Positions 1 through 32,000 of a DNA stretch of 32,000 bases are shown here, piece after piece. The first letter of the stretch is position 1. Every line of letters starts with the position of its first letter. Position numbers and translations under genes: made by a program. Origin of the DNA: Corynebacterium amycolatum (lineage in GTDB: Bacteria; Actinomycetota; Actinomycetes; Mycobacteriales; Mycobacteriaceae); NCBI RefSeq assembly GCF_049243625.1, contig NZ_CP046975.1. One strand, given 5' to 3'. The notes beneath the pieces are model-generated. The model saw nothing but the letters and a program-made list of their open reading frames with translations. It had not been told where the DNA came from and ran no database searches.

Positions 1-330
1 CACTGCCTGCAGGTGGACGCTGATGGTACCGGTGAAACCCCAGCCGTTGTTACGGCAGTAGCGCGTCATGCGGTCAGCCAATTGATTCGGCAGGTTGGGC
101 TCTGATGCGGAGAGGTTTTTGTAATCGGCGGCGCTGATGCCAATGCGGAAATCATTGGGTGCCAAGTACTGACCGTTGGCGTCCTGCATCAGGAAATCTT
201 CAATTTCCTGCTTCAGGCATTCTTCTAACTCATTCGGGACAACCTTGCCGCCGAACACGCGCGCAAAGCTGTTGTCGAGCCCGCGCTGAAGCGAGCTATC
301 GAGCTTGCGGATGCGTCCTAGGAAATCCAT
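1..330 (-). CDS. fhaA: FHA-domain protein FhaA, N-terminal (DUF3662-type) part; gene runs off the left edge
   Basis: Minus-strand ATG at 330-328. Translation MDFLGRIRKLDSSLQRGLDNSFARVFGGKVVPNELEECLKQE...YLAPNDFRIGISAADY...NNGWGFTGTISV resembles the conserved FhaA N-terminus of mycobacteria and corynebacteria (FARxFGG..VP.E, LAPN). The fhaA/tRNA-Leu adjacency is the usual synteny. Absent from the ORF track because it is open at the window edge. Confidence 0.85.
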   Translation of the reverse strand, partial: MDFLGRIRKLDSSLQRGLDNSFARVFGGKVVPNELEECLKQEIEDFLMQDANGQYLAPNDFRIGISAADYKNLSASEPNLPNQLADRMTRYCRNNGWGFTGTISVHLQAV

Positions 331-591
331 CTGACTAAAGAAATTCGCCTTCTCCCGCCAAACCGCGGCGGGTTACGTGAAAAATGTGCATAAAAATTAT
401 CGATACTTTAGCAACAGTATAGAGCCCTACACCTTCAGTTAAGGGCTAGGAACTGCTGAGGTTTATCAAATAGTGACGACGCTTGTGAAATAAGTGGCTG
501 TTGCTAAGTGCGAAAAAGACGTTTTAAAAGTGGTGAAAAGTGGTGAAAAACGCGCGCTGGCCTGGGGATTTGGTGGTGTATTAGCGCGGGG

Positions 592-600
592 TGTTATAGT
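592..600 (+). promoter_or_regulatory. possible extended -10 element (TGTTATAGT) for the tRNA-Leu gene
   Basis: TGT-TATAGT at 592-600, 15 nt upstream of the mature tRNA 5' end. No convincing -35 at canonical spacing. Confidence 0.3.
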
Positions 601-615
601 TCTATTCGTTCCCAC

Positions 616-699
616 GGGCGAGTGGCGGAATGGCAGACGCGCTGGCTTCAGGTGCCAGTGTCCTTTACGGACGTGGGGGTTCAAGTCCCCCTTCGCCCA
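616..699 (+). tRNA. tRNA-Leu (anticodon CAG), 84 nt, long variable arm, CCA not encoded
   Basis: Acceptor stem GGGCGAG/TTCGCCC (one G-U pair). Anticodon stem-loop CTGGC-TTCAGGT-GCCAG. Variable arm GTCC-TTTAC-GGAC. T arm GGGGG-TTCAAGT-CCCCC. Discriminator A. Confidence 0.95.
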
Positions 700-707
700 C
701 AGCGAAG

Positions 708-742
708 ATCCTCGGAAGTGTAAAAGCTTCCGAGGATTTTTT
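708..742 (+). terminator. rho-independent terminator after tRNA-Leu
   Basis: Perfect 11-bp stem ATCCTCGGAAG (708-718) / CTTCCGAGGAT (727-737) with an 8-nt loop, followed by a T run (737-742). Confidence 0.7.
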
Positions 743-842
743 GTTTGCGGTGGCGGTTGGAGTGGGGCTTGGGTTGAAGCAGAGGCGGATGCTGAGCTGA
801 GGTTGTTGGCTTGTCCTTTAACCCTCCCTTAACCCTGTCCGG

Positions 843-986
843 CACTTATGGCCAGGTTTCGGGGACTTGTCGATGTATTTCTCTCACTTATCGATGGATT
901 CTCCTGACTTATCGATGGTTTTTCGGCACTTATGCGCACGCTGTGGGCCCGGCTCTCTCACTTGTCGATGCGCTATTCACTTGTGG
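843..986 (+). repeat. iteron-like cluster of seven [C/G]ACTT[A/G]T motifs; five are phased at exactly 21 bp and four extend to ACTT[A/G]TCGATG
   Basis: Motif starts at 843, 864, 885, 906 and 927 (period 21), then 959 and 978. An inverted copy (ACCTATCGATGCGC on the minus strand) lies at 997-1010. Confidence 0.6.
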
Positions 987-1021
987 ACACGCTACAGCGC
1001 ATCGATAGGTGAATAGCGTGG

Positions 1022-1211
1022 CCACAAGTCGTCGGATGCGTCGGCCGTTTCAATTGCCACGCTCGTACCGGCCGCACCCATTGCAATACCGGTATTGGCA
1101 GTCGCAAGTGCTGGGACGTTGGTCTCGCGAGTGATGAGTAAGCGGAAGTGCGAGGGCATCATCGAATCGGGCCGACGGTGGACGGCCATTGTTGATGAGG
1201 ATGCCCTGGCG
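1022..1211 (-). pseudogene. decayed fragment of a heavy-metal P-type ATPase
   Basis: One minus-strand frame gives NVPALATANTGIAMGAAGTSVAIETADASDDL (about 1120-1022), close to the P-type ATPase hinge motif GDGxNDAPALAxAxVGIAMGxxGTDVAIExAD. Another frame gives RQGILINNG (from about 1211), resembling GILIKGG. The DKTGT phosphorylation site and the transmembrane parts are absent. Confidence 0.45.
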
Positions 1212-1249
1212 GATTTAGCGATGTAGGTGGGTTTGGTTTGGAGTCTGGC

Positions 1250-1666
1250 CTACCGCCAAAACGTGGTCATGCCACGCTTGTCCTCCATGTTGAACTCGAT
1301 CATCTTGGCAAGCAGGTCCAGCGGCATGGACTCGGCCTTGCCGTCCTTTGGCCAGGGGAAGCGGACCATCATTTTGCCGTAGGAGAGGCCGCGGGCATCG
1401 AACTCGTCGGCGAACTTTTCAATACCTGCGCGCTCCGGGGCAATCGCCATGTGCTTCTTGGCGTAGGAGAAGCCGATAATGAACGTGCCATCAAGGGTGA
1501 ACATCGGCTGGCTCCAGGCGATTCGAACGCCCAGTTCAGGATACTTTTCGTGGACCCACTCGAGCACCTCGAGAGCCACCGCGCGCTGCATGTCATCATC
1601 TACGCGCGAGAGGTGGTCGGCGAAGAACTCGGCGATGGTTTCGTCGGTCATATGCTGAACAGCCAT
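1250..1666 (-). CDS. DUF1801 / YdhG-like (iron chaperone-like) domain protein
   Basis: 138-aa ORF. The pattern ...IAWSQPMFTLDGTFIIGFSYAKKHMAIAP... is typical of the DUF1801 family. Family assignment is by eye only. Confidence 0.65.
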   Translation of the reverse strand: MAVQHMTDETIAEFFADHLSRVDDDMQRAVALEVLEWVHEKYPELGVRIAWSQPMFTLDGTFIIGFSYAKKHMAIAPERAGIEKFADEFDARGLSYGKMMVRFPWPKDGKAESMPLDLLAKMIEFNMEDKRGMTTFWR

Positions 1667-1706
1667 GGTCTGGATTTTACTGTGCCATCAACTAACATGA
1701 CTTCGA

Positions 1707-3089
1707 GTGGCTACAGATTTGAATACTCAGTTTGATCCCAAAAAGGCGTGGCCAGCGCTGTGGACCGTATTGCTCGGCTTCTTCATGATTCTGGTCGACG
1801 CCACCATTGTCACCGTTGGTATTAACACCATCCAGCATGAACTGGGCGGTGAGCTCAACCAGGTCATGTGGGTGACCAGCGGTTATTTGCTGGCCTATGC
1901 GGTGCCGTTGCTTATTACCGGCAGGCTCGGTGACCTCTGGGGAGTCAAGCACACCTATGTAGCGGGCTTGGTTATCTTCGTGTTGGCGTCGCTGGCGTGT
2001 GGGTTGGCGCCGTCGTTAAGCATGCTGATCATTGCCCGCGTGGTGCAGGGACTGGGGGCCGCGCTGCTGACACCGCAGACGATGGCGCTGATTACGCAGA
2101 TGTTTCCACCGGTGCATCGCGGTGCGGCGATGGGGCTGTGGGGCGCGGCGGCCGGAATTGCCTCGCTGACGGGGCCGCTGGCTGGTGGCGTGTTGATTCA
2201 GCTGCTGAGTTGGCGCTGGATTTTCCTCATTAATGTGCCGATTGGCGTGGTCGGGCTCGTTTTTGCGTTCCGCTATCTGCCGACCTTCGAGACGCACCGC
2301 AACAAGATTGACTATCTGGGCGTTGTGCTCAGCGCGATTGGTATGTTCCTGCTGGTCTTCGGCATTCAGGAGGGGGAGAGTGCCGGCTGGTCCGGTTGGA
2401 TCTGGGCACTGATTGCCGCCGGTGTGGTGATTCTTGGCCTGTTTACGGTCTGGGAGGCCAAGACCACGGCCGAACCGCTGATGCCGCTGTCCCTTTTTAA
2501 GGATCGTAACTTCACCGTCTCCTCGTTGGCCATTGCCGTGATGGGAGCGCTGGTGGTCGCGGTTGGTTTCCCAATCATCCTCTTCGCCCAGAATGCTCGC
2601 GACCTATCGACCATCCAAGCCTCACTACTGCTCGTGCCGCAGGCGCTGATTTCCGGTGTCATGGCACCGTGGACTGGGCGAATGCTGGATCGGCTGAAGT
2701 TCCGCGAGTTCGCGCTGATCGGTTTTGGGTCCTCGCTGGTGGGCATGCTCGGGTTTCACTACCTCATCCACGAGGACCTCTCCGTGCTGTGGCTGCTACT
2801 GCCGGGCGCCGCATTCGGTGTGGCCAACGCATTTATTTGGGGCACGCTGTCGACGGCCGCGACCCGCAACATTGACCCGATCCTCGCCGGTGCTGCCTCC
2901 GGTGTGTACAACACCATCCGCCAGATCGGCAGTGTGCTGGGTAGTGCGCTGATTGCCACCGTCATGGCGGCGGCGCTCAGCAGCAACCGTGGCGACTTCA
3001 CCACCGCCATGAGTGATGCCATGTGGCTGCCGGTGGCGCTGTCGGCCGTGGGCGTCGTGGCATCGCTGGGGCTTAAGAATCCGAAGTAA
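1707..3089 (+). CDS. MFS transporter, DHA2 (EmrB/QacA-like, about 14 TMS) drug:proton antiporter family
   Basis: 460 aa, GTG start. N-terminus WPALWTVLLGFFMILVDATIVTVGINTIQHELGG and motif GRLGDLWG are typical of DHA2 MFS. Hydrophobic throughout. Confidence 0.85.
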   Translation: MATDLNTQFDPKKAWPALWTVLLGFFMILVDATIVTVGINTIQHELGGELNQVMWVTSGYLLAYAVPLLITGRLGDLWGVKHTYVAGLVIFVLASLACGLAPSLSMLIIARVVQGLGAALLTPQTMALITQMFPPVHRGAAMGLWGAAAGIASLTGPLAGGVLIQLLSWRWIFLINVPIGVVGLVFAFRYLPTFETHRNKIDYLGVVLSAIGMFLLVFGIQEGESAGWSGWIWALIAAGVVILGLFTVWEAKTTAEPLMPLSLFKDRNFTVSSLAIAVMGALVVAVGFPIILFAQNARDLSTIQASLLLVPQALISGVMAPWTGRMLDRLKFREFALIGFGSSLVGMLGFHYLIHEDLSVLWLLLPGAAFGVANAFIWGTLSTAATRNIDPILAGAASGVYNTIRQIGSVLGSALIATVMAAALSSNRGDFTTAMSDAMWLPVALSAVGVVASLGLKNPK

Positions 3090-3765
3090 AACGCTCCACC
3101 ATGTAGTCCGCGATGCCGACGGGATCGGCTAGGAAATCCCTGGTCGCCCGTACCGCGAGGGTGTCTTCGAAGTGGGTGGTGTCGGCGTCGTCAAGCGAAA
3201 TGATCGTTGCTTCCGGTGCGGCGAGCAGGATGGGGGAATGCGTCGCCATGATAATCTGTGCGCCGGCTTCTGCGAGCGCGCCGAGACGGCCGAGGAGTTC
3301 CAGCTGGCGCAGTACCGACAGTCCGGCCTCGGGTTCGTCGAGGAAGATTAGCGATTCGGCACCGAAGCGGCGTTTGGCCAGCGCCATGATGGATTGGCCG
3401 TGACTCATTTTCGTCAGATCCGCCATGCCGTCACCGCCGGGGAGGCTGCCGATCGATGCGTAGAAACGCGCGAGGTTTAAGTGCGCGTCGCCGCGAAAGA
3501 AGAACGTATCCGGGGGATTGCGCTTGGTCAGCGCGAGCGGAATCGGAGAGGTGCGCTCCTGCGTTTTAAACCGCGAGCCGCCGTCCGTGTCGACCCCCAT
3601 CGCCGACGCCAACGCCTCCAGCACCGTCGACTTTCCCTTGCCGTTTTCGCCGGTCAAGATGGTAATCGGCGTGGTGAAGGCCATGGGGAAGGGCAACGCG
3701 AGCTTTACGACGTAAGCCGGGAGCTCGGCATCATCGTGAATACGGGCCTGGCGGAGGTAGATCAT
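3073..3765 (-). CDS. stand-alone ABC/SMC-type AAA ATPase
   Basis: 230 aa with Walker A GENGKGKST, ABC signature-like SHGQS, Walker B LIFLDEPEAGLS and H-loop ATHSP. No transmembrane partner. Its start overlaps the upstream gene's stop (ATGA). Confidence 0.8.
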   Translation of the reverse strand: MIYLRQARIHDDAELPAYVVKLALPFPMAFTTPITILTGENGKGKSTVLEALASAMGVDTDGGSRFKTQERTSPIPLALTKRNPPDTFFFRGDAHLNLARFYASIGSLPGGDGMADLTKMSHGQSIMALAKRRFGAESLIFLDEPEAGLSVLRQLELLGRLGALAEAGAQIIMATHSPILLAAPEATIISLDDADTTHFEDTLAVRATRDFLADPVGIADYMVERFTSDS

Positions 3766-4775
3766 GGTTGCGGCAGTTGGTCGATCTGTTTGAGCAGCTT
3801 AAAGCCGTCGGCACCCTCGATGAATGGAACCTCCTTGTTCTCCAGTTTTTCAATTGGCACTGCGGTGCCGTGGGAGAGCACGTGCTCGCTGGGAGTGAGG
3901 TTGCGGATTGCGATTGCCGCGACCTTATCCGGATGCTCCGCCGCGGCTGTGCCGTAGATGAGCGGGTCGTATTGGCCGTCATCACCGACGAGAATCCAGT
4001 TGATTTCGGGGAAGTCAATAAACAGGTCCCGCAGTCGCACCTTCTTATGTTCCTTGCCCGAGCGGAACAGGCCAGTGGGCGTTGGCCCCCAATCGGTGAG
4101 CAGTAGCGGGCCCTTCGGCAGGTTGTTGCGGTGCAGGAACTTTTTTAGTGTGCCGAAGGTGTTCCATGCGCCGGTGGAAAGGTAGATGACGGGAACGTCC
4201 GTGTCCTCATCGGTTTTGCTCGCGTAACGACGGCGAAGTTGCGCATAGAACTCGCTGAAGCCAGCGACGGCTTTGCGCTCGTCTGTCTCTTTGACCCAGG
4301 AGTTGTAGGCGGCGATGAGGGTGCGCGGCAGCATGGTGACCAAAACAGTGTCATCAATATCGGAGACGATGCCGTATTTGGTTTCCGGGGAGAGGATGAG
4401 GGCCTCTGCGGGAGTGTCGTTGATGGTGATCTCGTGCCAGCCGGGTTCGAGGCCGTGATTCCGAATCAGCACCTCGATGTAGCCGTTGCTATCCGTGGTG
4501 GTTTCCACCGTGCGATTGCCGGCAGTGATGGTGACGGGAAAGTCCGCGAGTTCGACGGTAAAGAACTGCCAAAACCCGCGTTTTTTGTTTCGTTCTTCGT
4601 CTCGTTTTTTGGCCGGATCCTTCATAAGGACACGGCCGAGTACGCGAACGCGCTCTGCATTTCCGTACCCGGTGAATCCGATGATTTCCGGTTCCCAACC
4701 AGCGTTTTTGGAACGCTTGGCGGCCAGCGCGTTGATTCTTCTCTCGGTTTTGCGGACGACATCTGCCACGGACAT
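3762..4775 (-). CDS. App1-family (DUF2183) phosphatidate phosphatase-like protein
   Basis: 337 aa. HAD-like DxDxT motif in GIVSDIDDTVLVT, plus a C-terminal LVGDDGQYDP motif typical of App1/DUF2183. Confidence 0.7.
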   Translation of the reverse strand: MSVADVVRKTERRINALAAKRSKNAGWEPEIIGFTGYGNAERVRVLGRVLMKDPAKKRDEERNKKRGFWQFFTVELADFPVTITAGNRTVETTTDSNGYIEVLIRNHGLEPGWHEITINDTPAEALILSPETKYGIVSDIDDTVLVTMLPRTLIAAYNSWVKETDERKAVAGFSEFYAQLRRRYASKTDEDTDVPVIYLSTGAWNTFGTLKKFLHRNNLPKGPLLLTDWGPTPTGLFRSGKEHKKVRLRDLFIDFPEINWILVGDDGQYDPLIYGTAAAEHPDKVAAIAIRNLTPSEHVLSHGTAVPIEKLENKEVPFIEGADGFKLLKQIDQLPQP

Positions 4776-4853
4776 GCTTTCCAGGATACGGGTTGACAGG
4801 GTGGGGGAGGGTGCGCGTAGGTTGGTCGGCCAAGAGAAAAGTCAACCCTTTAG

Positions 4854-6442
<1,589 letters not shown>

Positions 6443-6702
6443 TGGTTGTCGGCCTTCTTTCGAACTTACTTGCTATCGTACAGGTGTCATTCTGGCTTGT
6501 AAAGAGAAATGATGAGAGATCTTGAATGGTTTTTGTAGATGTCGGCTGACCATAAAAGCGTTTGCTACCAGGTTGTTTGCGGGTGACGCATGGAGGGTTG
6601 CGGAAAAATATAAATAAAACACCCGTTCGAAACCGGAAGCTTGATAATCTCGCATCTATAAAGGCGGAGTGCAGAAACCAGCGCAGAAAACGGGGCAAAA
6701 CC

Positions 6703-7225
6703 ATGATTATTCGGCAAGCAACGCGGGAGGACGCCGAGGCAATCGCGGAGATTTACAACGAGGCCGTGATCAACACCGTCGCCATCTGGAACGATGGCAC
6801 GGTCAGTGCGGAGAATCGCATTGCATGGATGGAGGTGCACTGGGAGAAGGGTTACCCGGTTTTCGTCGCCACGCTTGACGACGAAGTCGCTGGATATGCC
6901 ACCTTTAGTGACTTTCGCGACTTCGACGGGTTTTCGGTACACAGTGGAAAACTCCATCTACGTACATCCGAGCTTTCAGGGCCGGGGCATTGGCGGGACG
7001 CTTCTACAGGTGACCATTGATGCTGCTCGTGAGGCGGGAAAGCACGTTTTGGTGGCAGCGATTGACGGCAGCAACGAGGGGTCGATTGCGCTGCACGAAA
7101 AGTATGGTTTCCAGCGTGTTGGGCTATTGCCTCAGGTAGGGACAAAGAACGGGCGTTGGTTGGACATGATGTTGATGCAGATCATGCTGACAGTCGAGCA
7201 GCCACCCGCTCAGCCGCGCGCTTAG
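6703..7225 (+). pseudogene. GNAT N-acetyltransferase (phosphinothricin/methionine-sulfoximine acetyltransferase-like), frameshifted
   Basis: The N-terminal half (MIIRQATREDAEAIAEIYNEAV...YATFSDFRDFDGF) is in the frame of ORF 6562-7020. The C-terminal half (RYTVENSIYVHPSFQGRGIGGTLL...HEKYGFQRVG) is in the frame of ORF 6794-7225. The two join if one base is removed from GGGTTTT at 6928-6934. Confidence 0.8.
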
Positions 7226-8135
7226 CGAAGGGGCCAACACCCATAATCGTGGCTGCACCGGGGCCAACCCAGTCGCCGTAGCCGACGAACTCGATGAGGT
7301 CGGAGTCGACGCTGCGGAAGGGGCTGAGCGCGGGGCGGAAACCGGTGCACCAAATGAGGTGGTCCGCGTGGACGTCGTCAAGCGAAGAGAACATGGGTGT
7401 CCAGGTGAGGGCACCGGAGTCGCGGGCTTTGCGGACGGACGGCAGGACAACGATGTCGCCGATACTGTCGGAGGGGCCGGGGTCGGGTTCGCCACGTGCG
7501 ATGGCGAGTGCTCGCTGACGGTTGCGTTCGAACAGGACGCGACCGTCGACGTCGTCGGGCATCCAGCGCGGTTCGTGGCGGGTGAACCAGGTGGTGTCGA
7601 TACCGGAAAGTATCAGTTCAGCGGCGATTTGGGCGCCGGAGTTCGCCGCGCCGACAACGGCAACGCGGGAGCCTTCGAATGGCTCGGGGCCTGGGTAATT
7701 GGCCGAATGCCACTGTTTTGCGGAGGTCGTGCCGGGGTAGTGGGGGACGAAGGGGCGGTTGCCGGTGGCGGCGATGAGTTGGTGGGACTCGAAGTCTCCG
7801 GCATCGCTGGTGAGGTGGAAGGTGCCGTCGTGGGTGACGTGGGTAACGTTAACCGGGCGCTGAACGCGCAGTTCGTAGCGCTTTTCGTAGGAGCTGAGGT
7901 AATCAATCACATGGGAAGTGGGCGGGAAGCCGTCATAATCGGGCATCTGGATGCCCGGAAGGTTGGAGAAACCCGGGGTGGAAAAGAGCGTCATTGAGGG
8001 CCAGACATTGCGCCAGGAGCCGCCGGGAGCCGGCTGATTGTCCAGAACGAGCGGATCAATGTCGTGTTTGTGCAGGTAGTAGGCGGTAGCGAGGGCAGCT
8101 TGGCCGCCTCCGACGATGATGGCATCCTCAAGCAT
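7182..8135 (-). CDS. FAD/NAD(P)-binding flavin-monooxygenase-like oxidoreductase (CzcO/ArsO-like)
   Basis: 317 aa. N-terminal dinucleotide fold IIVGGGQAALATAYYL, a second GxGxxG (VAVVGAANSGAQIA), and the motif PGGSWRNVWPSMTLFSTP. Confidence 0.75.
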   Translation of the reverse strand: MLEDAIIVGGGQAALATAYYLHKHDIDPLVLDNQPAPGGSWRNVWPSMTLFSTPGFSNLPGIQMPDYDGFPPTSHVIDYLSSYEKRYELRVQRPVNVTHVTHDGTFHLTSDAGDFESHQLIAATGNRPFVPHYPGTTSAKQWHSANYPGPEPFEGSRVAVVGAANSGAQIAAELILSGIDTTWFTRHEPRWMPDDVDGRVLFERNRQRALAIARGEPDPGPSDSIGDIVVLPSVRKARDSGALTWTPMFSSLDDVHADHLIWCTGFRPALSPFRSVDSDLIEFVGYGDWVGPGAATIMGVGPFAKRAAERVAARLSA

Positions 8136-8189
8136 GGTTCCAGCTTAACTGCGGGTGCCGTGGCTCAAGCTGTACTACCGTTAAACACC

Positions 8190-9173
8190 ATGAGCTCGCT
8201 GTTTGATCTTTCGGACAAGCCCATCGACGAACTACCCGGTTACCAGCGCACATTCGCGCCGGGCAGGCTAACTGTGGGGCTCAGTCTGCCCATCGAGCAG
8301 GACGCCGAAGCCGAACCCAAGGACGCGCTGAGCAATCAGATTCGGCTGATTCGGAAAGCCGAACGCGCAGGCATCGCGGCAGTGTGGGCGCGCGACATCC
8401 CGCTGCGTGTGGAAACATTCGGCGACGTCGGCCAGGTCTACGACCCCTGGATGTACCTCAGCTACATCGCCGCACACACCAGCGACATCGCACTCGGCAC
8501 GGGTGCAATCGTCGTGCCTTTTCAGCATCCGCTGGTGATGGCTAAGCGCGCGGCCACGCTGGACAGGCTTTCCGACGGCCGTTTCCTCTTCGGCGTTGCC
8601 ACCGGCGATCGACCCGAGGAGTTCCCCGCCTTTAACCAGGACAAAGGCAAGCGCGGTGAGCGTTTCCGCGAGCATATCGAGGTCTATGAAAAGGCCCTCA
8701 GCACCAGTGACCGGCCTATCCGGTGGTCCGAGGGGAAGATGGGCGGATCCGATGTGGTGCCCAAGCCGCTGGCACGCCGAGTTCCGCTGTTGGCCACCGG
8801 CTCATGCCAGCAGAGCCTGGAGTGGAAAGCCGCTCATACCGACGGGTGGTTCATGTATCACAAAGGCCTGGAGATGCAGAAGAAAAACATCGCCAACTGG
8901 CAGGAGGCGGTAGCCCAGGAGTGCGGTGAGGGTGTCTTCAAACCCTTCCTGGAATCATTGTGGATTGACCTGCATGAAGACCCCGACGCACCCGCGCAGG
9001 GCGGCCACTTCGGGTACCGCCTTGGCCGCAACAAGCTCATCGAACTGCTGCACTCCCAGCGACAGCTCGGCATCAATCACGTCAGCATCAACTTCCGCAC
9101 CTCTAAACGCGATGCGGAAGAGCAGATTGACGAGCTGATTGAGTATGTGCTGCCGGCTATACAGACTCCGTAG
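8190..9173 (+). CDS. LLM-class (luciferase-like) flavin-dependent oxidoreductase
   Basis: The ORF frame opens at 8064, but that stretch overlaps the divergent gene. The plausible start is ATG 8190 (MSSLFDLSDK...). Luciferase-like features are present (LGTGAIVVPFQHPLVMAKRAATLDRLSDGRFLFGVATGDRPEEF). Confidence 0.8.
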   Translation: MSSLFDLSDKPIDELPGYQRTFAPGRLTVGLSLPIEQDAEAEPKDALSNQIRLIRKAERAGIAAVWARDIPLRVETFGDVGQVYDPWMYLSYIAAHTSDIALGTGAIVVPFQHPLVMAKRAATLDRLSDGRFLFGVATGDRPEEFPAFNQDKGKRGERFREHIEVYEKALSTSDRPIRWSEGKMGGSDVVPKPLARRVPLLATGSCQQSLEWKAAHTDGWFMYHKGLEMQKKNIANWQEAVAQECGEGVFKPFLESLWIDLHEDPDAPAQGGHFGYRLGRNKLIELLHSQRQLGINHVSINFRTSKRDAEEQIDELIEYVLPAIQTP

Positions 9174-10194
9174 CGCCCTGCCACTGGTTAATCCCGCGGT
9201 CGACGGCCCACTTGTCGATCTCCGCGAGTTCTTCATCGCTAAACGGCGCAGCGTCCAGGGCTCCGAGGCTGTTTTTCAGCTGCTCCACCGACGATGCCCC
9301 AATTAGGGCGGAGGTCACTTCGTCACGGCGAAGAACCCACGAGATGGCCATCTGTGCCAGGGACTGGCCTCGTCGTAAAGCAATGGCGTTGAGCTCACGG
9401 ATGGCGGTGAGCGTGTCGTCGTTGAGGAACCCCGAGTTCATCTTGTGCGCGCCGAGACGCGAGGCCTCCGGCACGCCATCTAGATAGCGGTCGGTGAGAA
9501 GCCCCTGCGCAAGCGCGGAAAAGGCGATGACGCCCATGCCTTCGTCGGCGCAGGTTGCCAGCAGTTCGTCCTCGATCCAGCGGTTGAACATGGAGTAGCT
9601 CGGCTGGTGAATAGTCAGCGGAGTGCCCAGCTCACGGGCGATTTTCTGTGCGCGGCGAGTGAGCTCGGGGGAGTAGGAGCTCACGCCGACGTAGAGCGCG
9701 CGTCCCGAGCGGACGAGGAAGTCGAGGGCGGCGACGGTTTCCTCGATAGGCGTATCCGGGTCGGGCCGGTGGTGGTAGAAAATGTCCACATAATCCAGGC
9801 CCATGCGCTTCAGCGAGGCATCGCAGCTGGCCACGAGGTATTTCCGCGAGCCGCCGAAGCCGTAGGGGCCATCCTGCATGTACCAACCGGCCTTGGAGGA
9901 AATGATCATTTCATCGCGGTAGGGAGCGAAATCCTTGGCCATGATGCGACCGAAATTCGCCTCCGCAGAGCCCTGTGGTGGGCCGTAATTGTTGGCGAGA
10001 TCGAAGTGCGTGACGCCGTGGTCGAACGCGGTGCGCAGGATTTCACGCTGCGTCTCGAGCGGCCGGTCATCACCAAAGTTATGCCAAAGTCCCAGCGTAA
10101 TGGCTGGAAGCTTTAGCCCCGTGTCGCCGGAGCGGTTGTACGGCATCGTTTCATAGCGGTTGTCATTGGCGTGGTACACGTCTGGATAAGCCAT
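9157..10194 (-). CDS. aldo/keto reductase, L-glyceraldehyde 3-phosphate reductase (YghZ-like)
   Basis: 345 aa. YNRSGDTGLKLPAITLGLWHNFGDD...AFDHGVTHFDLANNYGPPQGSAEANFGRI closely follows the E. coli YghZ-type AKR pattern. Confidence 0.9.
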   Translation of the reverse strand: MAYPDVYHANDNRYETMPYNRSGDTGLKLPAITLGLWHNFGDDRPLETQREILRTAFDHGVTHFDLANNYGPPQGSAEANFGRIMAKDFAPYRDEMIISSKAGWYMQDGPYGFGGSRKYLVASCDASLKRMGLDYVDIFYHHRPDPDTPIEETVAALDFLVRSGRALYVGVSSYSPELTRRAQKIARELGTPLTIHQPSYSMFNRWIEDELLATCADEGMGVIAFSALAQGLLTDRYLDGVPEASRLGAHKMNSGFLNDDTLTAIRELNAIALRRGQSLAQMAISWVLRRDEVTSALIGASSVEQLKNSLGALDAAPFSDEELAEIDKWAVDRGINQWQGATESV

Positions 10195-10340
10195 GTGTTC
10201 GAGGGTACGCGGGCTTTACGACGAATAGTTGCGCACGAGGTGGCCTTCAACGGGGCGCGTGGCCAAATGGTTACCCCTGGAAGTTAATAAAAATGAGCTT
10301 GCTGGGGAACAAGTGAGGCGGTTCGTCCGACTAATAGAGC

Positions 10341-11669
10341 ATGACTTCAATAGCCACAGGCGATGCCGCTGGAACGCCAGCCGCAAACCCCGTCGCACAG
10401 ACTCAGAAAAATGGTGGGCCACGAGCATTACTGCACCGAATCCATGTCGTTGCAGGCATCCTCGTTGCGCCGCTACTCGTTATTGCAGCTGTCACAGGCG
10501 TGGCGTATGCCCTCGCGCCGAGCATAGAAAAGGTGGTTTACCACGAAGAACTAACTGCAACATCAGGCCTTCCCGCACAGCCTCTGGAAAAGCAGGTTGA
10601 GGTCGCGCAGCGCGTGCATCCTAAGCTGCCGGTGACCGCAGTGCAGGTCCCGGAAAAGCCGGGACAGACAACGCGAGTCATGTTCAACGATGAGCAGTTG
10701 AAGTCGGAGTCCTACCGGCATGCGGTGTTCGTCGACCCAGGCGACCTGAGCATCAAGGGCGACCTGGTGCAATACGGTTCCTCGGCGGCGCTGCCACTGC
10801 GGGCCTGGATCTCGGAAGGGCACCGCAGGCTCTGGATTGATAGCAACTTTGGTCGCCTCTACTCTGAGACAGCAGCATCCTGGATGGGCGCACTGGCTAT
10901 TGGTGGCCTCTGGCTCTGGTGGGACCGTTCGCGCCGCAAGCGGACACGGGGAACAAGTAAGAGGGCGCATCATATGCGTCGTCACGCGAATGTTGGTGTG
11001 GCGGTCAGCGTTGGACTTTTGTTCCTGACCGTCACCGGCCTGACGTGGTCGTGGGTGGCTGGAACGGGCATCGCGAAGCTGCGCGAGACGATGGACTGGT
11101 ACGCGCCGAAACCAGCTGTGACTGCGACTGCGCCTGCGAATTATGACTGGTCAGAGGCGGATAGTGTTATGAACCTCGCACGTGCCGAGGGGCTGTCCGG
11201 GAAAGTCGAACTGACACCACCGGAAGCTGGCACGGTGTGGATGGCCAAGGAAGCCCGCGAGGAATGGCGGATGGGCATTGAGACCGTCACCGTAGACGGG
11301 TCGACCGGAGCGATGGTTGACCGGATTCACTTTGCGGACTGGCCGCTGCCGGCAAAGCTGACCGAATGGCTGATTAACGCGCACATGGGCATCCTGTTTG
11401 GGTGGGTGAATCAGCTGGTCCTGGCGCTTATCGGTGTTGCTCTGCTGGCAATGATTGTGCGCGGGTACGCCATGTGGTTTGGGCGCGGTCGCGGTGGTCG
11501 TCCTGGTAGGCTCCCGTCGCCAACGCGCTGGCGAGATATTCGCCCGGGTGTCGCAGCGGCTGTTGTGGCGCTGTTGATTGCCTACTCGGTAGTTGCACCA
11601 CTGTTCGGTGTGACGCTCGTTGGCTTCGTGATTATTGATTGGGCCTGGCGGAAGCTCCGGAGAGGTTAG
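10341..11669 (+). CDS. PepSY-associated TM helix domain membrane protein
   Basis: 442 aa. N-terminal LLHRIHVVAGILVAPLLVIAAVTGVAYAL, a periplasmic segment, then C-terminal TM helices with INAHMGILFGW, typical of the PepSY_TM family. Confidence 0.8.
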   Translation: MTSIATGDAAGTPAANPVAQTQKNGGPRALLHRIHVVAGILVAPLLVIAAVTGVAYALAPSIEKVVYHEELTATSGLPAQPLEKQVEVAQRVHPKLPVTAVQVPEKPGQTTRVMFNDEQLKSESYRHAVFVDPGDLSIKGDLVQYGSSAALPLRAWISEGHRRLWIDSNFGRLYSETAASWMGALAIGGLWLWWDRSRRKRTRGTSKRAHHMRRHANVGVAVSVGLLFLTVTGLTWSWVAGTGIAKLRETMDWYAPKPAVTATAPANYDWSEADSVMNLARAEGLSGKVELTPPEAGTVWMAKEAREEWRMGIETVTVDGSTGAMVDRIHFADWPLPAKLTEWLINAHMGILFGWVNQLVLALIGVALLAMIVRGYAMWFGRGRGGRPGRLPSPTRWRDIRPGVAAAVVALLIAYSVVAPLFGVTLVGFVIIDWAWRKLRRG

Positions 11670-11689
11670 TGTAGGTTCTGTCGCCCCTC

Positions 11690-11767
11690 GGGTTCCCTGC
11701 GTGAGCGGGGATGTTCCGGTTTTATTGTGAGGGGCGATGTTATCCCCGCGAAAGCGGGGATTTTTCG
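11690..11767 (+). CRISPR. degenerate mini-array: psi-repeat 1 (11690-11718), 20-nt pseudo-spacer (11719-11738), psi-repeat 2 (11739-11767)
   Basis: psi-R1 GGGTTCCCTGCGTGAGCGGGGATGTTCCG matches the array repeat at 26/29 positions. Its last 20 nt are identical, and the one stem change is a C-to-T that keeps a U-G pair. psi-R2 GTTATCCCCGCGAAAGCGGGGATTTTTCG matches at 24/29, with an intact CCCCGC/GCGGGG stem and loop GTGA changed to GAAA (both GNRA). Same orientation as the main array. Confidence 0.65.
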
Positions 11768-11810
11768 TGTTAGCGGCACTTGCAGACGAGTCTATTGATT
11801 AAACAGCAAT

Positions 11811-11830
11811 GTTTTATTATGTGGGGTAAA
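11811..11830 (+). promoter_or_regulatory. site in the AT-rich cas3 upstream region matching the pseudo-spacer (possible Cascade binding/operator site)
   Basis: GTTTTATTATGTGGGGTAAA versus pseudo-spacer GTTTTATTGTGAGGGGCGAT: positions 1-8 identical, 15/20 overall. Preceded on the same strand by AAT. Lies 97-116 nt upstream of the cas3 ATG and overlaps a TATTAT hexamer (11815-11820). Confidence 0.3.
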
Positions 11831-11926
11831 AAAAGGGGTAGTTTCCATATTGAATGAAACTAAGGCCTGAGCTATCTTCGAGATTAGAACAGAGGCCGGA
11901 TAAAGGTTCGGCCGGACGGAGTCGTT

Positions 11927-14737
11927 ATGTCGAACATGGACTCGAACTTGGCGGATGCATTGTCTGAAGTAGCCCGCTTGCAGTGGGCTAAATGGGATCG
12001 GCAACGCGAAGAAGCGTTGAGTCTCGCGCAACATTTAAATGATTCCCAGGATGTGGCTTTTTATCTCTGGGATGAGTGGTTGCCGGAATCACTAAGGCAA
12101 GTACTTACCGATGAATTCGGCTCGAAGGGGCAGGCGCGTGCATGGTTGGCTTTTTACGCTGGGTGTCACGATATTGGGAAAGCATCGTATGCTTTCTCCG
12201 TCAAAGTTCCCGAACTGTATGACCGAGTATGCTCGTATGGGCTAGGTGCTGCGACAACACTTTCCCCCAAAGAATTACGTGGAGCACCCCACGGCGCTGT
12301 CGGCGCATATACATTGTGGGTTTGGTTGGTGGAAAACCATGGATTCGATGAAGATGCTGCCGACACATATGTTGCACCAATTGGTGGCCATCACGGCAAG
12401 TTTCCCGATGAGAATCTGCTGCATTCTGCCGAAGATTTCGTTGAGGAGCTCGAAGATGAAAAGTGGCAACAGATTCGTTTTGAATTCTTCGACGTCATGG
12501 CCACAAGGGCAGGTTTAACGGCGACTTATTTTGAACAACGCCGAGAACAAGGACTGTCAGCGTCAACGCAAATGTTGCTGACGGGCATTGTGGTCATGGC
12601 TGACTGGCTTGCTTCGAATACTGATTTATTCCCCCTGTCGATGTCTGATGCACCGTCGACAAACAGAAGCGATGATGCAATCAACAAGTTAAATCTTCCT
12701 GATCCGTGGGATCCTCGCCCGGAAAGTAGTGCGGATGACCTATTTCGCGCTCGGTTTGACCTGCCCGCTGGTGCCACCCCATACCCAGTTCAGCTTGACG
12801 CAGTAAAGCTTGTCGAAGAAGTAGATAAACCAGGCCTGTTGCTATTGGAAGCACCGACAGGCGAAGGCAAGACGGAGGCTGCGCTTGCGGTCGCGGAAGT
12901 TTTTGCAGCCAAGTTCGGCTGTGGTGGTGTGCAAGTCGCGTTGCCTACATGCGCCACATCAGATGCCATGTTTTCTCGTGTTTTGAAGTGGCTCGATCGT
13001 GCGATTGCGGAAGACCAGTTGGCCTCTGCGATGCTCACACATAGTCGCGCGCAGTTTAATGATGAATTCCAAGGTCTTAAGTTTCCGTCACAGAGTTTTT
13101 CGGCTATTTATGACGAAGAATATGGTGCCAATTCTAAAGAGCCTGCAGTTGAGGCTCATTGATGGCTACGATCTCGAAAAACTGCAGCGCTGGCAGACTT
13201 TACTGTTGGCACAATCGATCAGTTCCTTTTCTCGGCGCTGCAGTCGAAGCACATCATGTTGCGGCATCTGGGGCTTGCCGGAAAGGTATTGATTCTCGAT
13301 GAGGTGCATGCTGCAGACATTTACATGCAGCAGTATTTGTACCGCGCATTGGAATGGTGTGGTGCATATGGAGTTCCAGTCATTGCGTTGTCGGCAACGC
13401 TTCCACCGGATACTCGTTTTCATTTGATGGAGGCCTATGCCTCGGGAATTGCACAGTTAGAAAATGCGCAAATTTCCAACAAGATTCTTGGCGAGATGGA
13501 AGTTGCCAAAGACGAACGGGCTTATCCGCTTCTGACCTTTGTCAATGCTGATGGCGTATCTATCCGTAAGCCAGAAGCTTCTTCTCGCAGACAGGTTGTG
13601 TCACTCGAATACTGTGACGACTCATCTGTAGTTTCCATGTTGACGGAAGAGCTTCGTGATGGCGGTTGCGCTGTAGTCGTGTGTAATACAGTTCAGCGTG
13701 CCCAAACGCTTTACGACGAAATTTTTGCTGACGGCAGCTTCACTGATGAGGAAGTATTTTTGCTTCATTCACGCTTCGCTGCGGCAGATCGACGGGCTAA
13801 AGAAGAAGAACTTGTTGCCAAATATGGCAAGTCTGGTGTGCGTCCACGACGGGGAGTAGTGGTGTCAACACAAATTGTCGAGCAGTCCCTTGACTTGGAT
13901 TTTGACATTATGTTCAGTGATTTTGCGCCTTCGGACTTGCTAATTCAGCGGGCGGGTCGCCTCCACCGTCATGGCCGTAAAAACCGTCCGGAGCGACTTC
14001 AAGCGCCACGACTGGTGCTCTTCGGGGTCACTGAGATTAGGGATAGCGATGCTCCAGAGTTTGTGAGCGGTAGTAAACGGATTTATGGCACTGCGTTGTT
14101 GATGCGGACGGCTTCAGCTTTGATGGGGCGGAAGCAGTTTATATCGCCAGATCATGTCGCAGGGATAGTTCGTGAAACGTATGACATAGACGCACAGTGT
14201 CCAGTCAGTTGGCGAGAAGACTGGGATGCGGCGGTGCAGGAGCAGCGAGAAAGTGGAGAGAAGCTTGCTGAAAAAGCGCAACGGTCGCTCGGTCCATCGC
14301 CAAACGAAAAAGAGATGAGCCTGTGGTTCCGGCATGGGTCGGAAGAAGAGTTTCGTGGACAGTCGCAGGTCAGAGACATCGAAGAGTCAATCGAAGTAGT
14401 TCTTGTGGAACAGCGAGGCAGCGAACTCTATTCATTGCCGTGGCTGGAAAATCGCGGTGGTGAGTCACTGAGTGATGCCAATGGAGTTGACGACGAATTA
14501 GCACGTGAAGTTGCCAAATGCACTATTTCGCTTCCTTTTTGGCAAGTCGGGGGAGTGGACGAGTTCATCGCTGAATTGGAGCGGTTTGGTAGCCCCTCTT
14601 GGCAACTCAGCTCTTGGCTAAAGGGACTTCTTCCATTCCCTTTGGATGAAAGTGGGGAATGCCATGTGAACGGAGTTAGTTTTTCATACGATATGAACTA
14701 TGGTTTGCGGTCCATTCGAGAAAAGGAGTCGCAGTGA
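11927..14737 (+). pseudogene. cas3: type I-E Cas3 (HD nuclease + SF2 helicase) interrupted by an in-frame TGA at 13160-13162
   Basis: ORFs 11927-13162 and 13256-14737 share one reading frame. The frame is open from 13163 (WLRSRKTAALADFTVGTIDQFLFSALQSKHIMLRHLG...). The first part has the HD motif (GCHDIGKAS), motif I (EAPTGEGKTEAAL) and motif Ia (ALPTCATSDAM). The second part has motif II (DEVHA) and the remaining helicase and C-terminal domains. Combined length is about 935 codons, typical of Cas3e. Confidence 0.9.
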
Positions 14738-16368
14738 GCGGAGCTGAGCCGAGTTTTAATCTGCTCGATGAGCCCTGGATTAAAGTCACGGGACACGATG
14801 GCAGTGGTCGGGAATTAGGCCTTCGAGATATCTTTGCGCAGGCTGGTGAGTTAAAACGGATCTCTGGTGAGTCGCCAGCGCAGGATTTTGCGGTTTTGCG
14901 GGTGGCTCTTGCGGTTCTTTATCGCGCATTCAACTTTGGAGAAGATGTCAAGGAAAACCGTAAACAATGGGCGGCAGCATGGGAGGACAAAAAGCTGCCG
15001 TTAGAGCAGATTAACAACTATTTGGATGAATATTCGCACCGATTCGATTTGCTCGATCGGGAAGCCCCTTTCATGCAAACTCCTTCGTTGGCTACAAAAA
15101 GTGGGGAATGGAAGAGCCTTGAGGCAATTATTCCGGACTCACCAGAGCTAGGTGACCTCTTTTACCGGCGCTCAGCAATTGAGCCACTTCCATTGGCGGA
15201 AGCAGGTCGTTGGCTGGTTCATTGCCTAGCCTTTGATTTCTCAGGAATTAAATCAGGTGCAGTCGGTGACCCTCGCGTCAAAGGCGGGAAAGGTTATCCC
15301 ATTGGCATTGGTTGGGCAGGCTGGTTAGGCGGGACCGTACTCGAAGGACATAGTCTCCTTGAAACGCTGCTGCTAAATATCGTTGATCACAATCCCGCTG
15401 CCTGGGCCGGTGCTCCTATATGGGAATTGCCGGTTCCGACAGCGGCAGTCTCGGCCGAACCGCTTCCAAAAGGCCAACTCACTCTTATGACGTGGCCACA
15501 GCGACGTATCCGTCTTCATGTGGAAAATGGCATGGTTACCGGAGCACTTGTTTGCAATGGCGATCCGGTGGACTATCTGTATCAAGATGCACTCGAAATG
15601 ATGTCTCCATGGCGTTATAGCGAGCCGCAATCGAAGAAGGCCAAAGAAGATATCTACATGCCAAAGGCCATCAATCCTGATCGCGCGCTTTGGAGAGGAC
15701 TCTCGGCTGTGCTACCTGAAGCGGACGTTGATACGACCAAGGGGCGCACTGGTAGCGAAGTAAAAGTTTCAAAGCCCGCCGGTGTCATGGAAGCGTTGAA
15801 GACTCGTACAGGTCGCCGCAGTGGCGTTGTGCCGCAGAATTACCGGTTGAGTCTTCGGATGGTTGGTTACGAATATGGTCCTCAAATGGCTTCGTACAAC
15901 CGCCTATTAACAGACAACCTGGCGTTCCCTGCCCTTTTGGCTGCCGATAAACAAACCGTCCAATTCGTGTTGTTGGCCGCAAACCGAACACAAGATACAG
16001 CAGCCGAATTGCGAAAATTTGCCAATAATTTGGCCATTGCATCTGGTGGCGAACGCGGGGCTGCAGGCTTTAGTGCAGAGGGGTCCTTCTACTCGGATGT
16101 AGACCCAGTATTCCGCCAGTGGATTAATGGACTCACACCAGAAACAGACCTAAATAGTCATCTTGCGCTGTGGAGCGATCAATTGCGGAACTTAGCACTC
16201 ACGAAGGCTGCAGAGTTGATAGCGGGTGTGCCCGACAGCGCATGGTCAGGTCGTGAGGTTGATGAGCGTCAGTACAACGTGGGGCACGCTGAGCTGTGGT
16301 TCCGACGAGGTCTCGGAAAAGTTCTGCCACGGCCGGAAGAACAAAATTCTGGAGAGAGAGTTAAGTAA
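14734..16368 (+). CDS. casA: type I-E Cascade large subunit Cse1/CasA (Cas8e)
   Basis: 544 aa. The GTG start overlaps the cas3 stop (GTGA). N-terminal FNLLDEPWI is characteristic of Cse1. Position is immediately after cas3. Confidence 0.9.
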   Translation: MSGAEPSFNLLDEPWIKVTGHDGSGRELGLRDIFAQAGELKRISGESPAQDFAVLRVALAVLYRAFNFGEDVKENRKQWAAAWEDKKLPLEQINNYLDEYSHRFDLLDREAPFMQTPSLATKSGEWKSLEAIIPDSPELGDLFYRRSAIEPLPLAEAGRWLVHCLAFDFSGIKSGAVGDPRVKGGKGYPIGIGWAGWLGGTVLEGHSLLETLLLNIVDHNPAAWAGAPIWELPVPTAAVSAEPLPKGQLTLMTWPQRRIRLHVENGMVTGALVCNGDPVDYLYQDALEMMSPWRYSEPQSKKAKEDIYMPKAINPDRALWRGLSAVLPEADVDTTKGRTGSEVKVSKPAGVMEALKTRTGRRSGVVPQNYRLSLRMVGYEYGPQMASYNRLLTDNLAFPALLAADKQTVQFVLLAANRTQDTAAELRKFANNLAIASGGERGAAGFSAEGSFYSDVDPVFRQWINGLTPETDLNSHLALWSDQLRNLALTKAAELIAGVPDSAWSGREVDERQYNVGHAELWFRRGLGKVLPRPEEQNSGERVK

Positions 16369-16370
16369 CA

Positions 16371-16994
16371 ATGGCAGATATGAATAAGTCGCAGCCGCGC
16401 AGCTCCCTGCTGTACAGGTTCGTTGCCAGCAAAGCACAAAGCTTAGCAGGCGGTCTGGCCAACGAAACCTCGGAAGCTCGTGCCTCGCTTGCAGTGCTCC
16501 GCCGCTCACTGAGCGCGCCGCTGGCAGAGCAGCCCCAGGTGTGGTCAGAGGTATTCAATTCTTTCCCGGCGGAGCTTGAAGGCCCTCGAGATGAACCCGG
16601 CGTCTATGAAACTGCAGCGCACCTTGCATTGGCATTTTTTGCACTTCATCAGCAATCGAGAAGTGAATCCATGCATAAGGCCAACGAAGGATTCGGAACG
16701 GCCATTTGTCGTCTTCATCAAGTAGCAGGTGAAAACCAGAAAAAGGGTATTGAGCGACGCTTTAACGCGGTGCTTACTGCACAGACAACCGATGAGTTGG
16801 TTCACCATTTACGCGGACTAATTCAGATGCTGAGGAGTTACAGCATTCCGATGGATTACGGCCAGTTGGCTAATGATTTGGTGGCGTTGACCTATTCAGA
16901 TTCAGCTCGCCGTGTGCGACTTCGTTGGGCCCGGGATATGAACAGAGTTCCGCAATCCGAAATCGATGACCATGACCGCGCAGTAGAAAACTAG
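16371..16994 (+). CDS. casB: type I-E Cascade small subunit Cse2/CasB (Cas11)
   Basis: 207 aa, alpha-helical, between casA and cas7e in canonical I-E order. Starts 2 nt after the casA stop. Confidence 0.85.
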   Translation: MADMNKSQPRSSLLYRFVASKAQSLAGGLANETSEARASLAVLRRSLSAPLAEQPQVWSEVFNSFPAELEGPRDEPGVYETAAHLALAFFALHQQSRSESMHKANEGFGTAICRLHQVAGENQKKGIERRFNAVLTAQTTDELVHHLRGLIQMLRSYSIPMDYGQLANDLVALTYSDSARRVRLRWARDMNRVPQSEIDDHDRAVEN

Positions 16995-17014
16995 TAACAA
17001 CAGAAAGGCACATC

Positions 17015-18136
17015 ATGACCATCTACATTGATATTCACGCGCTCCAAACTGTCCCGCCATCAAACCTCAACCGAGACGACACCGGCAGTCCAAAGACTGC
17101 CAACTACGGCGGTGTACGACGGGCCCGAGTTTCCAGCCAAGCTTGGAAGCGCGCAGCGCGTAAGGAATTCGAGAACTTACTTGACCTAGATAAGTTGGGA
17201 CAGCGTACTCGCTTCAGTCCGTCATTGATTGCCGCGGAAATCATTTCGCAGGCTCCGGAGCTGGAAGAAAGTGCTGAGCATTTAGCGCTCAGTGTTCTGC
17301 AGAAGACAAAGCTGAAGCAGGCAAAGCCCAAGAAGGGCGAGGAAGATACGCGTATCCGTACTGAGTACCTGCTTTTTGTGTCCCGCGCGCAAATCAAAGC
17401 GCTAGCTGATCTGGCAATTCGGTACCAGGATGATTCCGCAAAAATTCCTGCGAAGGAAGCGAAGGAAGCATTAAATAACGAGCATTCAGTCGACATTGCA
17501 CTCTTCGGTCGCATGCTGGCTGATGCTCCAGACCTCAATGTTGATGCAACGTGCCAGTTCAATCATGCTATTTCTGTTCATCCGACAGTTACAGAGTTTG
17601 ACTACTTCACTGCGGTTGATGACAACGCAGCAGAGGACAACGCTGGTGCTGGCATGATCGGCACGGTGGAGTTCACCTCGTCTACGCTGTACCGTTACGC
17701 AACGGTCAACGCTAGTGAACTGGCTCAGTCTTTGGGGTCAAAGGAGGCGGCATCGGAAGCTGCTGGTGCGCTACTCAAGGCATTTGCGCTTTCGATGCCA
17801 ACTGGTAAGCAGAACACGTTTGCTAACCGAACGCGACCAGATTTGATCGTGGTTCAAGTTCGTGATGATCAGCCTGTCAATCTGTCAGAAGCTTTTGAAG
17901 ACCCAGTGGAAGCCACTCGTGGCCGCACAGAAAACGCATCCATCAAGCTGGCAGAGTATGCCGCCGAGCAGGACGGTGCATACGATTCTCATCCACTCGG
18001 AGGTGCATACCTTGCCACTGGTGGCGCAGCTACTGAAGCCGCAATGGAAAAGTTGAATGTCTTTGGCGATCGCACTGACATGGCTGGTTTGGTCAATTTA
18101 GTTGAGCAGGCCGTCATGGAGAAGGCCGAGTTCTAA
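17015..18136 (+). CDS. cas7e: type I-E Cascade backbone subunit Cas7e (CasC/Cse4)
   Basis: 373 aa. N-terminal IDIHALQTVPPSNLNRDDTGSPKTANYGGVRRARVSSQAWKRA is the Cas7e signature. Confidence 0.95.
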   Translation: MTIYIDIHALQTVPPSNLNRDDTGSPKTANYGGVRRARVSSQAWKRAARKEFENLLDLDKLGQRTRFSPSLIAAEIISQAPELEESAEHLALSVLQKTKLKQAKPKKGEEDTRIRTEYLLFVSRAQIKALADLAIRYQDDSAKIPAKEAKEALNNEHSVDIALFGRMLADAPDLNVDATCQFNHAISVHPTVTEFDYFTAVDDNAAEDNAGAGMIGTVEFTSSTLYRYATVNASELAQSLGSKEAASEAAGALLKAFALSMPTGKQNTFANRTRPDLIVVQVRDDQPVNLSEAFEDPVEATRGRTENASIKLAEYAAEQDGAYDSHPLGGAYLATGGAATEAAMEKLNVFGDRTDMAGLVNLVEQAVMEKAEF

Positions 18137-18837
18137 TGTCGGTTCTCCTCTTGAGGCTCGCTGGACCTATGCAAGCATGGGGAGATTCGAGTCGATTCAA
18201 TCACCGTGGTACTCGGAGAGAGCCGACGAAAAGCGGGGTAGTGGGTTTGCTTGCAGCTGCAAGCGGACGTCGCCGTACTGATGCGATTGAAGATTTGGCG
18301 TCACTCGGCTTTGGTGTTCGCACTGATCAGATTGGAAAGGTCGAGCGAGATTTCCAGACTGAAATTGATTGGCGCAACAACAAATCCAAGCCCCTGACGT
18401 ATCGTGATTATCTCACTGATGCCATCTTCATTGTTGCAATTGAAGGTCCACGCAGCGTCCTTGAAGGGCTTGCCGACGCGGTACAGCGTCCAGCTTTCCC
18501 TCTCTACTTAGGCCGCCGTGCATTCCAACCGACAGGAAGAATGGTTCTAGGAATTGAGGAAAAGACACTGGAAGACGCTCTGCGTAAGGCTCCTTGGCAA
18601 GCATCGACTTGGTATCGGAAACGTCAGCCAGAAGTAGTTTCGCTGCCAATTGTTCGAGATATGCGTGATGGTGAGACCTACGATGAGCTAATTCCGGATA
18701 CTCCAGTCAGCTTTGATCCACGAGAACGAAAACACGAGATGCGACCAGTGGTTCATGGATGGCTAGAGATTGAAAATAAAGAAGGAAAGCGTCCTGTGTT
18801 TTCTCACGATCCGATGTCGTTGCTGGGAGGTGACTAG
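18136..18837 (+). CDS. cas5e: type I-E Cas5e (CasD)
   Basis: 233 aa. LLLRLAGPMQAWGDSSRFNHRGTRREPTKSGVVGLLAAASG is the Cas5e N-terminal signature. The start overlaps the cas7e stop (TAATG). Confidence 0.9.
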   Translation: MSVLLLRLAGPMQAWGDSSRFNHRGTRREPTKSGVVGLLAAASGRRRTDAIEDLASLGFGVRTDQIGKVERDFQTEIDWRNNKSKPLTYRDYLTDAIFIVAIEGPRSVLEGLADAVQRPAFPLYLGRRAFQPTGRMVLGIEEKTLEDALRKAPWQASTWYRKRQPEVVSLPIVRDMRDGETYDELIPDTPVSFDPRERKHEMRPVVHGWLEIENKEGKRPVFSHDPMSLLGGD

Positions 18838-18840
18838 TCG

Positions 18841-19542
18841 ATGTACCTTTCACGCATGTTTCTCAATCCGCAACGGCGGGGGACTCGTAAGTTGTTAGCC
18901 AGCCCAGAGGCCATGCATGCCGCAGTGCTGTCAGCTTTTCCGCCAAATAGTGACCTAGTCAGCAATGATGGTCGTGTTTTGTGGCGAGTTGACCGGGAAG
19001 CCCATTCCCTTGCACTGTACGTGGTGAGTCCGGAAAAGCCATCATTTGAGCATCTACAGCAGCAAGCAGGCTGGGAAAATCAAGTATCGTGGGCGATACG
19101 TGAATACGAACCGGTCTTGGAAAGTATTTCCGTCGGAAAGCGATTTCGTTTTAGGTTGGCAGCGAATCCTGTGAAGTCAGTGCGTGACCCTCAGACGGGT
19201 AAGTCTAAGAGACTTGCGCATGTAACTGCAGCCCAACAGCGAAATTGGTTGTTAGAACGCGCTGAAGTTATGGGTGTGCGATTTCTACCGGCTGAGTTTT
19301 CACATGCAGATAGCCATGACGCCTCTAATGATGATTTAGCTGTTTCCGTTACAGGTAGGGAAGTAGTGAAGTTCCGTAGGCAGGGACGGATGGTCACGAT
19401 CGCTCGGGCACAGTTCGATGGAGCCATCGAGGTAGCTGATGCTGAAAGATTCCGCCGTGTTTTGACAAACGGAATTGGCAAAGCAAAAGGCTATGGTTGT
19501 GGGCTGCTGACAGTTGCACCAATGAGTTCGAATCGTAACTAG
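18841..19542 (+). CDS. cas6e: type I-E pre-crRNA endoribonuclease Cas6e (CasE/Cse3)
   Basis: 233 aa. MYLSRMFLNPQRRGTRKLLASPEAMHAAVLSAF and the C-terminal GIGKAKGYGCGLLTV motif are typical of Cas6e. Confidence 0.9.
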   Translation: MYLSRMFLNPQRRGTRKLLASPEAMHAAVLSAFPPNSDLVSNDGRVLWRVDREAHSLALYVVSPEKPSFEHLQQQAGWENQVSWAIREYEPVLESISVGKRFRFRLAANPVKSVRDPQTGKSKRLAHVTAAQQRNWLLERAEVMGVRFLPAEFSHADSHDASNDDLAVSVTGREVVKFRRQGRMVTIARAQFDGAIEVADAERFRRVLTNGIGKAKGYGCGLLTVAPMSSNRN

Positions 19543-19544
19543 AC

Positions 19545-20504
19545 ATGGCTGATATTCCAGGAGTACGTCCGTCCAAACCAGTTGAATTGACGAGAGCTGA
19601 AGACCGGATTTCTTTTCTCTATCTTGAGCACTGCACCATCGGTCGAGATTCTAATTCTCTCACTGCGACTGACGACCAGGGTGTCATGCATATACCCAGT
19701 GCAGCACTGGGAGTGCTTATGTTGGGCCCTGGTACACGGGTTACGCATCAGGCGATGGTGGTTATTGCAGATGCCGGTTCGACAATTGTCTGGGTGGGAG
19801 AAAACGGTGTGCGATATTACGCGCATGGCCGACCGATAGGTCGGTCGACCCGGCTTCTGGAACAGCAGGCAAAGCTAGTGAGCAACCGAAAAACCCGACT
19901 AGCGGTTGCGCGTGAAATGTATGGGATGCGTTTTTCCGGTGAGGATGTGGAATCCCTAAATATGCAGCAATTACGGGGCCGAGAGGGTGCTCGGGTTCGT
20001 TCGGTTTATAGGGAATGGTCAAAGATAACCGGGGTTGAGTGGTCGCGCCGTGAATACCGCCCTGACGATTTCTCGGATGGCACGCCAATCAGTCAGGCCC
20101 TCTCAGCAGCACATTCTTGCCTGTACGGTGTCGTGCATGCCGTGATAGTTTCCCTGGGAATGAGTCCTGGCTTGGGGTTTGTGCACACGGGGCACGACCG
20201 CGCATTTGTTTATGACATTGCGGATTTGTATAAGGCAGACATAACGATTCCAGTTGCTTTTACTGTGGTTTCTGAGCTTGGAACCGAGGTTGATACTCAA
20301 ACACTAAGCACTACGGTTAGGCGACATGTGCGTGATCGGATTCGTGAAGAAAAAGTTATTTCGCGCTGCGTCAAGGATCTAAAGCTCTTAATGAAAGATC
20401 CTCTTGAAAACGAGGAATTCGGCGAAGTTATCGAATTGTGGGATTACAGCCGCGGCACGATTAAAGGTGGTACAAACTACTCCTCCGGAGAACCACCATG
20501 GTGA
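19545..20504 (+). CDS. cas1e: type I-E integrase Cas1e
   Basis: 319 aa. Canonical position and Cas1e-like sequence (ISFLYLEHCTI..., GFVHTGHDRAFVYDIADLYK). Confidence 0.95.
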   Translation: MADIPGVRPSKPVELTRAEDRISFLYLEHCTIGRDSNSLTATDDQGVMHIPSAALGVLMLGPGTRVTHQAMVVIADAGSTIVWVGENGVRYYAHGRPIGRSTRLLEQQAKLVSNRKTRLAVAREMYGMRFSGEDVESLNMQQLRGREGARVRSVYREWSKITGVEWSRREYRPDDFSDGTPISQALSAAHSCLYGVVHAVIVSLGMSPGLGFVHTGHDRAFVYDIADLYKADITIPVAFTVVSELGTEVDTQTLSTTVRRHVRDRIREEKVISRCVKDLKLLMKDPLENEEFGEVIELWDYSRGTIKGGTNYSSGEPPW

Positions 20505-20863
20505 CAATAGTTTTGACGAGCTGTCCTGCCGGATTGCGGGGTCATTTAACTCGATGGCTTGAGGAAATCGCCCCAGGTGTATTTGTTGGGAAAGTTAACT
20601 CTCGTCTCCGTGACATCTTGTGGGGCCTGGTCATCGAAATGGTCGGCAGTGGTCGTGCCATAATGGTTTATCCGGATCGGAATGCCGAACAAGGGTATGC
20701 CTACAAGGTGCATCGCCACGACTGGGAGGTCGTCGATGTCGAGGGGTTGTCGCTGATCCGGCGTCCGTTCAAAAACAGGACTAAAGGTGATGTCGGATTA
20801 AAGCCGGGATGGTCAAATCCGGCTAAACGACGTCGTGCCCGACATGCTCGTCGTTCGGAGTGA
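20498..20863 (+). CDS. cas2e: type I-E Cas2e
   Basis: 121 aa. MVTIVLTSCPAGLRGHLTRWLEEIAPGVFVG is a Cas2e-type N-terminus. The start overlaps the cas1e 3' end by 7 nt. Confidence 0.9.
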   Translation: MVTIVLTSCPAGLRGHLTRWLEEIAPGVFVGKVNSRLRDILWGLVIEMVGSGRAIMVYPDRNAEQGYAYKVHRHDWEVVDVEGLSLIRRPFKNRTKGDVGLKPGWSNPAKRRRARHARRSE

Positions 20864-20907
20864 TATAAAATCTTACACTGGGAACCGAATTTTGCTGGTG
20901 AAGAAGT
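20864..20907 (+). promoter_or_regulatory. CRISPR leader (short, AT-rich) with a TATAAAAT -10-like element
   Basis: 44 nt between the cas2e stop and the first repeat: ATATAAAATCTTACACTGGGAACCGAATTTTGCTGGTGAAGAAGT. Repeat decay is at the opposite end of the array, which supports this as the leader end. Any -35 would lie inside cas2e. Confidence 0.5.
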
Positions 20908-21728
20908 GTTTTCCCCGCGTGAGCGGGGATGTTCCCGACATGGACGCTGTCCGTCGTGAGCTGGAAGCGTTTTCCCCGCGTGAGCGGGGATGTTCCGCAA
21001 GCAGAGACGACAGGGTGTAGGCGCTGTCCGTTTTCCCCGCGTGAGCGGGGATGTTCCGTCATGGCGTATCTGCACCGCCTCTTTTTCCGTGTTTTCCCCG
21101 CGTGAGCGGGGATGTTCCGTCCATGTTTGGCAGCACCACGGTGAGCCCCCGGTTTTCCCCGCGTGAGCGGGGATGTTCCGCCACCGATAAGGCAAGTCAC
21201 CATTAAGAAACGGTTTTCCCCGCGTGAGCGGGGATGTTCCCACCAGGCTCCGACGCGGGAACCCACTCCCCGCGTTTTCCCCGCGTGAGCGGGGATGTTC
21301 CCGGCACAGGCTCAACCGAAGCCGGATTGTCATAGTTTTCCCCGCGTGAGCGGGGATGTTCCGGGCATGACGAAGGCGGAGCTTATCGCCGCCGTGTTTT
21401 CCCCGCGTGAGCGGGGATGTTCCCAGAACCGCGTTGGGGTGGACTACCCCGTGTGAGTTTTCCCCGCGTGAGCGGGGATGTTCCGACTAGTTACTTAGCA
21501 ATAAACATGGCAAGCAAGTTTTCCCCGCGTGAGCGGGGATGTTCCAAGTGTTCCAATCACCACCCACAACCAAGTAAGGTTTTCCCGCGTGAGCGGGGAT
21601 GTTCCCGGCATCAGGCTGCTTGAGGCTGGCTTGTGGGAGTTTTCCCCGCGTGAGCGGGGATGCTCCTCATATCCGCCAGCGACACAGTACCGTCCGTCGG
21701 TTGTCCCCGCGTGGACGGGGATGTTCCG
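20908..21728 (+). CRISPR. type I-E CRISPR array, 14 repeats / 13 spacers, 61-nt period
   Basis: Repeat starts at 20908, 20969, 21030, 21091, 21152, 21213, 21274, 21335, 21396, 21457, 21518, 21579, 21639 and 21700. Consensus GTTTTCCCCGCGTGAGCGGGGATGTTCC[N], with stem CCCCGC/GCGGGG and loop GTGA. Spacers are 32 nt. The same architecture as the E. coli I-E repeat places the array on the + strand. Confidence 0.97.
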
Positions 21729-21770
21729 GTTTGATTATGAGGGGGATAGTATCCCCGCGTAAACACTCAG
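21729..21770 (+). repeat. array trailer: pseudo-spacer GTTTGATTATGAGGGGGATAGT plus a truncated repeat (ATCCCCGCGTAAAC)
   Basis: Homologous to 11719-11750 upstream of cas3 (GTTTTATTGTGAGGGGCGATGTT-ATCCCCGCG). The 3' half of the repeat stem is missing here. Confidence 0.55.
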
Positions 21771-21782
21771 GAGGGTAAACGC

Positions 21783-22283
21783 ATGACGAAGTACTGGGAT
21801 CACAACGGCAGTATCTACAAAGACGACGGCCAGGAAGATTGGTGCGTTTATAACCCGTCTTTGCGTGATTGGGAGCGCACCCCGCGTGCTAAGGAAGCCT
21901 ACGACAAGGCAGGCCAAGCCCCGTTCGACCCCATCACCGAGCAGCAGGCACTCGTCGATATTGCAGAGCAGCAGGAACGCTACAACAAAAAGATTCAGGA
22001 CAAAATCAAGGATCTGCGCGCGAAAATGAAGGCTGTCGGTGCGCAGGCCAGACAGGCTGCTGAACAGCTGTACCCAACCTTTGCCGAGCAATCTGCCGCA
22101 TACCGCGAGGGCGCGCAGGCCTACAACGAGGGCAAATCTTGGCGCGATAACCCGCGTGCCCCCGAGTCAGGTCTAGCCGCCCCGTGGCGCATGGGGTTCA
22201 ATACCCGCAAGCAGCAGGTAGCGGAGATCAGGGCACAGCGAGCCGCCACTGCGAAACAGGAATTGGCGAAAGAACAAAACTAG
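21783..22283 (+). CDS. hypothetical protein; coiled-coil middle, C-terminal segment with an Rmf/CrpP-like motif
   Basis: 166 aa. Strong RBS AGGAGG 7 nt upstream of the ATG. C-terminal REGAQAYNEGKSWRDNPRAPESGLAAPWRMGF resembles the G.QA...G(R/K)S....P.......W..G(W/F) pattern of the ribosome modulation factor / CrpP fold. Similarity judged by eye only. Confidence 0.55.
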   Translation: MTKYWDHNGSIYKDDGQEDWCVYNPSLRDWERTPRAKEAYDKAGQAPFDPITEQQALVDIAEQQERYNKKIQDKIKDLRAKMKAVGAQARQAAEQLYPTFAEQSAAYREGAQAYNEGKSWRDNPRAPESGLAAPWRMGFNTRKQQVAEIRAQRAATAKQELAKEQN

Positions 22284-22312
22284 GCCCTGCCCGCAAAACG
22301 CCCGATCAAAAC

Positions 22313-22648
22313 CTATGCAGCGCCTGCGAGTGTCTGCGCTACGTAAGTATTGAGCGAGACTCCTTCGCGGGCAGCTGCCATTGCCAGTTTCCGGTGCAGT
22401 GAACTGGGGATTCGGACGTTGAATCGCCCCGAGTAGGAACGGTGACCGAAGGGCTCTGGGACTGCTTCATCGGAGGCTTCCATATCCATAAGAACCTCAG
22501 TAACGAGGTCTCGAAGTTTTTGTTCCGCTTCCGACGAGTTTTCAGCTACCCACGACAGTGAAGGAAACTCCAGTACCGTCGCCACATATTCTTGATCAGG
22601 TTCTGACCAGAAGACCTGGTAGGTGTACTTTTCAGCAGGATAAGACAT
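22313..22648 (-). CDS. hicB: HicB-family antitoxin (type II TA)
   Basis: 111 aa. The N-terminal YTYQVFWSEPDQEYVATVLEFPSLSWVAENSSEAEQKL matches the HicB fold. The C-terminal RFNVRIPSSLHRKLAMAAAREGVSLNTYV is a ribbon-helix-helix DNA-binding tail. Confidence 0.85.
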   Translation of the reverse strand: MSYPAEKYTYQVFWSEPDQEYVATVLEFPSLSWVAENSSEAEQKLRDLVTEVLMDMEASDEAVPEPFGHRSYSGRFNVRIPSSLHRKLAMAAAREGVSLNTYVAQTLAGAA

Positions 22649-22650
22649 TG

Positions 22651-22905
22651 TTATTTTCCTTCGAGTAGAAGTTTGTCGATGGCGGCTAGTACTTGATTGA
22701 CCTGGTAGGGCTTAGCTTTCCCATTTCGGTTTTGAATGTTGACTCGAGGGTCGCCGCGCCACGGTGTTTTGTATGTTTCATGATCGCCCCCGCGCGAAGG
22801 GCGTCGTTCGAAGTAAAAGTCGCAGACCTTCTTCAGATCTTGGTAAGAAACGTTGGCGTTTGAAGCGCGCATAGATGTAAGAATTTTTTCTATTTTGTCC
22901 CCCAC
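22651..22905 (-). CDS. hicA: HicA-family toxin (type II TA); start uncertain
   Basis: ...IEKILTSMRASNANVSYQDLKKVCDFYFERRPSRGGDHETYKTPWRGDPRVNIQNRNGKAKPYQVNQVLAAIDKL fits the HicA/YcfA pattern, and the gene sits directly upstream of hicB. The ORF track extends it to a TTG at 23004, only 38 nt from the divergent yciI-like start. A GTG at 22905 or ATG at 22872 is more plausible. Confidence 0.7.
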   Translation of the reverse strand: MGDKIEKILTSMRASNANVSYQDLKKVCDFYFERRPSRGGDHETYKTPWRGDPRVNIQNRNGKAKPYQVNQVLAAIDKLLLEGK

Positions 22906-23042
22906 ATCTTTGATAGTACCACCTGTAGTACCACCCCGGTCAAAGGGTAACCAGCGACCAAAGCCAAAATTCCCCAAAAATTCCCCAATGCCAACCCCAT
23001 CCAATCTGTTACACTTAGCAAAACGAAACTCAGGAGCTTGGT

Positions 23043-23378
23043 GTGCAGTACTTTTTCACGGTCCATGGCCGCAGAGATATCAACGCGTATGACTCTGATG
23101 AGGAAATGCACGCTGCCTTTGAACGAATCGGACGCTTCAATCAGAAGCTGCAGGACGAAGGCCACTGGGTTATGTCCGGCGGGCTGGTTCCGCCAGAGGA
23201 TGCCATGACGGTGCTGCCGGATGGTTCACATAGCGATTTGCCGTATTACAACGCGATGACGTTCCCGTCGGCTTTTTGGATTGTCCAAGTCGCAGATGAG
23301 CAAGAGGCTATCAACCTAGCCCACGAAGCTGCGGAGGCGTGTGCGCAGGCCGTCGAGATGCGCGCTATCGCTGAATAG
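23043..23378 (+). CDS. YciI-family (YCII-related) protein
   Basis: 111 aa, GTG start with AGGAG 6 nt upstream. MQYFFTVHG...EMHAAFERIGRFNQKLQDEGHWVMSGGL...FWIVQVADEQEAINLAHE follows the YciI-like pattern. Confidence 0.8.
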   Translation: MQYFFTVHGRRDINAYDSDEEMHAAFERIGRFNQKLQDEGHWVMSGGLVPPEDAMTVLPDGSHSDLPYYNAMTFPSAFWIVQVADEQEAINLAHEAAEACAQAVEMRAIAE

Positions 23379-23391
23379 CACGCCGATTAAC

Positions 23392-24243
23392 TCACCGCAG
23401 CCCGTGCACCCGGCGCATGATGGTCAACATCGCTTGCGTCGGGATCCGCCGCATGAAGGGCACCGCCACGCTTGCCGACGACCCCCGCGCCACCAGGGCC
23501 AAGGGTCGTTCGGCGGCCACCTCGCGCATCACTACCTCCGCAATCTCGGAAGCGGGAATGCCCCCTTCCTCGTTGGCATTCAACTTCGTCAGCATGCGGT
23601 GGACATCAGCAGCGTAAACGGAACCCTCATCGCTATATGTCGTCCGACGTGCAGAAATACCGGTGTTTATGGAACCCGGCTCGACAACGGTCACGCCGAT
23701 ACCGAACTGCGCGACTTCACCGCGCAGCGAGAGTCCAAAGCCGCGGATAGCGGCCTTGGTCGCCACGTAGGAAGAACGGTAGGACAGCGGTAACCCGCCG
23801 AGCATCGAGCCCACCAGCACAATTCGGCCACGACCGGCCTCACGCATGCCGGGCAGCAGCTGTTGTAACAGCTCCACCTGCCCCAGAACACTGACCTGGA
23901 AGAGACGCTCAAGCGCCTCGCGGGGTAGCTCCTCGAAAGCGCCCGACTGGCTCTCACCGGCGTTGGCGACGACGACGTCGTAAGGCCCGTGAGCGACCAC
24001 AGCGGCGATATCGTCAGCGCTGGACATGTCGAGCGCCACCATCTGCACGCCCTCGGGGTGCGGCGCATCGGCGCCTCTGCGGGACGTGCCAACGACCTCG
24101 AAACCGGCCTTGACCAGTGCCTCCGCGCATGCCCAGCCGATGCCGGAGGAAGCGCCGGTCACTAACGCACGGCCACCACCTACACTCGGCAGCTTCGGTC
24201 CGCGGGTGAGATTCGCAAAAGCACCGGTCAGGCCACCAATCAT
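23392..24243 (-). CDS. SDR-family short-chain dehydrogenase/reductase
   Basis: 283 aa. Cofactor motif ALVTGASSGIGWA and catalytic YVATKAA (YxxxK). The start overlaps the upstream gene's stop (ATGA). Confidence 0.9.
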   Translation of the reverse strand: MIGGLTGAFANLTRGPKLPSVGGGRALVTGASSGIGWACAEALVKAGFEVVGTSRRGADAPHPEGVQMVALDMSSADDIAAVVAHGPYDVVVANAGESQSGAFEELPREALERLFQVSVLGQVELLQQLLPGMREAGRGRIVLVGSMLGGLPLSYRSSYVATKAAIRGFGLSLRGEVAQFGIGVTVVEPGSINTGISARRTTYSDEGSVYAADVHRMLTKLNANEEGGIPASEIAEVVMREVAAERPLALVARGSSASVAVPFMRRIPTQAMLTIMRRVHGLR

Positions 24244-25457
24244 CGAGCCTGCACCGTCTCAATGGTCATGCCGCCAGCGCGGAGACGGCGGGACAGGGCG
24301 TCGCCAAGCGCGACAGTAGGAGTGAGCACGCCAGTGGTGTCCGGCAGATCGTCGTGGACGAGCGCGAGGGCGGCGCTGGAAATCATAATCGCGGTGCCTG
24401 TGTACCCTGGGTCTTCCTCAAGGGACACCTTGGAACGCCAGTGAATGCCGGAGGTATCGACGGTGTAGGCCTCGATGGTGAAGCGGCCCTCGGCCTGTGC
24501 TTCAGCGCTCGGGCCCTCGCCCGGCTTCGGTAGTTTTTTATCAATGAGCTTGGCCGTCGGCCCAAATGCCATCGCCGCCAGCGCCAACCTGCAGACAGCT
24601 GCGAAAGCATTCGCGCGCACGAAAGCCCTCGGACCGCGGCCGACATTGAGTAGTTCGCGGTAGCGGAAGGAATCACCGTAATCCGCCAGCATCGCTGAGC
24701 GCTGAACAATGCGGGTGTTGAAAGGCGACATGAAGAAGGGGGCTCGCCAGTGGCTGCGGAAGCGCGCCGGGCGCAGGTCGACGCCGAACTTACCCTGGTC
24801 GGGTCCCGGCTCAGCCAGCGCGTACTGATCGGCGATGATGCGACGCAGCTTGGGATCCTTCTTGGCCTGTTCAAGCTGAACGCGGACCGAATCGATAGTG
24901 CCGCCGGAGACGCCACCCTTGACGTGCTTGAACAGCAGGGTTGTCTCACCGAGCTTGGTGTGAGCTGCTTCGTGGAGCTCGCGGACAGCGACGTCGGAGG
25001 GAATCGAGTCGAAGCCGCAGGAGTGAACAATTTTAGCTCCGGTCTGCTGCGCTACCTCGTGGTTGTTTGCAATGGAGTCGTGGACGAACAGCACCTCGCC
25101 ACACAGGTCGACGTAGTGAGTACCGGCCTTGGCACACTCGGCCACCAGGGTGCGGCCGTACTTTGCGTACGGTCCAACAAGGGTCAACACCACCTTTGTG
25201 CTGGCAGCAAGCTGTGCCACCGCCTGCTGGTCGGCGGCATCCGCAACAATGACCGGCCAGTCCGATACGCCTGCGTTCTCCGCGACGTCGGCAAGCTTCT
25301 GGGCGTTCCTGCCTGCGAGCGCCACCTTTGTCTGACCGGCGTGTTTAGCCAGATAGTCCACAATCAAGCGGCCCACGAAACCCGTGGCACCGTAGACGAC
25401 AATGTCGTACTCGCGGTCGTGATTGCGACCCTGTGGCTGTGCGGAAGAAGTAGTCAT
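24240..25457 (-). CDS. saccharopine dehydrogenase-family NAD(P)-binding protein (trans-acting enoyl reductase-like)
   Basis: 405 aa. YDIVVYGATGFVGRLIVDYLAKH Rossmann N-terminus, with overall pattern typical of the actinobacterial saccharopine dehydrogenase-like family. Confidence 0.85.
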   Translation of the reverse strand: MTTSSAQPQGRNHDREYDIVVYGATGFVGRLIVDYLAKHAGQTKVALAGRNAQKLADVAENAGVSDWPVIVADAADQQAVAQLAASTKVVLTLVGPYAKYGRTLVAECAKAGTHYVDLCGEVLFVHDSIANNHEVAQQTGAKIVHSCGFDSIPSDVAVRELHEAAHTKLGETTLLFKHVKGGVSGGTIDSVRVQLEQAKKDPKLRRIIADQYALAEPGPDQGKFGVDLRPARFRSHWRAPFFMSPFNTRIVQRSAMLADYGDSFRYRELLNVGRGPRAFVRANAFAAVCRLALAAMAFGPTAKLIDKKLPKPGEGPSAEAQAEGRFTIEAYTVDTSGIHWRSKVSLEEDPGYTGTAIMISSAALALVHDDLPDTTGVLTPTVALGDALSRRLRAGGMTIETVQAR

Positions 25458-25563
25458 GCCTACGAAACTAATAAAACGAAAGCGATACCGCGGGCGAATT
25501 AAAAAGGTTTTTTGGTTTGGTGTATTCAGCGAGGGGTTTGGAGAGAGGGCTAACGTAGGACAA

Positions 25564-26772
25564 GTGACTAGCGCTAACGAAAACCCCGAACAGATCGAAG
25601 GACTACGGCCAGAAGATCCCGGATTCCGCCGCGCGCTTATCGCTGTGCTTTTCGCCGGCCTGGCATCGTTCCAAGCGCTCTACGCAACGCAGGCGCTACT
25701 GCCCACGCTTTCCGACGAGCTATCGGTCGACCCAGCCACCGCCGCACTGACGGTATCCGCCACCACCGGTGGTCTGGCCTGTGCGATTATCCCGGTGTCC
25801 ATATTGTCCGAACGCTTTGGACGCAGGCGCGTGATCGTCATCAGCGCATTTGTGGCAACGCTGCTGGGGCTCGTGGTGTCAATCGCGCCGGGCATCGGTT
25901 CGATGATTGCGCTGCGCCTGCTGCAGGGCATTGTCATTGCCGGTGTTCCCGCAGTGGCTATGGCCTATGTCAGTGAGGAAGTCCACGCCGACCACGTCAG
26001 TCGCGTGATGGGGCTGTATATCTCGGGCACGACGGTCGGTGGTCTGCTCGGCCGTATTATTCCGTCCATTGTGCTGGAGTTCGCCTCTTGGCGGGTGGCG
26101 ATTGCGGTCTCGGCGACGGTCGCGTTTGTTTTCGCCATTCTGACCTGGTACTTCCTGCCGCAACAGCGCAGGTTCCAGCCGAAGCAGCTGTCGTTTGCAG
26201 GGGAGGGGCAGGCCATAGCGCGGCACTTGCGCGACCCGCGCATTCTCGCGCTGTGCGCCCTGGCGTTCCTGTTTATGGGGTCGTTTGTCTCTCTGTACAA
26301 CTACCTGGGCTTCCGACTGGGCGATAAGTTCGGGCTCTCTCCGGCACTGGCAGGGTTCGTATTTATTCTCTACCTGTCGGGCACGTGGTCGTCGGCACGC
26401 GCGGGCGTGTGGGCGAAGACGGTGAGCCGCCGTCGCCTCATCGCCATTGCGACTCTGGCCGCGTGCGTGGGCCTGGGGCTGGCGCTGCTGCCGTGGCTGC
26501 CCGCACTGATTGTGGGCGTGCTGATTTTCACGGCCTCGTTCTTCGTGGCGCACTCGCTGTCCTCGTCCGGCGTGGGGCTGGTGGCGCAGCGCGACCGCGC
26601 CGAGGCATCATCGATGTACCTGTTCAGCTACTATGCGGGTTCGTCCATTGTCGGTTGGGTATCCGGGATGGTGTTCAGCCGCTTTGAGTGGGCAGGGCTG
26701 ATTCCGTGGCTGGTGGCGCTGTCCTTCGTCGCGGGCGCGTGTGCTGTGGCGGGGCTGAAGCCGCGGCGGTAG
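25564..26772 (+). CDS. MFS transporter (YNFM-like, 12 TMS)
   Basis: The ORF frame opens at 25423, but that part overlaps the divergent gene start. GTG 25564 (VTSANENPEQ...) gives about 402 aa. Typical MFS loop motif SERFGRRRV. Confidence 0.8.
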   Translation: MTSANENPEQIEGLRPEDPGFRRALIAVLFAGLASFQALYATQALLPTLSDELSVDPATAALTVSATTGGLACAIIPVSILSERFGRRRVIVISAFVATLLGLVVSIAPGIGSMIALRLLQGIVIAGVPAVAMAYVSEEVHADHVSRVMGLYISGTTVGGLLGRIIPSIVLEFASWRVAIAVSATVAFVFAILTWYFLPQQRRFQPKQLSFAGEGQAIARHLRDPRILALCALAFLFMGSFVSLYNYLGFRLGDKFGLSPALAGFVFILYLSGTWSSARAGVWAKTVSRRRLIAIATLAACVGLGLALLPWLPALIVGVLIFTASFFVAHSLSSSGVGLVAQRDRAEASSMYLFSYYAGSSIVGWVSGMVFSRFEWAGLIPWLVALSFVAGACAVAGLKPRR

Positions 26773-26818
26773 GGGCAATATCGGCAACATAGCGCATTTA
26801 GGCACCGCGTAAAGAACC

Positions 26819-26853
26819 CTTAATGTAAAAAAACAGTGATTTTTTACATTAAG
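26819..26853. promoter_or_regulatory. perfect 14-bp inverted repeat CTTAATGTAAAAAA-N7-TTTTTTACATTAAG (operator or weak bidirectional terminator)
   Basis: Arms at 26819-26832 and 26840-26853 are exact reverse complements. The repeat lies between the MFS stop (26772) and the fic start (26924) and is part of a cluster of TGTAAA motifs. Confidence 0.5.
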
Positions 26854-26923
26854 AGTTAGTTTTTAGGGCACTATATGTAAAAGGCATCATGTAAAGAACA
26901 CCGGGGAAAGAAGGGAGCTCGCC

Positions 26924-28195
26924 GTGAAGCACTATCCGCTTAAGAGGATCTTCCACATGTCCGCACATGATGCGGAACAGACAGTGGAAGGCGAATACCA
27001 GTCACGCAAAGACTCCCCGTCGACGATTCAGTGGCACTTTCCGCTGGGGCAGTGGCCGCTCTTTTGCTGCATTACAAGCGATCTCGCGGCCAAGATTGAA
27101 AAGATTCTGTCTCTAGAGCTACAGATCTCACAGTTGTGGAATCGCCTGCCGGGTGCAGCGCGGACTCACTATCTTTTCAATCTGCTCCTGGCCGAGGTGG
27201 TAGCCACCAATGAAATTGAGGGAATTCACTTCACACGGCGAGAAGTCGCGGAGGCGTTGGACAACACTTCGGGAACCCAGTACAAGCGCTTCCATGAATT
27301 CAGTCAGCTCTATTTCCGGTTGGCCAACGATGAGCGGATTGAGTTTCCGACAACGCTCACAGAAATCCGTCAGCAGTACGATCAGCTTCTCGGCGATGAG
27401 ATTGCCGCCGAAGATGAGTTAGACGGTGAGCTCTTCAGGGCAGCAACGGTCACGATTACCGATGGGCAACAACAGGTTCATCGAGGTGTTGAAAGCGAAG
27501 CTGCCATTCACCAACTCCTCAATGAGTTCCTGGCAACGGTGAATTCCGCAGAGGACAATCGGCTGATTCGAATCTTGGCAAGCCATTTCATGTTCGAATT
27601 CGTTCACCCGTTTTATGACGGCAACGGCCGGATGGGACGTTTTCTACTGTCTGTGGCTTTGCGGGAGGCACTCTCGACCTCAACTGCGCTGACTATTTCC
27701 CGCCAACTCGCTGAGGATAAAGCGAAGTATTACAAGGCTTTTACCACTACGGAAGACCCAATGAACCGGGGAGAAGTCACTTTCTTCGTCGAGGCGATGG
27801 CTGATGTCATTCTGAATGCACAGCAGTATTTGCTGGAAGAGCTGCAGATGAAGTCTTACCAGTGCGAAAGGCTTGAACAGCGGATAGCTGAGCTATCTAA
27901 CTCGCCCGAGCAGGTGCTGCCTGTGTCGCTTACAGGAAACGAGATTGGCACGCTATACGTCCTGGCACAGGTTCGGTTGTTCGGACCCGAATATGGAATC
28001 AAGCTCGAACACGTCGCTGACACCGTCGGCAAGGAAAAGCGGACAGCGCGAAAGTATCTCGCCGAGTTAGAGGCGGCAGGATTGGCAATGCCCACGAGCC
28101 GCCGCCCGCTGCGATTCCAGCTGGCACCGGCGGGACTAGATCTCTTAGGCCTTGAACCCGCCGACCATGAATCTGCTTCCGGAATCTACTTCTGA
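26924..28195 (+). CDS. Fic-family protein (AMPylase-type), class II with an N-terminal inhibitory helix; C-terminal winged-helix-like region
   Basis: 423 aa. Fic motif HPFYDGNGRMGR (nt 27605-27640). Inhibitory motif TNEIEG = (S/T)xxxE(G/N) (nt 27206-27223). GTG start with GAAGGGAG 6 nt upstream. Confidence 0.9.
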   Translation: MKHYPLKRIFHMSAHDAEQTVEGEYQSRKDSPSTIQWHFPLGQWPLFCCITSDLAAKIEKILSLELQISQLWNRLPGAARTHYLFNLLLAEVVATNEIEGIHFTRREVAEALDNTSGTQYKRFHEFSQLYFRLANDERIEFPTTLTEIRQQYDQLLGDEIAAEDELDGELFRAATVTITDGQQQVHRGVESEAAIHQLLNEFLATVNSAEDNRLIRILASHFMFEFVHPFYDGNGRMGRFLLSVALREALSTSTALTISRQLAEDKAKYYKAFTTTEDPMNRGEVTFFVEAMADVILNAQQYLLEELQMKSYQCERLEQRIAELSNSPEQVLPVSLTGNEIGTLYVLAQVRLFGPEYGIKLEHVADTVGKEKRTARKYLAELEAAGLAMPTSRRPLRFQLAPAGLDLLGLEPADHESASGIYF

Positions 28196-28572
28196 CCCAC
28201 AATCAGCTCAGTGCCATCGGCCGACAGCGGAGCCTGGCCAGCGGGCTTACGTGAGGGGCCAGAAACAACCTGACCAGTAGCAATATCAAAGTGGGAGTTG
28301 TGGTTCGGGCAAATCATCACACCATTGCTGACCTCAGTGATGCGACCATTCTGGTGCGGGCACGAACTGGAGAAAGCGGCGAACTTGCCCTCCTCCGGCT
28401 GCGTGACGACGTAATTGCCGATAACCACACCGCCGCCAACCGGAATGTCGGCAGCGTCAACTTTCTCCACCGCAGACTTTGGTGCACAAGCGGCTACGAG
28501 TGCGCCAGCTGCAGTGGCGGCAGTTCCCAGGAGGAAACGACGACGGGAGCACGGGGAGACATCAGAACTCAT
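28186..28572 (-). CDS. Rieske [2Fe-2S] domain protein with a Tat signal / lipoprotein-like N-terminus
   Basis: 128 aa. Twin-arginine SRRRFLLGTAATAAGALVAAC, then Rieske ligand motifs CPHQNG...CPNHNSHF. Confidence 0.85.
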   Translation of the reverse strand: MSSDVSPCSRRRFLLGTAATAAGALVAACAPKSAVEKVDAADIPVGGGVVIGNYVVTQPEEGKFAAFSSSCPHQNGRITEVSNGVMICPNHNSHFDIATGQVVSGPSRKPAGQAPLSADGTELIVGQK

Positions 28573-28602
28573 GGCACTGAGATTACCTTCATTTGATTAC
28601 CT

Positions 28603-29325
28603 TTATTTTTTATACGAGCGTTCACCGAAGATAGCGCGTCCCACACGCACGGTGGTCGCTCCCTCGGCGATGGCTTCGCGGTAGTCGCCGGACATACCCA
28701 TCGACAGTTCGTCGAGGCTGACGCCCTCCGGCAAATCCCCGAGCAGACTGTCGCGCAGATCGCGCAGCTCCGCGAAGGTCTCGCGGACATTCGGGTCATT
28801 CTGGGCCGCGATGGTCATAAACCCGCGCAGGCGCAGGTTCGGGTACTCGCCATCGGGGCCGAACATGCGGACAAACTCCGCTGCGTGGCTCGGCGCCAGG
28901 CCCGACTTCTGCGGCTCGCGGGAGACATTGACCTGAATCAGCACATCAAGTGTGCGCTCGGAATCAGCCAAGTGGCGCTGCAGCGCTCCGGCCACCTTCG
29001 GTCGGTCCAGCGCCTGAAACTCATCAGCACAGCTGACTAAATGGCCTGCCTTATTCGTCTGCAGTGGACCAATGATGGCCATATGTGGTGCTTTCTCGCC
29101 GAAGGCCTCCCGGAATACCTCCGCCTTGGCCACCGCTTCCTGGACGCGGTTTTCCGCCAGGCCAGCGCAGCCGGCTGCCGCGAGCTCCGGCCAGGATTCC
29201 ACCAGGGCGTCGACAGGCACAGTCTTGCTGACGGGCAGCAGACGGACCTCGGAGGGCTGACGCCCGGCTCGTCGGCAAGCGTCGTCGATCTCGGAGCGAA
29301 CCTTGCGATAGTTTTCCACGAACAT
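28603..29325 (-). CDS. yggS: YggS-family pyridoxal-phosphate homeostasis protein
   Basis: From ATG 29325: MFVENYRKVRSEIDDACRRAGRQPSEVRLLPVSKTVP... (PLP lysine in the VSKT context) ...MGMSGDYREAIAEGATTVRVGRAIFG. The ORF-track extension to 29520 overlaps the divergent GT87 gene and is not credible. Confidence 0.85.
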   Translation of the reverse strand: MFVENYRKVRSEIDDACRRAGRQPSEVRLLPVSKTVPVDALVESWPELAAAGCAGLAENRVQEAVAKAEVFREAFGEKAPHMAIIGPLQTNKAGHLVSCADEFQALDRPKVAGALQRHLADSERTLDVLIQVNVSREPQKSGLAPSHAAEFVRMFGPDGEYPNLRLRGFMTIAAQNDPNVRETFAELRDLRDSLLGDLPEGVSLDELSMGMSGDYREAIAEGATTVRVGRAIFGERSYKK

Positions 29326-29376
29326 ACCTCCCACTCTAAGGCCTGAGTAGGAAGAACTGTGCGGTAGTGTCGAATC

Positions 29377-30576
29377 ATGCTCATGGACAGACTCTCGACG
29401 CTTTCCGTCATGCAGAGACGGATCTTGGCAATTGTATTTGGGCTGGTGTCGCTGGTCGTTGTCATCGACTTCATCTATCTTGCGGCAACTGCCTACATGA
29501 TGGACCTCGAGGTCTTCCAAGACGCCGGCTGGGCGCTACGACGAGACCAGGATCTCTACTCCCCAGAGTTTCCCACCAGATCGGGTTTCCGCTTCATCTA
29601 CCCACCGTTTGCAGCGCTGCTGTTTTACCCGCTGACCTGGGCGGGGCCGGTTACCCTGCAAATCATCTGGACGTTCGCCACGCTGGCGGCGGTGTGGGCG
29701 ATGCTGTGGATGGTCTTCACTCGTCTCGGCTCTGAGTGTCCGAAGCTGATGGCTACCTGCCTGCTCGGGGTGGTGATGCTGCTCGACCCGCTGCGCGCTA
29801 ACGTGCTCTTCGGGCAGATCAACGTCTTCCTCGCGCTGCTGGTGGTCTCCGATGTGTTGGGCTTTTTGCCCAAGAAGCTACGTGGATTGGGCGTGGGTAT
29901 CGCGGCGGGTATCAAGATCACCCCTGCGGCATATGCGCTGGTGTTCCTCATGCGCCGTGACTTTGCGGCCGTGGCCAAGAGCTTCTGCTGGTTCCTGGTG
30001 ACCGTCGCCATTGGTTTCGCCGTGCGCTTTAAAGAGTCGATTTACTTCTGGACCGATGAGTTCTTCGCCGGCAACCGCGGTGGCGCCCCGGCTTACGAGG
30101 CCAACCAGGCGTTCAGTGGTCTGCTCGCCCGCGCCGGGGTGGAGGGCACTGCGCTCGATATTGGCATCTACGGTTTCTTCCTCTTTGGCGCCATCGCTGC
30201 CGCTTTCGTGGCGTGGGTCTACCATCGCGATGGCTATGAGGTCGCAGCCCTCGGTTTCGTCGCGCTGGCGGTCAGCTTTGCTGGACCGTACGCGGTCAGC
30301 CACCACTGGTCGATTGTCATGGTCTTTGTGCCGCTGGTGCTCTTCGTCCGCGAGATCGGGAACATCGTTGTCGGCACCTTGTTCATGATCGCCCATTGGT
30401 GGGCGCCGTACAAGGTCTTCGTGGGCAACGACTTCGGCCATGCTGCGGGCGTGGGGCAGTGGTTCTACGGCAACATGCAGGGAATCATGGGCGGCGTGCT
30501 CTTCTTCACCTGCCTGGGCTACGCAATCTACCTCTGGTACAAACCCAGTCGCGTGCGGGCGCAGGCAGCTGCTTAA
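29377..30576 (+). CDS. glycosyltransferase family 87 (DUF2029) polyprenyl-phosphate-mannose-dependent mannosyltransferase-like membrane protein
   Basis: 399 aa, polytopic. N-terminal loop DLEVFQDAGWALRRDQDLYSP...FRFIYPPFAALLFYPL is the GT87/PimE-MptC-type signature. Confidence 0.8.
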   Translation: MLMDRLSTLSVMQRRILAIVFGLVSLVVVIDFIYLAATAYMMDLEVFQDAGWALRRDQDLYSPEFPTRSGFRFIYPPFAALLFYPLTWAGPVTLQIIWTFATLAAVWAMLWMVFTRLGSECPKLMATCLLGVVMLLDPLRANVLFGQINVFLALLVVSDVLGFLPKKLRGLGVGIAAGIKITPAAYALVFLMRRDFAAVAKSFCWFLVTVAIGFAVRFKESIYFWTDEFFAGNRGGAPAYEANQAFSGLLARAGVEGTALDIGIYGFFLFGAIAAAFVAWVYHRDGYEVAALGFVALAVSFAGPYAVSHHWSIVMVFVPLVLFVREIGNIVVGTLFMIAHWWAPYKVFVGNDFGHAAGVGQWFYGNMQGIMGGVLFFTCLGYAIYLWYKPSRVRAQAAA

Positions 30577-30588
30577 CGACGAGCCTGC

Positions 30589-32000
30589 TTAACGACGGCG
30601 CTTCGTTCTCGCAGTAGCCTGCTCCTCCCACGGGTTCTCCGGCCACGGATGCTTGGGGTAACGGCCCCGCATCTCGGAGCGAACCTGTGCGTAGGCGCCA
30701 TTCCAGAAACTTTCCAAGTCTCCAGTGACCGCGAGTGGTCGCTGAGCCGGTGACAGCAAATGCATTGTCACCGGCTTTTCCAATACCTGCGGGGTCTCCG
30801 CCAGGCCAAAGCACTCCTGCAACTTCACAGCCAGGACAATCTGCGCCTCTTCGTCGGTGGGGTCCTCCGGGTACTCCAGGCGAATCTTCGAACCGGATGG
30901 GACCTCCAGGCGTTCGGGTACCAGCCGGTCGAAGTCCGTGGCCTCCGGCCAGGGCAGCAGGCGGCGGAGATGCTCGGCATCCAAAGTCGGAGGGGTCGGG
31001 CGGTCCAGCTCGCCAGCGAAGAGGAGCTCGGCCTGGGCCGCAAGCCCTGCGGGGGAGACATCCGGCCATGGGGCACCGCGATGAGTGTGGAGAAAGGCCA
31101 TGCGGCGGCGGAGCTGTTCGGTGTCGCGGTCGAGGTTGGGGCTGGCGTCGGCAAGCGTGCCGGCAAGCCAGGCGGAGTTGGCGGCAATGCACTGCTCGGG
31201 CGTCGGGGAGACCTGGCGGGAGGACAGCTCGATGGCGCCGAGCAGGTCGCGCTCACGGGCGCGAACGCGGCCCTGTTCGACGCGCGCCGTGGTCTCCGTG
31301 CGGACGAGGTGGCCGGCGGCGAGCATGGCGATTTCCATGTCGATTGCCTCGCCGTCGCGGATTAGCGCACGACCGTGGGAGAGCCGCGAGATGTCGGCGG
31401 CCGCGATCCACTCGTGGCCGTGCAAGTCAGAACCGCGGGCGAGTTCCGCTGCGGTGCCGCCGGTGAAGAGGTACTCGTCGGAGTTCACACTGCGCCGTCG
31501 CCCGATGAAATCCGGCCAGGCCAGGGCCGTGACCAGCGCGGGGATGTCCGAGGACAGCAGGTTGGCGGGGGCTTCAGTATCCAGCTCAATGCGGCGCACC
31601 TGCTTGGCCAAGCCGCGGGCATCGGTGAGTTTCTCCACCGCGCGTGCGACCGCGCCGGCGTGCTCCGGCATCATGGCCGTGGCGGTCAGCAGCGCGCGTC
31701 CCATGCGTGGATGCACCGGCAGGGTAGCCAGGGTGCGTCCGAGCTCCGTGATGTCACCGGTCTCATCAACAGCACCCAGGCCAGCGAGAATGCGGTTTGC
31801 AGCCTCCGTGTGGTGGGGTGGTGGGGCGTCGAGAAGCTTGAGTCCCTGCATCCCTGGCGTGCCCCACGCGGCGGCGTCGAGGAGCGCTTGGGTCAGGTCG
31901 GCGACCTCGATTTCCGGCGCGGGCCAGGCGGGAAAGGACGCGAACTCCGACTGAGAGACGCAGCGCACCACGATGCCCGGGCCCTCACGTCCCGCACGGC
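30589..32000 (-). CDS. hrpB: ATP-dependent helicase HrpB, C-terminal two-thirds; gene runs off the right edge
   Basis: The frame stays open to 32000. The edge reads ..RAGREGPGIVVRC, consistent with helicase motif VI (QRAGRAGR..PG). This is followed by HA2/OB and HrpB C-terminal regions (LATLPVHPRMGRALL...RYPKHPWPE). Confidence 0.85.
   Translation of the reverse strand, partial: RAGREGPGIVVRCVSQSEFASFPAWPAPEIEVADLTQALLDAAAWGTPGMQGLKLLDAPPPHHTEAANRILAGLGAVDETGDITELGRTLATLPVHPRMGRALLTATAMMPEHAGAVARAVEKLTDARGLAKQVRRIELDTEAPANLLSSDIPALVTALAWPDFIGRRRSVNSDEYLFTGGTAAELARGSDLHGHEWIAAADISRLSHGRALIRDGEAIDMEIAMLAAGHLVRTETTARVEQGRVRARERDLLGAIELSSRQVSPTPEQCIAANSAWLAGTLADASPNLDRDTEQLRRRMAFLHTHRGAPWPDVSPAGLAAQAELLFAGELDRPTPPTLDAEHLRRLLPWPEATDFDRLVPERLEVPSGSKIRLEYPEDPTDEEAQIVLAVKLQECFGLAETPQVLEKPVTMHLLSPAQRPLAVTGDLESFWNGAYAQVRSEMRGRYPKHPWPENPWEEQATARTKRRR

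Follow-up and report, generated by a model that had tools for sequence, protein, structure and literature searches.

The unit at positions 11690-11766 of the window (the whole 32,000-nucleotide stretch of DNA analysed here) is probably a CreR-type autoregulatory, crRNA-like mini-CRISPR directed at the cas3-to-cas2 operon, a reading to which we assign a probability of roughly 0.8. A CreR/CreA-like role had been proposed from the window by itself (hereafter the sequence-only reading), and it is supported by the co-variation of guide and target across related loci as well as by conservation of the handle and hairpins. If correct, this reading would extend crRNA-like cas autoregulation to actinobacterial I-E systems, those of Corynebacterium and of human-associated Actinomyces-type bacteria.

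The unit consists of two decayed I-E repeats flanking a 20-nt pseudo-spacer, and it starts 20 nt past the stop of a PepSY_TM gene that ends at 11669. The coordinates and counts that the sequence-only reading gave for the mini-array and its target all hold on re-check. The elements are as follows:

11667-11677, + strand: candidate -10 hexamers TAGTGT / TAGGTT for the mini-array transcript, as read from the sequence
11690-11717, + strand: psiR1, degenerate repeat GGGTTCCCTGCGTGAGCGGGGATGTTCC, 25/28 identical to the array repeat
11711-11718, + strand: predicted 8-nt 5' handle ATGTTCCG (= AUGUUCCG), identical to the repeat 3' end
11719-11738, + strand: psiS, the 20-nt pseudo-spacer (guide) GTTTTATTGTGAGGGGCGAT
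11739-11766, + strand: psiR2, degenerate repeat GTTATCCCCGCGAAAGCGGGGATTTTTC, 23/28 identical to the array repeat
11711-11759, + strand: predicted mature crRNA-like RNA of 49 nt (8 + 20 + 21), following the I-E processing rule

The decay of the repeats is not random, as had been argued: psiR1 retains the last 19 nt of the repeat perfectly, and its C>T stem change still pairs as U-G. The resulting hairpin has 6 bp, one of them U-G, and stops exactly where Cas6e is predicted to cut. The hairpin of psiR2 is likewise intact with its loop now GAAA; in a terminator scan and a fold it spans 11742-11761 with an 8-bp stem (six GC pairs) and is followed by TTTTT, the GC-rich hairpin and T run of a rho-independent terminator. 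It could thus serve both as a Cas6e-type 3' hairpin and as an intrinsic terminator, two roles that would be compatible. Conservation is accordingly asymmetric, psiR1 keeping the 5'-handle nucleotides and psiR2 the hairpin (3' handle). Two repeat-like copies around one spacer, beside a cas locus and with no acquisition leader, constitute a mini-array, the first base of which lies 20 nt after the gene stop and the last 160 nt before cas3. The candidate -10 hexamers overlap the PepSY_TM stop codon. A comparison with Rfam returned no family at its gathering score, the sole match being a sub-threshold one to anti-hemB (18.8 bits, gathering score 49.5).

Between the mini-array and cas3 lies the site that the guide would recognise:

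11808-11810, + strand: PAM-like triplet AAT on the non-target strand, its AA invariant at -3/-2 in other loci
11811-11830, + strand: target (protospacer-like) site GTTTTATTATGTGGGGTAAA, 15/20 to psiS, seed 8/8

The earlier claim of a seed-perfect, same-strand target preceded by AAT is correct: positions 1-8 are identical, and the mismatches within the overall 15/20 match fall at positions 9, 12, 17, 18 and 20. Within the 32-kb window this is the best match to psiS, and the only others at or above 14/20 are at 9640, which lacks a seed, and in the array trailer at 21729. The guide and target boxes are 92 nt apart, with flanks that are unrelated to one another. Since 286 of 20000 dinucleotide shuffles (1.4%) place an 8-nt seed match by chance in the 160-nt region upstream of cas3, and since a paralogue exists at the array trailer, the match in the window taken alone is weak evidence, and it is the other loci that decide.

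The genes that such a circuit would control, and the array from which it may derive, follow on the same strand:

11927-14737, + strand: cas3 (Pfam Cas3_HD, Cas3-like_C_2, Cas3_C)
14734-20863, + strand: cse1-cse2-cas7-cas5-cas6e-cas1-cas2 (ORF coordinates, Pfam matches)
20908-21727, + strand: main I-E CRISPR array, 14 repeats
21700-21759, + strand: trailer paralogue of the mini-array, comprising the last repeat, a 20-nt GTTTGATTATGAGGGGGATA and the truncated repeat GTATCCCCGCG

The genes behind cas3 overlap or are tightly spaced and leave no internal promoter gap, an arrangement by which cas3 to cas2 is a single predicted operon. In the window strain, cas3 has an in-frame TGA at 13160-13162, a codon that is TGG in L001; three further relatives (L008-L010) encode the full 936-aa Cas3. 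Given this stop codon, the cas locus of the window may be decaying in this strain. The array repeat, consensus GTTTTCCCCGCGTGAGCGGGGATGTTCC, is 28 nt long with a variable 29th base and recurs with a period of 61. The trailer paralogue was absent from the sequence-only reading; here the whole unit (repeat, 20-nt spacer and repeat start) is duplicated at the end of the array, and it is likely the evolutionary donor or a sister copy of the mini-array. Its spacer, which corresponds to GTTTAATCATGAGGGGGATA in L001, has drifted from the target: the seed is mismatched at position 5 in the window and, in L001, at positions 1, 5 and 8. Since the trailer copy fails to follow the target, it serves as an internal control, a neutral comparator for guide-target tracking. 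No trailer unit with a 20-nt spacer was seen in L136, the sole locus of the second clade described below with a complete array end.

Relatives were collected by Cas3 protein search with contig look-ups and by a DNA pattern scan of metagenomes. The metagenome pattern pre-selected the handle, hairpin and spacing, so that only the loci recovered by Cas3 homology give an unbiased view of them; the contig search with the Cas3 N-terminus gave only one close relative. The collection comprises a Corynebacterium-type set of eight loci, in which Cas3 identity falls as low as 45%, and a second clade with 22 distinct loci, partly Actinomyces (one subclade is so assigned by an exact Cas6e match), for a total of 30 distinct guide/target pairs. 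Across them the mini-array architecture persists at Cas3 divergence down to about 31-34% identity, while the gene upstream of it varies (PepSY_TM in the window, UDG in L017, others elsewhere). Two relatives, L013 and L015, have no mini-array and the L017 guide/target pair is weak (about 12/20), on which grounds the circuit is, as judged from these loci, dispensable and able to decay. There is no unit in L003 and at most one badly decayed unit in L004; L020 has a mini-array with no cas3 or target downstream. The sequence of L016 begins inside a repeat.

Conservation of the handle and hairpins in orthologous loci had been predicted, and it was found. The handle pattern ATGnnCC is kept in all lineages recovered through Cas3 homology, and hairpins are predicted in all 28 distinct units. 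In L011, the psiR1 stem is a compensatory CCCCTCC/GGAGGGG; psiR1 stems of the second clade are only 4-5 bp. A GNRA loop and a T-rich tail on psiR2 are common to both clades, and the second clade has in addition a conserved TGnTAnnnT, an extended -10, about 45 nt upstream of psiR1.

The predicted co-variation between pseudo-spacer and target was observed in both the Corynebacterium clade and the second clade. Seeds differ among C. vitaeruminis strains and their relatives (GTTTTATT, ATTTGATT, ATCTATTT, AGTTA.AG, GTTTA.GT) and each Corynebacterium-clade seed is matched by the target of its own locus behind AA+C/T, as these pairs illustrate:

Window (guide at 11719-11738, target at 11811-11830, + strand): guide GTTTTATTGTGAGGGGCGAT, target AAT + GTTTTATTATGTGGGGTAAA
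L001: guide ATTTGATTATGAGGGGCGAT, target AAC + ATTTGATTATGTGGGGTACC
L012: guide ATCTATTTATGAGGGGCAGC, target AAT + ATCTATTTATGTGGTGTAAA
L011: guide AGTTATAGGGTTGGGGTGGC, target AAC + AGTTAAAGTGTAGGGGTAAA
L014: guide GTTTAGGTTTGAGGGTCAGC, target AAT + GTTTATGTTTGGGGGTCAAA

Guide and target change jointly at positions 1-5, 7-8, 10-11 and 13-14, where about 25 double substitutions are inferred. In the second clade, for which targets were taken from alignment columns, positions 1-5, 7-8 and 10-11 match in 22/22 pairs, whereas position 6 matches in 0/22 and position 12 in 2/22; the Corynebacterium clade has 0/8 matches at position 12. Position 9 of the target is G in L035 and A in the window. Of the paired positions, 241/242 and 86/88 match in cognate pairs; shuffled pairings average 211 and 60.4 and peak at 225 and 82, so that none of 20000 shuffles reaches the observed values. 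Tree-based parsimony, counting matched states only, finds about 12 and 13 changes at paired positions that occur in guide and target alike, whereas the two change independently at positions 6, 12 and 15-20. The suggestion that flipped-out bases would not count thus holds as a conserved rule, mismatches clustering at 6, at 12 and beyond 16, and this pattern, compared across loci, is the every-sixth-base signature expected of Cascade pairing. Guide length is 20 nt in 28/30 distinct loci, and guide positions 17-20 form an unmatched stretch across lineages (17, 18 and 20 being mismatched in the window).

The triplet ahead of the target is equally constrained. AA occupies -3/-2 in 30/30 distinct pairs, with C, G or T at -1, as at the 29th base of array units (the first base of array spacers), where A occurs in only 2/64 and 11/540 cases. 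The triplets AAT and AAC differ from the canonical AAG of E. coli, and a search for protospacers from which to define the PAM of this lineage yielded none: the spacers of the window and L001 arrays gave only chance-level matches among 50,697 phage records, and 620 spacers compared with all collected loci gave no match outside arrays.

Promoters for the targeted operon were sought in the same interval, and two candidates emerge:

11839-11844, + strand: P1, an alternative -10 candidate TAGTTT, as read from the sequence
11850-11878, + strand: P2, a cas3 promoter candidate with -35 TTGAAT (11850-11855), a 17-nt spacer and -10 TATCTT (11873-11878)

No site reached threshold in a sigma-70 consensus scan of 11500-12000, so these assignments rest on conservation between lineages. 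P2, which at 8/12 consensus matches scores below the scan threshold, is the best-conserved candidate: its TTG and TA...T are invariant in a six-lineage alignment, in which the distance from target to -10 is 59-62 nt. P1 has the target-to-hexamer geometry of the second-clade promoter, and its TAnnnT is intact only in L011 and the C. vitaeruminis strains. That second-clade promoter is a conserved TGnTAnnnT, of which the target occupies positions -40 to -21. The Corynebacterium-clade target ends 16-19 bp upstream of the best-conserved -35 (19 bp in the window) and overlaps neither -35 nor -10, for which reason the geometry of repression is less obvious there than in the second clade. A CreR element is expected to have a partial, seed-anchored match on the correct strand at a cas promoter, beside the cognate PAM; the window match agrees in seed and strand, with the promoter assigned by conservation only. 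The GGGG-TAAA-GGGGGTA that adjoins the target is conserved.

In the mechanism that we propose, the mini-array would be transcribed on the + strand and cut by Cas6e where the psiR1 hairpin ends, so that AUGUUCCG would remain as the 8-nt handle, while the psiR2 hairpin would furnish the 3' handle and, with its U run, also terminate transcription. The product, a crRNA-like RNA of roughly 49 nt with a 20-nt guide, would be loaded into Cascade, probably with four instead of six Cas7 subunits, one Cas7 binding 6 nt of spacer (PMC5159557). This complex would recognise AAT + 11811-11830 and pair over positions 1-16, skipping the flipped-out bases 6 and 12. Because the guide is short and its 3' end unmatched, the R-loop would fail to lock and Cas3 would not be licensed, and the bound Cascade would therefore act as a repressor of the promoter driving cas3-cse1-cse2-cas7-cas5-cas6e-cas1-cas2. 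The net effect would be negative feedback on Cas protein level. Binding without cleavage is inferred from E. coli, in which Cascade with a 14-nt spacer gave no interference and robust primed adaptation, read by its authors as residual target attack (PMC5159557).

A more specific version of this proposal can be put forward only tentatively, and we would sooner bet against it than for it. It holds that the RNA is assembled into a dedicated mini-Cascade, two Cas7 subunits short, whose structure would not allow it to license Cas3 and whose sole role would be the repression of cas3-to-cas2, and that the unit was copied from the terminal unit of the array, the donor being kept at the C. vitaeruminis trailer. 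Its basis is the constant guide length of 20 nt (32 minus 2x6), which loci of two actinobacterial orders share. If true, the nuclease and adaptation genes would be repressed by a mini-Cascade along with Cascade itself.

Other explanations fare much worse. An improbable one is protein-based: psiR2 would be the intrinsic terminator of the upstream gene, and the two boxes duplicate operators for a regulator of cas3. The terminator score of psiR2, 70 nt after the PepSY_TM stop, agrees with this, and the conserved motif beside the target could be a protein site. The upstream gene, however, differs between lineages, the unit travelling instead with cas3, and the second clade has its own conserved extended -10 before psiR1; nor is the specificity of an operator normally altered at several positions among strains of one species. 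Three features are peculiar to Cascade: the period-6 rule for mismatches, the register set next to the handle, and the AA PAM. Comparably improbable is a CreTA-type module, in which the guide would repress a small toxin (RNA or peptide) encoded between target and cas3 and so addict the cell to Cascade. CreA elements do share the design, and the 97-nt interval between target and cas3 holds a conserved inverted repeat (11894-11913) and a 40-codon ORF starting at 11854, but that ORF is not kept in L012, L011 or L014, and no ORF between target and cas3 is conserved among the window and the aligned loci of both clades, a comparison that a small RNA toxin would escape. The interval is moreover short and ends in the cas3 ribosome-binding site, and in one second-clade subclade the promoter and the cas3 start are only about 55 nt apart.

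Still less credible is a neutral remnant, whether a leftover of an upstream array or a duplicated trailer, with the target as a further-decayed copy whose likeness to the guide stems from common descent. Several observations lean this way: the unit is paralogous to the array trailer at 21700-21759 and has no leader; GGGGTAGTTTCC, which follows the target, faintly resembles the 3' end of the repeat; and psiS + 3 nt aligns 18/23 to the array repeat. That alignment is significant in C. vitaeruminis and not in L011, L012 or L014, and it bears on origin rather than on function. Remnants, like the copies of an orphan array, would be expected to drift independently. Instead, seeds that differ between lineages match within each locus to a degree that no permutation attains, the architecture outlasts deep divergence of Cas3, and it is the neutral comparator, the trailer copy, that does drift; the flanks of psiS and target share nothing. 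The sequence-only reading had itself raised the possibility that the target is a further-decayed tandem copy; this may hold for its origin but cannot account for the co-variation. Equally remote is concerted evolution without any RNA function, through gene conversion between two nearby paralogous boxes of 16-20 nt, which their proximity, common strand and shared G/T-rich cores might permit and which would also generate co-variation, yet a conversion tract would homogenise positions 6 and 12 too, whereas these differ while 5, 7, 11 and 13 match and co-vary, and the identity sets in directly behind the AA+N triplet and is lost by position 16, so that the shared tract, within unrelated flanks, is no longer than 16 nt, which is shorter than homologous recombination usually needs.

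Autoregulation of the CreR type, if it operates here, would have consequences beyond a single strain. One promoter before cas3 would drive nuclease, Cascade and adaptation genes, and hence the whole immune system would be under one RNA-guided loop, with which users or derepressors of endogenous I-E systems in these bacteria would need to reckon. The loci also provide a natural experiment, with co-evolution at exactly the Cascade-paired positions and freedom at every sixth base.

The closest known relative is the I-E CreR of Salmonella enterica, which represses PcasA through Cascade (Liu et al., bioRxiv 10.1101/2023.03.10.532045). It too is a degenerate two-repeat mini-CRISPR without a leader, with an 8-nt 5' handle retained in psiR1 and a 3' handle in psiR2, a partial, seed-anchored match to a PAM-flanked site by a cas promoter, a basis in I-E Cascade and no associated toxin gene, the function of the window unit being predicted from sequence. 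As described there, the Salmonella element is situated between cas3 and casA and pairs through 15 consecutive matches, behind an AAG PAM, with a site in PcasA about 140 bp upstream of casA, whereas the window unit precedes cas3 and points in the same direction. It would target the promoter region of the single cas3-to-cas2 operon, so that cas3 and cas1-cas2 would be regulated too, unlike in Salmonella; it further differs in having a guide of exactly 20 nt, a PAM-like AAT or AAC and a psiR2 that doubles as an intrinsic terminator.

Regulatory mini-arrays have also been reported from class 1 systems (I-E, I-F1, I-B and I-D; Shmakov et al., bioRxiv 10.1101/2023.03.03.530964), and they share with the window unit a shorter-than-normal spacer, mismatches at guide positions 6 and 12, the degenerate distal repeat and a target in a cas promoter with a cognate PAM (for the window an AA-type PAM, inferred from conservation). 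The I-E and I-F1 examples worked through in that text occupy the interval between cas3 and cas8, with transcription leading away from cas3, and have Pcas8 as their target; its main text describes no actinobacterial example. The trailer paralogue supports the published proposal that the terminal unit of an array is the source of such regulators.

More distant parallels exist. In CreTA of Haloarcula hispanica I-B, a partly complementary crRNA-like RNA likewise turns Cascade into a repressor, and CreA also represses Pcas8; that system is archaeal and of type I-B, and its CreA guards a toxin gene, creT, of which none is evident in the window. The tracr-L of type II-A and the Francisella scaRNA similarly redirect an effector to promoters, their own cas operon included, by means of a short-match, non-canonical guide, but they belong to class 2 single-protein effectors, originate from tracrRNA and undergo no Cas6 processing. 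Cracr arrays borne on mobile genetic elements (bioRxiv 10.1101/2024.10.29.618823) have the same short-spacer, crRNA-like design, with seeds that copy the host CreR; they reside on phages and plasmids and are used against the host, unlike the window element, which is chromosomal and sits at the cas locus. One collected locus, L062, looks like a Cracr-type array for the second clade. The CreR principle is already known (from Salmonella and E. coli I-E, I-F and I-B), and what would be new here is an actinobacterial member with another position and another target promoter.

The window carries a complete type I-E locus, and at the N-terminus its Cas3 shares 99% identity with the Cas3 of strain 1285_CVIT, named C. 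vitaeruminis. An in-frame TGA (13160-13162, Trp to stop) lies in cas3 between the HD and helicase parts; the codon is TGG in strain 1285_CVIT, and the full 936-aa Cas3 is encoded by three metagenome strains. Either cas3 of the window strain is a pseudogene or the TGA is a sequencing error. The Cascade genes appear intact. The sequence-only reading had described, upstream of cas3, a mini-array of two degenerate repeats (psiR1 and psiR2) around a pseudo-spacer, the guide, and a partly matching site, the target; each element was found where it had been placed.

Features of the locus
up to 11669, PepSY_TM gene, upstream neighbour of the mini-array
11690-11717, psiR1, 25/28 identity to the repeat, last 19 nt perfect, one U-G pair in the stem
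11711-11718, handle, ATGTTCCG
11719-11738, pseudo-spacer (guide), 20 nt, GTTTTATTGTGAGGGGCGAT
11739-11766, psiR2, CCCCGC/GCGGGG stem intact, GAAA loop
11811-11830, same strand as the guide, target GTTTTATTATGTGGGGTAAA, preceded by AAT
11850-11878, best-conserved candidate cas3 promoter of the Corynebacterium clade, TTGAAT-17-TATCTT
11927-14737, cas3
up to 20863, cse1, cse2, cas7, cas5, cas6e, cas1 and cas2, overlapping or almost abutting
20908-21727, main CRISPR array, 14 repeats of GTTTTCCCCGCGTGAGCGGGGATGTTCC, period 61

Guide and target are identical at positions 1-8 and match at 15/20 overall, with mismatches at 9, 12, 17, 18 and 20; that at position 9 (guide G, target A) would be an rG-dT wobble. 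By itself this match is no more than moderately improbable, an 8-nt seed match arising in 1.4% of dinucleotide shuffles of the 160-nt AT-rich cas3 upstream region. The mini-array precursor folds with both hairpins as expected (MFE -42.4 kcal/mol, z = -4.1). In the predicted fold CCCCUC at 11684-11689, just 5' of psiR1, also pairs with guide positions 11-16 (GAGGGG, 11729-11734), a contact that may be incidental.

A mini-array-like structure, overlooked in the sequence-only reading, closes the main array at 21700-21759: the last repeat, the 20-nt GTTTGATTATGAGGGGGATA and the truncated repeat GTATCCCCGCG. Its counterpart in the 1285_CVIT locus (20631-20690) is conserved in structure and different in sequence, GTTTAATCATGAGGGGGATA. 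The mini-array and this trailer unit appear to share ancestry, as perhaps does the target, and a donor-like paralogue of the mini-array is still kept at the array trailer. Common ancestry lends weight to the rival explanation that the apparent target is only a decayed copy, which made a cross-genome comparison necessary. The pseudo-spacer itself, extended by 3 nt (11719-11741), aligns with the canonical repeat at 18/23 positions with one 3-nt gap, a score reached by 0/2000 shuffles; the resemblance has no significance in the Corynebacterium-type loci L011, L012 or L014. The guide may descend from a repeat that has lost its 5' stem half.

We gathered the cas3 upstream regions of Corynebacterium-type loci through their Cas3 homologues.

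Guides and targets in Corynebacterium-type loci (locus; Cas3 identity; guide; triplet and target)
window; reference; GTTTTATTGTGAGGGGCGAT; AAT, GTTTTATTATGTGGGGTAAA
L008-L010; 95% to L001 Cas3; GTTTTATTGTGAGGGGCGAT; AAT, GTTTTATTATGTGGGGTTTA
L001 (strain 1285_CVIT); 99% (N-terminus); ATTTGATTATGAGGGGCGAT; AAC, ATTTGATTATGTGGGGTACC
L012; 64%; ATCTATTTATGAGGGGCAGC; AAT, ATCTATTTATGTGGTGTAAA
L011; 67%; AGTTATAGGGTTGGGGTGGC; AAC, AGTTAAAGTGTAGGGGTAAA
L014; 57%; GTTTAGGTTTGAGGGTCAGC; AAT, GTTTATGTTTGGGGGTCAAA

Relative to the window, strain 1285_CVIT has changes at positions 1 and 5 on both sides, guide and target. In L035, a metagenome contig 90% identical over the Cas3 N-terminus, the guide is the window's and target position 9 is G, so that the window's mismatch there is gone. 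In L017 (Cas3 45%) the architecture is kept and the guide/target match is weak, about 12/20. In two loci with Cas3 at 58-60% (L013, 1-103; L015, 5030-5207) the short cas3 upstream region holds no repeat-like unit, and cas3 has other neighbours, following a glycoside hydrolase gene; the regulator is therefore not universal in this Cas3 lineage. An orphan mini-array on the minus strand of L020 (630-720) has guide GTTTTCTTGTGAGGGGCTGC and a terminator-like psiR2, with neither cas3 nor a target found downstream; this locus may have lost its cas operon.

About 36 loci of a second clade came from metagenome contigs scanned for a pattern of handle, 20-24 nt and repeat start. In one subclade Cas6e is identical to an NCBI protein named as uncultured Actinomyces. 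In all contigs of sufficient length (tblastn, 19 contigs) the mini-array precedes a full I-E operon in the same orientation, with a Cas3 31-34% identical to that of the window. The architecture is that of the window: a psiR1 hairpin, an ATGnnCC handle, a 20-nt guide such as ATGCAGTGCATTAGGAGGAC and psiR2, GTTTTCCCCGCGAAAGCGGGGATTTTT. The target follows on the same strand, 93-106 nt after the guide start and preceded by AAC, AAG or AAT; the seeds are ATGCA, ATGTA, GTGTA, GTGCA, ATGCG, ACGTA and ATGTG. Separately, L062 (3451-3642; also L138 and L042) carries a cas-less array of four repeats with spacers of about 20 nt and a period of 48-50, whose first spacer, ATGTAGTGTGTTAGATAATC, contains the seed of second-clade guides and targets. 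Neighbouring ORFs match phage families (replication initiation, repressors, transglycosylase/endolysin), and the array looks like a mobile-element 'Cracr'-type array against host CreR targets.

Second-clade targets were read from alignment columns rather than by seed matching, giving 22 distinct pairs.

Guide-target matches by position (second clade, n = 22 pairs; Corynebacterium, n = 8 pairs)
Second clade: 1-5, 22/22; 6, 0/22; 7-8, 22/22; 9, 13/22; 10-11, 22/22; 12, 2/22; 13-14, 21-22/22; beyond 15, near chance
Corynebacterium: 1-5, 8/8; 6, 5/8; 7, 8/8; 8, 7/8; 12, 0/8; 13-16, 7-8/8; 17-20, 0-3/8

Seeds vary between loci, each equal to its own target. Cognate matching reached 241/242 and 86/88, against permuted means of 211 and 60.4 and maxima of 225 and 82, and was attained in 0/20000 shuffles of the guide-target assignment. 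Fitch parsimony on neighbour-joining trees built from the sequence downstream of the target gave about 12 mirrored changes at paired positions in the second clade and about 13 in the Corynebacterium clade (matched states only), counts to be read as approximate, given imperfect trees and possible recombination; guide and target change independently at positions 6, 12 and 15-20. The contrast between the position classes is clear all the same. AA at -3/-2 before the target is invariant (30/30 pairs), and the -1 base is C, G or T, resembling the first base of array spacers (A in 2/64 and 11/540). In I-E systems the first spacer base comes from the PAM -1 position. Such a pattern is to be expected from a type I Cascade, where each sixth base of the guide is flipped out, a feature also noted for published mini-arrays (10.1101/2023.03.03.530964).

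Neutral decay, to which the trailer unit had given weight, predicts independent drift, and such drift is what the trailer copies display (beginning GTTTGATT in the window and GTTTAATC in 1285_CVIT): they do not track the cas3-upstream target. Under gene conversion, positions 6 and 12 would become uniform together with their neighbours, and the tract would not end precisely at the AA+N boundary. An operator for a protein would neither differ at several positions from strain to strain within a species nor obey a period-6 rule in register with the crRNA handle. The CreR/CreA-like self-regulatory crRNA proposed from the sequence alone thus gains strong comparative support from guide-target co-variation across loci.

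In the second clade the target covers about -40 to -21 of a conserved TGnTAnnnT promoter, and the -35 hexamer is made up of target positions 6-11 (TTGCAT or TTGTAT), a layout that would be a straightforward occlusion geometry. Six lineages share TTG and TA...T without change in the Corynebacterium-clade promoter candidate; its -10 lies a constant 59-62 nt from the target, which puts the target at roughly -74 to -55. An alternative -10, TAGTTT (11839-11844), would reproduce the second-clade geometry and is conserved only in C. vitaeruminis and L011. Because cas3 to cas2 run without internal gaps, the target would on either assignment adjoin the one promoter region from which the whole operon could be transcribed. 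A conserved G-run motif, GGGG-TAAA-GGGGGTA (11835-11844; also in L001, L011, L012, L014 and L017), lies directly downstream of and partly within the target and could be a -10 region, a UP-like element or a protein site. An inverted repeat, GGCCG(10 nt)CGGCC (11894-11913), immediately precedes the ribosome-binding site in the presumed cas3 5' UTR and is conserved among C. vitaeruminis strains, with CCGGAT kept in five lineages; the second-clade cas3 leader also has a GC-rich hairpin. In front of psiR1 the second clade has an extended -10 (TGnTAnnnT) that is conserved and speaks for a mini-array transcript of its own; in the window a promoter can be proposed only at weak -10-like hexamers at the PepSY_TM stop codon.

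We consider a CreR-type mechanism probable, at roughly 80%. The psiR1 stem is present in 28/28 distinct units, its 3' strand ending at the predicted Cas6e cut or at most 2 bases away, and L011 has a compensatory stem, CCCCTCC/GGAGGGG. Compared with the canonical repeat, psiR2 consistently carries a GNRA-type loop, and its tail is rich in T where the repeat has ATGTTCC; it also obtains an intrinsic-terminator score; these features suggest a dual role, in which psiR2 would end the mini-array transcript and supply the Cas6e-binding 3' hairpin. The 20-nt guide equals 32 minus 12. In E. coli each Cas7 covers 6 nt of spacer and a shortened crRNA lowers the number of Cas7 subunits in the Cascade; with a 14-nt spacer, interference was absent and primed adaptation robust, which the authors take as residual target attack (PMC5159557). 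With effective pairing of 14-16 nt and positions 17-20 mostly unmatched in Corynebacterium, a Cascade carrying this guide would be expected to bind the target stably without licensing Cas3. That the effect would be repression, and how large it would be, we infer by analogy with the experimentally studied I-E, I-F and I-B cases.

CreR elements, termed regulatory mini-arrays, are published for I-E, I-F1, I-B, I-D and V-A systems, and the Salmonella and E. coli I-E cases lie between cas3 and casA/cas8e and target PcasA, according to two reports (10.1101/2023.03.10.532045; 10.1101/2023.03.03.530964). In the second, Shmakov et al. find that 25-29% of the untranslated regions next to I-E cas3 contain repeat-like sequences; they note that spacers are short and that mismatches fall at positions 6 and 12, and they propose that mini-arrays originate from the terminal array unit, which the trailer paralogue fits. 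Unlike the Salmonella and E. coli elements, that of the window lies upstream of and co-directional with cas3, and the operon putatively controlled includes cas3 and cas1-cas2. Its strictly 20-nt guide and terminator-type psiR2 are distinctive relative to the mini-arrays described in those two reports. The CreR concept is thus already known, and the present element appears to be a well-supported and evolutionarily informative instance of it.
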